A stretch of 64,000 nt of DNA from positions 1,024,001 to 1,088,000 of the forward strand of contig OZ271918.1 of assembly GCA_965602015.1 (NCBI GenBank), written 5' to 3'. The notes under the pieces were generated by a model, which saw nothing but the letters and a program-made list of their open reading frames with translations, was not told where the DNA came from and did not search any database. The translations under genes and the position numbers were made by a program. The stretch is from Salinispira sp. (lineage in GTDB: Bacteria; Spirochaetota; Spirochaetia; DSM-27196; Salinispiraceae). This document shows, piece by piece, positions 1 to 64,000 of this stretch (position 1 is the first letter of the stretch; each line of letters opens with the position of its first letter).

Positions 1-2976
1 ACTGGCAGCGGCAATGGCAGGACTTTTAGGTTTGAGGCAGTCGGGAGCCGTAAATCCATTCAACAGTACGTTTAGCTACGATTATCCGGTTTATGCCACC
101 GGGGATGATTCGGGAAACATCTACGCCATCGATACTTCATTGAGAAGGGTGTCAAAGGTCAATTCAGAGGGGCTTCTGGAGTATTCAATTGCAGGAGGCC
201 TCCGGGACGGGTCTTCCTTTTTCTATGCCAACCAGATCGCCGTGAGTCCCGGCGGAAAGCTCTTTATTGTTGATGAACTGCGCGACCAGGAGGGCTTTTA
301 CGTCCTCAGGGAGAGAATCCTTCTAGTGGATGGACAGGGGAAATTTCTCGGAGAGTTGTACAGCATTGAGCACCCCGAAGGCCATCATGACCCGACACTT
401 GTTCAGCGGGGCCGGATAATCTCACTCGAAGCCGTCGGCGAGAGCATTCTTGATGTGGCGATACTCATGGAGGATCGCCTGGATGTTGTCAGAATAGAAT
501 ACTCTGCAGATAAAGGCGGGAACATTGGCGAACACAAAATCGCCGCCTCTTATCCCTTTCCCGATGCCCTATTATATGTCGCCGATGTCAGTCTTGCTCC
601 CGGCGGTTTAACTTTGGCAAGTTTACGAAACGGCCTCATCCTTGAACTGGATGAAAGCGGCGACCACAGGCCGCGCTTCGACGCAGGAGAACACCGGATG
701 AGGACGGGAGAACTCGTGGTGCCATGGGAAGTAGACCGGGCGCCGAACGGCAGAGTCTATTTTGTCGATCTCTAAAACCGATCAATCCGAAATGACAACG
801 GCGACGTCGTTGTAAACCGTGAAATAGTCTCTGAGAGATCAGATTCGCCAGGGCTTAACAACTACAATTACTACCGCCTGGACGTAAACGCTTCGGGAAG
901 GGTTTTTGTCCCCGTCGATTCGTCTCTCATCGTCATGAACGGCGCGGGAGGGGTTTCAATCATCTCCGGCGCCCGGATGCCGAACGGCCGCATCATCAAG
1001 GCCTTTTTCTGGTGGCTTTCTCTTGCCCTGGGTGTCGGGGCAGGGCTCGTGCTGCTTCGGTATTGCTACGTCGTTGTCCTTGGAAAAAACTTCCGGCGCT
1101 TGTTATTAATGCAATCCTGGTGCTCCTTCTTCTGGGTATTGTCGGCGGGATGAGCACATTTTTTCTCATCCGGAATTTCAATGAGCGATACACGGAGGCT
1201 TTTTTTGCTCAGATTTCCAACATGATTCAGGTCATTCCCCTGGTTGTTGACGGCGATGCAATGGAGCGCATTGATTCTCTCGATGATTTCGGCCGCGATG
1301 ACTATATGAAGATCAGGAGCAATCTCTTAGATGCATTTAACCGCAACAGGGACGACTGGAATCGGGGCTATTATTTTGCCCTGTATCGTATAATCGATGA
1401 GCGATTATACGGTTTTATGTACATGAACGGCGCCATCGGCATGTACCATCCCTTCGACTGGCTGACGGGAGATGAAGATCCGGGGGTCTATGATTTGGCC
1501 TGGCAGGGTGAGATTGCCAGCGAAATGGTTACCGACATATCCGGCGACTGGATTTACGGGGTAGGACCGATCTATAACAGATCCGGAGATGTGGTCGGGC
1601 TTTTTGAGACCGGAACCGATCTTTATGCCTTGAACCTGGAAAACCAGCGGGTAATCCGAGACCTTATCTGGGAGCTTATTACCCTGTCCGTCATTTTGCT
1701 GCTGCTCCTGGCGGAAATCAGCACAGTCGCCGCCATCAGGAGGAGAAGACACGCCCGGCTTCCCCGCGGTGCAGATGACAAGGGGTTCAGCGATGCCGAT
1801 ATGGCGCGTCCGTTGTCATTCCTCCTCTTTTGTGCCGTGGGGCTTTCAACCGCCTTCCTGCCCATTCTGTCCCGCGATCTTTCCAGCGCCGGCATAGAAA
1901 CCCTTGGCGGTTGGCTTATAGCCATGCCGTTGTCGGCGGAAATGGGCTTTTTTGGATTGGCAATGCTTATTTCTCCAGCTCTAACCCGGCGAGGTGGTTG
2001 GAAACCCTCCTTTTTTCTTGCGCTGCTTATTGCCGCAGCCGGTCTGGTGTTCTCCGCATTTCCAGGGTCGTTGGGTCGTTTTATTATGGCCCGTTCGCTT
2101 ACGGGTTTTGGAACCGGCATCGGATATCAGTCTTTGAAGAGCCTCATCGACGCAGAGGCCCGGCGGATGCAGCAAAAAGCTTCCCTGTTACTTTTTTACC
2201 GCGGTATGATAGGCGGAATCAGTGTGGGACTCATTCTCGGAGCTTCGCTGTCGGAGATTCTGGGTTATCAAAATGTATTCCTGGTCGGGGCGGGGTTGCT
2301 GGGCCTGACTGCAGCCGTCACTGGGTATTTCTACCGGAACCTCCGATATGTATGGACACTCCCCCGCGGCGAAAACAAGGAACCGGGCGGTAATCCACAC
2401 TCTCTTATAAAATCGACAAGAATGTTGCTGCACATCGGGCTGCTTGCGCTGCTGGCATATGCGGCGGCTTCATATGTGCGTTTTTACTTCCCCTTGTTCG
2501 CCAGCGAAAGGGGATTAGGAGTCGCGGAAATCGGACGGCTTATGACAGCCAATGTGCTGCTCATCGTCAACTTCGGTCCGGCGGCCTCCCGCCTTATTGT
2601 CGATCGCTTCGGAAAGCAGATCGCTCTTGTACTCTCCGCCATACTGTGGGCGGCAGCCCTATCCGTCGCCGGGGGCAGCAACGGTCTCTTGACTGCGGGG
2701 ATAATCCTGCTGGTAATGGGCCTGATTGAAGGAGTTTCCATCGGTGCCCAGAATGCGGCGTACTTCGAAAGAAGGGCGGTTCTCCAGACCTCAGACGCCG
2801 ATGCCCTTCGGATGTATGAGACATTCGGCAAGTTTGCCGAATCCGCAGGACCTGTAATCTTCGCTATCTTTCTGCTTGCAGGGCAGCTGACCGGATTAAT
2901 TGCCCTTGCAATCGCCGTGCCGGTTTTTGCCATAGCCTGGATTCTGATTCTCAAATTCCTGAAGTCGCCAGAGTAA
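1..2976 (+). pseudogene. Disrupted (or mis-assembled) fusion gene: extracytoplasmic NHL/beta-propeller region, TM pair, Cache-like periplasmic domain, C-terminal MFS transporter; probably starts before the window
   Basis: ORF 14-775 (YATGDDSGNIYAID, IAVSPGGKLFIVD, VDRAPNGRVYFVD repeats) stops at TAA 773-775, but the same frame stays open into ORF 935-1153. Coding then shifts to the 1012-2976 frame at the A6 run 1084-1089. The C-terminal ~390 aa are MFS-like multi-TM. Confidence 0.75.
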
Positions 2977-2989
2977 ATGCCTGCGGCGT

Positions 2990-4360
2990 TTATTGCTCAG
3001 TGTGATCGATGAGCCGAATGCTCATCCAGGAACCCCGGGTGAATCGGAGGGCCATGGCAACTCCCAGGCAGATTACAAAGGCGATAAAAACAACCCACAT
3101 CCTCAAAGGGGGTATCCGCAGCTGCCGAATGAGGATGATGGCCGCCAGGGCATATATCCAATGAAGGATTACCGAGACCCACATAACCCAGCGGGTATCG
3201 CCGGCACCCCGCAGCGCGCTGGCGAAAATCAATTGGCTCATATCCGCAAAGGTATACAGGGCGGCCAGCTGCAGCATGCGAACCGCAAGCTCGAGATACT
3301 GTCCGTCCCCCGAGTCGAAACTTGCGCTAAAAACCGCAACCAGCGGCCTTGCTGCAAAAATGAAGAGCAACATTATCCCCAGGGCGTATATCAGGCTCAA
3401 TGACCAGGCCTTCATTCCGGCCTTTTTCGCCGTCTCCGGTTTTCCGGCTCCCATGTATCGTCCGACAATGGATGTTGTGGCAAAGCCCAGTCCCAGCATG
3501 GGAATAAAGGCGACCATATCGTAGTTAAAGGTAATGGTTACAGCCGCCGCCACACCGACCCCGTAGGAATGCAGCAGCTGGAGGCCGATGTTAAACGCCA
3601 TGACATTCAGAAACATTTCCACCCCGGCAGGCGCGCCAAAGCGCATCAGGCTGGCGAGGATCTTCCGGTCGAATTTCCAGCTCTGCACAGTCCTGTGCTG
3701 CCGATACTCGCTGTTATGAAGGTAGGCTGCGAGCAAAATAGCGATTGTCAGGAAGGCCCCTCCCAGGGTTCCCAGGGCGGCTCCGCGTATCCCCATGGCC
3801 GGTAACCCGAGCTTTCCGAATATGAGGAGGTAGTTTAACGGCACGTTCACCGCCATGCCCGCCAGATTGGCCCAGAGCACGACCCGGGTTTTGCCGATTC
3901 CGATAAAGAACCCGGAAAACGTGCTGCGGAAAAAGGCGAATATCGAGCCGAACATCAGGAGTGAAAAGTAACTGTACTCCGTCGCTATCTGGCCCGCGCT
4001 GTGCCCGGCCCACAGGAATGTCATTCGTCCCAGGGGAATCAGCGCGAGGGTAAGGGGATAGGCTGCAATTGAAAGGATTAGCCCCTGGGTAACAGTTCTC
4101 ACCCCCCGGTGAAGCTTGCCGGCGCCGTAGTACTGGGCAACAAGGGCATTGCTGTAGCCGATCAGTCCGATAAAAAAGCTTTGAAAGACAAAATTCGACA
4201 GGCCGCCGGACATGGCCGCCGCCAGGGCTTCCATGCTGACAAATGAGAGGAAATAGCGGTCAGCAAGCATCATAAAGGTTTCCGATGCCTGTGAGACAAC
4301 CATGGGAAGGGCGATTGCCAGAATCTCCCGGTAGCCGATCCGGGAATCGATTTTTGTCAT
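2990..4360 (-). CDS. MATE family efflux transporter
   Basis: About 12 TM segments; NVPLNYLLIFGKLGLPAMGIRGAALGT and ALRGAGDT MATE motifs; start moved to MTKIDS. Confidence 0.9.
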   Translation of the reverse strand: MTKIDSRIGYREILAIALPMVVSQASETFMMLADRYFLSFVSMEALAAAMSGGLSNFVFQSFFIGLIGYSNALVAQYYGAGKLHRGVRTVTQGLILSIAAYPLTLALIPLGRMTFLWAGHSAGQIATEYSYFSLLMFGSIFAFFRSTFSGFFIGIGKTRVVLWANLAGMAVNVPLNYLLIFGKLGLPAMGIRGAALGTLGGAFLTIAILLAAYLHNSEYRQHRTVQSWKFDRKILASLMRFGAPAGVEMFLNVMAFNIGLQLLHSYGVGVAAAVTITFNYDMVAFIPMLGLGFATTSIVGRYMGAGKPETAKKAGMKAWSLSLIYALGIMLLFIFAARPLVAVFSASFDSGDGQYLELAVRMLQLAALYTFADMSQLIFASALRGAGDTRWVMWVSVILHWIYALAAIILIRQLRIPPLRMWVVFIAFVICLGVAMALRFTRGSWMSIRLIDHTEQ

Positions 4361-4511
4361 GTCGGCTACTATAGGGGTCAGTAATCCGCATGTCCAGTAC
4401 CGATGCATACCGGCTTTTATAGTCCGGTGCCGGGGAGCATCAGATTCCCCGGGCTTCCTAACCGCCGCACTTCTGCTTTCCCGGAACCGAGGTGCCGGGT
4501 ATACTGGGGAT

Positions 4512-5366
4512 ATGGATGAACGGTATCAAAGCGAGTATGAGCTGATCCAAAAAACCGGGGAACGCCCGCTGACTCCCGCCGACCTGCGCGAGACGTTTAC
4601 CTCCCTCAATGTAGGCCCGGGCAGCCGCATCATACTTCATGCGTCCCTCAAAAGGGTCGGGTGGATAGTGGGCGGAGCCAGAACAGTGCTCGAAACATTG
4701 ATGGAACTCATCGGACCTTCTGGGCTTTTGGCCATGCCGTCTCACAGCGCCGAAATCGGCGATCCCAATGATTGGGAAAATCCTCCGGTGCCCGAATCAT
4801 GGATTCCGGTAATTATGGAAACGATGCCGCCCTATGACCCTCGCTGGTCCGCCGCCTCCCGACTCGGTGTGGTGGCGGAGCTCTTTCGAACTCTGCCCGG
4901 GGTGTATCGAAGTTCCCATCCCCAGCTTTCCCTGGCCGCCTGGGGCCGGGGCGCTCAAGAGCTCGTTTCCAAACACCCGCTTGATTTCGGAACCGGCGAC
5001 AATAGCCCCTACGGCGGATTGTACGCCCTCAACGCCAGAATACTGCTGTTCGGCGTAGATTTTTCCAACTGCAGCATGCTTCATCTCGCCGAATACCGGG
5101 CGAGCTGGCCGGGAAAGGAGCTTGAAGAGAGCAAAATTCCGGTTTCCCGGGATGGAAACAGAACCCAATGGGGTGTAATGAAGGATTACTCATACGACGA
5201 TGATGACTTTGCGGCTATCGGACGGGCATACGAGGAGGGCGGCGGCAAAGGTTTTGCCCGCGGGAATCTCGGGTTCGGGCAGGTTTTGGCGGCAGACAGC
5301 CGCCCGCTTGTGGATTTTGCCGTTGAATGGATGGGCTCACACCGCCGGAAGCCGGCGGCTGACTGA
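4512..5366 (+). CDS. AAC(3)/YokD family N-acetyltransferase
   Basis: ILHASLKRVGW, RSSHPQLSLAAWG and SMLHLAE motifs; start moved to MDERY. Confidence 0.88.
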   Translation: MDERYQSEYELIQKTGERPLTPADLRETFTSLNVGPGSRIILHASLKRVGWIVGGARTVLETLMELIGPSGLLAMPSHSAEIGDPNDWENPPVPESWIPVIMETMPPYDPRWSAASRLGVVAELFRTLPGVYRSSHPQLSLAAWGRGAQELVSKHPLDFGTGDNSPYGGLYALNARILLFGVDFSNCSMLHLAEYRASWPGKELEESKIPVSRDGNRTQWGVMKDYSYDDDDFAAIGRAYEEGGGKGFARGNLGFGQVLAADSRPLVDFAVEWMGSHRRKPAAD

Positions 5367-5372
5367 ACAGGT

Positions 5373-5993
5373 CTATTTCCGGCGGCGGACCTTTACATCG
5401 GCGCCGCCGAGCAGGGCTATTCCCTGAATCCGCACCGACGGCGCGCCGGGATGGTCGTTGTCATTCTGGACCCCTTTGGGTGAAGAGAATCCTCCAAGAA
5501 TGGCAAAGCCTCCGACAGAGTAGTTGACCCCTTCCGGTAGTATGATATCCACCCCGCCGAACACCGCCACCACATCGATGACTGTCTCTCCCGGCGGGAA
5601 AATGGCCTTTCGCAGGTCGAGTTTTACTCCGCCGAACACCGAAATGCAACTCACCTTCGGGGCCACCTTTATTCTGCCATTGGTGTCTACCCCTGAGAAA
5701 ATAGCGATTTTATCCATGCGCTGGGGATATGAACCGAAGTTTATCAGGTCGCCGGCCGTCGGTGAAACGTACTCGCCGGGAACCTCGTTCCTTACAGGCT
5801 CACGGTTGGCGACGGTGGGAAGGTTCATTTTCTGAGCCAGAAACGACAGTTCATCAATGCTGTTCGCCCCGTTGACGTCTTCGACGGCGCTTTCATACAC
5901 TTCCATGGAAATGCTGTCGCTGGAAAATCTTCCGGTCAGCTCCTCGATGAGCGTCGATTTCCTGTTTTCAAGTTCATATTCAGCCTGACTCAT
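5373..5993 (-). CDS. DUF1707/LiaF(DUF2154)-like cell-envelope stress response protein
   Basis: N-terminal SHOCT-like helices plus repeated VFGGV(K/D)(L/I) beta motifs. Confidence 0.7.
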   Translation of the reverse strand: MSQAEYELENRKSTLIEELTGRFSSDSISMEVYESAVEDVNGANSIDELSFLAQKMNLPTVANREPVRNEVPGEYVSPTAGDLINFGSYPQRMDKIAIFSGVDTNGRIKVAPKVSCISVFGGVKLDLRKAIFPPGETVIDVVAVFGGVDIILPEGVNYSVGGFAILGGFSSPKGVQNDNDHPGAPSVRIQGIALLGGADVKVRRRK

Positions 5994-6080
5994 TCCTCAC
6001 ACCTCGCTACGAAGATAAAAAAGTATAGCATAGCCCTTCGAGCTGTATAACCCGCAAGCCGGGGAACACTGTTCCTAAAA

Positions 6081-7253
6081 TCAGTACACAAAGCGGACGC
6101 CGCTGCGTATGCTGTATCCGCCCAGGCCAAAATGGGGGAACACGTCGCCGGCTTCGCCGATCCGTCCAATCACATCCAGGTAGGCGGAAAAGCCCTGGAA
6201 GACCGCGAAACTGGCGCCGCCATAGACCAGTGCGGAGAGGTCGACGGGACTGATGATGCTGCGGACATAGCTCGTCACAATCTGGCCGAATCCAAGGCCG
6301 AGTTCCGCAAAAGCGAACAAGCCGTAATCCCGCTCCCCGGCCTCTTCGGCCATGACCCCCGAAGGTTTGAATAAGCCTTCGAAGCGGAGATTCATGCTGA
6401 CCTGCCTGCCGACATTGGGAAGTCCGTAGAATCCGCCGCTGAACAGCAGGCCGTCTATCAGCTCCGATCCCTCGGGAAGCCCTTCCGGGAAGGAACTGAG
6501 AGAAATACTGTCTTGCGGCAGGGCGAGGCTGGAGGAAACATGCCAGTTGATGCCCGCTCCTCCCTGAAGACTGAGATACGCGCTATGGTTTGCCCGATTA
6601 CCGGAATAAAAGTACCCGGTTTCCACGGCGGTGTCGAAGAGCTTATCAATTTCGAACCCGAGGCGCACACCGGCTCCGCTATCCTCAATATCCGGAAAGC
6701 TGGCGGGATCGGCGGGATTAAACACCGCCGCATCAATCATCGCCGGCATGACGACGGCTTCCAGGAAGGCGAAGCGGCCAAGGGGAAAATATACGGCGCT
6801 TAGCCAGCTGCTTTCGCTTCGGTACTCTTGTGCGCCCAGGTTGATGTTGAGATCGGAGGAGCCCATGAGCACATCCGCGGCATTAAATACCAGCCCCTCG
6901 CCCCAACTCAACCGCGTTTTGCCGATGGTAAATCTGAAATTTTCAAAACGGGAGCGCAGGTACGCCCTGTCGATGCTCAGGGCGTAGCTGTAGCCCAAAT
7001 CTGCGCTGATATCGAGATATGCCCTGACATTGCGATTACCCACCGAGTCAATGCGGATTTCCCCGAGCCCGGCTGGAAGCAGGGCGCTGTCAAAGTTTTC
7101 CGGATCGGGATTTATCAGCATGGTGTAATAAAGGTCGAGGACCACCGCCGTCCGGGTTTCTCCGCTGAGGACGGGGGCAAGCAGCAGTGTCATCAGAATG
7201 ACAAGCATAACTCTGCCCCAAAACCCGGAGGGTCCGAGGGAGCGCTTTACCAC
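6081..7253 (-). CDS. Putative outer-membrane beta-barrel protein
   Basis: Signal peptide; TIGKTRLSWGEG...FNAAD motif; amphipathic strands ending GVRFVY. Confidence 0.65.
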   Translation of the reverse strand: MVKRSLGPSGFWGRVMLVILMTLLLAPVLSGETRTAVVLDLYYTMLINPDPENFDSALLPAGLGEIRIDSVGNRNVRAYLDISADLGYSYALSIDRAYLRSRFENFRFTIGKTRLSWGEGLVFNAADVLMGSSDLNINLGAQEYRSESSWLSAVYFPLGRFAFLEAVVMPAMIDAAVFNPADPASFPDIEDSGAGVRLGFEIDKLFDTAVETGYFYSGNRANHSAYLSLQGGAGINWHVSSSLALPQDSISLSSFPEGLPEGSELIDGLLFSGGFYGLPNVGRQVSMNLRFEGLFKPSGVMAEEAGERDYGLFAFAELGLGFGQIVTSYVRSIISPVDLSALVYGGASFAVFQGFSAYLDVIGRIGEAGDVFPHFGLGGYSIRSGVRFVY

Positions 7254-7993
7254 GTGAGATTCTCCCGGGAAAAGAAATCCATATCGATGTCGATATTGAC
7301 ATCTATTTCATCAATGATGAATTCCGTCGAGGAATTCCGTTTGAGCATGTCCTCTACCCTGATGTGCACGGGGAATACGTATCCGTCCTGATCATCAAAC
7401 TCCAGTACCCGCTCAACCTTCAGAAGCCGGTTGCTCAAGGAGTACATCTGACTCTGAATTCCGTTCCCGCTGGATTTATCAATCCATATTGTCTGCCTGG
7501 GGTAGGGTACCGACGTTCGCCGTGCGACCAGCTCGATGACCCAGCTGTCGTCTCCTGCGAGAATTTCACTTCGGAAGGCCGCCACGCTGTAATCGTCCAG
7601 CAGGGATTTTCCGCCGGTCATATCCTCATAACTGACGTCGGACCCGAGGATTCCGTCCCTCAGGGCCGATCCCGATAAGCGGATTTCCTCCTCGGCATCA
7701 GGGTAGTAAATGTACAGATCGTCTTCGCTCCGCAGGATTTTCTGTCCCAGTTCCTCGACGCTGGTGAACTCGATGAGGCTGTAATCGCTGCCGAGGCTCC
7801 AGCTATCGAAGGTGCTTACTTTCTCTCCGAATCTGTCATTGATTATCATTCGCCCCCGGAGGAAGGCGGAGGAAAATACTTCCCGGCCTTCCATCTCCCG
7901 GATTATGCCCTCAGCTTCGGGGAACTGGGCCCACACAGCGGCAGAGCCGATGATCAATATTGCTATAATCAGCACGGATATTCTGGTTTTCAT
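7247..7993 (-). CDS. Outer-membrane lipoprotein-sorting (LolA-like) protein
   Basis: Signal peptide; GILGSDVSYEDM motif; RBS AAGGAG before ATG 7993. Confidence 0.85.
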   Translation of the reverse strand: MKTRISVLIIAILIIGSAAVWAQFPEAEGIIREMEGREVFSSAFLRGRMIINDRFGEKVSTFDSWSLGSDYSLIEFTSVEELGQKILRSEDDLYIYYPDAEEEIRLSGSALRDGILGSDVSYEDMTGGKSLLDDYSVAAFRSEILAGDDSWVIELVARRTSVPYPRQTIWIDKSSGNGIQSQMYSLSNRLLKVERVLEFDDQDGYVFPVHIRVEDMLKRNSSTEFIIDEIDVNIDIDMDFFSRENLTW

Positions 7994-8025
7994 GAATGCT
8001 CCTTGTATCAAATATATCGCAGAGC

Positions 8026-9249
8026 TCAGTAGCTCTTCATCGCTTCCACGGGTTTCACCGCGGATGCCCGTTTCGAGGGAATCATGCTGATCGCCGATGC
8101 GACAATTATGCCGCTCACGGTGGCGAAGATCACATTAAAAAGTGTCAGCTTGGGATAGACGACCCCGGACAGTTCGAAGTCCACGCCCTCCATTGCGGCT
8201 GACAGATCAATTCCCGTCCGTTCCAGCACGATTGTCAAGGCCGTACCCGCAAGCGCGCCGAAAATACTTCCGATTGCCGAGATGTACATGGACTCCAGCA
8301 GAAACATTTTGACGATGTCACGGCTGTCCATTCCCATGCTCGCCAGGGTGCCGATTTCCTTTGTGCGCTCGAATATGGTCATCATGATGGTATTGATGAT
8401 AACTGTGGATGCCAACACGTAGAATACCAGGCCGATTATGTAATATGCCGTCTGAGCTATGACCAGGAAAACATAGGATGAGGGGATGTCGTTCCACACT
8501 TCCGCCTCTACTGCCGCTTGGCCGCTTTGCTCGAGAATGCGGGTAACCGCATTCCTCGCGTCTCTGGCGCTGACCCCCGGGGCGGACTGAAGCACCAGAT
8601 CCACTGCCCGGTCACCGGTCCTCAGGAAACGTTGGGCGGTCTCCAGAGGCAGATAGAACTGGCCGTCGATGTCGTTAAGGGGAAAGTCGGCGATGCCGCT
8701 GACCGTAAATGTCATGCCGTTGCTGGCCCTCCGAAGGGTGGTGCTCACCGAGGTGAACTTCTCCCCGATTCCCAGCCCCAGATTCTCAGCCGCCCGTCGT
8801 CCCAGCAGGACCTGGGTGCTTCCCGCAGCGGGCAGCCTGCCTTCGCTGAGGAAGTCCGCCACGCCCATCATGTCGTTTTCAAAATCTATTCCCATGCCAA
8901 GAAGCGGGGTGGTTTCGCCGTCCTGAAAAACCCCGGTGGGGAAATAAATCCGTCCGCTGACATTGGTGAAATTGCCGCTCAGACGGATTTCGTCCATAAC
9001 CTGCGATGCGTTCTCGATGCTCAGGTGCAGGGGGTTCAAATGGGCGTTTTTATCATAATCGCTGTGGCGCACCCGAATTTCGCCCATGTAGAAGTGCTTC
9101 ATGTTGAAGGCCATGTCCTCGCTCATTCCCGCAAGGAGCGAAAAAAGCAGCACGATGGTCATAGCGGCAATACCGATGGCCGTGGCCGATAGTGCAGTTC
9201 GGCGGCCGTTGCGGCGGATGTTCCGCCAGGCCATTGTTCGAAGTTTCAT
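8026..9249 (-). CDS. ABC transporter permease, FtsX/MacB/LolE type
   Basis: MAWRNIRRNGRRT N-terminus; ERTKEIGTLASMG motif; 4-TM architecture. Confidence 0.9.
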   Translation of the reverse strand: MKLRTMAWRNIRRNGRRTALSATAIGIAAMTIVLLFSLLAGMSEDMAFNMKHFYMGEIRVRHSDYDKNAHLNPLHLSIENASQVMDEIRLSGNFTNVSGRIYFPTGVFQDGETTPLLGMGIDFENDMMGVADFLSEGRLPAAGSTQVLLGRRAAENLGLGIGEKFTSVSTTLRRASNGMTFTVSGIADFPLNDIDGQFYLPLETAQRFLRTGDRAVDLVLQSAPGVSARDARNAVTRILEQSGQAAVEAEVWNDIPSSYVFLVIAQTAYYIIGLVFYVLASTVIINTIMMTIFERTKEIGTLASMGMDSRDIVKMFLLESMYISAIGSIFGALAGTALTIVLERTGIDLSAAMEGVDFELSGVVYPKLTLFNVIFATVSGIIVASAISMIPSKRASAVKPVEAMKSY

Positions 9250-9258
9250 TCCTTTCCC

Positions 9259-10518
9259 CTATGTGTCTGATCGAAGGCAGTCGGTAACCTTCATCTTTAA
9301 TGCCTGGCGGGTGGGTATAAGCGACACCGCCATCGCCATCACAACCGAGCTGACAAAGGCTAAAACGAAGGTATCGGCCTTCCATATCCCCCGAAAAACC
9401 GCGGAAATCCGGTAACCGATGTCCATTTGGCGAATTATCATGCCAAAATCGATACCCACATCGACAATAAACCAGGTCAGTAGTCCTCCCATGGCCAGTC
9501 CGATGACGCCGCCGATTACTCCGATGCCTCCGGCCTCCAGAGTGAAGGATGCGACGATTTCCCAGTTTTTCATTCCCATGGCCCGCATCATTCCCAGTTC
9601 ACGCCGCCGTTCGTACATTGCCATCAACATGGTGTTCGTTATGCCCACAAGGGCGATAAGCACAACCAGTGAAAGAACGATTTTCGATCCGCCCTGCTTG
9701 GAGGCCGCGAGAGCGAGATAGTCGGCGCCCAGGTCTTCCCAGCTCATCAGGCTGTGACCCGCCGCCAGGCCTCCCAGGGCGAGGCGAACCTCTGCTGCGT
9801 TCTCTTCGCTGCCCGCGGTGAGGGGAAACGCCGTATCTATCTGGCCGGCAGCGCCGTTCAGTTGAAGGTAGGTATCGGCAAAATCGTGATCAACCAGCAG
9901 GGTTGCCCGGTTTATCACCGGATTTCCGGTGTTTATCATTCCGATCACCTCCAGATCCAGGGTTTGAAACGCTCCGTCCCGGGTCCGGGTTACCACGGTC
10001 ACCGGATAGCCAAGCTCCGCACCGATATCCTCGGCTAACCAGGAGCCGAGAATCACCCCCGGTTCGCCGGAGATAAACCAGCGGCCGCCGTCTTCTATGG
10101 CATCAGCCATAGGGAATACCTCTGGGTCGCGGAGGGAATCAACGGCCATGAGGCGAACCTGCATCGAGCCATCTTCGGGGAAGGGGTCCTGATACACTAT
10201 GAGCTCGCCGGTAAACGCCGTGCGTTTGGCTGCAGAGATGTTCGCGTCTTCCAGGGCGGCCACCAGACTGTCGGGTTCCTCTATGAGGTTTTTGAGGTTA
10301 ATTCTTTTCCAGTCCTCGGCTTTCTCTTCATCGTATACCCGCACCGATCCGGTTTCATACCAGATCAGATTTCGCTCGGAATCCCTCTCGGCTCCGGCCA
10401 GCATGCTATCCACGAAAATAAACAGACCCAGGCCGAAGGCGATGGCCGAGGCGGTGATTACCGTTCGCTTTCCGTGACGGGCGAGATTTTTCCACGAAAG
10501 AATCAGAAGATATTTCAT
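9259..10518 (-). CDS. ABC transporter permease, FtsX/MacB/LolE type
   Basis: SWKNLARHGKRT N-terminus; ERRRELGMMRAMG motif. Confidence 0.9.
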   Translation of the reverse strand: MKYLLILSWKNLARHGKRTVITASAIAFGLGLFIFVDSMLAGAERDSERNLIWYETGSVRVYDEEKAEDWKRINLKNLIEEPDSLVAALEDANISAAKRTAFTGELIVYQDPFPEDGSMQVRLMAVDSLRDPEVFPMADAIEDGGRWFISGEPGVILGSWLAEDIGAELGYPVTVVTRTRDGAFQTLDLEVIGMINTGNPVINRATLLVDHDFADTYLQLNGAAGQIDTAFPLTAGSEENAAEVRLALGGLAAGHSLMSWEDLGADYLALAASKQGGSKIVLSLVVLIALVGITNTMLMAMYERRRELGMMRAMGMKNWEIVASFTLEAGGIGVIGGVIGLAMGGLLTWFIVDVGIDFGMIIRQMDIGYRISAVFRGIWKADTFVLAFVSSVVMAMAVSLIPTRQALKMKVTDCLRSDT

Positions 10519-10523
10519 GGTTT

Positions 10524-11201
10524 CTACCTCTTTTTATCGCTCTGAATTTCGCCGTCATGGAGCATTACCAGGCGGTCGGCGAATTCCATGACCATTCTAT
10601 CGTGGGTGCTGAAGATAAAGGTGGTGTCGAATTTCTCATCCATTTTTTTCATGAGATCGAGAATATCCTTGCCGGTTTCCGAATCCAGATTCGCCGTCGG
10701 TTCGTCGGCCAGTACTATGGACGGCTCCTTTATGAGGGCCCGGGCGATGGCGACCCGCTGCTGCTGGCCTCCGGAGAGTTTGCTCGGCCGGCGGTTTTCC
10801 ATTCCCGAGAGCCCCACATCCGACAGCAGGGCCATAACCCGTTCTTTTATTTCTTTCTCCGGAACCTGGAGTAAATTCAGCGCCAGAGCGACGTTCTCAT
10901 AGGCGCTGAGAACCGGTATCAGGTTAAAAGACTGAAATACGAATCCCAGCTTGTCCCGCCGGAAGCCCGCGAGCTTACCGTGGGCGATGGCCGTCACTTC
11001 AGTGCCGTCAATGGTAACGCTGCCCTTGTCGGCGGTGTCGATGCAGCCGATGATGTTCAGCAACGTGGTCTTTCCCGAGCCGCTGGGGCCGGCTATCGAC
11101 AGGAACTCTCCCTGTTCGATATCGAGACTCACGCCTTTCAGGGCTTTTACCTCGGTTTCTCCGGTTTGGTAGGTGCGGTGAACGTCTTTAATTGAAATCA
11201 T
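10524..11201 (-). CDS. ABC transporter ATP-binding protein (LolD-like)
   Basis: GPSGSGKT, LSGGQQQR, ADEPTANLD; RBS GGAGG before ATG 11201. Confidence 0.95.
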   Translation of the reverse strand: MISIKDVHRTYQTGETEVKALKGVSLDIEQGEFLSIAGPSGSGKTTLLNIIGCIDTADKGSVTIDGTEVTAIAHGKLAGFRRDKLGFVFQSFNLIPVLSAYENVALALNLLQVPEKEIKERVMALLSDVGLSGMENRRPSKLSGGQQQRVAIARALIKEPSIVLADEPTANLDSETGKDILDLMKKMDEKFDTTFIFSTHDRMVMEFADRLVMLHDGEIQSDKKR

Positions 11202-11288
11202 GTAATCCTCCTGGGTAAAACTCGAATTCTCTGCCGACACGGCTCCGGCTTGCCTGCCCGCGAGCTGCATTCCGGCTGTGGCTGGTCG

Positions 11289-11321
11289 GCGGACCCGCCT
11301 GCCGGCAGGTTGCGGGTCCGC
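11289..11321. repeat. GC-rich intergenic inverted repeat (REP-like hairpin)
   Basis: GCGGACCCG-CCTGCCGGCAGG-TTG-CGGGTCCGC in the 160-bp gap between the SPFH and ATPase genes. Confidence 0.55.
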
Positions 11322-11361
11322 TATTGCTGCCCGCTCGGACCTTGCCGGCTTTGCAATAAGC

Positions 11362-12600
11362 CTAGGTATTTTTTCCGGCGCCATCGCTGCCGGTCGCCGG
11401 TTTCTCCGGATTGGCGGCAGTGCTTTCCGCTGCGGGTTTGGGGGCCGATTGGGCCGGCCGCGAATCCTCCGGGCCTCTTGCAGCGGCGCTGTTCCTCCGA
11501 TGGCCTTCGGCAAGACTGCTGACTCCCATCACCGAACCGAGATTCATGTTCTCCAGGGCGCCCGAGGGCAGCAGAACCAGGCTGCCGTTGTTTTTTATGC
11601 CGTCGTAGACCATGTTCATCGCCCGAAGATTAAGAGCCTCGGGGCTTCCCCGGTACACTTCGGCGGCCATCGTAAAGTGATCGGCCACCTCCCTCTCGGC
11701 CTTTGCCAGGAATAGCCTGGCCTCCTTCTCTCGTTCAGCCTGGGCTTGTTTGGACATGACGTCTTCAAGCTCGGGGGGCAGGACGATGTCGGTAAATTCC
11801 ACGCTTAAGATGGTGATTCCCCAGGGGTTGGTCTTGGCATCCAGTATGGTCTGGATTTCCTTGTACAGTGTTTCCCGTTCGGACAGCAGGGTGGTGAGGC
11901 TGTATTTCCCGATGCTGTCCCGCAGAGCCGTCTGGGCCGAAAGGGTGACCGCCTCCAGAAAGTTTTCCACCTCAAGGATGGCCTTTCTTGCATCCCATAT
12001 CATCCAGAACGCCAGAGCATCCACGTGAACCGGCACGGTATCCCGGGTAAGGATTTTCTCCGCGGAGAAGTCGGTTACCCGGATGCGGGTATCCACGAAC
12101 GCCGCGCATTTATCCAACAGGGGCACCAGGAAAAAGGGTCCCGGGTCGTGAACGGTTTTGAACCGGCCGAGGCGGAGAACAACCACCTTGTCCCATTGCC
12201 ATACGACTTGAAGCGAGGGTCCGAACACCAGCCCCATAAATGCCCCCGCAATGGGTATCAGTTCGGCGCTGCCTGGTAGCCAGCTGAGCATTTCTCCGGC
12301 GCTTCCCGGCAGTTCGATAAAAAGCGCCAGCTGGGCAATGAGCATTGCGGGAATAAATGCGGACCAGCGCGGGAGCACCAGGTATACCAGGGCTCCGAAC
12401 ACCAGCGCGATGGCGCTCCGGGCGACAATTCCGGTGGACAGGGCATCGCCGGCGACCAATGCATAGCCCGCGGTAAAAACCGCCCCAATCAAAATCATAA
12501 AGAGGAAGGAGTAAATGCTGAACTCAAAATCCCTGGTGAGACGCTTCGTGTGGGGATTTTTTATCCGGCTGAATTTGTTTTTGGCGAAAGCAACCATCAT
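11362..12600 (-). CDS. SPFH/stomatin (slipin) family protein with N-terminal multi-TM extension
   Basis: VVLRLGRF, LTRDTVPVHVDA, AQTALRDSIG, WGITILSVE and QAQAEREKEA motifs. Confidence 0.9.
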   Translation of the reverse strand: MMVAFAKNKFSRIKNPHTKRLTRDFEFSIYSFLFMILIGAVFTAGYALVAGDALSTGIVARSAIALVFGALVYLVLPRWSAFIPAMLIAQLALFIELPGSAGEMLSWLPGSAELIPIAGAFMGLVFGPSLQVVWQWDKVVVLRLGRFKTVHDPGPFFLVPLLDKCAAFVDTRIRVTDFSAEKILTRDTVPVHVDALAFWMIWDARKAILEVENFLEAVTLSAQTALRDSIGKYSLTTLLSERETLYKEIQTILDAKTNPWGITILSVEFTDIVLPPELEDVMSKQAQAEREKEARLFLAKAEREVADHFTMAAEVYRGSPEALNLRAMNMVYDGIKNNGSLVLLPSGALENMNLGSVMGVSSLAEGHRRNSAAARGPEDSRPAQSAPKPAAESTAANPEKPATGSDGAGKNT

Positions 12601-12612
12601 GACCTCCTGATG

Positions 12613-13008
12613 CTAAGAATCCGCCCGTCGGATCGCATCGATTAATTCTTCGGTGTCAAAGCCGTACGACCTGGCCTTGCTTAAAAAGCCCAATATCATT
12701 TCATCGAGAACCTGCTCGCGCTCGACGTCGCTGAGTTGAATTTCCTTGTCGCTGATGAAGGTGCCGGTGCCCTGTTGAGTGGTGACTATCCCCCGAATTT
12801 CCAGCTCGTTGTAGGCCCTGGCGACGGTGTTCGGGTTGATTTGCAGGTCTACCGCCAGTGAGCGCACCGTCGGCAGCTGGTTTCCCGTAATAAGTCTTCC
12901 ATCCGCAATGGCCATTTCCACCTGAAGAATGATCTGTTTGTAGTAGGGGACGCCGCTTTTGGGGTCCAAACTAAAGGGGATGTCGATCTTGCGCTTCGCC
13001 TCGGCCAT
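12613..13008 (-). CDS. GntR family regulator, YtrA subfamily
   Basis: 131 aa; LPTVRSLAVDLQINPNTVARAYNELE; short C-terminal domain; heads an ABC operon. Confidence 0.92.
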   Translation of the reverse strand: MAEAKRKIDIPFSLDPKSGVPYYKQIILQVEMAIADGRLITGNQLPTVRSLAVDLQINPNTVARAYNELEIRGIVTTQQGTGTFISDKEIQLSDVEREQVLDEMILGFLSKARSYGFDTEELIDAIRRADS

Positions 13009-13055
13009 AGGCTTCTCCTCAGTTGCCGCCTTCTTACAGGCATGTACTGATGTTC

Positions 13056-13081
13056 TATTGTACTAAAGTTATAGTACAATA
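13056..13081. promoter_or_regulatory. Probable YtrA-type operator palindrome
   Basis: TATTGTACTA-AAGTTA-TAGTACAATA (perfect 10-bp arms) just upstream of the GntR gene. Confidence 0.75.
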
Positions 13082-13134
13082 TAGATATAGCCCGGCCTGG
13101 TGTAATTGTCAAGAGATTGATAAAAAATGCGGAT

Positions 13135-14310
13135 TTATGTCAGCAGGTCATCCCAGAGCAGTCCCTCGCCGGTGGGAATGTCTCTTAGCGCCCGCCTGCC
13201 GAGGATGAGGGATAGATGCCGGGGGTGAAGTCCCGGCCTGAGGTTTTTTTCGCTGCGAACCACGCAGATCATATCTTTGCTAATCGGGGATCCCGCAGGG
13301 ATGAAGTTCAACGCATGGATGCTCCGATTGCTGCGTCCGTAATTGGCGGCCTCGGATGGAGCCAGGGTCTTAACCCCGCTGCCCAAAATCGCGTTAATTC
13401 TTGCTTCAGGGTACGATGAAAGGTCGCTGTGCCGGGAAATTCCCCTGCGCAGTTCTGATTCCCGAGGGCCCCGGGCGTTATTTATTTCGGACCCGTGTCC
13501 GGCTTCCGTACGGAGGGATTCGGCTTGCCGAATAGCCGCGCTCATTCGGGCGAAATCACCGGTGTCCAGGGCAATGGGGTCATCAAGGCCCCCATCCTCC
13601 CTGGAAATGGTGAAGTGTTTCTCAACCATTACGGCTCCGGCAAGCACAGCCAGGGCGGGAACCAGGACCGGGTCAAGACTGTGATCCGATAATCCGCTGG
13701 GCAGGCCAAAAATTGACGAGAGATTTCCAATGAGCCGGATGTTAAACTCCTCCTCGGGACTGGGGTAGGCCGTGATGCAATGGAGGAGGGTGATGTCCAG
13801 TGATTTTATCCCGCCAATAAGACCTAAGGTCTCTTCGATGTCGCCGAGGGTTGAAACACCGGTGGACAAAACCAGGGAGGTGATTTCCTCCCTTTCTGCC
13901 AGCCAGGTCAAAAGCGGATGGTGGTTTAACTCCGGGCTTGCGATTTTAAGCCGGGTTTCCCCCAGTGCGATGAGCTCGGATGCGCTGCGTATGCCGAAGG
14001 GAGAGCAGAAAAACCCAACCCCCCGCATCAGGCATTCATCCTTGCAGAACTCTATAAAGGATGGACCGGTCTCCAGCTCCCGAAACCGGGAGTACAAATC
14101 CAGTTCGCCTCCGGGCAGTTTGACGCCGCCGGTTTTGGGGTGGATGATTTCATCGGCGTAGAAGTGCTGAAACTTAACCAGATCGGCACCGGAGTCCGCA
14201 GCGGCGGCTATGAGCTCCCGGGCACGGTTGCGGTTTCCCCGGTGGCCCGTTCCGATTTCAGCGACAATTTCTACTGGTACCGCCGCAAGCGGGGGAACGG
14301 GGTGAGCCAC
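13135..14310 (-). CDS. N-acetylneuraminate synthase (NeuB/SpsE) family protein
   Basis: IVAEIG, LKIASPE, LLHCITAYP, GLSDHS and EKHFT motifs; C-terminal SAF domain. Confidence 0.9.
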   Translation of the reverse strand: MAHPVPPLAAVPVEIVAEIGTGHRGNRNRARELIAAAADSGADLVKFQHFYADEIIHPKTGGVKLPGGELDLYSRFRELETGPSFIEFCKDECLMRGVGFFCSPFGIRSASELIALGETRLKIASPELNHHPLLTWLAEREEITSLVLSTGVSTLGDIEETLGLIGGIKSLDITLLHCITAYPSPEEEFNIRLIGNLSSIFGLPSGLSDHSLDPVLVPALAVLAGAVMVEKHFTISREDGGLDDPIALDTGDFARMSAAIRQAESLRTEAGHGSEINNARGPRESELRRGISRHSDLSSYPEARINAILGSGVKTLAPSEAANYGRSNRSIHALNFIPAGSPISKDMICVVRSEKNLRPGLHPRHLSLILGRRALRDIPTGEGLLWDDLLT

Positions 14311-14322
14311 CGGAGCCAGTCC

Positions 14323-15600
14323 TTATTGTCTGGGGCGGATGCGGTCAAAACCCACATAGGGCACCAGTTTTTCGGGAATTACGACGCTGCCGTCTTCCTG
14401 CTGACCGTTTTCGAGGATGGAAATCACCGCCCGGCTGTTTGCCACCGCCGTACCGTTGAGCATGTGGACATAGCCCTTCGTTTTTTCGCCCTTGTAGCGC
14501 ACATTGAGCCGGCGGGCCTGATAGTCGGTGCAGTTGCTGGTGGAAGTTATTTCCCCCCAGTCGCCATTGTCGCCCCGGCCGGGCATCCAGGCTTCCAGGT
14601 CGTATTTCCGATAGGCCGAAGCTCCAAGGTCGCCGGTACAGGTGTCGACCACCCGGAAGGGGATGCCGAGGCCGGAAAAGATTTCCTCCTCTATTTCCCT
14701 CAGAGACTCATGTATGCGTGCAGAATCCTCCGGGAGGCAATAGACGAACATTTCGATTTTTGTGAACTGGTGAACCCGGTACAGACCCTTGGAGAACTGC
14801 CCTGCGGCGCCGGCTTCCCGCCGGAAACAGTGGGAGACACCGGCGAGTTTTATCGGAAGCTCATGAGCATCGAGCATGTCGTCGGCGTGGTATCCGCCGA
14901 GGGTGATTTCGGCAGTGCCCACCAGGCAGGTGCCGGTGCCTTCGAGATTGTATATATTGCTCTCTTCGCCCCGGGGATTAAAACCGATGCCGCTGACCAC
15001 TTCTTCTTTCGCTATGTCCGGAGTAATGGTCGGGGTAAAACCGTGCTTCTGAAGGATATCCAGGGCGTAGCGAATCAGGCCCATCTCCAGAAAAACCGCC
15101 TCATTTTTGAGGTAATAAAACTTGGTGCCCGACACCTTGGTTCCTGTTTCAAAATCGATGACTTCCAGGAGCTGGCCGAGTTCAACGTGATCACGGGGAG
15201 TAAAAGAAAATTCCGGTATGCTCCCCACCCGCTTTATTTCCAGATTGTCCTTGTCTTCCTTTCCAACCGGAGCGTCGGGGTGGGCCATATTGGGTATTTT
15301 TTTGGCTTCAGCGTACATGTCCTCTTCCAGCTCGGCCAGCGTGCTCTCTCGGTTAGAAAGTGAATCCTTGATGGATTTGCCTTCGGCGATAAGAGCCTGA
15401 CGGGCCTCGTTGTCCAGAGGCCCCTTCATTTTTTTCGCATTTTCATTGCGGGCCTGACGGAGGGCGTCCAGTTCCTGAATGAGACTGTTTCTCTTTTCGA
15501 AGAGCTCAACCACAGAATCCGGGTCGGCGTTCATATTTCTATTGGCGATATTTGCCTTTACGGCTTCAATGTTCTCACGAATGAATCTGATGTCTAACAT
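14323..15600 (-). CDS. serS: Serine--tRNA ligase
   Basis: MLDIRFIR; GTAEIT; CFRREAG; GLYRVHQF; EITSTSNCTDYQARR. Confidence 0.98.
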   Translation of the reverse strand: MLDIRFIRENIEAVKANIANRNMNADPDSVVELFEKRNSLIQELDALRQARNENAKKMKGPLDNEARQALIAEGKSIKDSLSNRESTLAELEEDMYAEAKKIPNMAHPDAPVGKEDKDNLEIKRVGSIPEFSFTPRDHVELGQLLEVIDFETGTKVSGTKFYYLKNEAVFLEMGLIRYALDILQKHGFTPTITPDIAKEEVVSGIGFNPRGEESNIYNLEGTGTCLVGTAEITLGGYHADDMLDAHELPIKLAGVSHCFRREAGAAGQFSKGLYRVHQFTKIEMFVYCLPEDSARIHESLREIEEEIFSGLGIPFRVVDTCTGDLGASAYRKYDLEAWMPGRGDNGDWGEITSTSNCTDYQARRLNVRYKGEKTKGYVHMLNGTAVANSRAVISILENGQQEDGSVVIPEKLVPYVGFDRIRPRQ

Positions 15601-15650
15601 AGGGCCATAATATACGTCTGGGTATTACGGGGCAAGGCCTGTTTTTTGGG

Positions 15651-16565
15651 CTACACCTGACCCTTCCAGGATCCCCGGCCAGCATCTTCCCAGGCTTTTT
15701 TGAGAGAGGCGGCAAGACCTTCATCTATAATGCTGGACTTCTCAGCCAGCTTTAGGTTCGCCTTTAGATTTTTTTCGCTGGATGTGCCGGCGATGGCTGT
15801 GGACACCCCTTTGGCGGAGGCGGTAAAGCCCCAGGCAGCCCGCAGCATTGACGAATGGTCGTCGAGTTTTTCCAGCTCCGGGATTCCCAGTTCCTTCATT
15901 TTCTGCCAGCGGACCCAATAGGCGTCGGCATATTCTCCCACCGGCCGCTCCTCATACCGCCAAAACACATTGGCAAGGGGGCGCTTGGCTATGACTGCCA
16001 TGTTTCGCCTTTGGGCCCCTTCGAGGCGGCCGTAGAGGTTACCCTGGTCGCAAATATTTACCGAGGTTTCGACAGCGCTAAAATGCCCGGAGTCCAGGGC
16101 CCAGTCCAGTTCTTCGTTTTCTCCCGAATAGCCGAAAAATCTGCACAACCCGCTTTTTTGCGCTTCTTCCAGGGTTCGCAGGGTTTCGTCCCTGGTGAGG
16201 ATCTCCATGTCGCAGCTGTGAAGGAGGAACAGATCGACGGTATCGCATTTGAGGCGCCGCAGTGATTCCTCCAGACTTATGCGGATGGCATCGGGGCTCC
16301 AGTTTTCCGCACCGTCAACCGAGTAGCCGCCCTTGGTGACCAGAATATACTCGGATCTCCGATTGGCGATTGCCGAACCGATGCGCTCCTCGGACAGTCC
16401 GTACCCCCTGGCGGTGTCGATCAGGTTTATTCCCGAATCAAGGGCGAGATTCAGAAGTTTTGCGGCGTGGTTCGCATCCACATCCTTGCGGCCTATATGA
16501 CCGGCACCAAAACTCAGAACGCTCACTGCATTGTGTATTTTTCCAAAGCTTCTTGTTTCCATCAT
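15651..16565 (-). CDS. Aldo/keto reductase
   Basis: GINLIDTARGYG..SEE; SLRRL.CDTVDLFLLH. Confidence 0.9.
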   Translation of the reverse strand: MMETRSFGKIHNAVSVLSFGAGHIGRKDVDANHAAKLLNLALDSGINLIDTARGYGLSEERIGSAIANRRSEYILVTKGGYSVDGAENWSPDAIRISLEESLRRLKCDTVDLFLLHSCDMEILTRDETLRTLEEAQKSGLCRFFGYSGENEELDWALDSGHFSAVETSVNICDQGNLYGRLEGAQRRNMAVIAKRPLANVFWRYEERPVGEYADAYWVRWQKMKELGIPELEKLDDHSSMLRAAWGFTASAKGVSTAIAGTSSEKNLKANLKLAEKSSIIDEGLAASLKKAWEDAGRGSWKGQV

Positions 16566-17356
16566 CTCTCCAGATCCCGAGCCTTCTCAGCCGAAGCGGA
16601 CACCGCATCCATTACGGTGGCGGTAAAGCGGTTGTGATGCAGACTCTCAATGCCCCGGATTGTCGTTCCCCCGGGAGAACACACCCGGGTTATCAGTTCC
16701 CCCGGGCCGATTCCGCTTGAGCGGATGGTTCCCACCGCGCCCTCCAGGACTTCCAGCACCACCTCCAGGCTGGCTTCGTACTTTATGCCCTCCTTGACCC
16801 CGCCCAGAGCCATGGCGTTTATGAACTCGTAAACAAAGGCGATTCCCGAACCGGAGATTCCGATTATCGAAGGGATAAGATGCTCGGGCATTTCCATGGC
16901 AAGACCGACAGACTGGGCTACGGAAAAAGCCTGCTCCTTAAAGGTCTCGTCGCAGTCCTCGCTGAAACTGACGCCGGTTACCGACTTGCCGACGCTGGCT
17001 GCGAGCGAGGGCATAAAGCGGGAAACATAGGGACTGCCGAATAATTCGCTGATCCGCTCGATGCTCACCCCGGCGGCAATTGAAATAAGACGGGACTCCC
17101 CGCTGAACTTCCCGTAGATCTTACCAAGTGCGGGCAGGTCCTGGGGTTTTACAGCCAGGATAACCGCATCGCTTTCAGAGAAGAGCAGAGCCGGATTATC
17201 GTTATAGTTTTTCGCCCCATAGGTCTGCGTGGCCAGCTTCATCCGCTCACCGGAATTTTCCATTACCAAAAGGCCTAGCTGAGGATGAGCTTCCTTGACG
17301 CCGGATATCAACGCCTCTCCCATATTGCCAAAACCAATAATGCCCAGTGTCTTCAT
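16562..17356 (-). CDS. proC: Pyrroline-5-carboxylate reductase
   Basis: IGFGNMG, LAVKPQ, VCSPGGTT. Confidence 0.95.
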   Translation of the reverse strand: MKTLGIIGFGNMGEALISGVKEAHPQLGLLVMENSGERMKLATQTYGAKNYNDNPALLFSESDAVILAVKPQDLPALGKIYGKFSGESRLISIAAGVSIERISELFGSPYVSRFMPSLAASVGKSVTGVSFSEDCDETFKEQAFSVAQSVGLAMEMPEHLIPSIIGISGSGIAFVYEFINAMALGGVKEGIKYEASLEVVLEVLEGAVGTIRSSGIGPGELITRVCSPGGTTIRGIESLHHNRFTATVMDAVSASAEKARDLER

Positions 17357-17408
17357 GTGATGCTCCTAATGCGAAAGAGGGGATAAGCCGGTACTGATTG
17401 CCGGATAC

Positions 17409-17906
17409 TTAAAGAGTAAAACGAAAATCTCTTTGCCGCCAATACTCGTAGGCGAGAATGGCCACCGAATTGCTCAAATTAAGGCTCCGGTTTCCCGCCA
17501 CCATGGGGATTGTGAGCGATTGCGAGGGAGAACTGTTCATCAGCACCTCCGGAAGTCCCTTGCTTTCCCTGCCGAAAAGGAAATACGCATCACCCGTAAA
17601 TCGGACACTACTGTAAGGCTGCTTGGCCTTGGTGCTGACAAACCAGCAGTTTTCGGGATACCCAGCGGAGGTAATACCGGTTCCCTGCGACTTGAGGGAG
17701 TCGAAGAACTCTTCAAGGGAGGACCATTCGCGCAACTCCAAGCGGTCCCAATAGTCCAGGCCGGCCCGGCGTACGGATTTCTCATCAATTGAAAATCCAA
17801 GAGGATGAATGAGGTGAAGCACAGCGGAGGTTGCGACGCAGGTACGGGCTATATTACCGGTGTTCTGCGGGATTTCCGGTTCATGCAGGACGATGTGTAA
17901 TGCCAT
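17409..17906 (-). CDS. trmL: tRNA (cytidine/uridine-34 2'-O)-methyltransferase
   Basis: PEIPQNTGNIAR, RRAGLDYW, FGRESKGL, RSLNLSN; start moved to MALHIV. Confidence 0.95.
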   Translation of the reverse strand: MALHIVLHEPEIPQNTGNIARTCVATSAVLHLIHPLGFSIDEKSVRRAGLDYWDRLELREWSSLEEFFDSLKSQGTGITSAGYPENCWFVSTKAKQPYSSVRFTGDAYFLFGRESKGLPEVLMNSSPSQSLTIPMVAGNRSLNLSNSVAILAYEYWRQRDFRFTL

Positions 17907-18423
17907 GAAGTTTTTCCAGTACGCTGCCATAGTCGGGTTCCCAGGCAAGCTCTTTGACCATCTCCCGATAGATAAGCGGCCGCCCTTCCTCTCCAGGGCC
18001 CGACGGCCCAAGGAGAAATACCGCACGAGCACAGAGTCCTTTCAGCGGGCCGTCCGCTATGAGCACGCCATAGTCCGCTGCAAAAGAGTCGAATCGCATA
18101 TCCGACAGGAGAATCATGTTTTCCAGGTTTTCCCTGAGTGCAAAGCGGCTCTGGGCGAAGGGCAGATCCCGGCTGACGGTGATGTAGCTGCAGCTGGAAC
18201 CTTCGATGCGGGCCTGACGGTCGAACTCCCTGGCGCTGGCGGCGCAAACCGGGGTATCTATGGAGGGAACCACATTAAGCAGCACATAGGGGCTGGTGAC
18301 GGAACTGAGATGAAAATCCTGTAGATTGCTGTCGGTGAGGGTGAAATCCGGAACCGTTTGACCTGGTGAAAGGTCTTTGTCCAGGGTGTTGATGAGCTTT
18401 CCCTTAAAACTGATCTGAGCCAC
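17881..18423 (-). CDS. tpx: Thiol peroxidase (Tpx family)
   Basis: PSIDTPVC and SRDLPFAQSRF motifs. Confidence 0.9.
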   Translation of the reverse strand: MAQISFKGKLINTLDKDLSPGQTVPDFTLTDSNLQDFHLSSVTSPYVLLNVVPSIDTPVCAASAREFDRQARIEGSSCSYITVSRDLPFAQSRFALRENLENMILLSDMRFDSFAADYGVLIADGPLKGLCARAVFLLGPSGPGEEGRPLIYREMVKELAWEPDYGSVLEKLHGITHRPA

Positions 18424-18482
18424 TACGCAAATGTACTATGCACCGCAGCAGAAGTAAAACACAGAGGTCTTTTTAATGGGGA

Positions 18483-20504
18483 TTAATGCTCCGAATGATC
18501 TTCCTCGATCTCGCTGATGCTGAGGATGCTGGGGATTGAGCGGATGTTTTTTATAATCTTGTTGATATCTTCTTTTTTATCCAGCTCCATGGTGAAGTGC
18601 CCTTCGAGACTTCCGGCCTGATTGTTGCTTCCGCTGTGAATGGAATCCACCTTCCCCTCAATGAGGTGTCCGTGGTGTTTGCGCACGGCGCCTTCAATCT
18701 CGCTGAAAAGGTCGCCGGTGCGCCGGGCGGTGACCAGGAATTTCTTTGTTATTTTTGGGCTGACGGTTTCCCACTCGACCTCTATGGTTCGTTCCTGAAC
18801 ATCCTTGATGTTGGCGAAATTTTTGCAGTCCGTGCGGTGGATGATAATGCCCCTGCCGCGGCTCACATAGCCGACGATCTCGTCGCCGGTGCTGGGGTTG
18901 CAGCAATTGGCAAAATGGATCATCAGGTTGCGGTCGCGGCCGACCCGGATGCCCAGCTTGTCGGTCTGAAGGGTTTGGCTGGCGGGAGGCGCGGCCTTTT
19001 TCCGTTTTTTCTTTGCCGGCTGGTCATCGGCCTTTTTACGGGCGACAATATTCTGATCGACGAACAGGCTTTCATCGTGCTTGTTGATCCAGGCCCGTAT
19101 TTTGCTTCGGGCGCCCCGGGTCTTTACCGATCTGAGCCACTCGAGGTGCGGATGGGCGCTGGGGTGGGTGATTATTTCCACGACCTGGGTGTTTCTCAGC
19201 GGCTGCTTGAGAGGAACGATGCTGCCGTCGGCTTTGGCGCCTGAGGTGTGATGACCGACCTCCGTGTGAATATGATAGGCGAAGTCCAGGGCGGTGGCCC
19301 CTTTGGGCAGCTGAATCACGTCGCCCTTCGGAGTGAAAAGGTAAATCGAGTCCTTGAGTATTTCCCGTTTCATTTCCTCGAGAAATTCCCTGCCCGCAAT
19401 CCTGATATTATCCATATCGCGTAGGCGATTGATAATCGTTAAATCCTGGTGGACGGCCCGGTCTCCCCGTTGGTCTTTTTTGTACTGCCAATGGGCGGCA
19501 ACTCCGTTCTGCGCCGTATCCTCCATAGAAAACGTGCGAATCTGAATTTCCAGAAGCCGGCCGTCGTAACCCATTACCGTTGTGTGAAGACTTTGGTAGC
19601 GATTGGCCTTGGGCATGGCAATGTAGTCTTTGAACCGTCCCTCGATTGGCATCCAGAGCTTGTGCACATTGCCCAGCATTATGTAGCAGTCAGAAATGCT
19701 GTGACAGAGAATCCGGACGCCCAGCAGGTCATAAATTTCGTCGATGCTTTTGCCCCGCTGCCGCATTTTGCTGTAAATAGAGTAGAAATGCTTGGCCCGG
19801 GTGCGGGTTTCCACTTCGATGCTGTCGGCGTTTGCGGCCCGTTCAATGGCATCGGTGATTTTGGTCAGATATTCACTGCGCTCGCTTTTTTTCTGTTTTA
19901 CATACTCTTTCAGCTGAATATACACATCGGGCTGCAGGTGTTTGAGACTGAGATCCTCAAGCTCGTCCTTCATCCAGCTAATGCCCAGTCTGCCGGCCAA
20001 CGGGGCGTAGATATCCAGGCATTCCTGGGCGATGGCCCGGATTCGCTCGGGGCGCTTGAATTCCAGGGTGCGCATGTTGTGCAGCTTGTCGGCCAGTTTG
20101 ATGAGAATGACACGGATGTCTTTCACCATGGCGAACAGCATTTTTCGAATGGTTTCGGCCTGTACGGAATTCTTGTTCTTGGCCTTGACGATATCGATTT
20201 TTGTGACGCCGTCAACCAGGTTTGCCACCTCTTCGCCGAAATCTTTGTTGAGAGATTCGTAGGTGTACAGGGTGTCTTCAATGCTGTCGTGCAGAAGCCC
20301 GGCGATGATGGTTGCGGGATCCATTCTCATGTGAACGAGAATCTCCGTGACCTGGAGGGGATGAATAAAGTACGGATCGCCGGATGCGCGCATTTGACCG
20401 TCGTGAAGCCTGCGGGAAAGCTCGGCGGCCCGGGAAATGAGATCTATGTCTGTGTAGCCCCGGTCCCCCAATAGCGAACCGAGGTCTTCGATTGTCGTAA
20501 TCAT
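18483..20504 (-). CDS. relA: Bifunctional (p)ppGpp synthetase/hydrolase
   Basis: HD hydrolase (LLHDSIED), synthetase (RFKDYIAMPK..YQSLHT), TGS and ACT-like domains. Confidence 0.96.
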   Translation of the reverse strand: MITTIEDLGSLLGDRGYTDIDLISRAAELSRRLHDGQMRASGDPYFIHPLQVTEILVHMRMDPATIIAGLLHDSIEDTLYTYESLNKDFGEEVANLVDGVTKIDIVKAKNKNSVQAETIRKMLFAMVKDIRVILIKLADKLHNMRTLEFKRPERIRAIAQECLDIYAPLAGRLGISWMKDELEDLSLKHLQPDVYIQLKEYVKQKKSERSEYLTKITDAIERAANADSIEVETRTRAKHFYSIYSKMRQRGKSIDEIYDLLGVRILCHSISDCYIMLGNVHKLWMPIEGRFKDYIAMPKANRYQSLHTTVMGYDGRLLEIQIRTFSMEDTAQNGVAAHWQYKKDQRGDRAVHQDLTIINRLRDMDNIRIAGREFLEEMKREILKDSIYLFTPKGDVIQLPKGATALDFAYHIHTEVGHHTSGAKADGSIVPLKQPLRNTQVVEIITHPSAHPHLEWLRSVKTRGARSKIRAWINKHDESLFVDQNIVARKKADDQPAKKKRKKAAPPASQTLQTDKLGIRVGRDRNLMIHFANCCNPSTGDEIVGYVSRGRGIIIHRTDCKNFANIKDVQERTIEVEWETVSPKITKKFLVTARRTGDLFSEIEGAVRKHHGHLIEGKVDSIHSGSNNQAGSLEGHFTMELDKKEDINKIIKNIRSIPSILSISEIEEDHSEH

Positions 20505-21352
20505 AGTTTTACACCCCGGGAAACCCTGTTCAGGCCTCCCAGATCCCGGCGAATACCGGTATTGCCAAAACCGTTGTTCCGCAATTCTTTACATATACTA
20601 TCGGCCTGCCAGTGGGCCGCTTCAATAAAGATCTGTCCGCCCTTTTGAAGGATGCCCGCAGCCTGCGCAATCAGCTTCCTTATAAGATCTAGCCCGTCGG
20701 CCCCGCCGTCAAGAGCCATGCGGGGTTCCCGCCATCCTTCCATCGCTTTTTCATCGCATTCACCGCTTTCCAGATATGGCGGGTTTGCGGTAATTATGTC
20801 CCCTTCCCCGGGCTCCAGGGCGCTCAGCAGGTCGGACTGACGCCACGGGGTAATGCCCTGGGCAATGCCGGGAGCGATGAGGTTTTTCCAGTTTTCCGCA
20901 AATACTTCACCGGCCTCGGGGCTGATGTCAGAAGCGCTGACCTGCCAGCTCATTCGGTTTGCGGCGCAGGCGATGGCCACCGCCCCGCTGCCAGTGCAGC
21001 AATCGTGGAGCCGCAGCTGTCCCCCCGGATTTTCCTGGAGAACCCATTCGACCAGGATTTCCGTGTCCGGTCGGGGAATGAGAACCCGGGGATCAACAGA
21101 AAATTCCAGACCGTAAAACTCTTTTTTTCCGAGTATGTAGGCCAGGGGCTCGCCTTCCGATCGCCGCTGAACAACATGGAGGTAGGCTTCAGCGACATCC
21201 CGGGGAACCGGATCGGAAAGCGCGGCGTATACCTGTTCCTTGCTCTTGCCCATGCAATGAGCCAGCAGGAGAATGGAGTCCAGAGTGGGGTTGTCATATG
21301 GTCCCGAGGGCAACAGCTCGCGGGCTTGCCTCAGTAACTGCGAGACTGTCAC
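20501..21352 (-). CDS. prmC: Release factor glutamine methyltransferase
   Basis: VLIPRPDTE, CTGSG, NPPY; adjacent to prfA. Confidence 0.95.
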   Translation of the reverse strand: MTVSQLLRQARELLPSGPYDNPTLDSILLLAHCMGKSKEQVYAALSDPVPRDVAEAYLHVVQRRSEGEPLAYILGKKEFYGLEFSVDPRVLIPRPDTEILVEWVLQENPGGQLRLHDCCTGSGAVAIACAANRMSWQVSASDISPEAGEVFAENWKNLIAPGIAQGITPWRQSDLLSALEPGEGDIITANPPYLESGECDEKAMEGWREPRMALDGGADGLDLIRKLIAQAAGILQKGGQIFIEAAHWQADSICKELRNNGFGNTGIRRDLGGLNRVSRGVKL

Positions 21353-21377
21353 AGCGGTTTACCTGTCTTTCCCGGGC

Positions 21378-22436
21378 CTATGCCTGGAGGGCTTCCTGTG
21401 AAGCGCTGAGCTTCAGGGCGTCGACAATTTCATCCATTTCTCCCTGGAGAACCGAATCGAGCTTATGAAGGGTCAGCCCGATGCGATGATCGGTCACCCG
21501 GCTCTGGGGAAAGTTGTAGGTGCGGATTCTCTGTGAACGGTCGCCGCTGCCGATCTGGCTTTTGCGCTCCGCCGCTTCTTCGGCCTGGCGCTTGGATTCT
21601 TCAAGTTCGTAAAGCCGCGCCGTGAGCACCCGCATTGCCTTCGCCCGGTTTTTGATCTGGGATTTTTCGTCCTGACAGCTGACAACCAGACCGGTGGGAA
21701 GGTGGGTTATGCGGACCGCCGAATCTGTGGTGTTTACGCTTTGGCCACCGGGACCCGAGGACCGGAATACGTCGATGCGCAGGTCGTTCTCGTTGATTTC
21801 AATGTCGGTTTCCTCGGCTTCCGGCAGGACTGCCACGGTACAGGCAGAGGTGTGAATCCGCCCGCCGCTTTCCGTGGAGGGAACCCGTTGCACCCGGTGT
21901 CCCCCGGATTCGTAGCGCAGGGTTCCGTAGGCGTCTTTTCCGTTTACCGAAAAAATCACTTCCTTTAGTCCGCCGATTTCCGTTTCGCTGATGGTGATAA
22001 TTTCGTGCTTCCAGCCCCGTTTTTCCGCATATCGGCTGTACATCCGGTAAAGGTCCGCGGCAAAGAGGGCCGCTTCGTCCCCGCCGGTGCCGGCGCGAAT
22101 TTCCATGATGATATTTTTGCCGTCCAGGGGATCCCGGGGGACCAGAAGCAGCTTGAGCTTCCCTTCCAGCTCCTCGATTTTTGGTTCGAGCTTGGCGATT
22201 TCTTCGCCGGCCATCGCCTTCATATCCGGATCGCTGTCTGACATCATTATACGCGCTTCATCCAGGTCCGCCCTGGCCTGACGGTATTCGGCGTATCTCT
22301 CGACTATTTCGTGCAGATGAGAGTGTTCCTGCATGGCCTCCTTGTAGGCCTTGGGATTTTTATGCAGATCAGGATCGAGGATGATCTGCTGCAGTTCCTC
22401 AAATCGCTCGACCATTTGTTCAAGTTTGTCGATCAT
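21378..22436 (-). CDS. prfA: Peptide chain release factor 1
   Basis: GGQ motif, VPST recognition loop, IRTYNFPQ. Confidence 0.97.
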
Positions 22437-23038
22437 TCCGATACATCTCCTGGGGATTCATCTGCTTCAGGCTCCTGTGAATCCTGTCCTGCATGGACAA
22501 AACCGAAAATCGATCCGATTGCTCCGCCGAGTATATGGGTAAGCTGGGAAATGGAATCGGCCTCCATCGCGGCGATCACTTCCCGAAGGAGATAAATAAC
22601 CACCACCAAAACGAACGAAAGGGGAATTTCCCCGCGCCGCACATTGGTAAAGCTCGCCAGAAGAATCATCATAAAGACGACGCCGCTTGCTCCCAGCAGC
22701 CGGGCATCGCTGATCAGGATGTTCGCCAGCCCCGTTACCAACGCCGTCACCAGAATCATGAGCACCATGCTTCCCGAACCGTGTTTTTCCTCGAGAATCG
22801 GACCCAAGAGCAGTATCAGTGCGAGGTTCCCTAAAAGATGCTCCACCCCCGCATGTCCCAATACATGGGAGAACAGCCGTATCCAGTCAAGAAAAAGCCC
22901 GGGATTCATGCCGGGGCCGACGGAAAAAACCGTCAGCTGTATTTCACCGGGAAGAATGAGATCAATAATGAGGATAATAACTGATGCGAAAGAAAAGCTC
23001 AGGGTAACCGGAGCGTTGTAGCGCAGCCGAATTTTCAT
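22433..23038 (-). CDS. Rhomboid family intramembrane serine protease
   Basis: HLLGN, GASG and THILGG motifs. Confidence 0.9.
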
Positions 23039-23048
23039 TGTTTTCCGC

Positions 23049-23813
23049 CTATGCCTCTATGTCCAGGGAGACCGGACAGTGGTCCGAGCCCATAATGTCC
23101 TGATGTATGTCCGCCGCTTTTACTTTTGGAGCGAAACCGCGGTTTACGCAGTTGTAGTCGATGCGCCAGCCGATATTCCGCTCCCGGGCCTTCATCCGGT
23201 AGCTCCACCAGGAGTACTGCCGTTCCTCGGTATTAAACATCCGGAATGAATCCACGTAGCCGGCGTCGATGAATCGGTCCATCCACTCCCGCTCTTCGGG
23301 CAGGTAACCGGGATTTTTTTCATTTTGCTTGGGATTTTCCAGATCGATGGGTTTGTGGGCCACATTGTAGTCACCGTTTATCACCAGGTTCTTTCCCTCG
23401 GCCACCAGGGCGTCAGCCCATTCGAGCACCGCATTGTTGAAGTCAAGCTTGTAGTCCAACCGTGCGCCTTCGGCCTGGCTGTTGGGAAAATATGCGGTCA
23501 TCAGGGTAAATTCCGGGTATTCGGCGATGAGCACCCGTCCTTCGTCGTCAAAGCGCTCGATGCCGAAGGTGCTTACCGACAGCGGTTCCTCTTTCGAATA
23601 AATGGCGACGCCGCTGTATCCCTTGCGGGAAGCCGATGCGAAATAACTGTAAAAACCTTTGGGTTCGGCCAGGGAAGGGGAGAGCTGTTCTTTATGGGCC
23701 TTGGTTTCCTGCAGGCAGACAATATCTCCACCGCAGCTATTCAGCCATTCAATAAAACCCTTTTTTTCCGCTGCCCGAATGCCGTTGACGTTCCACGAGT
23801 AGATGCGTTTCAT
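23049..23813 (-). CDS. xth: Exodeoxyribonuclease III
   Basis: SWNVNGIRA, CLQETK, GDYNVAH, GWRIDY, SDHCP. Confidence 0.96.
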   Translation of the reverse strand: MKRIYSWNVNGIRAAEKKGFIEWLNSCGGDIVCLQETKAHKEQLSPSLAEPKGFYSYFASASRKGYSGVAIYSKEEPLSVSTFGIERFDDEGRVLIAEYPEFTLMTAYFPNSQAEGARLDYKLDFNNAVLEWADALVAEGKNLVINGDYNVAHKPIDLENPKQNEKNPGYLPEEREWMDRFIDAGYVDSFRMFNTEERQYSWWSYRMKARERNIGWRIDYNCVNRGFAPKVKAADIHQDIMGSDHCPVSLDIEA

Positions 23814-23834
23814 AGTCTGTCAAGATACGACGTT

Positions 23835-25850
23835 TTATCCCTGTGTTTCAAGTTCGGCTAACCGACCGCCGACCTCCAGCCAGAGCTCCTGCTCCCTGTC
23901 CCGCTTTTCCTCGAGGCTGCGAAGTTCATCCTGCATGGAGCTGATTCGCTGGCCATCGGTGTAGTTTTCCGGCAGCGACATTGCCTTCTGAAGCTCTCTA
24001 ATGGACTCCTCAAGCTCGTCAACCATATCCATGAGGCGCTCTTCTTCCTTTTGCAGCTTTTGAATCTCGCTTCGGCGCTTTTTCATTTCCTCATGGCTTA
24101 TGGCGTTGGCGCTTTTGTCCGCCGGCGATTCGCCCTCCGTTCGCTTTGATGCTGCAGAGCTGTTTGCGGCATGGTTAGCCGGGGAGGTTCCCGGTGAGGT
24201 TTCCGGGGTCCGGGAAGCATTGAGTTCCTTCCAGTGAAGGTAATAGTCGTAATTTCCCGGGATGTTGCTCACCGGCCGCCAGTTGCGGTTATCCCGGGGG
24301 ATCGCCAGTTCCACCACGCGGGTAGCCAGTTCGCGGATAAAAAACTCGTCGTGGCTCACGAAAAGGATGGTTCCCGAATACTGACGCAGGGCGTCGAGCA
24401 GGACCTCCTTGCTGCTGAGGTCCAGGTGATTCGTGGGCTCGTCGAGGATGAGCAGGTTGCTGGGTTCCAGAAGCATTTTTACCAGGGCGACCCGGCTTTT
24501 CTCACCTCCGCTGAGAACCGAAACCGATTTGTGGATATCATCGCCCCGAAAGAGGAAGGCTCCCAGGATATTTCTCAGTTCGGGAATCAGGGCAGTCGGT
24601 GCTGAAGACTCGATTTCCTCAATTATGCTGTTGCCCGGGTCGAGTTCGCCCTCGGACTCCTGGGCGAAGTAGGCGGGTGCAACTTGTGCTCCGCTGCGAA
24701 GCTCCCCGGCGAAATCATTGTCCCTTCCTGCCAGAACCCGCAACAGGGTAGATTTCCCGGCGCCGTTGGGCCCGAGGACAACGCATCGGTCTCCCCTGGA
24801 AAACTCCAGATCGAGATCCTTGAAAATATGAAGATCGCCGTAGGATTTTTCAAGGCCCGCGGCCTGCATCACCATATCTCCCGAGCGGGGGGCCTCGGGA
24901 AAGCGTATGTTAACTCTCTTGAGTCCTTCGGGGATTTCTATGGGCCGGATCTTTTCCAGCTGCTTTACCCGGCTCTGGACCTGGGCAGCCTTGCTTGCAT
25001 TGGACCGGAAACGCCGGATAAAATCTTCGAGCTGCCGGATTTCTTCCTGCTGCTGATCGTACTGCTTCACCAGCTGAATCATTTCTTCCTTTCTGCGCTG
25101 CTCGTAGCTGCTGTAGTTACCCTTCCATACCCGAAGCTGAGCCATGAACAGCTCTGCTACCTCGCTCACCGTGGAGTCCAGGAATCCCCGGTCGTGGCTG
25201 ACCATAAGCACTCCCCCGGGGAAGCGCTGGAGCTGATCGGAGAGCCATGCCCGGGCTTCCAGGTCGAGGTAGTTCGTCGGCTCATCCAGGAGCATCACGT
25301 CGGGTTGCTCCAAAAGCAGCTTCGCCAGAACGATGCGCATCTGCCAGCCCCCGGAAAATTCTCCGCAGCTTTTTTCTGCGTCCCGGGGAGCGAAGCCAAG
25401 ACCGTTCAACACCTCGCCGATGTACTGTTCTCTCTGGTAGTAACGGCTTGAGAGGATTCGTTCGCTGAGCAGGTGATGCTCCTCAAGAAGCGCCCGGGTT
25501 TCACTGTCTTCCCGGCTTTTTTTCTTGAGACGGGCGCCCAGGTCATCGAGTCTGGCCTCGTCTTCCTTGAAGTGGTCAAATGCGGTTTCCATCTCATCCC
25601 GCAGGCTGTGATTGCGGTGTTCAATGCCGGACTGCGGGAGGTATGAAACCCTGACTCCCGGTTTGGCCGAGACCCGGCCTCCCTCGGATTCCATAAGCCC
25701 CGCGAGTATCTTCATTAATGTGGTTTTTCCGCTCCCGTTGGCCCCGCTCAAGGCGATCCGGCCGCGAACCGGAATGCGAAGGCTGACCGATGCGAGGATC
25801 GGCCGGTCGCCGAAGGAGAGGGAAAGTTCGTCGGCCTGAAGCAGGAGCAT
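23835..25850 (-). CDS. ABC-F family ATP-binding protein
   Basis: Two NBDs (GANGSGKT, GPNGAGKS), LDEPTN twice, no TM segments, C-terminal coiled coil. Confidence 0.93.
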   Translation of the reverse strand: MLLLQADELSLSFGDRPILASVSLRIPVRGRIALSGANGSGKTTLMKILAGLMESEGGRVSAKPGVRVSYLPQSGIEHRNHSLRDEMETAFDHFKEDEARLDDLGARLKKKSREDSETRALLEEHHLLSERILSSRYYQREQYIGEVLNGLGFAPRDAEKSCGEFSGGWQMRIVLAKLLLEQPDVMLLDEPTNYLDLEARAWLSDQLQRFPGGVLMVSHDRGFLDSTVSEVAELFMAQLRVWKGNYSSYEQRRKEEMIQLVKQYDQQQEEIRQLEDFIRRFRSNASKAAQVQSRVKQLEKIRPIEIPEGLKRVNIRFPEAPRSGDMVMQAAGLEKSYGDLHIFKDLDLEFSRGDRCVVLGPNGAGKSTLLRVLAGRDNDFAGELRSGAQVAPAYFAQESEGELDPGNSIIEEIESSAPTALIPELRNILGAFLFRGDDIHKSVSVLSGGEKSRVALVKMLLEPSNLLILDEPTNHLDLSSKEVLLDALRQYSGTILFVSHDEFFIRELATRVVELAIPRDNRNWRPVSNIPGNYDYYLHWKELNASRTPETSPGTSPANHAANSSAASKRTEGESPADKSANAISHEEMKKRRSEIQKLQKEEERLMDMVDELEESIRELQKAMSLPENYTDGQRISSMQDELRSLEEKRDREQELWLEVGGRLAELETQG

Positions 25851-25856
25851 GGAAAA

Positions 25857-27161
25857 CTACTCTTCGATGGTAAAAAAGATGACAAACGGACTGAGTGCCT
25901 GTCTGATCACCAGGTTTCGGTCGATATTCTGCGGCGGGATGTACTCAAGCTGCAGACCTCCGTTTGCAAATCGATAAAAGAAATTCATGCTATTTCTAAT
26001 GCTCTGTCCCGGCTGGGTCATGCTGACCGCACCGTCGTAGTTCGCCGAAACCTGCCGGCTCACGTAGAGGTTGAAGGAAAGCTGAGCCCTGCCGGTGAAC
26101 CAGGGGGGCAGCATGCTCTGATCCAGGCCTCCGTAACGGGACCAGGAGAGGCTGCCGTTTTCCGAGAGTTGAATACTGCCATAACTGCTGGACGCCAGGT
26201 TGCCGCCCCGGGAAACAAAGTCTTCCAGGACCCTTTGCCTCCGGCCCAGTTCATTTTCGATTATCAGCGAGACGTCCTGGTCGATGCGCACCAGGCTTTC
26301 CTGATAGGTGTCTCCGTCCAGATTGAACTGAATGGAAATGTTCCGCTCATTAAATGCGGAAATCTGCAGGCCCGACCCCGAGGCCACGTACTCCTTGAAT
26401 CGAGCCCTGAAAATTTCGTCATAACTAAAAACCTGGTTGTATTCTTCCGTCACTAATGTGAATGTCTGATTCTCTGCATCGTGGGCAAAAAAGTATTCGT
26501 CGCGAAATCTGCTCAAGTCGTAGGTGTTGTCCCTGATCATCCAACCAAAGTAATCGGGCCGCCAGCGGCCGTTGAGAATCGAGCTGAGATACACATCTTC
26601 CTCGGTTTCCTCTTTTTCTATGGAGACGCCCTGATTATCCACTACGTCCAGCCGGTACCCAAAAACGAACCCACGGGTGCCGTTTTCCGTAATTATCTCA
26701 AACCAGTAATCCGTCAAACCGCCGACTTCCACCACATCGTCGGTGCGGTCCAGGATTTTTACCCGCTCGCCTTCGCGCAGGCGGTAGAGTATGGTCGACG
26801 TGGGATCAGTCGCCATGAAGCGGCGCACCGGCAAAGCCTGTATTTCCGCCACGCCGAAATAGGGAGCCCATTCAGCGTATCCGTCAAATATTCTCTGTAA
26901 ATCTTCCCGGTCTTCACCTCTGAGAATCCGCCAGTTCTCCACTTCGATAAACTGTTCCCGGTCTTCGCTGTCTATGTATCTGATATTATAGCTCTGCCGC
27001 AATTCGGATTCTGTGAGGATATCGACGATGCTTCCCGATGGCAGGGGCTCTTCATCAGTCGACCATACCAGTACGCCCTGGTCGATGACCCGGGGACCGC
27101 AGGATATCAGAGTGAGCGATGTTGCCAAAATGGCCGACGCGAGCATATGTCGTTTCTTCAC
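25857..27161 (-). CDS. SH3-domain lipoprotein
   Basis: Lipobox LISC; LYRLREGERVKIL...WFEIITENGTRGFVFG bacterial SH3 signature. Confidence 0.75.
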   Translation of the reverse strand: MKKRHMLASAILATSLTLISCGPRVIDQGVLVWSTDEEPLPSGSIVDILTESELRQSYNIRYIDSEDREQFIEVENWRILRGEDREDLQRIFDGYAEWAPYFGVAEIQALPVRRFMATDPTSTILYRLREGERVKILDRTDDVVEVGGLTDYWFEIITENGTRGFVFGYRLDVVDNQGVSIEKEETEEDVYLSSILNGRWRPDYFGWMIRDNTYDLSRFRDEYFFAHDAENQTFTLVTEEYNQVFSYDEIFRARFKEYVASGSGLQISAFNERNISIQFNLDGDTYQESLVRIDQDVSLIIENELGRRQRVLEDFVSRGGNLASSSYGSIQLSENGSLSWSRYGGLDQSMLPPWFTGRAQLSFNLYVSRQVSANYDGAVSMTQPGQSIRNSMNFFYRFANGGLQLEYIPPQNIDRNLVIRQALSPFVIFFTIEE

Positions 27162-27250
27162 GGGAATCTCCTCAGGTTGCGCCGGTAAAGATGCGCATGT
27201 GGCTGATATGAGGAAATATCATGTTATGGGTTGATAATCAAGGGAAGGCT

Positions 27251-28111
27251 TTACCGGGAAGGGCCGATGATGAGTATTCGTCCTTCTCTCAAAAGCCGGC
27301 GGCCGTTCTCGCTGTGCAAAAGGACGTCGGCGTCCGCCCGGGGAATTTTTAGGTCCGCCGGTACAATGCCAAACAGTCCGGTGGCGATGATGCGATAAGG
27401 ATTGGTTCCGATGCGTTCGACGTGTTCCCTCTCGGAGAAATCCGATGAATAGACCGCGGTGCCCCAGCGCGAGGCGTATTCCGGGTCCATGCGGTTTCGA
27501 TTTACCAGGAGCCGCAGATTGTCATCGTAAATAACAGGAAAAATTGCCGGTTGGATATGGCTGAGGCTTCCGCCCTCGCCGTGCACCGGCAGGGGACGTG
27601 CCGCGTAAATGACGATCCCGGTGAAATCCGATCCGGGCTGCCAACCGAGAACTTCTTCCATGGGAAAGGCATTGTTGTGCCGCACCAGTACGCTGCTGAG
27701 GGTCGGGAAAATATCGAGTTCATAGCCCACCACGACGCTGTCCAACCCGGGCTCCGGGCGGACGAAGGTTTGGCGGGCTCCGGCGCTTATGGTTTCAAGG
27801 GTTCTTAGAAGCTGCCGGTCGCTGCGGACCAGGTCCTTCAGGCTGTTGGCCGAATCGGCTTGTAAACTCATCAGGGCGCCAAGCATGATGTCCCGAATTT
27901 CCCGATCAACATTTCTCTCGGCTTTGAACAGCGAGGCGGGGCGGTTGTAGGCGTCGGGAGCCGCTGCCTGGGTAATCTCCATGCGAATGACGCCTTCTTC
28001 CCAGTCTACCGCGCTACTGACGCTTTGGGAGTACAGGGCAGAAGACAGGAGCAGAAGAAACATGAGGGGGAGAGAAGCGGTTAATCTGTGACGCGGGGTA
28101 TGTGTTTTCAC
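27251..28111 (-). CDS. Exported hypothetical protein
   Basis: Signal peptide; overlaps the stop of the upstream MltD-like gene by 4 bp. Confidence 0.6.
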   Translation of the reverse strand: MKTHTPRHRLTASLPLMFLLLLSSALYSQSVSSAVDWEEGVIRMEITQAAAPDAYNRPASLFKAERNVDREIRDIMLGALMSLQADSANSLKDLVRSDRQLLRTLETISAGARQTFVRPEPGLDSVVVGYELDIFPTLSSVLVRHNNAFPMEEVLGWQPGSDFTGIVIYAARPLPVHGEGGSLSHIQPAIFPVIYDDNLRLLVNRNRMDPEYASRWGTAVYSSDFSEREHVERIGTNPYRIIATGLFGIVPADLKIPRADADVLLHSENGRRLLREGRILIIGPSR

Positions 28112-29289
28112 GGTCTGTTGCTATTATCGGCGGGCTGCGGGGGTATCCTGAGGTATTCGCCCACTTTGAGCGCATTGGATTCCCCCATGCGGTTTATACG
28201 GCGCAGGTCTTCAAGGTTCACCGCATAGCGTCGGCTGATACTCCACAATGTGTCCCCCGGCTCAACCATGTGCCTGGGCTCAGACGGCAACCCGAGGACC
28301 CGCAGCACGGCGCCGGCATAGCGCGCGGGATACTTTACATAATAGGGCCCGGACGGAATATAGCCCTCCAGGTATTCGGCGTTGCCCGCGACGAGCAGGC
28401 TCAAGGGAATGCCGCTGTCCTCTGCGAAGGCCTCCAGAGAGAGCCCGTTGCTCACCAGACGGCGTTCCCACTCGAAGGGCCTGGCCCAGCCGGTATCGAT
28501 CCCGAAACGTCCGGGATACATGGCAATGATGGAAGTAGCAATGTAACGGGGAAGGTAATTGGCCATTTCCTCGCTGATGGTGTTCGCCGCATTTCCGGTT
28601 TCAAGACTCCAGAAACTCCCACCATTCATGCTCCGGGTCATTCTTCCCAGGCCCCCGTTATACGCCCCCAGGGCGAAGACCCAACTGCCGGTGGTCCGAA
28701 AATTATGCTGCAGTTTCTCTATCGCCGCCCGGGTGCTGATCCAGAAATCGAATCTCTGGTCGTAGGCGATGCCGGTCTCGTTGGCCCTCATCCAGGGCTC
28801 CATTGAATTGTCGGCGAACTGCCACAAACCTCGCGCCCCGGTCCGGCTTTCGGCCCGTATACGAAAGGCGGATTCGATAAAGGCTACGGTGATGAGCTCC
28901 GTGGGAAGCCGGCGGCTCTGAAGCTCGCGGCTGATAAAATCCCGGTAGAGCGCTGCGCGCACATGGCTGCCGGTGTGGCCCCGGAGATAGGCGCTTTGAA
29001 GCTGCCGGGCAATCTCGTCTGAAACCCGTTCTTGGGCTATATCCGCCTGAGAAAATGTAGCGAAGAGCATGGGTCCCATATGGGTCTGCTGCGACGGTAA
29101 GGGGAGGGTTCCCGGGATTTTAATTGAATCGGAATTCCAGGAGGCCGACGGGTTTGACCTTCTGCCGCCGGCGGCCATGCCCTCGGAAGCCGTTATCGGC
29201 AGAGCGAGAACTATCAGGAAGAGAGTTAGTAAACTACGGATTCTATATATTGTTGCCAAAATAAATTCCTGCCCATTCCCAGTTACCAT
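28108..29289 (-). CDS. Lytic transglycosylase with LysM domain (MltD-like); start uncertain
   Basis: IESAF, GARGLWQF, AYNGG; LysM HMVEPGDTLWSISRRY. Confidence 0.88.
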   Translation of the reverse strand: MVTGNGQEFILATIYRIRSLLTLFLIVLALPITASEGMAAGGRRSNPSASWNSDSIKIPGTLPLPSQQTHMGPMLFATFSQADIAQERVSDEIARQLQSAYLRGHTGSHVRAALYRDFISRELQSRRLPTELITVAFIESAFRIRAESRTGARGLWQFADNSMEPWMRANETGIAYDQRFDFWISTRAAIEKLQHNFRTTGSWVFALGAYNGGLGRMTRSMNGGSFWSLETGNAANTISEEMANYLPRYIATSIIAMYPGRFGIDTGWARPFEWERRLVSNGLSLEAFAEDSGIPLSLLVAGNAEYLEGYIPSGPYYVKYPARYAGAVLRVLGLPSEPRHMVEPGDTLWSISRRYAVNLEDLRRINRMGESNALKVGEYLRIPPQPADNSNRP

Positions 29290-30301
29290 GTATTTCAGGA
29301 TCGGCAGGATAATCGATTTTTCTAAAGTAAAAGTACCAGTTCCGCACCCGGTACCCCCAGCCCCAGGTGTGAAGCAGGGCCTCCCGGGAGTTCCGCATGG
29401 TGAGCTCGGGATTTATGTTGATATAGCGCGCCGCCAAAAGGAAGTTCTCTAATCTGAAGTTCTCCGGGCGGGCATTGAGGTCACTGGTTTCCTGGAACCA
29501 GCTCATTGCGAAGAAATTTTCCTTGGACCGGTGTCTCTCAAGAGCCGCCGGGGATTTCCAGCGCAGGGCGTTGGAAATGTTTGCCACCAAGGTTTCCAGA
29601 CTGGGCGATGTCCAGTCCTTCTCACGGTTGAAGTGGAAGGCGAGTTCCTCCAGCACATCCTGGTGGATATTGGGCCGGCCGGGCACCCTGGTGTTGGGAA
29701 ATGCCGTGAACTCCTGAAGGGCATCATAGTATGCGGCGTACAGTCCGTGGTTCCGGTATTCCTGCGCCAGATTGAACCAGGTCAGCCCCAGGTCAATATC
29801 GGCGGGGAAGCGTTCGATAAGCTGACGATATGCGGCGATGCGTTTGTCCGCCGAAGTGATTTGACCGAGCAGGCCGTTGAGCGCCATAAAATGGGAAGAG
29901 CGGGCCGCCACTATCACATCTGGGTAAGAAGTCAGCAGCCTCTGATAATAGTACTCGCTGAGTTCCGGGGCCGTTGCGGCGTAGTAATCTCCCAGGAGCA
30001 GAACGTAGTAGGCATTGTAGGGGTCATCAGAGTGGGATGAAGTGTACTGGTCGATAAATGAACGCAGATCATCAATGCCCCGCTGCTGGTAAATCCGGCG
30101 GATGGTCTTGTCTATCAAAACAAATCGGCTCGAGTAGTCCTGTTCTTCAAGGAGCCGTATTATATCAGTATTATATTCGCTCCCGAGGAAGCGGTACTCC
30201 TTGGGGACCGGATTCGTGAAGCAGGATGTCATGGCGATGATGCTCGTTAAAACCACTGTGAGCAATCGCCTTGCCTTGAAGGGTGTCCGGCGGTATTTCA
30301 T
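29243..30301 (-). CDS. TPR-like lipoprotein
   Basis: Start moved to MKYRR; lipobox MTSC; helical repeats (YQRLLTSYP, YRQLIERFP); C-terminal GNWEWAGIYFG. Confidence 0.7.
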   Translation of the reverse strand: MKYRRTPFKARRLLTVVLTSIIAMTSCFTNPVPKEYRFLGSEYNTDIIRLLEEQDYSSRFVLIDKTIRRIYQQRGIDDLRSFIDQYTSSHSDDPYNAYYVLLLGDYYAATAPELSEYYYQRLLTSYPDVIVAARSSHFMALNGLLGQITSADKRIAAYRQLIERFPADIDLGLTWFNLAQEYRNHGLYAAYYDALQEFTAFPNTRVPGRPNIHQDVLEELAFHFNREKDWTSPSLETLVANISNALRWKSPAALERHRSKENFFAMSWFQETSDLNARPENFRLENFLLAARYININPELTMRNSREALLHTWGWGYRVRNWYFYFRKIDYPADPEIHGNWEWAGIYFGNNI

Positions 30302-30341
30302 GGGGAGATAGTAATCAATTTTGACCGACCGAAGCAAGAGA

Positions 30342-31193
30342 ATGAACAACCTGTTTGAGCAGCTATACAAACGGTACAACCGACTGGAATATCTCTCACC
30401 TGATCCCCTGATGCTGGTGCTGCAGTTCGAGGATCGGCGCGATCGGGAGGCGGCGGCGCTGATATCAGCCCTCTTTGCCCTGGGAAGGGTGGAGCTCATC
30501 CTCGATGTTTTGCGGCGGATTTTCGCTGTTTTACCCAGACCGGCCGATATGCTTGAGCGAAGCAGTCCCCAGGACCTTCGCCGTCTGTTGCCGGATATCT
30601 ACTACCGGTTTTTTTCAAGGGAGAGGATTATTGGACTGTTGTCTTCCATAGGGGGGGTGTACCGGCGTTACGGAAGCCTGGAAGCTGCGGCGGGCCGGCG
30701 AACCGAGGGAATCGGCAGCGATGTGGGGGCCCTTCACGCCATGGACAACCTGGGGCTTAGCCTTCGGGAGGCGCTCACCGAGGGTTCGGCCGACGCGCTT
30801 TTGGCCGGTATTGTGTTTCCCCGGGTGAACAAAGAAGCCTTCCACAGGGGCGGGGCGGCTAAGCGGCTTATGCTTTTCCTCCGCTGGATGGTGCGTAAAG
30901 ACAGCATCGATCCCGGCGGTTGGGAGCTGCTGCGGCCCCGTCAGCTCTTTTATCCCCTTGATACCCACATGATGGACATCAGCGGCGCACTGGGCGTCCG
31001 AAGCCGCAAAACCGCCGATATGGCTACGGTAATGGAAATTACCCGATGGTTTGCTTCGTTCGAACCCGATGATCCGGTACGCTACGATTTCTGTTTGACC
31101 CGCTTGGGCATTCACCCGGGCTTGTCAAAGAATGAGTTCATCAATACATTTAGCGCGGAAATGGAATCGATAGGTCATAAGGAGGGTTCATGA
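30342..31193 (+). CDS. TIGR02757/DUF2400 family protein (HhH-GPD-like)
   Basis: KRLMLFLRWMVR, PLDTH, PDDPVRYDF motifs. Confidence 0.88.
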   Translation: MNNLFEQLYKRYNRLEYLSPDPLMLVLQFEDRRDREAAALISALFALGRVELILDVLRRIFAVLPRPADMLERSSPQDLRRLLPDIYYRFFSRERIIGLLSSIGGVYRRYGSLEAAAGRRTEGIGSDVGALHAMDNLGLSLREALTEGSADALLAGIVFPRVNKEAFHRGGAAKRLMLFLRWMVRKDSIDPGGWELLRPRQLFYPLDTHMMDISGALGVRSRKTADMATVMEITRWFASFEPDDPVRYDFCLTRLGIHPGLSKNEFINTFSAEMESIGHKEGS

Positions 31194-31693
31194 AAATTCC
31201 CGCAGCAGTGGAGAAGGCGGTAAACAAACAGATTCAGGAAGAGCTTGAGTCTGCGTATCTGTACCTGGCAATGGCGGCGTATTTTGAGGACGTGGATTTG
31301 CCGGGTTTTGCATCATGGATGAGGTCCCAATATCAAGAGGAACTCGCTCACGCGCACAAGTTTTTTGACTATCTCTTTGAACGGGAAGGCCGGGCTGTGG
31401 TGCCTTCAATCGCCGAACCCAAGAAGGATTGGGAGTCACCCCTCGCTGCCTTTGAAGCGGCTTACAAGCATGAACAGCACATAACTGCGTGCATTACCGA
31501 TCTGGTGCTGGTAGCCCGGAAAGAAGGCGACATTGCCAGTGAGAGCTTTCTCCAATGGTATGTAAACGAACAGGTGGAAGAAGAATCGACTGCCAAGTCG
31601 ATAATTAAGAAGCTGCAGATGGTCGATGATTCCAAGACCGGCCTTTATATGCTGGATAAGGAAATGTCTCAACGGGATTCTATTGCAGAATAG
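31190..31693 (+). CDS. ftnA: Non-haem ferritin
   Basis: EELESAYLY, EELAHA, HEQHIT, FLQWYVNEQVEEE. Confidence 0.95.
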   Translation: MKIPAAVEKAVNKQIQEELESAYLYLAMAAYFEDVDLPGFASWMRSQYQEELAHAHKFFDYLFEREGRAVVPSIAEPKKDWESPLAAFEAAYKHEQHITACITDLVLVARKEGDIASESFLQWYVNEQVEEESTAKSIIKKLQMVDDSKTGLYMLDKEMSQRDSIAE

Positions 31694-31763
31694 CCTCGAG
31701 ACTGTTATCTTTTAACTGCAAGTATGCTGAATTTCCATTCAAGCTTAAAAAAAGGAGCGCTCC

Positions 31764-31925
31764 ATGCAGAAATATGTATGTGAAGTGTGCGGTTACATTT
31801 ACGACCCCGCAGAAGGTGATCCGGACAACGGAGTTGCCGCCGGTACAGCTTTTGAGTCACTCCCGGAAGATTGGGTGTGCCCAATGTGCGGAGCCGGTGT
31901 GGAAGACTTTTCACCTGAAGAGTAA
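31764..31925 (+). CDS. rub: Rubredoxin, 53 aa (absent from the ORF track)
   Basis: [52 protein letters not shown]. Confidence 0.97.
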
Positions 31926-31934
31926 TTCTCAATA

Positions 31935-31962
31935 AAGGGGGCTAAAAACCCCCTTTTTTTTT
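31935..31962 (+). terminator. Rho-independent terminator after rubredoxin
   Basis: AAGGGGG-CTAAAAA-CCCCCTT hairpin followed by a long T tract. Confidence 0.75.
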
Positions 31963-31968
31963 ATCTTT

Positions 31969-33126
31969 ATGCTCCGCTCCAAACCTCTCCACAAGATTCT
32001 TCGACTCGTTTTCCCCTTATTATTGACGCTTATTCCCTTGTTTTCGTTTTCCTCCTGCTATTACATAAACCAGGGTTCGGTACTATTATCTCATCGCCTG
32101 TCGTCCCGTAGCGTCGCATCGAGCCTGAGACGAGCCGCCGGGGAATACGGGACTGATAGCGCCGAGTATCGCGAAATGAGAGCCTTTTTCCGGAAAGTCG
32201 ATGACATCAGGGAATTCGGCATCAAAAACCTTGGCCTGGAAGATGACGGCAACTATGGGAAATACCTCGAACTTGATCGGGATTTTCTCGTAGCGGTGGT
32301 TAACGCGGCTCCGCACGACAGCCTTGAGCCCTACCTGTGGCGGTACCCCTTATTCGGACCGGCGCCCTATCGGGGGTTTTACAATGAAGATCACGCCCGG
32401 GCGGAGGCGGACCGCCTGGACCGGGACGGGTATGAAGTGTGGGTGCGCCGGGTTGACGGCTTCAGTACCCTGGGCATCACCAGGGATCCCCTGATTTCCT
32501 TTATGCAGGAGTACAGTCTCTTCCGGCTCGCGGAACTGATTTTCCATGAACAGATCCACGCAAGCTTCTGGGTACCCCGCCAGATCCAGTTTAACGAAGA
32601 GCTGGCAACCGTCCTGGGCAGACAGGCTGCCCTGGAATACCTGGCACACTCCTTTGGGGAGGGCACTCCGGAGCTCCTGGCGGCGAAAAACTCCGCCCGG
32701 GATTCCCGGCTATTTTTTCGGGACATGAATTCCCTCGCCGGGGAGCTGGACAGCCTCTATACATCCGTCCCCGGCGACGGATTGACCCGCGAGGAAATTC
32801 TCTCTCAAAGGGATGCTGTTATTGCGGAGTTTCAGGCCGACTTCGCCGAGCAATATGCACAGCGTTATCTGGGCCAGGGCTTTACCCGCTTTTCAGAAAT
32901 GGAAATCAACAATGCATTTCTTTCGCTGTATCGAACCTACAGCGAACGGGGCGAGAGCTACGAGCGCCTCTATGAGAGGGCCGGATCAGTTCGGCAGTTT
33001 CTTGCCCTTCTGCAGTCCGCCATGGACGACCCGGAATCGTTCGCCATTGACTATGAGCGGGGCGACGATCCCTATGCGCTAATTCGGGGCCTGTTGGACT
33101 GGCATCACCAACGAAGCGCCTCGTAG
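31969..33126 (+). CDS. Putative zinc aminopeptidase lipoprotein (DUF2265-like)
   Basis: Lipobox FSSC; YRGFY, FSTLG..RDP, HEQIH...FNEELA motifs. Confidence 0.82.
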   Translation: MLRSKPLHKILRLVFPLLLTLIPLFSFSSCYYINQGSVLLSHRLSSRSVASSLRRAAGEYGTDSAEYREMRAFFRKVDDIREFGIKNLGLEDDGNYGKYLELDRDFLVAVVNAAPHDSLEPYLWRYPLFGPAPYRGFYNEDHARAEADRLDRDGYEVWVRRVDGFSTLGITRDPLISFMQEYSLFRLAELIFHEQIHASFWVPRQIQFNEELATVLGRQAALEYLAHSFGEGTPELLAAKNSARDSRLFFRDMNSLAGELDSLYTSVPGDGLTREEILSQRDAVIAEFQADFAEQYAQRYLGQGFTRFSEMEINNAFLSLYRTYSERGESYERLYERAGSVRQFLALLQSAMDDPESFAIDYERGDDPYALIRGLLDWHHQRSAS

Positions 33127-34160
33127 CGTTTGTAGTGATCCAGCAGCACAATTGCCGACATGGCCTCGACTACCGGTATGATTCGGGGGCAGATGCATGC
33201 ATCGTGACGGCCCTCGGTGCGGATTTCCCGCTCTTCGCCGCTGGTGCTGACGGTCTGCTGGGGTTTGTTAATGGAAGAGGTGGGCTTAACGACGATGCGA
33301 AAGAGTATTTCGGCTCCCGTGGAGATTCCCCCGATGATTCCCCCCGCGTTGTTGGTGATAAATCCCTCGGCGTTCATTTCATCATTATGTTCACTTCCCC
33401 GCATATCGGCGGCGGCAAAGCCCTTTCCGAACTCAATTCCCTTGACCGCACCGATGGACAGCATGGCGTGGGCTAACTCGGCGTCCAGCTTGTCAAAGAC
33501 CGGTTCGCCCAGGCCTGGAGTCACGCCGGAAACCCGGCATTCCACAATTCCCCCCATGCTGTCTTCCTCGTCCTTGATGCGGGAAATAATTTCATTCATC
33601 TTCTCGGCGGCTTTCATGTCCGGCGCACGGAGGGGGTTTTTTTCGATAACCGAAGGGTCGTATTCTTCAATCTCAATGCCTCCGGCCCGACGGGTATAAG
33701 CCACGATGTTCACCCCACGGGATTCGAGGATTTTGCGGGCGACGGCTCCGGCGGCGACCCGGCCGGCGGTTTCCCGGCCGCTTGCCCTGCCGCTGCCTCT
33801 CCAGTCACGGAAGCCGTATTTGCTGGTGTAGCTGAAATCCGCGTGGCCCGGCCGGTAGAGCTCCTTGATCTCATTGTACGCGCTGGGCTGGGCGTCCTTG
33901 TTGTACAGAATCATCATAAGCGGCGTGCCGGTGGTCTTGCATTCGAATATGCCCGACATAAAATGCACTTTGTCGGGTTCTTTCCGGGGAGTGGTTATGT
34001 ACGACTGACCGGTCTTCCTGCGGTCGAGTTCCTTCTGCACGTCTTCGACGCTGATTTCAACGCCCGGGGTAACCCCGTCGACGATGACACCCACAGCCCC
34101 ACCGTGGGATTCGCCGAAGGTGGTGATGCGGAAAGCCTGACCGAAACTGTTGCCTGACAT
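33105..34160 (-). CDS. aroC: Chorismate synthase
   Basis: TTFGESHG, RPGHAD, RASGRET, GRHDAC. Confidence 0.97.
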   Translation of the reverse strand: MSGNSFGQAFRITTFGESHGGAVGVIVDGVTPGVEISVEDVQKELDRRKTGQSYITTPRKEPDKVHFMSGIFECKTTGTPLMMILYNKDAQPSAYNEIKELYRPGHADFSYTSKYGFRDWRGSGRASGRETAGRVAAGAVARKILESRGVNIVAYTRRAGGIEIEEYDPSVIEKNPLRAPDMKAAEKMNEIISRIKDEEDSMGGIVECRVSGVTPGLGEPVFDKLDAELAHAMLSIGAVKGIEFGKGFAAADMRGSEHNDEMNAEGFITNNAGGIIGGISTGAEILFRIVVKPTSSINKPQQTVSTSGEEREIRTEGRHDACICPRIIPVVEAMSAIVLLDHYKRYEALRW

Positions 34161-34210
34161 AACTATGCTCCTTATGGTTCACGTATCGCCCCATGGCTCA
34201 TTCCCGGCAA

Positions 34211-34738
34211 TTAGTGCAGCTGGGGACCAATGAGACTGAGAATTCGTCGCATTACCGCAGTCTTTGATTCATCTCCCGCGGATACCACAACTTCAGAGGT
34301 CTCAAGGGCCTTGGTTCTGCGCCTGAAGTATACCTGCCGGAAATTTTCCCTCGGATCTCCGCCTTCGAGGAAGGGTGGGATGCCTCCAGCGGCGATTCGC
34401 TCCCACAGAAGATCCTCAGCGACATCGATAAATACCGTTTGATACTTTTCCCGGTTTTCAAGGCGTTTCATCAGATCCTGATTTTCCATGCTTCCGCCGC
34501 CGGTGGCGATCACCATGAACCGGTCACTGGGCAATGAGTCCAGGGCATGTACCTCTGCTGCGGAAAACCACTCAAGACCGCGGTCCCGATACAACTCACG
34601 GATGCCTGGGTAGGAGGAATTGCGACTAAGGATGATCTCGTCCAGGTCGAAAAAGTTACAGTGGAAATGTGAAGCCAGGCGACGGGCCTGACTGCTTTTT
34701 CCGCTGTGTTTTAATCCCATGAGGACGATAATCCGCAC
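34211..34738 (-). CDS. aroK: Shikimate kinase
   Basis: MGLKHSGKS, DLD, ATGGG; upstream of aroC. Confidence 0.88.
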   Translation of the reverse strand: MRIIVLMGLKHSGKSSQARRLASHFHCNFFDLDEIILSRNSSYPGIRELYRDRGLEWFSAAEVHALDSLPSDRFMVIATGGGSMENQDLMKRLENREKYQTVFIDVAEDLLWERIAAGGIPPFLEGGDPRENFRQVYFRRRTKALETSEVVVSAGDESKTAVMRRILSLIGPQLH

Positions 34739-34828
34739 AATGACCCCTGACGCAGTTGTATAAAAACCGATGAATACCGTATGAATATACGCAAAACCCG
34801 TCCGGTCTTACAAGACTGGCGGTGATAG

Positions 34829-34853
34829 AAAAAACGCCGGCCATTGGCCGGCG
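34829..34853 (-). terminator. Rho-independent terminator of the nqr-like operon
   Basis: CGCCGGCC-att-GGCCGGCG stem with T6 on the minus strand. Confidence 0.7.
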
Positions 34854-34880
34854 CGTATTACCTACTGTGCGTTTTCTGAC

Positions 34881-35330
34881 TCAGTACAAAACAGCCTTGA
34901 TATCCTTGGGCTCCATGCGGAAGGCTGAGCCCCGGCCCTCGAGAAAATGGAAATTTCGTATCATGTGAATATTGAGTTCGGTAAAAATGAGTTTTGTTCC
35001 GCCGCCTTTCTTTTCCACCTCAACGTTAATCTTGTGGAAGACTCCGGTTCCGAAGGGGGAGGGAAGGTAGCCCCGGGCCTCGTCGGTTCTCACCAGGAAA
35101 CGGTCCTGGACTGTTATCGGTTCTCCAAGCCCTTTTTGACCGGCCTTTAGCAATTCTTCCAGCTTTTGCGCCACGTCCTCGAAGTCCAGGCCGAGGGAAG
35201 AAAAGCTCTCCTCATCGTGCTCGATGATATCCGTCAGGGGCCGTTTGTCGTCCCCCAGAAAACCATCGGCGGTAATGACCCCAGCCTGCATATTGGCTTC
35301 GGCTTTGCTGTAATCCGGTGTTTGTTTCAT
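34881..35330 (-). CDS. Hypothetical protein at the end of the nqr-like operon
   Basis: 149 aa ORF with RBS GGAGGAG, between nqrF and the terminator. Confidence 0.7.
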   Translation of the reverse strand: MKQTPDYSKAEANMQAGVITADGFLGDDKRPLTDIIEHDEESFSSLGLDFEDVAQKLEELLKAGQKGLGEPITVQDRFLVRTDEARGYLPSPFGTGVFHKINVEVEKKGGGTKLIFTELNIHMIRNFHFLEGRGSAFRMEPKDIKAVLY

Positions 35331-35416
35331 GGTTTCTCCTCCTGCTTCCCTTTTGCCCGCTTTGCGGCCGGAAAAGCGAAAGGCCCTCTCTGGTGAAAGG
35401 GCCGTATAAGGTATTA

Positions 35417-36544
35417 TCAGGCAAACTTGTCGAAGAAAATTCGCTCTTCTTCCATGCCGTTATTGCGCATAACAACCATACAGGCATCGAGCATACCCGG
35501 GCTTCCGCACAGGTATCCTTCCTTTTCGGCGTCCTTCAAGTTGTCTGCATTGAGGTACTTGTCCATAACGTCGGTAATAAGACCGGTCTCGCCGTCCCAT
35601 CCGTCGCCGTCCTGGGGTTCGGAAAGGGCGGGAATGAAATGAAACTTTTCGTATTTCTTTTCAAGTTCCCGAAGCCATTCGAGGTAGAAAATGTCCTTGG
35701 TGGTCCGTGCACCAAAGAAGTACCAGACTTCCCGGTTTTTGATGCTGCCGTCATGAATCATCGAATTAAAAATCGACTTAAACGGAGCCATGCCCGAACC
35801 GCCTGCCACGCAGATCATGGCTGCATCGGTATCCTTCACGTGAAAATCGCCTACCGGGGCCACCACGTTAATCTTGTCCCCCTCCTTGAGATGGTCGTGA
35901 ACAAAGGTGGTTACGATGCCGCCGGGAACAAGACGAATGAGGAACTCAAGATGTTCTTTATCTTCCGGGTCCGACGAAAACGAATATGCTCTTTGGGTAG
36001 GCTGTTTGACCTTGGCGTACTTTGGCGCCTCAAACTGGCCGTATTGCCCCGCTACATAGTCGATGCTCACGCCCTCCGGCAGTTTGACAAGAACTTCCTT
36101 AATATCATGGGTAACGTCGGTGATCTTTTCGACGGTAGTCGTCACTTTTTTGATGTTGAACAGGCTTTCGGGAATCTCGATAGCCAGTTCCTGCTTGACC
36201 TTGACCTGACATGCCAGGCGGACCGAGTCGTTTAATTCCTCTTTGGACAGGTAGGGAGTTTCGGTGGGAAGCACCGGACCCACATCGCTGGTAATTTTTA
36301 CCTTGCAAGCTCCGCAGGAGCCCCGTCCGCCGCAGGCCGAGGGCACGAATATATCCTGTTCGGACAGGGCCAACAGGAGGGAATTACCGCCTGTTACTTC
36401 AACCTGTTTCTTTCCATTGTTGATGTCGACATTGAGCTGTCCGTAATTATTTACAATCTTGTCGGTGACCGCTATTAGGGCGCCGAGAATTGCGCTTACA
36501 AAACCGACGGCCACCGGCGCGATGAGTAATGCTGTCATTGTCAT
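35417..36544 (-). CDS. nqrF: NqrF-like NADH:FAD/[2Fe-2S] oxidoreductase subunit
   Basis: N-terminal TM; SACGGRGSCGAC...RLACQ; RAYS; GGSGMAP; FFGAR; YLCGSP; FFDKF. Confidence 0.88.
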   Translation of the reverse strand: MTMTALLIAPVAVGFVSAILGALIAVTDKIVNNYGQLNVDINNGKKQVEVTGGNSLLLALSEQDIFVPSACGGRGSCGACKVKITSDVGPVLPTETPYLSKEELNDSVRLACQVKVKQELAIEIPESLFNIKKVTTTVEKITDVTHDIKEVLVKLPEGVSIDYVAGQYGQFEAPKYAKVKQPTQRAYSFSSDPEDKEHLEFLIRLVPGGIVTTFVHDHLKEGDKINVVAPVGDFHVKDTDAAMICVAGGSGMAPFKSIFNSMIHDGSIKNREVWYFFGARTTKDIFYLEWLRELEKKYEKFHFIPALSEPQDGDGWDGETGLITDVMDKYLNADNLKDAEKEGYLCGSPGMLDACMVVMRNNGMEEERIFFDKFA

Positions 36545-36556
36545 AGAGATGTCCTC

Positions 36557-37150
36557 CTACTGGACCTGTAACATACCGGAAAAACCGATAAACGCCATGG
36601 CCATAAATCCAATGGTTATCATGGTGATTCCCGGCCCCTGGAGGCCTGCGGGAACCGGCGCCTTGTCGGTCTTTTTCCTAATCGCCGCCAGAGCCATGAT
36701 TGCCAGCCACCAGCCGAGTCCCGATCCAAAACTGTAGATCAGGCTTTGGGTAAAGCTGTAATTCCTGATTTGCATGAACAGACTGACGCCGAGGATCGCA
36801 CAGTTTACGGTGATCAGGGGAAGAAAAATACCTAGGCTCATGTAAAGCGCCGGACTGACCCGGTCAATGATCATTTCGAGCATCTGCACCACGGCGGCGA
36901 TGACGATGATAAATACAATAAATCTGAGATACTCAAGGCCCAGTGGAATCAGCACAAAATGCAGCACCGCCCAGTTTGCGGCCGTGGTGATTACCAGGAC
37001 GAGAGTTACGGCCATCCCCAATCCGTTGGAGCTCTTGATGTCCTTGGATATGGAAATGAAGGAACACATTCCCAGGAAGTTGGCCAGAAGAATATTCGAT
37101 GTGAATATCGATGCGAAAAACAGGCTAAATGGATTTAATATCGGGCTCAT
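36557..37150 (-). CDS. nqrE: NqrE/RnfA membrane subunit
   Basis: FLGMCSF; LGIFLPLITVNCAILG; MAMAFIGFSG. Confidence 0.88.
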   Translation of the reverse strand: MSPILNPFSLFFASIFTSNILLANFLGMCSFISISKDIKSSNGLGMAVTLVLVITTAANWAVLHFVLIPLGLEYLRFIVFIIVIAAVVQMLEMIIDRVSPALYMSLGIFLPLITVNCAILGVSLFMQIRNYSFTQSLIYSFGSGLGWWLAIMALAAIRKKTDKAPVPAGLQGPGITMITIGFMAMAFIGFSGMLQVQ

Positions 37151-37776
37151 TTATCACCTCCCTGGGCTGCTTCATTTTTGAGCATGATGGATTTGGCTAT
37201 CCACAGCAGTAAACCCACCATGAAGAATGCGCTGGGCGCCACGACCATGATGGTCCAGTTGTACCCGCCGTCGCTGTAGGCAAGGGGGAATACCCGGAAT
37301 CCGAAAAGGGTCCCGAATCCCAGAAGCTCCCGGACGAAGGCGATGAGCATGAGCACCGACATGTACCCCAGGCCGCTGGTAAAGCCGTCCCAGAAGGAAA
37401 TCAACGGGGGATTGCTCTGAGCGAAAGCTTCGGCGCGCCCCATGATGATACAGTTGGTAATAATGAGGCCGACGTAGGGCCCGAGGTTTTTACTGATCTC
37501 CGGGCTAAACGCCTTGAGCAGCAAATCAACGATGATTACGTAAAACGCGATCACCAGGGTCTGGACTATCATCCGAACCTTGCGGGGGATGAGTTTTTTA
37601 ATAATCGATATGGTCAGGCTGGAAAATGCGGTTACCAGCGTAACTCCAATAGTCATGATGGCGGTGTTGGTCAAAAGGTTCGTGACCGCCAGGGTGGAAC
37701 AGATGCCCAAAATCTGAATGAGTATCGGGTTGTTGTCCCAAATGTTGTTTTTTAATACTTCTCGTGCCTGGCCCAT
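37147..37776 (-). CDS. nqrD: NqrD/RnfE membrane subunit
   Basis: NNPILIQILGICSTLAVT; VGLIITNCIIMGRAEAFA; APSAFF. Confidence 0.9.
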   Translation of the reverse strand: MGQAREVLKNNIWDNNPILIQILGICSTLAVTNLLTNTAIMTIGVTLVTAFSSLTISIIKKLIPRKVRMIVQTLVIAFYVIIVDLLLKAFSPEISKNLGPYVGLIITNCIIMGRAEAFAQSNPPLISFWDGFTSGLGYMSVLMLIAFVRELLGFGTLFGFRVFPLAYSDGGYNWTIMVVAPSAFFMVGLLLWIAKSIMLKNEAAQGGDK

Positions 37777-38405
37777 TACAGCCCTCCCACTATGCTCTTC
37801 ATGTCCCGAGCCGCCTCTGAAACGATTACCTTCATGGCCTCGCTGGTTCGCGTGGCGCCGGTGATGGCGTCGACTTCATCGTCGTTGTAATCCGTTGCCG
37901 CTCCGGTGCCCGCCGGTGCCTGACGAAGGTTTTGGCCCTGGAAAACGTAATCGGGAATGCGCTGTCCGGCGAATTGTGCCTTGTACCAGTCTTCGGTAAT
38001 GCGGCCGCCCAGTCCCGGGGTCTCGTTCTGCTCGATAATCTCCAGGCCAACATAACGGTCGACGTCCTCATTAAAACCCATGACGACTTCTATGTTTCCC
38101 CACAGACCGGCGCCGTTGGTTCTCAGGGCATAATAATCTTCACCGCCTACCTCGGCTCGGTACCATGTAAGGCCGTCTTCAGTTTCATTGGCTTCTATGG
38201 CATTGAATCTGGTAAAAATACCTTCCCGATCGCCTCTGTCATACGGGATATCCAATGCGGAAAGCACCGCCCTGGCCGAGGCGAGTCTGCCGTTTTCTTC
38301 CACGATGTCTTCTGTACCGACATTGGCCAAGGCCAGGAAAAATACGAAGGCGAAAGTCACAACAAATGAAAATATGATGGTGTAAATCAGTCCGTCTTTA
38401 CTCAC
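37776..38405 (-). CDS. nqrC: NqrC/RnfG FMN-binding subunit
   Basis: GAGLWG, ETPGLG, DAITGATRTS flavinylation motif. Confidence 0.88.
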   Translation of the reverse strand: MSKDGLIYTIIFSFVVTFAFVFFLALANVGTEDIVEENGRLASARAVLSALDIPYDRGDREGIFTRFNAIEANETEDGLTWYRAEVGGEDYYALRTNGAGLWGNIEVVMGFNEDVDRYVGLEIIEQNETPGLGGRITEDWYKAQFAGQRIPDYVFQGQNLRQAPAGTGAATDYNDDEVDAITGATRTSEAMKVIVSEAARDMKSIVGGL

Positions 38406-39658
38406 TAATTTGCTCCTTTTGCGCTCACGTTGCTATCCAGTTTTGCCGCCACCTTGGGAGCGCCGGTGTTCTTTTTTTTCTTTTTCTTCGGGGCCGGGGC
38501 GTACTCATCGAGGAGGCTCGCAAAGGTGTTCCCGATCATAATACCGAAGCTCGTTCCCTCGGGAAAACCGCTGAAAGTACGCACCAGAATAGTCACCGAA
38601 CCAATGAGTATGCCGTATATAAACTGAGACAACGGCTTGTTTGGTCCGGAAACCGGGTCGGTTGCCATAAAAACCGCCACGTAAAACAGTGACCCGGAGA
38701 ACAGAAACTTTGTTATATCCACAATCTGTTCAGTAAGGGTTTTCCCGGCTGGGTTCATCATGACGGGGTTCTCGGGGCTCAGGGCGTCCAGCAGTCCGGC
38801 ATAGTAAAAAATCACCGTCATCACGGTTGCGGAAAGCAGCGTCATGCTGATCATTCGCCAGTTAGCCGTCTTGGTCCACATCAGATAGATCGCGGCGAGA
38901 ATAATGAGAAAAATCGCCGACTCGCCCATGGACCCGACCCGTCTGCCCAAAAAGAGGTTGAGGAGGGTGTTTTCTCCCAGGTATTCGCTTCCGGCGGGAA
39001 GATTTGTGGTGGACAGACCCCGATATATTTCAAGAGGGGTCACGGTGCTCACCGCGTCTATTTCCGGATAGATAAGACCGGCGTATGCGCTGATGACATA
39101 CAGTACAACGGTTAAACCGATGGAGCCAAAAATTGTCGCCTGGACGAGCTTCTTCTTCTCGTAATTGTTGGTGATAATCCAGTATGCAGCGGCGACGATG
39201 AGTATCATAAAGATCGCTTCCACATATCCGCTGCCCTGTACCTGGGAATTCACCCCGATGGTGCCGAAGGCCCCGGGTATCATCCAGGTGGTCTGCATCA
39301 GCAGCGGGAAAGAAATGTAGGTGAACAGCCGGCCGGTGATGGCCGGGTTAAACACGTTCCGGCCGAATCCGCCGTATACGCCTTTGCCCATAACCACCGC
39401 AAAAACCGATGCTATGGCCGCGATCCACAGGGGAACTGCCGGAGGGAAGGAAAGAGCCAGAAGCATTGATGTGACAAGAACCGCCTCGCTGACTTTTTTG
39501 TTTCGCGCTTTTTCCATGATGAATTCGGAAATGATACCGACTCCGAAGACCACCGCACTGACGGCGATAACCCGCCATCCGTACAGAAATATGGAGTACA
39601 GGAAAATGGGTATGAGGGAGTACATCACCTTCCTCATGATTTGTTGTTTTTGAAACAC
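38405..39658 (-). CDS. nqrB: NqrB/RnfD membrane subunit
   Basis: GGFGRNVFNPA, DAVSTVTPL, GSMGES, FMATDPVS; GTG start with GGAGG RBS. Confidence 0.88.
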   Translation of the reverse strand: MFQKQQIMRKVMYSLIPIFLYSIFLYGWRVIAVSAVVFGVGIISEFIMEKARNKKVSEAVLVTSMLLALSFPPAVPLWIAAIASVFAVVMGKGVYGGFGRNVFNPAITGRLFTYISFPLLMQTTWMIPGAFGTIGVNSQVQGSGYVEAIFMILIVAAAYWIITNNYEKKKLVQATIFGSIGLTVVLYVISAYAGLIYPEIDAVSTVTPLEIYRGLSTTNLPAGSEYLGENTLLNLFLGRRVGSMGESAIFLIILAAIYLMWTKTANWRMISMTLLSATVMTVIFYYAGLLDALSPENPVMMNPAGKTLTEQIVDITKFLFSGSLFYVAVFMATDPVSGPNKPLSQFIYGILIGSVTILVRTFSGFPEGTSFGIMIGNTFASLLDEYAPAPKKKKKKNTGAPKVAAKLDSNVSAKGAN

Positions 39659-39878
39659 AATTCCTCCTAACGACCGTTGGCAGCTGATAATGTTACGTAT
39701 TGTGATGCTGATTCTGTGCCCTTAGTATACTCCAAGTGATTTTTCTTGTGTGCAAAAAATCCCTCACAGCTTTGCCGGGCCCAGATATACCTTATTAAAT
39801 AAGTAAGCTTATCTGTGTATGATGGTACTATATGAATCTAAAATTATCAATAAAAAAATATCGTGAACCGGCGGTGTT

Positions 39879-40961
39879 TTGCTGGACGTCGGGAGCTTCT
39901 CTAGATACTTTTTAGGTGAATGCTATTTTCTTATTCTTAAAAAGATAGTAGAATACTCAGGAATTAGCGGGTCGATGTTCGGTAGAAAGGCAGATGATAC
40001 GCATAAAAAACGGCGTCGTTTTGCCCTCTCGCTGTTTCCATCTCAGGACCCGGTGAAAAATCTCAGCCTTGAACACGCACTCTTCTCATCCGAAGAAATC
40101 GGCAAGCACCTTGAGCGCCTGTCCTTTTATATAGATGAGCCTGCGGTGGTCATCGGCAAACACCAAAACCCCTGGAATGAAGTCTCCCTCGATGTTCTCC
40201 TCGAAGGAAGACTAGCGATTTTGCGGCGGTTCAGCGGAGGAGGGACGGTTTTTCACGACAGGGGCAATGTAAACTGGAGTTTTATCTCCCGCAAGGAAGG
40301 ATTCAGCCAGGAAGAAAACCTTCAAATAATCGCCGATTTAGCGGCGGAGTACAGCGCCCTGGCCCCCAATGATTTTTCCATCGGGGAGCGCGGCGACGTT
40401 TTTTGGCGGGGAAAGAAAGTGAGCGGCAACGCCTTGGCGTTCCGGGGGGAGAAGGTGCTGCATCACGGCACGCTTTTGGTAGACTCTGACCTGGGAAAAC
40501 TGGGAAATGCCCTCGGAGGTCTAACACGGCGCTACCCCGGTATTCGGATTGAGGGTGCAGCGGTGGCATCGAACCCTTCTCCGGTTATCAGTCTGTCCCG
40601 TGCCGCAGGACGGGAGCTCAGCGCCGAAGGATTTGTTCGTTTTGCCCTTGGCGGGGATTCCAGTCTCTCGGGAATGTCTGTGGATTCCCACAACGGTTCA
40701 ACTGGTGCAGGGGGTTTGCCGCGTGTGCCGAAGGAGCTCATTGAACTGTATCGTTCAACCGACTGGCATTTTCGGCGCACCCCCGCCTTTCGTATTATAA
40801 TAGAGGAAGGCGTTGAAATATCGGTGGAGAAGGGCGTCGCCGCCATCAGTATCGCCGGCAAGGAAGAGAACATGCGCACATGCGACCTGTTGAACGGCGA
40901 GTGTCTGCGCTGGCTCGATGAAACTATTGCAACATATCATGCAGCCGGAAAAAAAGGCTGA
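39879..40961 (+). CDS. lplA: Lipoate--protein ligase (true start probably downstream)
   Basis: VIGKHQNPW, RRFSGGGTVFHD, KKVSGNA, HHGTLL; precedes the PDH genes. Confidence 0.88.
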   Translation: MLDVGSFSRYFLGECYFLILKKIVEYSGISGSMFGRKADDTHKKRRRFALSLFPSQDPVKNLSLEHALFSSEEIGKHLERLSFYIDEPAVVIGKHQNPWNEVSLDVLLEGRLAILRRFSGGGTVFHDRGNVNWSFISRKEGFSQEENLQIIADLAAEYSALAPNDFSIGERGDVFWRGKKVSGNALAFRGEKVLHHGTLLVDSDLGKLGNALGGLTRRYPGIRIEGAAVASNPSPVISLSRAAGRELSAEGFVRFALGGDSSLSGMSVDSHNGSTGAGGLPRVPKELIELYRSTDWHFRRTPAFRIIIEEGVEISVEKGVAAISIAGKEENMRTCDLLNGECLRWLDETIATYHAAGKKG

Positions 40962-41035
40962 GTTCCCGGCAGCGGTCCGTTGGGCTGAGATGCCGCCAAA
41001 TATACAAATGTGTAGTGCTTGATCAGGAGGATTGA

Positions 41036-41488
41036 ATGGACAACAAGCAGATGATGAACATCCTTGACCGACTGCTTGAAGAGGCAAAGGTGGCGATTCT
41101 CGCCAACATTGATGAAGACGGCAAGCCCGTCATGCGCTGGATGAGTCCCGGATTGGTACGCGGCCAGGAAGGATTGCTCTATGCGGTAACCAGCCCGAAC
41201 TTCAAAAAAACCGTTCAGCTCGAGAAAAACCCGAACGTCCAGTGGATGGTGCAGAAGAAAGATCTCTCCGAGGTCGTCTCCATCAAGGGCAGCATGCAGG
41301 TGCTTGATAATCCGAGCCTGCGCTCCATGGTGTTGGAAGCTATCGGTACCAAACTTGCCACCTTCTGGAAAGTAAACATGAACGACACCGAAGTGGTTAT
41401 ACTCGAAACCGTAATCGAAGAAATGGAGTACTTCTCAGCCACAAAGGGCATTAAGGAACAGGTTGAAATCATCCGGGGAGAAAATTAA
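41036..41488 (+). CDS. Pyridoxamine 5'-phosphate oxidase-like (FMN split-barrel) protein
   Basis: LANIDEDGKP..R, KTVQLEKNPNV; stop overlaps the pdhA start (TAATG). Confidence 0.7.
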   Translation: MDNKQMMNILDRLLEEAKVAILANIDEDGKPVMRWMSPGLVRGQEGLLYAVTSPNFKKTVQLEKNPNVQWMVQKKDLSEVVSIKGSMQVLDNPSLRSMVLEAIGTKLATFWKVNMNDTEVVILETVIEEMEYFSATKGIKEQVEIIRGEN

Positions 41489-42483
41489 TGAGCAGAGCCA
41501 AGAAATATGATAAGGATTTTCTCATCGAATCTCTTCGGGAGATGACCCTGATGCGCCGGTTTGAAGAAAAGGCCGGGCAGATGTATGGACTGAAAAAAAT
41601 CGGCGGATTTTGCCACCTCTATAACGGTCAGGAAGCCGTGGCTTCCGGATCGATCCGTGCCCTGGATCTGAAGCGAGACTATGTGCTCACCAGCTACCGG
41701 GACCATGCCCACGCGATCGCCTGCGGTATGGATCCGAAGAACATCATGGCCGAACTATACGGGAAAATCACCGGCGTCAGCCGGGGAAAAGGCGGCTCCA
41801 TGCATATGTTCGACTCTGAGAAGCATATGCTCGGGGGCAACGGTATCGTCGGGGCGCAAATTCCCCTTGCGACGGGGACGGCGTTCAGCCAGGCGTATTG
41901 GTACAAGCTGGGCAAGGTCAAGGAAATGGGGGTCAGCCTCTGTTACTTCGGCGACGGAGCCATTCACCAGGGCGCTTTTCACGAAAGCCTGAACCTCGCC
42001 CGGGTCTGGGACCTGCCGGTAATCTATTTGGTCGAAAATAACCGCTTCGGGATGGGCACCGCGGTCAAGCGGGTTTCCGCCGTGGAAGATTTTAATCTCA
42101 AAGCCAGCGGCTACGACATCGAGGGGCGGATTCTCAACGGTATGGATTTCTTCGACATGTACGAAGGCGTGCTGGACATGGTCAAGGATAGCCGGAAATC
42201 CGGCAAAGCCTTCCTTGTCGATGTAAAAACCTACCGCTACAAAGGACATTCGATGAGTGACCCGGCGAAGTATCGGACAAAAGAAGAACTGGAATCCTTT
42301 AAGAATCAGGATCCCATCATCACGCTGAAAAAGGACATGCTCGATGCCGGTATGATTTCCGACGAAGAGTACAAGGCCATGGATGACGAGGTGAAGCAGC
42401 AGGTGAGCGAGGCGGTGGATTTTGCCGAAAAGAGCCCCGAGCCCCCGCTTCACACTATGTATGAAGACATCTACGCCGACTGA
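41488..42483 (+). CDS. pdhA: Pyruvate dehydrogenase E1 alpha
   Basis: GFCHLYNGQEA, GDGA...N TPP motif, YRYKGHSMSDP. Confidence 0.96.
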   Translation: MSRAKKYDKDFLIESLREMTLMRRFEEKAGQMYGLKKIGGFCHLYNGQEAVASGSIRALDLKRDYVLTSYRDHAHAIACGMDPKNIMAELYGKITGVSRGKGGSMHMFDSEKHMLGGNGIVGAQIPLATGTAFSQAYWYKLGKVKEMGVSLCYFGDGAIHQGAFHESLNLARVWDLPVIYLVENNRFGMGTAVKRVSAVEDFNLKASGYDIEGRILNGMDFFDMYEGVLDMVKDSRKSGKAFLVDVKTYRYKGHSMSDPAKYRTKEELESFKNQDPIITLKKDMLDAGMISDEEYKAMDDEVKQQVSEAVDFAEKSPEPPLHTMYEDIYAD

Positions 42484-42513
42484 GTCAGCGGATCTGATTA
42501 AGAGAGGATAAAC

Positions 42514-43494
42514 ATGGGAATTTTAACAGTAAGAGAAGCATTGAATCAGGCCCTCGATGAGGAGATGACCCGCGATGAAGCGGTGCTGCTTATGGGGGAG
42601 GAAGTTGCCGAGTACAACGGCGCGTACAAGGTCAGCAAAGGCCTTTTGGACAAGTTTGGCCCCCATCGGGTGCTCGATACCCCGATAGCCGAGCTTGGAT
42701 TCACCGGCATAGGGGTGGGAGCCGCCCAAGTGGGCTTGCGTCCCGTTGTTGAATGGATGACCATGAATTTCTCCCTTCTGGCTCTGGACCAGGTGGTCAA
42801 CAACGCGGCGAAACTTCGCCATATGTCCGGAGGTCAGCTCCAGGTGCCCATCGTGTTCCGGGCTCCCAACGGCCCCGCAGAGTTCCTGAGTTCTCAGCAC
42901 AGCCAGAGCTTTGCTTCATACTATGCGCACATTCCGGGCTTAAAAGTGGTGGCCATTTCCACCCCCCACAATGCCAAGGGGCTCCTGAAATCCGCAATCC
43001 GGGACAATAACCCGGTGGTGTTTCTGGAAGCGGAAATGATGTACGGACTTAAGGGCGACGTCCCCGAAGAAGAGTATCTGCTCCCCCTGGACAAGGCGGA
43101 AATCGCCCGGGAGGGCAGCGACATAACCCTCATTACTTTCGGCAAGGTTCGCCACATGGTGCTTCAGGCAGCGGAAGAACTGGCCAAACTGGGAATTGAA
43201 GCCGAGGTCATCGACATGATATCACTGCGGCCAATCGACGAAGATACAATTTACGAGTCAGTGCGGAAAACCAACCGGGCGGTGGTGATCGATGAAGCCT
43301 GGCCACTTGCTTCGGTGGGATCCCACGTTTCCTACCTGATAAGCAGTAACTGCTTCGATGACCTGGACGCCCAGGTGGAGTTTATTTCCAGCGAGGACGT
43401 GCCGATGCCCTACAACCATACCCTTGAGCTCGAAGTCCAGCCCACGGTAGAGAAAATCGTCAACGCTTCAAAGCGCGCACTGTACATGGAATAG
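42514..43494 (+). CDS. pdhB: Pyruvate dehydrogenase E1 beta
   Basis: [24 protein letters not shown]. Confidence 0.96.
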
Positions 43495-43559
43495 AGTATG
43501 CAGACGCCGCAGCTAATCGCGGCGTTGCCGGCGGGGCCCGGACCCCACAGGAGAATCAC

Positions 43560-44858
43560 ATGGCTGAAAAGATTTTTATGATTGCCCTCAGTCCCACGAT
43601 GGAAGAGGGAACCATACTAAAATGGACAAAAAAAGAAGGGGATGTCATCGCCACCGGCGACGTCATCTGCGAAGTCGAGACCGACAAGGCGAGCATGGAT
43701 TACGAGTCCGCCCAGGAAGGCACCCTGCTCAAAATCGTAAAAGGCGAGGGCAGTGGGGCTAAGGTCGGCGATACCATCGGCATTATCGGCGAGAGCGGCG
43801 AAGACATAGCCGAGATTCTTAAAGAGGCCGAAAACGAAGCCGCCGCCCCATCCGGAGAAGGCGACGGGGACGCCGCTGACACGGATAAGTCAGCAGATAA
43901 CGCGGCCGATACCAAGGCGGCCGACAAAACATCGGCATCGTCCCCGGCTCCGTCACCAGCTCCAGCACCACAAGGGCGGTCCGACGGGCGAATCGTCGCC
44001 AGCCCCCTGGCTCTTAAATTGGCAGCCCAAAAAGGAATCGATATTTCAACCGTTCACGGCAGCGGACCAAACGGCCGCATCGTAAAGCGGGACATCGAAA
44101 GCTATAAGGGCCCGGCCGGCGCCACATCGGCGCCTTCAAGACCCGCCCAGTCCTTCGCCCCCGCAGCAGCAGCCGGGGAAGACCGGGAGATACCCGTAAC
44201 CGGAAAACGAGCGGTAATCGCCAAGCGCTTGGCTGAAAGCATGTTTAGTGCGGTTCACTACTACGTCAAAAACAAGGTTGCCATGGACAATCTGATGGCA
44301 GCCCGCTCGATGCTGAACAAGGAAGTCCCCGAAAAGGTCAGTTTTAACGCGTTTATGATCAAATTCGTTGCGGAAGCCCTGAAGCGCTACCCCGCGGTAA
44401 ACGCTAGCTGGCAGGGGGATAAAATTCTCGAGTTCGGCAGCATAGACATCGGCCTTGCGGTCGACCTGGGCAACGGTCTTATCACCCCGATTGTCAGGAA
44501 TGCGGGCAACAAGGGCGTGGTCCAGATAGACTCCGAGCTGAAGGAACTCATCAAGAAGGCCGGAGACGGAAGTCTTAAGCCCGAAGAATACACGGGAGCG
44601 ACGTTCAGCATATCCAATCTGGGAAGCTTTGGTGTGGATGAGTTTACCGCGGTGATAAATCCTCCGGGGTCGGCAATTCTTGCCCTGGGCAAGGTCACCA
44701 AAACGCCGGTATATGACGACGGCGGAAACCTGGTGCCGGTCAACCAGATGGTCATGACCCTCAGCTGCGACCATCGGGTTATTGACGGTGCGTTGGGCGG
44801 ACGGTTCCTTTCGGAGCTTCAGAAAATGATGGAGAATCCCGTTCGGCTCCTGTTCTAA
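43560..44858 (+). CDS. pdhC: Dihydrolipoamide acetyltransferase (E2)
   Basis: Single lipoyl domain ETDKA; E3-binding domain [15 protein letters not shown]. Confidence 0.96.
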
Positions 44859-44916
44859 GGTGCCGGGAGGTCTGCAGCAAAGACGCCGCAGTCCTCCCGA
44901 AGTAAGGAAGGTAACT

Positions 44917-46323
44917 ATGGCAGATAAAAAATACGACGTAGCAATAATCGGAGCCGGCCCCGGGGGCTATGTTGCGGCAATCCGCGCCAGCCAGCTCGGC
45001 TTAAAAACCGCGGTAATCGAGAAAGACAAGGCCGGGGGGGTCTGCGGAAACTGGGGCTGCATACCCTCAAAAGCCCTTCTTCACCAGGCGGAGATGTTCA
45101 ACGATATTTCCCACCTGGAGAAGATGGGGGTAAAGGTGGACAGCTCGGGCCTCGACTATTCGAAGGTCCACGCCATCAGCCGCAAGGCGGCCTCCAAGAG
45201 CGGGAAGGGCGTCGAGTATCTGCTCAAGAAAAACAAGGTTGATCTCGTCTCCGGAACTGCGGAAATCTCCGGACCAAAAGAAGTATCGGTTACCGGCGGC
45301 AAGGACGGAGATCTCAAAATTGAGACCAAGTTTATCCTCATCGCCACGGGTTCCCGCCCGAGGGAGATCCCCGGCTTCGAGTTCGATGAAGAACAGGTTC
45401 TCAGCTCGACGGGAATTTTGAGTCTGGAAAAGCTGCCCAAGAGCCTGTTGATCCTCGGAGCCGGCGCCATCGGTATGGAATTCGCCTACGTGATGAGCGC
45501 CTTCGGCGTCCAGGTTACCGTGGTCGAGATGATGGACCGCCTGCTTCCCCTTGAAGACGCCGAGGTAAGCAAGGTTATGGAGGCTGAATTCAAAAAACTC
45601 GGTGTGACCTACCACACCGGAGTCAAGGCCGGCGATCTCAAGAAAACAAAAACCGGGGTCAGCATTTCCGCCGAGGCTAAGGACGGCAAGAAGGAAAATC
45701 TCAAGGCCGATAAAATACTGGTCGCCGTGGGCCGGGCGCCCAACTCCGAAGGCATCGGTTTGGAAAACCTCGGCATCCGCACCGAAAAGGGTTTTATCAA
45801 GACCGGCGATTACTACCAGACCGACATCCCCGGCGTCTATGCCATCGGCGACGTCATCTCTTCGCCTCTTCTGGCCCATGTGGCGAGCAAGGAAGGGGAA
45901 ATTGCCGTTGAACATATGGCGGGACATGCGGGGCATGAAAAACGGGTAGACCCCGACGAAATTCCCGGCGCCGTCTATACCGAACCCGGAGTGGGATCCT
46001 TCGGTCCGACCGAGGAAGAGGCAAAGAAGCGGGGACTGAACTACGGCAGCTACAGTTTCCCCTACAACGGCATCGGCAAGGCAAACGCCATTGAGAAGGC
46101 AAACGGGCTGGTCAAAATCATTTTTGACAAGGAAACCCACGAAATTCTCGGCGGTCACGTGGTGGGCTATAGTGCTACCGAACTGGTTCACGAAATACTA
46201 CTGGCCAAGTGCACCGAACTGCTTCCCGAAGACCTTGCGACGATGATCCATGCCCATCCCACCATTAGCGAGGGAATAATGGAATCGATGAGAGGCGTCG
46301 AGGGCTGGGCCATTCACATATAG
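44917..46323 (+). CDS. lpdA: Dihydrolipoamide dehydrogenase (E3)
   Basis: GAGPGGY, GGVCGNWGCIPSK, HAHPTISE; start moved to MADKKY. Confidence 0.96.
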   Translation: MADKKYDVAIIGAGPGGYVAAIRASQLGLKTAVIEKDKAGGVCGNWGCIPSKALLHQAEMFNDISHLEKMGVKVDSSGLDYSKVHAISRKAASKSGKGVEYLLKKNKVDLVSGTAEISGPKEVSVTGGKDGDLKIETKFILIATGSRPREIPGFEFDEEQVLSSTGILSLEKLPKSLLILGAGAIGMEFAYVMSAFGVQVTVVEMMDRLLPLEDAEVSKVMEAEFKKLGVTYHTGVKAGDLKKTKTGVSISAEAKDGKKENLKADKILVAVGRAPNSEGIGLENLGIRTEKGFIKTGDYYQTDIPGVYAIGDVISSPLLAHVASKEGEIAVEHMAGHAGHEKRVDPDEIPGAVYTEPGVGSFGPTEEEAKKRGLNYGSYSFPYNGIGKANAIEKANGLVKIIFDKETHEILGGHVVGYSATELVHEILLAKCTELLPEDLATMIHAHPTISEGIMESMRGVEGWAIHI

Positions 46324-46350
46324 GCTCCACGCACGCCGTTGACGGTTTAT

Positions 46351-46387
46351 GCCGCCGCTTTCCTCATTGGATTGCGGCGGTTTTTTT
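46351..46387 (+). terminator. Rho-independent terminator after lpdA
   Basis: CCGCCGC...GCGGCGG stem followed by T7. Confidence 0.75.
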
Positions 46388-46398
46388 AGATCGATTTA

Positions 46399-47313
46399 TC
46401 AGAATCGATGTTCGGAAAAAGGCAGAAAATCCTGGTTGCTCACGCTTGAGACCTCAAAAGACAATCCGTTCCCCTGGATCAGCTGGCGGCTGTCATTAAC
46501 CGGCGAAGATGCGGTGTGAGGAAAACCTGCAAAACTGCCCCATTCGTCTGTCCCGGTGTCGACCACCCCGTCTGACCGAAACAGCACATATTCATATTCA
46601 CCGGGATTTGTCTCGAGGGTGTCGGTTATGACAAAGACATTGGCTTGTGATGCCGACCAGCGGAAATCCAGGTACGAGTTAAAATCATAACTGAAGGTCC
46701 GGATTTCGCTGAGGCTGGCAGAGTTGAGAAAGCGCAGGCGCGCCCGGGTAGGGGGAAACCATTCGGGATCGAAAAAGCTTTCCTGCCCGTACGCTTCTTC
46801 ATAGCTGCATTCGCTGCTCCAGACCCCCGGACTGCATTCAAGCTCCGGCCAGACTACGGCAATGATGCTTCCGTCGGGACTCGGATAAGCCCGTACCAGG
46901 TTCTCACTGGGCAAGCGGGCTTCCCCAACGACGGTTTCCATCCGGCCATCACTGTAGATAATACTAATGTACTCACCGGCGCGGTCATACCAGTTGAGCA
47001 TTATGTAGCCTTCCTGATTCTGATAGTATATTTCCACAGGCCAGCCCTCAACCTCCGGACCCCACTGGCTCGCATCGGCATCCGGCGCCGAGGCAGTCAT
47101 GACCCGAAATACCTCATTCCATTTGTGGGGAACACTGGAAAGGATTACATCACGCTCACGATGCTCCAAATCGACATAGGCTATGCCGCTGCCGGTCTCG
47201 GACCACACCGGCGAGGTGAAGTAGCGGACATCCCTGGCAAAGGAACATGAACTCATGGTTATAACAAGGGCAATTATCAACCCAAAGCCTGCAGACATGC
47301 CGGATCGTTTCAT
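46399..47313 (-). CDS. Hypothetical lipoprotein (possible beta-propeller)
   Basis: Lipobox MSSC; SPVWS..G..IAY and PSPDGSIIAV WD40/TolB-like motifs. Confidence 0.6.
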   Translation of the reverse strand: MKRSGMSAGFGLIIALVITMSSCSFARDVRYFTSPVWSETGSGIAYVDLEHRERDVILSSVPHKWNEVFRVMTASAPDADASQWGPEVEGWPVEIYYQNQEGYIMLNWYDRAGEYISIIYSDGRMETVVGEARLPSENLVRAYPSPDGSIIAVVWPELECSPGVWSSECSYEEAYGQESFFDPEWFPPTRARLRFLNSASLSEIRTFSYDFNSYLDFRWSASQANVFVITDTLETNPGEYEYVLFRSDGVVDTGTDEWGSFAGFPHTASSPVNDSRQLIQGNGLSFEVSSVSNQDFLPFSEHRF

Positions 47314-47515
47314 ACTGACCTCCAGTTACAGGGTAATTGTAGCCCAATGGTGCCCGATAAGCATATACCTGAGTGAAATACCCGGGAAAAAAGCGGCAAT
47401 AAGACTCCATAGGATACATTTTCACATAGTGATCCCCAAGTGCTGTGTTAAGCATTTTTCACTCTGAACAATTCCCTTGTACTATGACAAAGGACCCGCT
47501 ATTCTATGATCCGCT

Positions 47516-49306
47516 ATGAGTCAAAGATCAGAACCAGCTGCAAATCCAAGCCTGCGGACACGAATAATCGCATTAGTGCTACTCCTGCTGGTTTTACCCC
47601 TGGTATTTTTTTCTGTTGCTGAAGTCATTTTGCAGCTTTCGGGTTACGGTATTGCACCGCGCCTGTTTATAGAGTCTGGAATCCCGGAAACTCTTGTTAT
47701 TAATGATGATTTTTTTAGACTCTTCTACCCTTCAATTAGCCAGACAGCCGTCGAAAGCGGTGAGGTATATAGGCCCAGCCTATTGACCATGCCAAAGCCC
47801 AATGATGTATATCGTGTGTTTATTCTGGGTGGTTCAACCGCCAAAGGATTTCCTTATTACGACCGGCATGCATTTCCCAATATCGCCGCGGAACAGCTCA
47901 ACGCCAATCTGAGGGGAAAGCGCATAGAAGTACATAATCTCGCTCAATCCGCAATGAGCTCATATTATGTCCGTGAAACCGCAAGATTGGCCCGGAAATA
48001 TGAACCGGACCTTATTATCATTTATAGCGGCCATAATGAGTATTACGGGACAATTGCTGCGGGTTCCGGAGGCGGCCACTTCGGCAAAAAACTGTTCATT
48101 GCTCTTAATCGCTTCAGGGTTTTTCAGTTTCTTTTCACTTTGATGGACGGCACAGACCGGACAGCCCCCGTCTCCGAGTCGCTTATGGCTCAGAGATTGA
48201 GGCAGGGTAGTTACCCCGCTGATGTGAATTTTGATGAGCGGATTGCGCGCCGATTTATTGATAACATAGATGATAGCGCACGCTATGCCCGTCAGGCCGG
48301 AATAGATGTACTTGTAATGGAACCCATAAGCAATCTCCTGGACATGCCGCCGTTTTCTTCAACGGCACCAGATCACATCCTCAATGAAATTCGTGACACC
48401 GCATCCCAAGCTCCGGCTAAGGGGCGATGGCCTGACATCGCTGCGGATTTGTTTTCCGATGTTATTGACTCGGAAGATAATGCTCACTTTCTGTACCTGC
48501 GCGAGTACGGTAGCACTGATCCCTCTATTGAAAATCTTGTCATGGCCAAGGATCGAGACACAAGCCCGTTTCGGGCCCGATCCGTTTTGATTGACTCCCT
48601 GCGGGACTGGGCTAATAGAAATCCTGATGTTGGCTATATTGCGACGGATCAGGAAATCCTAAGACTTGATGCTATCGAGAATAGGGGGAACAGTCTTTTT
48701 ATTGATCACTTGCATTTTACCTTTACAGGACAGCTTATCGTGGGCAACATAGTGGCCCGACGTATTGCAGAGCAGTTCTTAGTCGTTGAGGACATGAGTA
48801 TTCTTACAGAGTCCGAAGTAAGAGAACGCATCTTTTTCCATCCGGCACTGCAATACGAAAAGGAAAAATCCGTATTAGAGTTAATCACCCAGCCGCCGTT
48901 TATCAACATGGCATTCCCTTACGTAAATAATCACCTGCGAGAAACTTTGGTAAAAAATCCGCTGAATGACATACCGCAAATTGGAGAGCAGTTAGCACGT
49001 AGCCGTTCAATGGATATACTCCAGTTGGTTGGCGAGTATTATCTCGAGAATCGCCAGTTCGAACAGCTATACGACTTTTTACAGACCCTTGTGTACATAA
49101 ACCCCGGCGATCCGCGGACACATTTGAACCTGGCAGACCTGGTATCCATCAATCCCCAAACCCACCAGGCTGCCTTGTATCATTTTCAAATTGGATATTT
49201 ACTGTCTGGCCGAGATCCTGAAGTTCTCTCGCGCTTTAAGAATTTTACTGAGCAAAATGGATACCAGTCGCAGCTGGAAGCTTTTCTTCAGCGTCTGGGT
49301 GAATAG
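47516..49306 (+). CDS. Membrane-anchored SGNH/GDSL-fold protein with C-terminal TPR
   Basis: LGGST (block I), GHNEY (block III), DHLH (block V); N-terminal TM. Confidence 0.75.
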   Translation: MSQRSEPAANPSLRTRIIALVLLLLVLPLVFFSVAEVILQLSGYGIAPRLFIESGIPETLVINDDFFRLFYPSISQTAVESGEVYRPSLLTMPKPNDVYRVFILGGSTAKGFPYYDRHAFPNIAAEQLNANLRGKRIEVHNLAQSAMSSYYVRETARLARKYEPDLIIIYSGHNEYYGTIAAGSGGGHFGKKLFIALNRFRVFQFLFTLMDGTDRTAPVSESLMAQRLRQGSYPADVNFDERIARRFIDNIDDSARYARQAGIDVLVMEPISNLLDMPPFSSTAPDHILNEIRDTASQAPAKGRWPDIAADLFSDVIDSEDNAHFLYLREYGSTDPSIENLVMAKDRDTSPFRARSVLIDSLRDWANRNPDVGYIATDQEILRLDAIENRGNSLFIDHLHFTFTGQLIVGNIVARRIAEQFLVVEDMSILTESEVRERIFFHPALQYEKEKSVLELITQPPFINMAFPYVNNHLRETLVKNPLNDIPQIGEQLARSRSMDILQLVGEYYLENRQFEQLYDFLQTLVYINPGDPRTHLNLADLVSINPQTHQAALYHFQIGYLLSGRDPEVLSRFKNFTEQNGYQSQLEAFLQRLGE

Positions 49307-49315
49307 AGGGTATAT

Positions 49316-49474
49316 ATGGCAAAAACCAGAGTCATAAAAGAGTTGGTAGAGTACTTGGCAAAAAACAAACGGCTTTTTCTCCTTCCCCTCCTGGTAATTC
49401 TCGGAGTGGTAGGTATCGTGACAATAATTGCTCAGTCGCAGGCAATTGCACCGCTCATTTATACCTTGTTTTAG
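49316..49474 (+). CDS. DUF5989/SxtK-like small membrane protein, 52 aa (absent from the ORF track)
   Basis: MAKTRVIKELVEYLAKNKRLFLLPLLVILG...AIAPLIYTLF; typical APxIYTLF end. Confidence 0.85.
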   Translation: MAKTRVIKELVEYLAKNKRLFLLPLLVILGVVGIVTIIAQSQAIAPLIYTLF

Positions 49475-49475
49475 C

Positions 49476-51332
49476 ATGAACATACTTGGAATCTCAGCCT
49501 TCTACCATGACAGTGCTGCCGCGATAATTACTGATGGGAAAATTGCTGCCGCTGCCCAGGAAGAGCGTTTTAGTCGAAAAAAAGGTGATTCCGGTTTTCC
49601 ACAAAGAGCTGTAGAGTTCTGCTTGAAACAAGCTAATATTTCCGTCGATCAGCTCGAAGCTGTGGTCTACTACGATAAGCCACTTGTAACCTTTGAGCGC
49701 TTAATCATGAGCTATTTACACCGGGCTCCCCATGGCTTTTTCTCGTTTTTCCGCTCCATTCCGGTGTGGATTAAACGCAAGCTTTGGATTGAAGATATTA
49801 TCCGCAAAAAAATTCCTGGTGAGTACACAATACTCTTTTCGAGACATCACCACAGCCATGCGGCCAGTGCGTTTTTCCCCTCCCCATTCAAATCTGCCGC
49901 AATTGTGACATTGGACGGGGTCGGGGAATGGGAAACAACGACCATCGGCAGGGGGAGGGGGAGTTCGCTCGAATTAACCAGAGCAATTCACTTTCCTCAT
50001 TCCCTGGGGCTCTTATACTCTTCGTTCACCTATTACTGCGGTTTCCGGGTTAACTCCGGCGAATACAAACTCATGGGCTTGGCGCCCTATGGCAAACCGA
50101 AGTATGTCCAGCTAATTAAAGATCATTTGATCAGGCTAGAAGAAGACGGGAGCTTTAATCTGAATGAGCGTTACTTCAATTACATTTCCGGCTTGAGGAT
50201 GATAAATACCCGTTTCGAGAAACTTTTTAATCGTGCTGCACGCAAACCTGAGACAAATCCCGATCAATTTTACATGGATGTAGCTGCAAGTATTCAGAAG
50301 GTAACTGAAGATGCGGTGATTGGGATTGCCCGCCAAGCCAAAGCTATCAGCGGGGAAGATAACTTGGTGCTCGCCGGAGGGGTCGCTCTGAATTCCGTTG
50401 CAAATTATCGTATTTTGAAAGAAGGAGGTTTTTCCAATGTGTGGATTCAGCCCGCAGCCGGTGACGCCGGCGGAGCGCTCGGCGCCGCCTTGTATGCCTG
50501 GAATATGTATTATAAGAAGCCTCGGGCCATACCAAGCGAGCTCTCTTCCTCGGAGTATGGCTGGCATGATTTAATGGAAGGGGCCTTGTTGGGACCGGAT
50601 TTTACAGATTCTGAGATCGAAGAAAGCCTGAAAAAGCAGCAGTTGTTCTATGAAAAACTCACAGATTCACAATTATATGATCGGGCCGCTGATTCTTTGA
50701 GCAACGGAAAGGTGCTTGGATGGTTTCAAGGCCGAATGGAGTACGGGCCACGGGCTCTCGGCAGCCGGTCGATTCTCGCCGACCCCCGACAATCAGAAAT
50801 GCAAAAAACTCTCAATTTCAAAATAAAATTCAGAGAGGGATTCCGGCCCTTCGCACCGGTGGTCCTTGCCGAGAAACAGCAAGAATGGTTTGATTTGCAG
50901 CAGGTTTCCCCTTATATGCTCATGGTTGCGCCGGTTTCCGAAATAAAGCGAGTCGGAAGTACGGGCAGGCATCAGAAGGAATCGGGTTTTTCTAGCCTCC
51001 GAGAGAAAAGGTCGGAAATTCCATCGGTAACTCATGTGGATTATAGCGCCCGCCTGCAGTCGGTCCATCGCAAACTTCATGGGAAACTGTACGAGCTGTT
51101 ACAATGCTTCGATAGAAAAACCGGATGCCCTGTTCTGATCAATACGAGTTTTAATGTACGGGGAGAGCCTATCGTGAATTCCCCAGATGACGCTATCCGC
51201 TGTTTCCTCGGCACCCACATGGATGCCCTTGCGATTGGTAACTACTACGTTTCAAAATCAAGGCAAAACCTCGATAAGACTACTTTGGATGATCTACTCG
51301 AAGGCTGGAGGCAAGGACATGTCTATGACTAG
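49476..51332 (+). CDS. Carbamoyltransferase (CmcH/NodU/SxtI family)
   Basis: ILGISAFYHDSAA, HHHSHA, GEYKLMGLAPYG, GPRALGSRS, NTSFNVRGEP. Confidence 0.95.
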   Translation: MNILGISAFYHDSAAAIITDGKIAAAAQEERFSRKKGDSGFPQRAVEFCLKQANISVDQLEAVVYYDKPLVTFERLIMSYLHRAPHGFFSFFRSIPVWIKRKLWIEDIIRKKIPGEYTILFSRHHHSHAASAFFPSPFKSAAIVTLDGVGEWETTTIGRGRGSSLELTRAIHFPHSLGLLYSSFTYYCGFRVNSGEYKLMGLAPYGKPKYVQLIKDHLIRLEEDGSFNLNERYFNYISGLRMINTRFEKLFNRAARKPETNPDQFYMDVAASIQKVTEDAVIGIARQAKAISGEDNLVLAGGVALNSVANYRILKEGGFSNVWIQPAAGDAGGALGAALYAWNMYYKKPRAIPSELSSSEYGWHDLMEGALLGPDFTDSEIEESLKKQQLFYEKLTDSQLYDRAADSLSNGKVLGWFQGRMEYGPRALGSRSILADPRQSEMQKTLNFKIKFREGFRPFAPVVLAEKQQEWFDLQQVSPYMLMVAPVSEIKRVGSTGRHQKESGFSSLREKRSEIPSVTHVDYSARLQSVHRKLHGKLYELLQCFDRKTGCPVLINTSFNVRGEPIVNSPDDAIRCFLGTHMDALAIGNYYVSKSRQNLDKTTLDDLLEGWRQGHVYD

Positions 51333-51714
51333 GGTCACGCGGTTCGGACAAAAGCGGATAATCCAAAGCATAGTGTTCAGTCTGATTGGCATGGGCTTGC
51401 TCGCCAGTCTTCTACTTTTGCGTGGGCACCGAACCGCGGCTATTACGGTAATTATCCTTGCGTTCTTACATGGCGCGTTGAATCTTTTATGGCGCGGATA
51501 TAGAACTGCTTTTAGCCGTTTTTCAGTTGCCATGATACGGCTGATTGGGACTATCATCAGCGCCGTTGTCCTGGGTTTGTTTTATTTCACCGTGTTCTCC
51601 GTTTTCTCATTGCTGTGGAAACTTTTCAGAAAGGATGAACTTATACGCAATGGCGGATGGCAGGTAATCGATTCCAGGGAAAACGACCCTTCACGGCTTG
51701 AGAAACTCTATTAG
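51325..51714 (+). CDS. SxtJ-like membrane protein
   Basis: Short multi-TM protein; LIGTIISAVVLGLFYF...KD motif; follows the carbamoyltransferase. Confidence 0.7.
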   Translation: MTRVTRFGQKRIIQSIVFSLIGMGLLASLLLLRGHRTAAITVIILAFLHGALNLLWRGYRTAFSRFSVAMIRLIGTIISAVVLGLFYFTVFSVFSLLWKLFRKDELIRNGGWQVIDSRENDPSRLEKLY

Positions 51715-51784
51715 CTAAACCAACTCCTGTGATTTGTTTCTCTTTTGATTGGACAGCAGCAATTGCTCTGCCTATATTGGACTT

Positions 51785-52054
51785 ATGGTCACAAAAACCA
51801 TTACCCTCACCAATCCCAAGGGCATTCACGCGCGCCCGTCTGCTATGATTCTCCAGACTGCGCAGAATTACAAATCGGATATTGAACTGATCAAGGACGG
51901 CGAAGTAGCACATGCCGGAGACATCATGTCCATAATAGCCCTTGGCGCAATGCATGGCGATGAAATTACCCTTCGCTGTAACGGACCTGATGAAGGCGCC
52001 GCCCTGGAGCATATGCTTGAAATATTCGCTCGACGCTTTGATGACCATGATTAG
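51785..52054 (+). CDS. HPr family phosphocarrier paralogue (His15 intact, Asp at position 46)
   Basis: GIHARPSA; ungapped alignment to canonical HPr numbering gives G45-D46-I47-M48. Confidence 0.92.
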   Translation: MVTKTITLTNPKGIHARPSAMILQTAQNYKSDIELIKDGEVAHAGDIMSIIALGAMHGDEITLRCNGPDEGAALEHMLEIFARRFDDHD

Positions 52055-52346
52055 ACCGCAAAAAACTGTATGTATATACAGGTATTAACCGAATTTTTGT
52101 ATTTTCTTCCAAAACAATTCCCATTCTATGTATATCAATGCAATTAAATCGCTTTACCCTGTATTTTAATGAGAAAGTTGGACTGTTTCGCAACGAATTT
52201 TTCCTTGTCAAATAAAAAAAGTGATGGTTAAATGATGTGTATCAAGGGGTATTCTTGGGGGACTACTCTTGAAGCTGTGTTTTTCACAGTTGCAGCAGCC
52301 GACCCACGGCTTTCTCCGGACTGAAAATGGGGTTTTAGTCCGATTG

Positions 52347-52383
52347 TTGGAAAGGTTTCCAATACTATTGGAAACCTTTCCAA
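52347..52383. promoter_or_regulatory. Perfect 37-bp inverted repeat made of two LacI/cre-like boxes
   Basis: TTGGAAAGGTTTCCAATA-C-TATTGGAAACCTTTCCAA. Confidence 0.65.
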
Positions 52384-52580
52384 GGCATTTCCGCCTTGGG
52401 TTCGGCGCTGTACCATCGGCTTCAGTACCAGGCACCAAATCTTCGCCGTTCTCCACGACCTACCTCCGCGCGTCATTTCGGCGCCAACTAAATTATGGGA
52501 ATAACCGGAGCGGAAAACCGTTCCGGCAGACATTTCATTCTGCCCGTTGGGTGTGAAAAATGTTTCAAGGAGGTTTCGTA

Positions 52581-53801
52581 ATGAAGAAACTGCGAAATTT
52601 GGGGATAGCGCTTCTGGCCGCATTGGTTCTCTTGGCCGGCTGTGCAAACCCCTTTGTTGGAGAAGATGGTGAAGTTGCCACCGTCAGCGGAATCGAAGGT
52701 TCCTCTGGTTTAGGTGTCATCGAACTGTCTTGGACTGAACCGGATGTAGACTTTGCTCAGGTGGAAATCTCATTTTCATCGGAGACTGATACCGACAACA
52801 CAGTCGTTACAGTAGACAAAGGGACCACGTCCTATACATTCGAAGAATTGACCGGTGTCGACGAAGAATACACCTTCGTGTTTACCACCGTCACTTCGAA
52901 TGGTGTGAAGGCAAGTAAAACGGCGACGTTCGCAATCACCGAAGGTCAACTGACTGTAGCCGATTTGGCCGCTGCGGTGGAAAGCACCAGCTCTGCAATG
53001 CTCACATGGACAGAGCCGGACTTCCCCTATGACAGCGTTACCATCGATTGGGTTAACGTTAATGACGCCGCGGACAACGGATCGGTAGCCGATATTGCCC
53101 GTGACGAAAAATACGATGACACCGACACAGAAACCGAATGGGACCCCAACAGATCCTATGAGGTTACGGGACTTACTCTCGACGAAACCTATACCTTCGA
53201 GGTGACCATCGTTCTCGGCAGCCGCTCATCTTCAGTCTCCGTTACTTCTGATGAATTGCTTCTTGAACTCTATCAGGGTTTCCCGAATATCTACACTTTC
53301 GGACCCGAGCTGGTAGGTGGATGGCCCGGTCAGGCTGACGTTGCGGTTAATGCTGATACTGGTCTTCGAAGCATCACCTTCGCTGCGCAAAGTTCAATCG
53401 ACGGAGTAATTCTGAACGGCGGCGGACTCACACAGACTGGTAATATCGCTATTAGCGCTCCCGGCGTGTATCTCATCGACGTGGACAATGATACGGTTTT
53501 CGGAGCTACTGATCCCAGCACTGTAATTGTAATGTGGGCGGACAGAAACAGACCGAACGTATATACATTCACTCCCGAAGCTGCAGGTGGATGGCCCGGC
53601 ACAAGCCCCGATGAAGTTAAGGGAATCCGTTCATTTGATACCGAATTGACAAGTGTCGGCGGAGTAATCCTCAACGGAACCGGCCAGACCGGAAACATGA
53701 CCAATACCACCGAAGCCGGTTATTACCTCTATACCGCGGTTGATACCCTTACCAAGCTCGGTCCGGACGGCGGTACTGACATCGTTATTTATTGGAAATA
53801 A
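52581..53801 (+). CDS. Lipoprotein with two FN3-like domains and two CBM26-like starch-binding repeats
   Basis: Lipobox LAGC; L(S/T)WTEPD twice; repeats PN.YTF.PE..GGWPG...GVILNG..QTGN starting at 53283 and 53553. Confidence 0.7.
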   Translation: MKKLRNLGIALLAALVLLAGCANPFVGEDGEVATVSGIEGSSGLGVIELSWTEPDVDFAQVEISFSSETDTDNTVVTVDKGTTSYTFEELTGVDEEYTFVFTTVTSNGVKASKTATFAITEGQLTVADLAAAVESTSSAMLTWTEPDFPYDSVTIDWVNVNDAADNGSVADIARDEKYDDTDTETEWDPNRSYEVTGLTLDETYTFEVTIVLGSRSSSVSVTSDELLLELYQGFPNIYTFGPELVGGWPGQADVAVNADTGLRSITFAAQSSIDGVILNGGGLTQTGNIAISAPGVYLIDVDNDTVFGATDPSTVIVMWADRNRPNVYTFTPEAAGGWPGTSPDEVKGIRSFDTELTSVGGVILNGTGQTGNMTNTTEAGYYLYTAVDTLTKLGPDGGTDIVIYWK

Positions 53802-53816
53802 GCACAGGAGAATGAC

Positions 53817-55928
53817 ATGAAAAAACTAGTTCTTGTTGTAACAGCTCTCCTTCTCGCGGTACTGCCCGTTGTGGCCCAGTCTTCCGTGAGTCTTGAGCTC
53901 CCCGATGAGCTGGTACTGGTGTTCCGCTATGAGAACGCCGATGCCGCCACGGTGAATATTGCCGGCCCCTTCCAGGGCTGGGATCCCGAAGCCACTCCCA
54001 TGGAGCAGGTTGAACCGGGAATCTGGGAATATCGGCTCGATGTAACAGCCGCCGACTCCATCACATTCAAATATGTTGTCGATGGTGAGTATCTCGGAAG
54101 CATGGAAGGTCTTGCTCCTTCTACCAGCGAAGACGGATTCGGTGGTAAGAACGGGGTTGTGGCTGTGGCTGACATGGCTGCTGCAGGTGGAGCAGATGAC
54201 GATGTGTTCCGCACAAGCCTTACCTTCGGCTCATTTACCCAGTTCTACTCAGACACCAGCATCAGAACAACATCTATCGCTCCCGGCGATGACGGCGATT
54301 TTCTCAAGGGCTTTGAAATGGATAACAGTATTTTCAAGGCTGCGTCCTACTGGAAATACACTGCCGGCATCCTTCCCGGTATCGATTCCTTTATTGAGCT
54401 AAAAGCCTTTGACGGAACCATCACCATATTCGAACAGGCTCCCGATGCCAGTGCGGATCCCGATAATATTCTCGATCCAGCAGTCACCATCGAGGATGGA
54501 CTGGAAAATATCGCTGAAGCGCTTTTTGGTCCTTTCCATACCTTCAACGGCGATGCCCAGCCCGAGCTCGGCCATTTTAAGGCCGGCATAACGACTCCGT
54601 TTGTTGAGTTCTCGACAGGGTACAAAAATGCCAAAAGCGACGAATCCAGCCGCGAGTTGATGTACGAAACCTTCGACAACGGCGCCAGTGCCAACGACGG
54701 TTTCTTTGAAATCGCAAACGGTGCAGAAATTTCCGAGTTCGGCGGGCTGACTCTTGATGTCTTGCTCGGACTCACTAAGCGGGCCGGCGGACACGGTATG
54801 TACTCCTGGATCGATCTCGGCGTTGCAGGTTTCGATATCAGCATCGCATACAACACCCTCGCCAACCGTCTTGATGACGATGCCCTTCGCTACTACTTCT
54901 TCGATGCACGGCACACCATCGGTCTCGGACTGGATGCAGCTGACCTGGTTCCCGATCTTCTGAGCCTAAAAGTAGAAGCCTTGACCACCATTGACGCACT
55001 TGAAACCTATGATGCCGCTGATGACATTGTTGCCGGTCTCGCAGGTGATCTTACTCTCAGTGATATTTTCTCAAGCGGCTTCTATGCAAAGTATGCGGGC
55101 AACGGTGTTGTTACCCTCTTCGGTGACGACAGCACTCTCGATGCAGGACTGTTCAAAGCCGGTATTTCGCCGGTAAGCAAACCCATCGAACTTCTTCAGG
55201 TCGGGGCCAATTACGATCTTGAGGTGGACAATGAGTTCGCTGGGGACCTGGAACACGATATCAATCCGTACCTGAACGTGTATCTGGCTTCCGTACTCGG
55301 TCTCGACATCACCGTCGGCGGCTTTTCGAACCTCGCCCTTGTTGGTTCGGACTTCAGCTTCGTCGATGCAGGCGGTACCGTGAGCGTAAAGGACGTGGCT
55401 ATTCTTTCTGAAATTGGTCTGGGGTACACCTACAAGCAGGATGCGGCCGATACCGGATACTTCAATGTGGCAACCGGCGAACTGATTCCGGTTATATCCA
55501 CCGTATACGCCGGATATGATTACACCGCTGAAGCCCTCGATCAGGGTGCGGCTTATCTGGGTACTGAAATTGTCGGAATCGCCGAAGCCATCGAAGGCAT
55601 CAATGTAGATTTCGGCTGGAAGGCCCAGGATGTGTCCATGATGGCTCAGGCGGATTTTGTCAACGATTTCGCTGCAAACCTCGGCGCCATCGTACGACTG
55701 GCAGACGGCGAAACTTCTCCCTTCGGTGTGGCACTCGGCGGTAACGTGACCCTCAATGACGCCTGGAAGAAAGGCATCGCCTTCCTCCAGATGGGATATG
55801 ATTTTGATCCCTATGGCGGCATAAATGACGGCAAGATTGACTTCGACGAAGATTCACCCAACTACCTCGAAAATGTTGGCGGTCAGGGCGAAGCGTTTGT
55901 ATCTTTTGGTATCACCTGGAACTTCTAA
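53817..55928 (+). CDS. CBM48/AMPK-type glycogen-binding domain fused to a putative outer-membrane beta-barrel
   Basis: Signal peptide; VNIAGPFQGW...PM...GIW...FKYVVDG; then ~570 aa of alternating strands ending FVSFGITWNF. Confidence 0.75.
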   Translation: MKKLVLVVTALLLAVLPVVAQSSVSLELPDELVLVFRYENADAATVNIAGPFQGWDPEATPMEQVEPGIWEYRLDVTAADSITFKYVVDGEYLGSMEGLAPSTSEDGFGGKNGVVAVADMAAAGGADDDVFRTSLTFGSFTQFYSDTSIRTTSIAPGDDGDFLKGFEMDNSIFKAASYWKYTAGILPGIDSFIELKAFDGTITIFEQAPDASADPDNILDPAVTIEDGLENIAEALFGPFHTFNGDAQPELGHFKAGITTPFVEFSTGYKNAKSDESSRELMYETFDNGASANDGFFEIANGAEISEFGGLTLDVLLGLTKRAGGHGMYSWIDLGVAGFDISIAYNTLANRLDDDALRYYFFDARHTIGLGLDAADLVPDLLSLKVEALTTIDALETYDAADDIVAGLAGDLTLSDIFSSGFYAKYAGNGVVTLFGDDSTLDAGLFKAGISPVSKPIELLQVGANYDLEVDNEFAGDLEHDINPYLNVYLASVLGLDITVGGFSNLALVGSDFSFVDAGGTVSVKDVAILSEIGLGYTYKQDAADTGYFNVATGELIPVISTVYAGYDYTAEALDQGAAYLGTEIVGIAEAIEGINVDFGWKAQDVSMMAQADFVNDFAANLGAIVRLADGETSPFGVALGGNVTLNDAWKKGIAFLQMGYDFDPYGGINDGKIDFDEDSPNYLENVGGQGEAFVSFGITWNF

Positions 55929-55940
55929 GAGGAGAAGGCA

Positions 55941-56378
55941 ATGAAAAAAACAGTATTAGTTATTGCCGTCCTTATGGCGGCAGTGCTTCTTGGTTCCTGC
56001 GGGAATACCCTTTTTAACGCAAGCGGAGTGTTCATCACCGAGCTTACTGTTGAGAACCTTCCTGCAGAGGGCGAATATGCTCTTGCCGGTTCGTTTTTCG
56101 AGGAAGAATGGACCAACACCTATCTGGCAACCCAGTCGGTGGAAGGTTCGGTAACCTGGGAATTTGACCCCGCGCTTGAGGTACCGGTCGGTGATTCGGA
56201 GTTCAAGATTGTTCAGTCCGGCACTTGGAATTTCGCTGTCGAAGGAGGATTTAGAGATCCCCACGGCAACGCGAACGTCTTCGACGCCGAAGGTCTGACC
56301 ATCGACGGCGGCGAGTGGGTTATTACCTTCGATGCCACCAAGACCGAGTCTGAAGCCATGACTGCGGTTAAACCGTAA
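55941..56378 (+). CDS. Small lipoprotein with a SusE/SusF-like carbohydrate-binding domain
   Basis: Lipobox LGSC; YALAGSF...W...EFKI...W...GNANV...GEWVITFD. Confidence 0.6.
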   Translation: MKKTVLVIAVLMAAVLLGSCGNTLFNASGVFITELTVENLPAEGEYALAGSFFEEEWTNTYLATQSVEGSVTWEFDPALEVPVGDSEFKIVQSGTWNFAVEGGFRDPHGNANVFDAEGLTIDGGEWVITFDATKTESEAMTAVKP

Positions 56379-56485
56379 CAGCATTTTTCCCTTCCGGCAT
56401 TCGCCGGGGGGGATTTCGAGCGTCGCTTTCGATTCCGAAGCGGCGCCCGGTATCCTCCTTTTTTGGGGTAGCGTTGGGGTTTCGG

Positions 56486-56521
56486 GGCTGCTTGGTGTTT
56501 CACCAGGCAGCCTTCTTTTTT
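56486..56521 (+). terminator. Terminator-like hairpin between the binding-protein genes and the GH13 gene
   Basis: GGCTGCTTGGTG-TTT-CACCAGGCAGCC followed by TTCTTTTTT. Confidence 0.6.
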
Positions 56522-56530
56522 GGGGGAGTA

Positions 56531-58501
56531 ATGAATAAGAGCGTAATCATTTTGTCGGGCATTTTGGCGGTGCTTATATTATTAACATCCTGTCCCGGAC
56601 CGGTGGACAGCGGCACAACTATTCCGGCCGATTGGCAGTACGGTGCCGAATATTTGGGTTCAGGCCGGGGAACGCGATTTGTTCTTCACGCTCCCGGGGC
56701 TTCCACCGTCTATGTCAGCGGTACGTTCAATAGTTGGGATAAGACCCCTATGAACCGGGACGGCGATAATTTCTGGGTTTAAATTACCTCTGCATCCCCG
56801 GGCGACCGGTACAAGTACCGGTCAGATGATTTTAGCGGTGAATGGATAGCCGATCCATTTTCCCGGGCGGTGAGCGCTGACGCCGATGAGAACTCGGTAA
56901 TAATTGACCCTGACGGCCCTGCTTCCAATTATATCTGGCAGTCCACTGCCTGGGCCCGCCCGGACCGCCGGGATTTGGTCATTTACGAGATGCATGTGGC
57001 GGACTTCACCTGGCAGGAAAGGGAGGCTCCGTCTTCAAGCGCAGGCCTGGTTGACGGAGATGCGGTGTCCGACGGCAACCAGGGAAGCTTCGACGGTGTC
57101 ACCGAACGCATTGAGTACCTTGAGGCCTTGGGTGTCAATGCGGTCCAGCTCATGCCGGTCCAGGAATGGCCGGGGCAGTTCTACAGCTGGGGGTACAATC
57201 CCTCGCTCTATTGGGCAATCGAAGCGGGGCTTTCCAGCAATAGAAGCGATCCGGAACAGGTGCTTCTGGACTTCAAGGAAATGGTCGACGCTCTCCATCA
57301 ATCGGGGATAGCGGTGATTCTTGATGTGGTGTACAACCACGTTGACGGCTCCTCTCCGTTGAGCAGAATCAATACTGCTGGCTATATCGACGGCGATACT
57401 CCCTGGGGCCCAAGGCTGGACATTAGCGATGACTTTATCTACTCCTATGTTCTGGATAATCTTAAGTACTTAATGGATGAGTTTCGAATTGACGGCTTCC
57501 GGTTTGATGCCACGGAACACAGCGACGGGGCCTCAATGCGCTCGCTGATTAATGAACTCTACAGCCTGGGTTACGGCGACCGCTATTATATTTTTGAGGA
57601 ATTCAACGGCGACCACAACGAGGCGATTCAAGCATATAATGCCCTCCACGGGGAAACCCGAATATCCAGCTGGGGCACGGGCTACAAGGATGCCATCTAT
57701 CCGGCACTGGCTGATGCGGGATACTCCGGCCTGGGTTCGGTGACCTATCACTCAAATGATAACGGCTGGATTCAGGCGGCTTCGGCCATCAGCTATGCAA
57801 GCAGCCACGACGAGGGAACCCTGTACTTTCATGCAGGCAATGACGATATAAGCTCTGACGGAATCGGCGATGACCTTGCCGATCAAAAGCAGCTTGCGCT
57901 GACCTCCCTTACCCATGTACTCACAAGCCTCGGAATTCCCATGATCTGGATGGGAGACGAGCTCATGCGCGATCACCGGGGCAATAGTTCCGATACGGTC
58001 AGCGGTTCCGGAAGCAATGTGGATGAAATCAACAATCAGGTCGATTGGCAGGGGCTTGCCTCGGCAAACAGCGAGTACTTTCTATACCTCAGTAACCTGA
58101 TTCACCTGCGTGCTATACATCCGAGCATCGGCCGGGCAGTCAGCCAACCGGACAGCGACGGAAGTTCTCTGTCCGACGGATTTATGTGGTTAAATAGTTG
58201 GGGAGATGAGGGTGACATTAGCACCGGCCTGATTGCGTACATCAGGGCGGTAGCAGGAGACCGGCCCTTCGCCGTCTTTATCAATTACGGTGATTCCGAC
58301 AAATCAGGATTTGTTGTTAATCTTCAGCCGCCATACCAGTCGTTAAATGAGAGCTGGACCCTTGTTGCCGACAGTTCAATCCCTCTGGCTTCTCAGGCCG
58401 GGCTGTCTGTGGGCGGTGATTTGCTGTTTGCCGGTGGACAGGCGACGCTTACAATTCCTTCCAATACCGCATATATTTTTATGGGGCCCGTGAATTTCTA
58501 A
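56531..58501 (+). pseudogene. GH13 alpha-amylase family lipoprotein with N-terminal CBM48, interrupted by one in-frame TAA (56780-56782)
   Basis: Lipobox LTSC; VSGTFNSW; frame continues past TAA (ITSASPGDRYKY...IADPFSR); DVVYNH, DGFRFD, FEE and SHDE catalytic regions intact. Confidence 0.85.
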
Positions 58502-58519
58502 CGCCACTGGAGGTGAGCC

Positions 58520-58975
58520 ATGCGCCGTTTTTTTATAATTTACACCAGCCTGTCCCTCCTCTTTTGCGCCCCGCTGTGGACCCAGGAGCTTCCCCGTGAG
58601 GTGACAAGTTTTATGGCGGTTGATGAAAATTTCTCCGCCGACCGCAGGTATGCCCAGGTAATAAAGGCCGAGGCCAGACAGGCGCCCAACGGAACGTGGG
58701 TTATTTCCACCACAATTGACCACAATGACGAACGGCTTCCCGACGGAACCGAGCACTACGCCGACCGTTGGGAGGTGGTAGACCCGCGAAACGGCGAGGT
58801 GCTGGCCGTGCGCAGGCTTCTTCACTCCCATATGTACGAAATGCCCTTTACCCGCAGCCTAAGCGGCGTGGTGATTCCCGAGGGACTGGACCGGGCACAC
58901 ATTCGGGCGGCCTGCACCCATCATGGTTTTGCGGGCCGGCAGGTTCTTTTGCCCCTGTTCAGCCGGGAAGAGTAA
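58520..58975 (+). CDS. Exported His/Cys-rich small protein (possible metal-binding, SOR-like motif)
   Basis: Signal peptide; HND...EHYADRWEV...LHSH...PFTRS...RAACTHHG. Confidence 0.65.
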   Translation: MRRFFIIYTSLSLLFCAPLWTQELPREVTSFMAVDENFSADRRYAQVIKAEARQAPNGTWVISTTIDHNDERLPDGTEHYADRWEVVDPRNGEVLAVRRLLHSHMYEMPFTRSLSGVVIPEGLDRAHIRAACTHHGFAGRQVLLPLFSREE

Positions 58976-59066
58976 AGACCAAAATCCGTGCTCGGGGAGT
59001 TTTCCTTGTCCCCTTTACATAAATTAGATATCTTTTCAAAAATCACAGAATGTAATAGAGGCAGAC

Positions 59067-59960
59067 ATGAGCAGCAGCACGGCCACAGCGGTACCGGTAC
59101 AGGATATACATCTACAGCTTTTTGAGCAGGGGAGTCGGACCTACTACAACGCCACCCGTTTTTTTCCCCGGGAGCTCAGAGAGAGGGTAACCCTCCTGTA
59201 TGCCTTTGTGCGCAAGGCCGACAGTCTTGTGGATGATATCCCCCAGGATCGGGCAGGTTTTGAAGCGTTCTGCAAGGCATTCGAGAGCCTGCGGGAGGCC
59301 GCAGCGGTGGATCTGTCCATTGTAAACAGCCCCGATGTTGATCCGGTGATCGGCGGTTTTGTCTACCTCGAGAAAACCTGTCCCTTTGATCCGGCTTGGG
59401 CAGATGCTTTTCTTTACAGCATGCGACTCGACCTTGAAAAGAGTCATTACGACTCCCTTAATGAAACCCTCGAATATATCTACGGCTCGGCTGAGGTAAT
59501 AGGGCTTTTTATGGCGAGAATAATGGGCCTGCCGGATGACTCTCTGGAAGGGGCAAAAATGCTCGGACGGGCAATGCAGTATATCAATTTCCTGCGGGAC
59601 GCCGACGAAGACAATGAACTTGGCAGACGCTATATCCCTTTGAGGGAGTCGGGACTTGCGGGACTCGACAAGGCAAGCGCCTCCAAACAGCCATTGGTGT
59701 TTGAGAAATTCTACCGGGAAGAACTGAACCGTTTTCGCCGGTGGCAGGCCGACGCGGATACAGCGTTTAAATATATTCCCCGCAGATACCGAATACCCAT
59801 AAGAACCGCGTCGGATATGTACCTGTGGACCGCAGAACAGATTTACCGTGATCCCTGGGTGATCTTCGACCGTCAGGTAAAGCCCGGAAAGCTCCGAATT
59901 ATCCTCAGGGGCTTAGCAAATACGCTTCGAGGCGGCATGCCGCGGAAAATGCGCTACTAA
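59067..59960 (+). CDS. crtB: Phytoene synthase
   Basis: LYAFVRKADSLVDD, YGSAEVIG, QYINFLRDADED..LGRRYIP. Confidence 0.93.
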   Translation: MSSSTATAVPVQDIHLQLFEQGSRTYYNATRFFPRELRERVTLLYAFVRKADSLVDDIPQDRAGFEAFCKAFESLREAAAVDLSIVNSPDVDPVIGGFVYLEKTCPFDPAWADAFLYSMRLDLEKSHYDSLNETLEYIYGSAEVIGLFMARIMGLPDDSLEGAKMLGRAMQYINFLRDADEDNELGRRYIPLRESGLAGLDKASASKQPLVFEKFYREELNRFRRWQADADTAFKYIPRRYRIPIRTASDMYLWTAEQIYRDPWVIFDRQVKPGKLRIILRGLANTLRGGMPRKMRY

Positions 59961-59989
59961 AGCGATTAGCCAAAACGGAGATCGGATAC

Positions 59990-61504
59990 GTGAACCACAG
60001 TGCAGCTAAAAAAAAGACGGTGATTATCGGGGCGGGTTTCGGCGGTTTGGCCTCTGCCCTCTATCTGGCCTCCAAGGGCAGGTCTGTCGCCGTATACGAC
60101 AAACGGGATCAACCGGGCGGCAAGGCCTACTCCTTTAGCCTCGGGGAATACCGGTTCGATGCCGGTCCCAGCCTCTTCACCCTCCGGGATTATTTTGAAG
60201 AGCTTTTTTCCCTCTCGGGGGCCCGATTTTCCGACTATGTAGAAACAATTGAACTTGACCCCATCACCAGCTATTTCTTCGCCGACGGCAGCACAATCCG
60301 CAGCAGACCGGGAAAGGCTTTTCTCGATGAGGTGGAACAGTTCGCCCCGAATCAGCGGGAGGGTATGATGCGGTACCTGGAGTACTCGAAGCGCATACTC
60401 GACATCAGTGAGGACCTCTTTCTCAAGAATCCGTTGAGTCACTGGAAATCCGGCGGTCCTCTGACCGCGGTTAAAAACCTTATGAAGCTCGGGGGAATAG
60501 ACGTTTTCCGCCGCATGCACAATGCCAACTCGGGCTTCGTGTCTGATCCTCGGTTAATCCAGCTTCTCGACCGCTTCGCGACATATAACGGGTCCAATCC
60601 ATATCTGGCGCCGGCGGCTCTCAACTGCATAGCCTGGGTGGAACACGGACGCCCGGTGTATGCCCTTCGTCATGGAATCGCAGCCATCCCTGCGGCCATG
60701 GAAAAGCGTGCGAGGGAGCTGGGGGTTGAGTTTCACTATGGAAAAGAACTGATGTCGTTCCAGCCTCCTGATTCGGGTGCGGATAAGTTCCGCCTGCATT
60801 TTTCCGACGGCGAAATTGTGCGAGCCGATAAACTCATCGCCGATGTGGACATCCTGCGATGGTACGAAGACATCGCCAAAACTCCTAAGCGTCATGCGGC
60901 AAAACGCTATAGAAGGCAACCCTCCAGTTCCTCGGCAGTGGTGTTCTTTTGGGGAGTTAAAGAAGCGTTCCCCCGCTTGGGGCTGCACAACATATTCTTC
61001 TCGTCGGATTACCGGCATGAGTTCGACCAGATTCACCGGGAAAAAAAACTGCCCGATGATCCGACGGTGTATGTAAACATCGGGTCGAAATTCAGCCCCG
61101 AGGATGCTCCGGAGGGCTGTGAAAACTGGTTCGTCATGGTCAATGCTCCCTGGCACAGCGAGGGGCGTTCCTGGGAAAAGGATATCGGAAAGCTTCGCTC
61201 GACGGTAATCGAACGGATAAATCGGGACCTCGGGACCAACCTCAGCCCGCTCATTGCGGAGGAGAGGATTCTCAGTCCCGACATAATAGAGGAAGAAACC
61301 GGCAGTTATCGCGGCAGTCTGTACGGAATCAGTTCAAACAATATGACCGCCGCGTTTCGCCGACACCCGAACCGGTCGCCCTATTTGAGGGGTTTGTACC
61401 ACTGCGGCGGAAGCGTACACCCGGGCGGCGGCATGCCCCTTGCCGTCAGTTCAGGCATGATAGCTGCCCGACAACTTTTGGAGGATGAAAGTGGAAGCAA
61501 GTAA
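59990..61504 (+). CDS. crtD: CrtI-family desaturase, most like 1-hydroxycarotenoid 3,4-desaturase
   Basis: IGAGFGG, FDAGPSLFT, RFATYNGSNPY, AAFRRHPN...GGSVHPGGGMPL; adjacent to cruF. Confidence 0.75.
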   Translation: MNHSAAKKKTVIIGAGFGGLASALYLASKGRSVAVYDKRDQPGGKAYSFSLGEYRFDAGPSLFTLRDYFEELFSLSGARFSDYVETIELDPITSYFFADGSTIRSRPGKAFLDEVEQFAPNQREGMMRYLEYSKRILDISEDLFLKNPLSHWKSGGPLTAVKNLMKLGGIDVFRRMHNANSGFVSDPRLIQLLDRFATYNGSNPYLAPAALNCIAWVEHGRPVYALRHGIAAIPAAMEKRARELGVEFHYGKELMSFQPPDSGADKFRLHFSDGEIVRADKLIADVDILRWYEDIAKTPKRHAAKRYRRQPSSSSAVVFFWGVKEAFPRLGLHNIFFSSDYRHEFDQIHREKKLPDDPTVYVNIGSKFSPEDAPEGCENWFVMVNAPWHSEGRSWEKDIGKLRSTVIERINRDLGTNLSPLIAEERILSPDIIEEETGSYRGSLYGISSNNMTAAFRRHPNRSPYLRGLYHCGGSVHPGGGMPLAVSSGMIAARQLLEDESGSK

Positions 61505-62252
61505 GAAACCCTATGTTCCGGCTCTGGCCCTTGGGGTTATTCTCATTATGTATGCCGTAGGAGTGGTCGGACATGTGGTTCCGTTTTTTCTGCCGCTGAT
61601 GATTACCCTGACCCCGTGGATTCTTCTGGGATTCGCTGTGGTGACCATAGTCATGACTCTCATTTCACCCCGGCGCAGCGCCGCGGAAAAGCGGAACATA
61701 ATGATCTGGCTTGGGGTTACCTGGATAGCCACATTCATCCTGGAAGCCGTGGGGGTGGAGACCGGCAAGGTTTTCGGGGAGTACTACTACGGCGAAACCC
61801 TCGGTCCCCAGCTTTTTGAGACTCCGGTAATCATCGGCCTTAACTGGTGCATAATTATTTTTGGTATTTCAGAAACCCTGAGAATGAAGCGCTTCAGCCT
61901 TCTGGCAGCCCTTATCGGGGTGCCGATCGGCGCGGTGCTGTTCGATATCGCCCTGGAGCCGGTAGCCATGTCGGTTCTCGACTACTGGACCTGGCCCGGA
62001 GGAACAGTTCCCCTGCAAAATTACATTGCCTGGGGTGTGATCAGCTTTGTTTTCGCCATTCTGTATTTCCTGATGATTCCCTATCCCCTGCCGGACCGGG
62101 ACTTTGGGAAGCCCGAGCCCGGTGCCGACGGGCGCAGGAAGGCCGTTGATATGCTGTTCTACCGCAGCGACAAATATTTCCCGGGCTTATACGTGGCCGT
62201 TCAGTTCCTGTTTATCTTCTCGCTCAACCGCCTTCTGCCATTTATCGGATAG
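61485..62252 (+). CDS. cruF: Carotenoid 1,2-hydratase (CruF/DUF422)
   Basis: EAVGVETG.VFGEYYYG..LGP, FDIALEPVA, YWTW...VPLQNYIAW. Confidence 0.85.
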   Translation: MKVEASKKPYVPALALGVILIMYAVGVVGHVVPFFLPLMITLTPWILLGFAVVTIVMTLISPRRSAAEKRNIMIWLGVTWIATFILEAVGVETGKVFGEYYYGETLGPQLFETPVIIGLNWCIIIFGISETLRMKRFSLLAALIGVPIGAVLFDIALEPVAMSVLDYWTWPGGTVPLQNYIAWGVISFVFAILYFLMIPYPLPDRDFGKPEPGADGRRKAVDMLFYRSDKYFPGLYVAVQFLFIFSLNRLLPFIG

Positions 62253-62942
62253 GACGGATCGGCGGCTCAGTATGACTATCAGCGCGCCGAGCAGCACAAA
62301 AAACGAGATGACCATCGCCAGCTGTGCGGCGTAGACCGGGGGGTTCCGGTTTGCGAAATCGAGAAAGAAATATCTGAAGCTGCCGGTAAGCAAACCTTCG
62401 ATGCTCCCGTATACGGCATAGAGTAGCGGGTATATGAGCCAGAACCCCAGGTATTTCCAGGGGTATTTCCCCGGTTTTCTGTTGGTCAGCCAGTCGAGCA
62501 GAAAGAGCAGGGGGGTTACTCCGTGGTTAATGTTGAGGACCAGGAGATCGAATCCCTGACTCTGGGTATTTCCCGCCAGAAGCAGGTTGTATACAAGCCC
62601 GGTAATAAGAATATAGAGGAGAACGGCGCCGTGAACCGACGGTGGCAGTTTACCTGCTCCGACCGGGGAGTCATACCGGGCGCTTCCGTCTTGGTGCCCG
62701 TCTGTCTGCATCTCTATGTGTCTGTCTATGTGCCTGTCTATGTGTCTGGCGGTTTTGCTTCGGCGGGTGATTTCTGTGAGCAAAAACAGACAGACCATAA
62801 TGTTACTCTGCACTGTAAAGTAGCCGAAGATAAATGCGGCATTTCCCCTTGTCATGGAAATCACCAGCCGGCTAATGGTACCTACAACGGCTACCACACA
62901 GGTGAGGTATCTCAAGACGCTTGCTGTACTTCTCAGTTTCAT
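62187..62942 (-). CDS. Pr6Pr/FAR-17a-like membrane protein
   Basis: YFTVQSN, ITGLVYNLLL, HGVTP...DW, YFFLD motifs. Confidence 0.8.
   Translation of the reverse strand: MKLRSTASVLRYLTCVVAVVGTISRLVISMTRGNAAFIFGYFTVQSNIMVCLFLLTEITRRSKTARHIDRHIDRHIEMQTDGHQDGSARYDSPVGAGKLPPSVHGAVLLYILITGLVYNLLLAGNTQSQGFDLLVLNINHGVTPLLFLLDWLTNRKPGKYPWKYLGFWLIYPLLYAVYGSIEGLLTGSFRYFFLDFANRNPPVYAAQLAMVISFFVLLGALIVILSRRSVLSDKWQKAVEREDKQELNGHV
62713..62748. repeat. 12-bp tandem repeat x3
   Basis: TCTATGTG(T/C)CTG x3, encoding RHIDRHIDRHIE on the minus strand. Confidence 0.85.
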
Positions 62943-63019
62943 CGCTGCAATCTTCTCCGTGATGCTGAATATTTTACCTGGACGATGCAATGTCGCTGAC
63001 TATATGTTAGTCTAATACC

Positions 63020-64000
63020 ATGGGAATGTTAAATCCACGAGCGGAACGAACGATTATCGCCCTGCTGGCCACCATTGCGGTTTTTCTCATTTTGGGTTTC
63101 CTGAAACTTGCGGGAACCGTGCTTATTCCCTTTATTGTGGCGTTTTTACTGTCGTTTGTGCTCAATCCCGCGGTGGAAGCGTTGGTTAAAATCCGTATTC
63201 CCCGAATTATCGCCATTATAATTATCATTCTCATTCTGCTGGGACTCAGTTTCCTGGTCGGGCTTATACTCTACGAGTCCGTTCAAAGCATACTGAGCAA
63301 TTTCGGAAAGTATCAGCAGCGATACCTCGATCTCATCGCTTTCGCCTCCGAAACCTTCAATCTACCGGCTGATTACTTCGAAACCCTCGAGCTGACCGGC
63401 ACCATCCTGTCGCTGGTAGGGCAGGTGTCGTCCAATCTTGTGGGATTTCTGGGAAACGTATCGCTAGTTCTGATTTTTATGCTGTTTCTGTTTCTTGAAA
63501 AGCCCTTGATAAGGCGGAAACTTGTGGATGCCATCCGGCATGATGAAACCGAACGCCTCGCCCGGATATTCGCCGACATCACCAAACAGGTAGGCCGGTA
63601 CCTCTTTGTAAAATTCTTTGTCAGCACGCTCACGGCGATTGTGGTTTATTTCGGTTTCTCCCTCATAGGGGTTGATTTTGCATTCATTTGGGCTGTGCTC
63701 ACCTTCCTGTTCAACTTCATTCCGACCATCGGATCCATAACCATATCGGCCGTTACCGCTGCCTTCGCGGTTATTCAGTTCTTTCCTACATATCAGCCGA
63801 TTGTCCTGGCCATGCTTGCCATGGCGGTGCCCCAGCTGATCATCGGAAATATCCTGGATCCGAAGCTGCTGGGAAACAGTCTGAATTTGTCGCCGGTGGT
63901 TATCCTCATCGCCCTTTTGATTTGGGGATACCTCTGGGGCGTGGCAGGCCTCTTCCTCGCGGTCCCGCTGACAGTCGGCTTGAAAATTATCTTCGAGCAT
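63020..64000 (+). CDS. AI-2E family transporter, runs off the window end (absent from the ORF track)
   Basis: MGMLNPRAERTIIALLATIAV...LIPFIVAFLLSFVLNP...FNFIPTIGS...GNILDPKLLGNSLNLSP...WGYLWGVAGLFLAVP. Confidence 0.9.
   Translation, partial: MGMLNPRAERTIIALLATIAVFLILGFLKLAGTVLIPFIVAFLLSFVLNPAVEALVKIRIPRIIAIIIIILILLGLSFLVGLILYESVQSILSNFGKYQQRYLDLIAFASETFNLPADYFETLELTGTILSLVGQVSSNLVGFLGNVSLVLIFMLFLFLEKPLIRRKLVDAIRHDETERLARIFADITKQVGRYLFVKFFVSTLTAIVVYFGFSLIGVDFAFIWAVLTFLFNFIPTIGSITISAVTAAFAVIQFFPTYQPIVLAMLAMAVPQLIIGNILDPKLLGNSLNLSPVVILIALLIWGYLWGVAGLFLAVPLTVGLKIIFEH

What the first reader, a model, noticed from the sequence alone, without database searches (positions are those of the whole stretch)
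52581..58501. Candidate Sus-analogous alpha-glucan capture system built around a CBM-fused barrel rather than SusC/SusD
Seen: four co-oriented exported proteins, each with a starch/glycogen-type module. They are an FN3+CBM26-like lipoprotein, a CBM48+beta-barrel protein, a SusE/F-like lipoprotein and a lipidated CBM48-GH13 enzyme. No SusC, SusD, TonB or LamB gene is in the window. Established: Bacteroidetes Sus combines surface binding lipoproteins (SusE/F), a lipoprotein GH13 (SusG) and a TonB-dependent transporter. Inference: this locus is a convergent solution using a different, possibly passive, barrel. I know of no characterised spirochaete system of this form.
Basis: partly seen in the sequence, partly recalled or inferred. 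Interest (0 to 1): 0.85.

Follow-up and report, generated by a model that had tools for sequence, protein, structure and literature searches.

The report
New spirochaete polysaccharide-uptake barrel family
This spirochaete locus encodes an unnamed family of predicted large outer-membrane barrels that is paired with a small sugar-binding-fold lipoprotein, usually sits beside starch-degrading genes (or, in one lineage, galactan-degrading genes), and likely imports polysaccharide fragments without the SusC/SusD transporter that gut Bacteroides use.

Summary
Largely real, with corrections. Three genes are intact: A (FN3 plus weak CBM26-like repeats, lipoprotein), B (CBM48 plus a predicted ~26-strand barrel) and C (small lipoprotein with a starch-binding-module fold). 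The fourth, the GH13, carries an in-frame stop in this genome and lies behind a predicted terminator; it is intact in a same-genus genome. The conserved core is B plus a following lipoprotein. B's family has no Pfam, NCBIfam or close PDB match and 141 representatives at 50% identity. GH13 genes flank 13 of 17 CBM48-barrels with full context. One clade lost CBM48, kept the C-type partner and sits between GH53 galactanases (30 of 30 loci); some members are fused to GH53. A tandem LacI-type palindrome upstream recurs at other amylase genes in two genomes. No SusC, plug, SusD, TonB_C or LamB match was found in the genome, but an ExbB/ExbD pair with a TonB/TolA-like neighbour exists. Strand parity puts CBM48 in the periplasm, not on the surface. 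Best reading: a substrate-swappable, probably unenergised glycan channel with a periplasmic trap. Transport, binding and localisation are untested. I found no description in ten paper searches.

The parts
52348..52361 (.). palindrome TGGAAA-NN-TTTCCA, predicted LacI-family operator 1
   Evidence: same tandem pair, 21 bp apart, before the barrel gene in G332
52369..52382 (.). palindrome, predicted operator 2
52581..53801 (+). Gene A: lipoprotein, two FN3 domains and two CBM26-like repeats (about 53262-53798); variable accessory binder
   Evidence: GGAGG 7 nt before ATG; fn3 E 1e-11; CBM26 E 0.0095 for repeat 1 only; N-terminal 120 aa 41% identical to the gene before the barrel in G704; C-terminal part found no homologue but itself
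53817..55928 (+). Gene B: signal peptide, CBM48 (about residues 36-94), predicted ~26-strand outer-membrane barrel (about 134-703) of an unnamed family
55941..56378 (+). Gene C: small lipoprotein partner with conserved C-x(n)-H-N tether and two invariant Trp; starch-binding-module fold
   Evidence: 46-protein family; invariant C1, N7, W38, W77; model pLDDT 78; 12 of the top 13 VIA rows are starch-binding modules or proteins bearing them, Z 5.0-6.1
56484..56514 (+). terminator-like hairpin with T-run between C and D
   Evidence: consensus match only; 10 found against 7.7 in shuffles, this is the longest stem
56531..58501 (+). Gene D: lipoprotein CBM48-GH13 amylase, interrupted by in-frame TAA at 56780-56782
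   Evidence: nearest solved structures of the intact orthologue are 8xx9 (E 6e-31) and 8dl1/8dge (E 1e-28)

Best explanation
Genes A-B-C likely form a maltodextrin-regulated operon whose product B is predicted to be a large outer-membrane barrel that would let starch- or pullulan-derived oligosaccharides diffuse in, with its fused CBM48 predicted to hang in the periplasm and likely trapping what enters. Steps: (1) lipoprotein amylases and pullulanases elsewhere in the genome (D is broken here) would cut the polymer - genes shown, location inferred. (2) A and C would bind glucan near the pore, C probably docked on the barrel as a lid or plug - fold predicted, binding and docking untested. (3) Oligomers would pass the barrel without a TonB plug - absence of a plug match shown, passivity inferred. 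(4) Periplasmic CBM48 would hold them and hand them to hydrolases and a sugar ABC transporter - topology predicted from strand parity; ABC genes adjacent in five relatives. (5) A LacI-family repressor likely controls the operon through the tandem palindromes. The barrel plus partner is a reusable chassis: one clade dropped CBM48 and serves galactan loci.
For: Barrel: AF2 pLDDT 75.5, 26 strands, median gap 9 after odd and 3 after even strands, C-terminal aromatic motif (Trp at -3 in 117 of 124). Family: 23 of 401 phylum genomes (18 strong), 141 representatives. Context: GH13 within fetched DNA for 16 of 26 CBM48-barrels, 13 of 17 with at least 4.9 kb on both sides; next gene a lipoprotein in 23 of 26 (two of the misses at contig ends); sugar-binding-protein homologue nearby in 5 (families). 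Galactan clade: GH53 in 30 of 30 loci, C-family partner in 30 of 30, GH13 in 0 of 30, no CBM48 on the barrel; GH35 and sugar ABC genes in the one locus scanned in full; GH53-Big_4-barrel fusions (L096). Operators: 6 exact sites in G000 against about 1 expected, 0 for the reversed control; 5 of 6 at this operon, a GH13 gene, a LacI gene beside a GH13, or a lipoprotein gene following a GH13; all 6 sites in G332 at such genes. No PF00593, PF07715, PF03544, PF07980 or PF02264 match in G000 while controls ring. Salinispira pacifica encodes a member (P0232) and grows on pullulan, starch and maltose (PMC4511686, passages).
Against: No transport, binding, localisation or expression data. G000 encodes ExbB/TolQ, ExbD/TolR and a 351-aa membrane-anchored Pro/Ala-rich neighbour of no assigned family. 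4 of 17 full-context CBM48-barrel loci have no GH13/GH57/GH31 match nearby (L030, L032, L033, L124). The 30 galactan loci are one clade (support 1.0), so one event. C's fold scores (Z 5-6) are below the tool's level for a sure match. The exact palindrome is absent from G210 and G329. D is broken here and the barrel gene in G344 has two stops. The best full-length structural matches are export machines (PapC/FimD, LptD).
Confidence: 0.6

Rival explanations
1. B imports glycans but is energised by the genome's ExbB/ExbD motor through the divergent TonB/TolA-like protein, with C or a loop as the gate: a functional SusC/SusD analogue with a new fold.
For: ExbD matches in 5 of 5 genomes tested; ExbB-ExbD-Pro-rich anchored protein in one operon in G000. 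A barrel of 24-28 strands needs a gate.
Against: No plug, TonB_C or TonB-receptor match in G000 or G332. The motor scores best to TolQ and lies far from the locus. Several family members have no N-terminal domain at all (P0021, P0028, P0037).
Confidence: 0.13
2. B is an exporter or surface-display pore for its partner lipoproteins and hydrolases (usher-, LptD- or translocon-like), and sugars enter by another route.
For: Longest structural alignments are to PapC (Z 14.8, rmsd 4.9, 377 aligned), FimD and LptD. A lipoprotein follows almost every barrel gene. GH53 fusions resemble passenger-barrel designs.
Against: Matches are generic (Foldseek query TM at most 0.36; identity 5-15%). A periplasmic glucan-binding CBM48, lost together with the switch to galactan, fits substrate handling better than protein export. 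No POTRA or usher domains were detected.
Confidence: 0.12
3. B is a non-conducting scaffold or adhesin that holds binding lipoproteins and enzymes on insoluble glucan.
For: Wzi, a carbohydrate-binding occluded barrel, is among the matches (Z 15.1, rmsd 7.2). If the topology were reversed CBM48 would face the medium.
Against: Strand parity favours a periplasmic CBM48. No LamB or TonB-receptor alternative entry was found in G000. ABC importers are adjacent in relatives.
Confidence: 0.1

Closest known systems
Bacteroides Sus / PUL (SusC, SusD, SusE/F, SusG or BoGH13A_Sus)
   Same: Outer-membrane transporter gene followed by glycan-binding lipoproteins and a lipoprotein GH13; the chassis is reused for another glycan. 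D's orthologue is nearest to BoGH13A_Sus-type structures (BoSusG is GH13_47 per PMC11633381, passages).
   Different: No TonB-receptor barrel, plug or SusD match; CBM fused to the barrel; LacI-type control rather than SusR; inner-membrane uptake by ABC genes in relatives.
Enterobacterial maltose system (LamB, MalE/F/G/K; Klebsiella pullulanase lipoprotein) - details recalled
   Same: Probably unenergised pore plus periplasmic trapping plus ABC importer for maltodextrins.
   Different: No PF02264 match; about 26 strands rather than 18 (recalled); built-in CBM48; dedicated lipoprotein partner; the same family serves galactan.
Treponema Msp / Tpr
   Same: Spirochaete-specific beta-rich outer-membrane pore formers; language-model feature score 0.94.
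   Different: No MOSP_N/MOSP_C hit in 18 members; profile comparison probability 0.4% against a 3-sequence Msp alignment.
PapC/FimD usher and LptD/LptE
   Same: Large barrels; longest structural alignments; LptD pairs with a small lipoprotein (recalled).
   Different: rmsd 4.9-7.9, identity about 8%; no shared accessory domains; carbohydrate gene context.

Membership tests
Sus/PUL | SusC-type TonB-dependent barrel with plug | tested here: not met
   No PF00593 or PF07715 match in G000, controls ring; B has CBM48 where a plug would be; 0 of 32 barrel rows have a TonB-receptor homologue nearby (two queries)
Sus/PUL | SusD lid | tested here: not met
   PF07980 0 of 5 genomes, B. thetaiotaomicron control rings
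Sus/PUL | SusE/F-family binding lipoproteins | tested here: inconclusive
   C has a starch-CBM fold but no PF16411 hit; one partner in L075 hits PF16411 at E 1e-4, below cut-off
Sus/PUL | lipoprotein GH13 in the locus | tested here: inconclusive
   Present but interrupted by a stop here; intact in G332
Sus/PUL | surface exposure of the lipoproteins | not testable with these tools
   needs protease shaving or antibody access
LamB/ScrY sugar porins | PF02264 sequence family | tested here: not met
LamB/ScrY sugar porins | 18-strand trimeric fold | tested here: inconclusive
   ScrY 1a0s aligns only to residues 127-514, rmsd 6.8; model has 26 strands; oligomer not tested
Msp/Tpr | [quoted passage not shown] | tested here: not met
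   the Msp profile had only 3 sequences
CBM48 (in B) | Pfam PF02922 above cut-off, fold, conserved Trp/Lys | tested here: met
   23 bits against 22.4; Z 9-10 to CBM48-bearing structures; G-x-F-x-x-W and Lys conserved in at least 90% of 21 rows
CBM26 (in A) | Pfam PF16738 above cut-off | tested here: inconclusive
   16.5 bits against 28.1 for repeat 1, none for repeat 2; no PDB or Atlas hit
GH13 (D) | catalytic Asp/Glu/Asp motifs and PF00128 | tested here: met
   E 2e-16; GFRFDA, IFEEF, SSHDE; subfamily not assigned

The most novel reading that the evidence does not exclude
A new class of outer-membrane polysaccharide transporter: a 24-28-strand barrel gated by its own lipoprotein, through which a glycan chain is threaded and pulled inward by a periplasmic binding module (CBM48) or a fused periplasmic hydrolase (GH53) as a Brownian ratchet. 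It would give spirochaetes TonB-free, substrate-swappable utilisation loci for starch, galactan and perhaps more.
Probability: 0.35. Interest if true: 0.9.

Novelty: new variant of a known kind. Interest (0 to 1): 0.78.

Why it matters
Saccharolytic spirochaetes (rumen and termite treponemes, mat and hot-spring species) degrade polysaccharides, but I found no paper on how glycans cross their outer membrane. This family gives a named, testable candidate with cultured hosts, a marker for predicting spirochaete substrate range from genomes (CBM48 = alpha-glucan; the CBM-less clade = galactan), and a barrel fold with no close solved relative. Databases label members only 'glycogen-binding domain-containing protein', 'Amylopullulanase' or 'hypothetical', so the transporter part is unannotated.

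Tried and rejected
Complex prediction of barrel plus C was not available, so there is no verdict on binding. No RNA holder was listed. A metagenome scan with B found no confirmed relative. The search for related loci could not use alignments A1, A2 or A5; a single treponemal query gave 6 loci, all cut near the barrel start. PDB sequence searches with the barrel, C and A repeats gave nothing useful. Foldseek for C had no hit at E 0.001, though its top rows were AMPK glycogen-binding domain and CBM25. SusE/F was not listed among C's fold matches, which does not exclude it. The Atlas gave no usable hit for A's repeats. Msp/Tpr kinship was suggested by the Atlas and not supported by profiles. The idea that D's stop is a long-read error was not supported, but all runs are one sample. 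The sigma-70 promoter scan was uninformative (9 sites against 5.7 in shuffles, none in the upstream gap). Two look-ups of earlier findings returned nothing. In one search L076 (broken barrel) and the distant loci L077-L080 fell out of the count; their neighbours come.

Full report
Observation. The window is G000:C1:1024001-1088000 of a one-contig, 3.87-Mb genome; its relatives are spirochaetes, judged from the names the tools give to family members. Four + strand genes lie at 52581-58501. A (406 aa) is a lipoprotein with two FN3 stretches (E 1e-11) and two C-terminal repeats, of which the first hits CBM26 weakly (E 0.0095, below cut-off). B (703 aa) has a signal peptide, CBM48 just over the Pfam cut-off and about 570 residues with no Pfam, NCBIfam or PDB sequence match. 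C (145 aa) is a lipoprotein with no family. Two contigs spanning the whole stretch and one shorter contig covering the site show no difference; they are one sample and may be the source of the assembly. The pieces match residues 1-80 (44%) and 82-629 (55%) of an intact orthologue in G332, which suggests a recent nonsense change. A 14-pair hairpin with a T-run lies between C and D. G000 has 16 other ORFs matching D's GH13 part, so loss of D need not disable starch use.

The barrel. AlphaFold2 on a 21-row alignment gave pLDDT 75.5 and pTM 0.60 (model numbering is full-length minus 6). It shows a CBM48 sandwich, a linker and 26 strands. Gaps after odd strands are long (median 9, up to 43, one with helices) and after even strands short (median 3), with one exception of 35 low-confidence residues after strand 18. 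That stretch is an insertion found only in this protein and looks like a duplicated hairpin, and treponemal members appear to lack one hairpin, so the family may span 24-28 strands (inference). With short turns periplasmic, as is general for outer-membrane barrels (own knowledge), the N-terminus and CBM48 are periplasmic. The third-last residue is Trp in 117 of 124 full barrels and the last is always hydrophobic. Foldseek gives only generic barrels (query TM at most 0.36). VIA gives partial matches to porins (best AlgE Z 16.9, rmsd 6.7, 262 aligned) and the longest to PapC (Z 14.8, rmsd 4.9, 377 aligned), SlpA-type SDBC, LptD and FimD. No coordinates were returned, so closure and lumen contents are unchecked. 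The ESM Atlas put Msp clusters near (0.94), but no member hits MOSP domains and profile comparison gave 0.4%.

Family and context. A profile of 18 barrels matched 23 of 401 genomes of the phylum, 18 strongly in the same class and 5 weakly outside it, 6 of 61 close relatives and 141 representatives at 50% identity. Of 26 CBM48-bearing barrels with fetched DNA, 16 have a GH13 match nearby (13 of the 17 with at least 4.9 kb on both sides; misses L030, L032, L033, L124), 23 are followed directly by a lipoprotein gene, 5 have a sugar-binding-protein homologue, and none of 32 barrel rows has a TonB-receptor homologue nearby. Pfam names the neighbours as alpha-amylases, pullulanases, GH57, GH31, ABC sugar importers, LacI and CBM26 lipoproteins. 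Two distant loci with 870-965-aa barrels also carry pullulanases. Gene A is variable: its FN3 stalk precedes the barrel in G704 and G720 with other C-terminal modules, and no match was found in the G332 or G210 loci.

Substrate switch. In G292 the barrel lacks CBM48 and lies between two GH53 galactanase genes. Searching 351 genomes of that family found 32 matches: G292, one CBM48 type (G516) and 30 further close members, all of which I fetched. All 30 have GH53 genes and a C-family lipoprotein directly downstream; none has a GH13 match or CBM48 on the barrel. The one locus scanned in full adds GH35 and a sugar ABC importer. These barrels form one clade (support 1.0) nested among CBM48 forms, so they count as one event; CBM48 is also missing in other branches. 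Natural GH53-Big_4-barrel fusions of about 1210-1227 aa occur (P0041; 8 of the 15 listed members of its mixed 76-member cluster are of fusion length; L096). By the same topology the fused enzyme would be periplasmic.

Protein C. A profile search found 46 relatives. Invariant are the lipidated Cys, Asn7 of an L-H-N tether, and two Trp. The model (pLDDT 78) matches CBM25, CBM26, CBM20 and CBM41 domains in 12 of the top 13 rows, at Z 5.0-6.1, a range the tool calls unsure. The partner from the G332 starch locus is closest to that of the G292 galactan locus (E 1e-17), so C follows the barrel, not the sugar. I infer a docking or gating role; this could not be tested.

Regulation. Two palindromes TGGAAA-NN-TTTCCA lie 21 bp apart upstream of A (3 of 100 shuffles reach two matches at one mismatch). 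The genome has 6 exact sites against about 1 expected; other spacers give 0-3 and the reversed pattern 0. Besides these two, sites precede a lipoprotein GH13, a LacI gene beside a GH13, and a lipoprotein gene following a GH13 amylase; one is inside an unrelated ABC gene. G332 has 6 sites: the same tandem pair before its barrel gene and four at orthologous or other GH13-linked genes. G210 and G329 have none and G317 has one, not examined. That the shape is LacI-like is my own knowledge.

Energy. G000 has no match to TonB-receptor barrel, plug, TonB_C, SusD or LamB, with controls ringing. It does have ExbB/TolQ, ExbD/TolR and a 351-aa anchored Pro/Ala-rich protein of no assigned family at C1:1949663-1951765, so energised transport is not excluded. 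G210, G317 and G329 have TonB-receptor parts elsewhere; the closest lies about 23 kb from the G210 barrel.

Mechanism. Shown: gene content, family, synteny, the galactan switch, fusions, palindromes, the missing Sus and LamB matches. Predicted: barrel, topology, C's fold. Inferred: import, passivity, C-B docking, hand-off to ABC importers, LacI control. It works like a hybrid of a PUL and the maltose system but is not a member of either.

Literature. Ten searches listed nothing that by title or abstract start describes this family; most subscription papers are outside the library. I read passages only of PMC4511686 (S. pacifica uses pullulan, starch, maltose), PMC8407342 (Msp/Tpr as pore formers), PMC5541161 (SusC-like domains in a spirochaete bin) and PMC11633381 (Sus components; BoSusG is GH13_47); the other papers were seen as search listings. 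No supplements were read.

Verdict. A real, conserved and apparently undescribed spirochaete glycan-uptake module. Interest 0.78; a new variant of a known kind, with a new transporter family at its core.

Noticed in passing
window 47516-51714 (+): An SGNH/GDSL-like membrane protein, a NodU-type carbamoyltransferase and a small membrane protein lie just upstream; all three also neighbour the barrel in L023 and L028, and the SGNH-like gene alone in the distant loci L077 and L078. The link is unexplained.
   Followed up: partly
window 51749-52054 (+): HPr gene (Pfam E 5e-26) directly before the operator region.
   Followed up: no
window 58520-61504 (+): A 151-aa exported protein of no family, then phytoene synthase-like and desaturase-like genes; the same order follows the GH13 in G332 (L022).
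   Followed up: partly
window about 55380-55490 (+): Apparent tandem duplication of a beta-hairpin inside gene B, absent from its closest homologues P0002-P0006.
   Followed up: partly
G000:C1:1949663-1956570 (L127): TPR protein, 578-aa unknown, ExbB/TolQ, ExbD/TolR and a divergent TonB/TolA-like protein that Pfam, NCBIfam and PDB searches do not place.
   Followed up: partly
G000:C1:3207056-3226207 (L087, L088): Cluster with GH13, LacI, glycosidase lipoproteins and amylo-alpha-1,6-glucosidase bearing the same palindromes; likely the regulator of this operon.
   Followed up: partly
L026:8228-12833 (G110); G341 contigs C9, C24, C38; G320: Genomes with two or three barrel copies, tandem in G110, each with a different partner lipoprotein.
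   Followed up: no
L076:9267-11402 (G344): Barrel gene with two TGA stops inside an otherwise intact maltodextrin locus.
   Followed up: no
P0021, P0028, P0037, P0081, P0115: Further CBM-less barrels outside the galactan clade; their loci may point to other substrates.
   Followed up: no
L077:6752-9649, L078:7351-9972, L079:1956-4760: Larger 870-965-aa barrel relatives in another class of the phylum, L077 with two CBM48 copies, two of the three beside pullulanases.
   Followed up: partly
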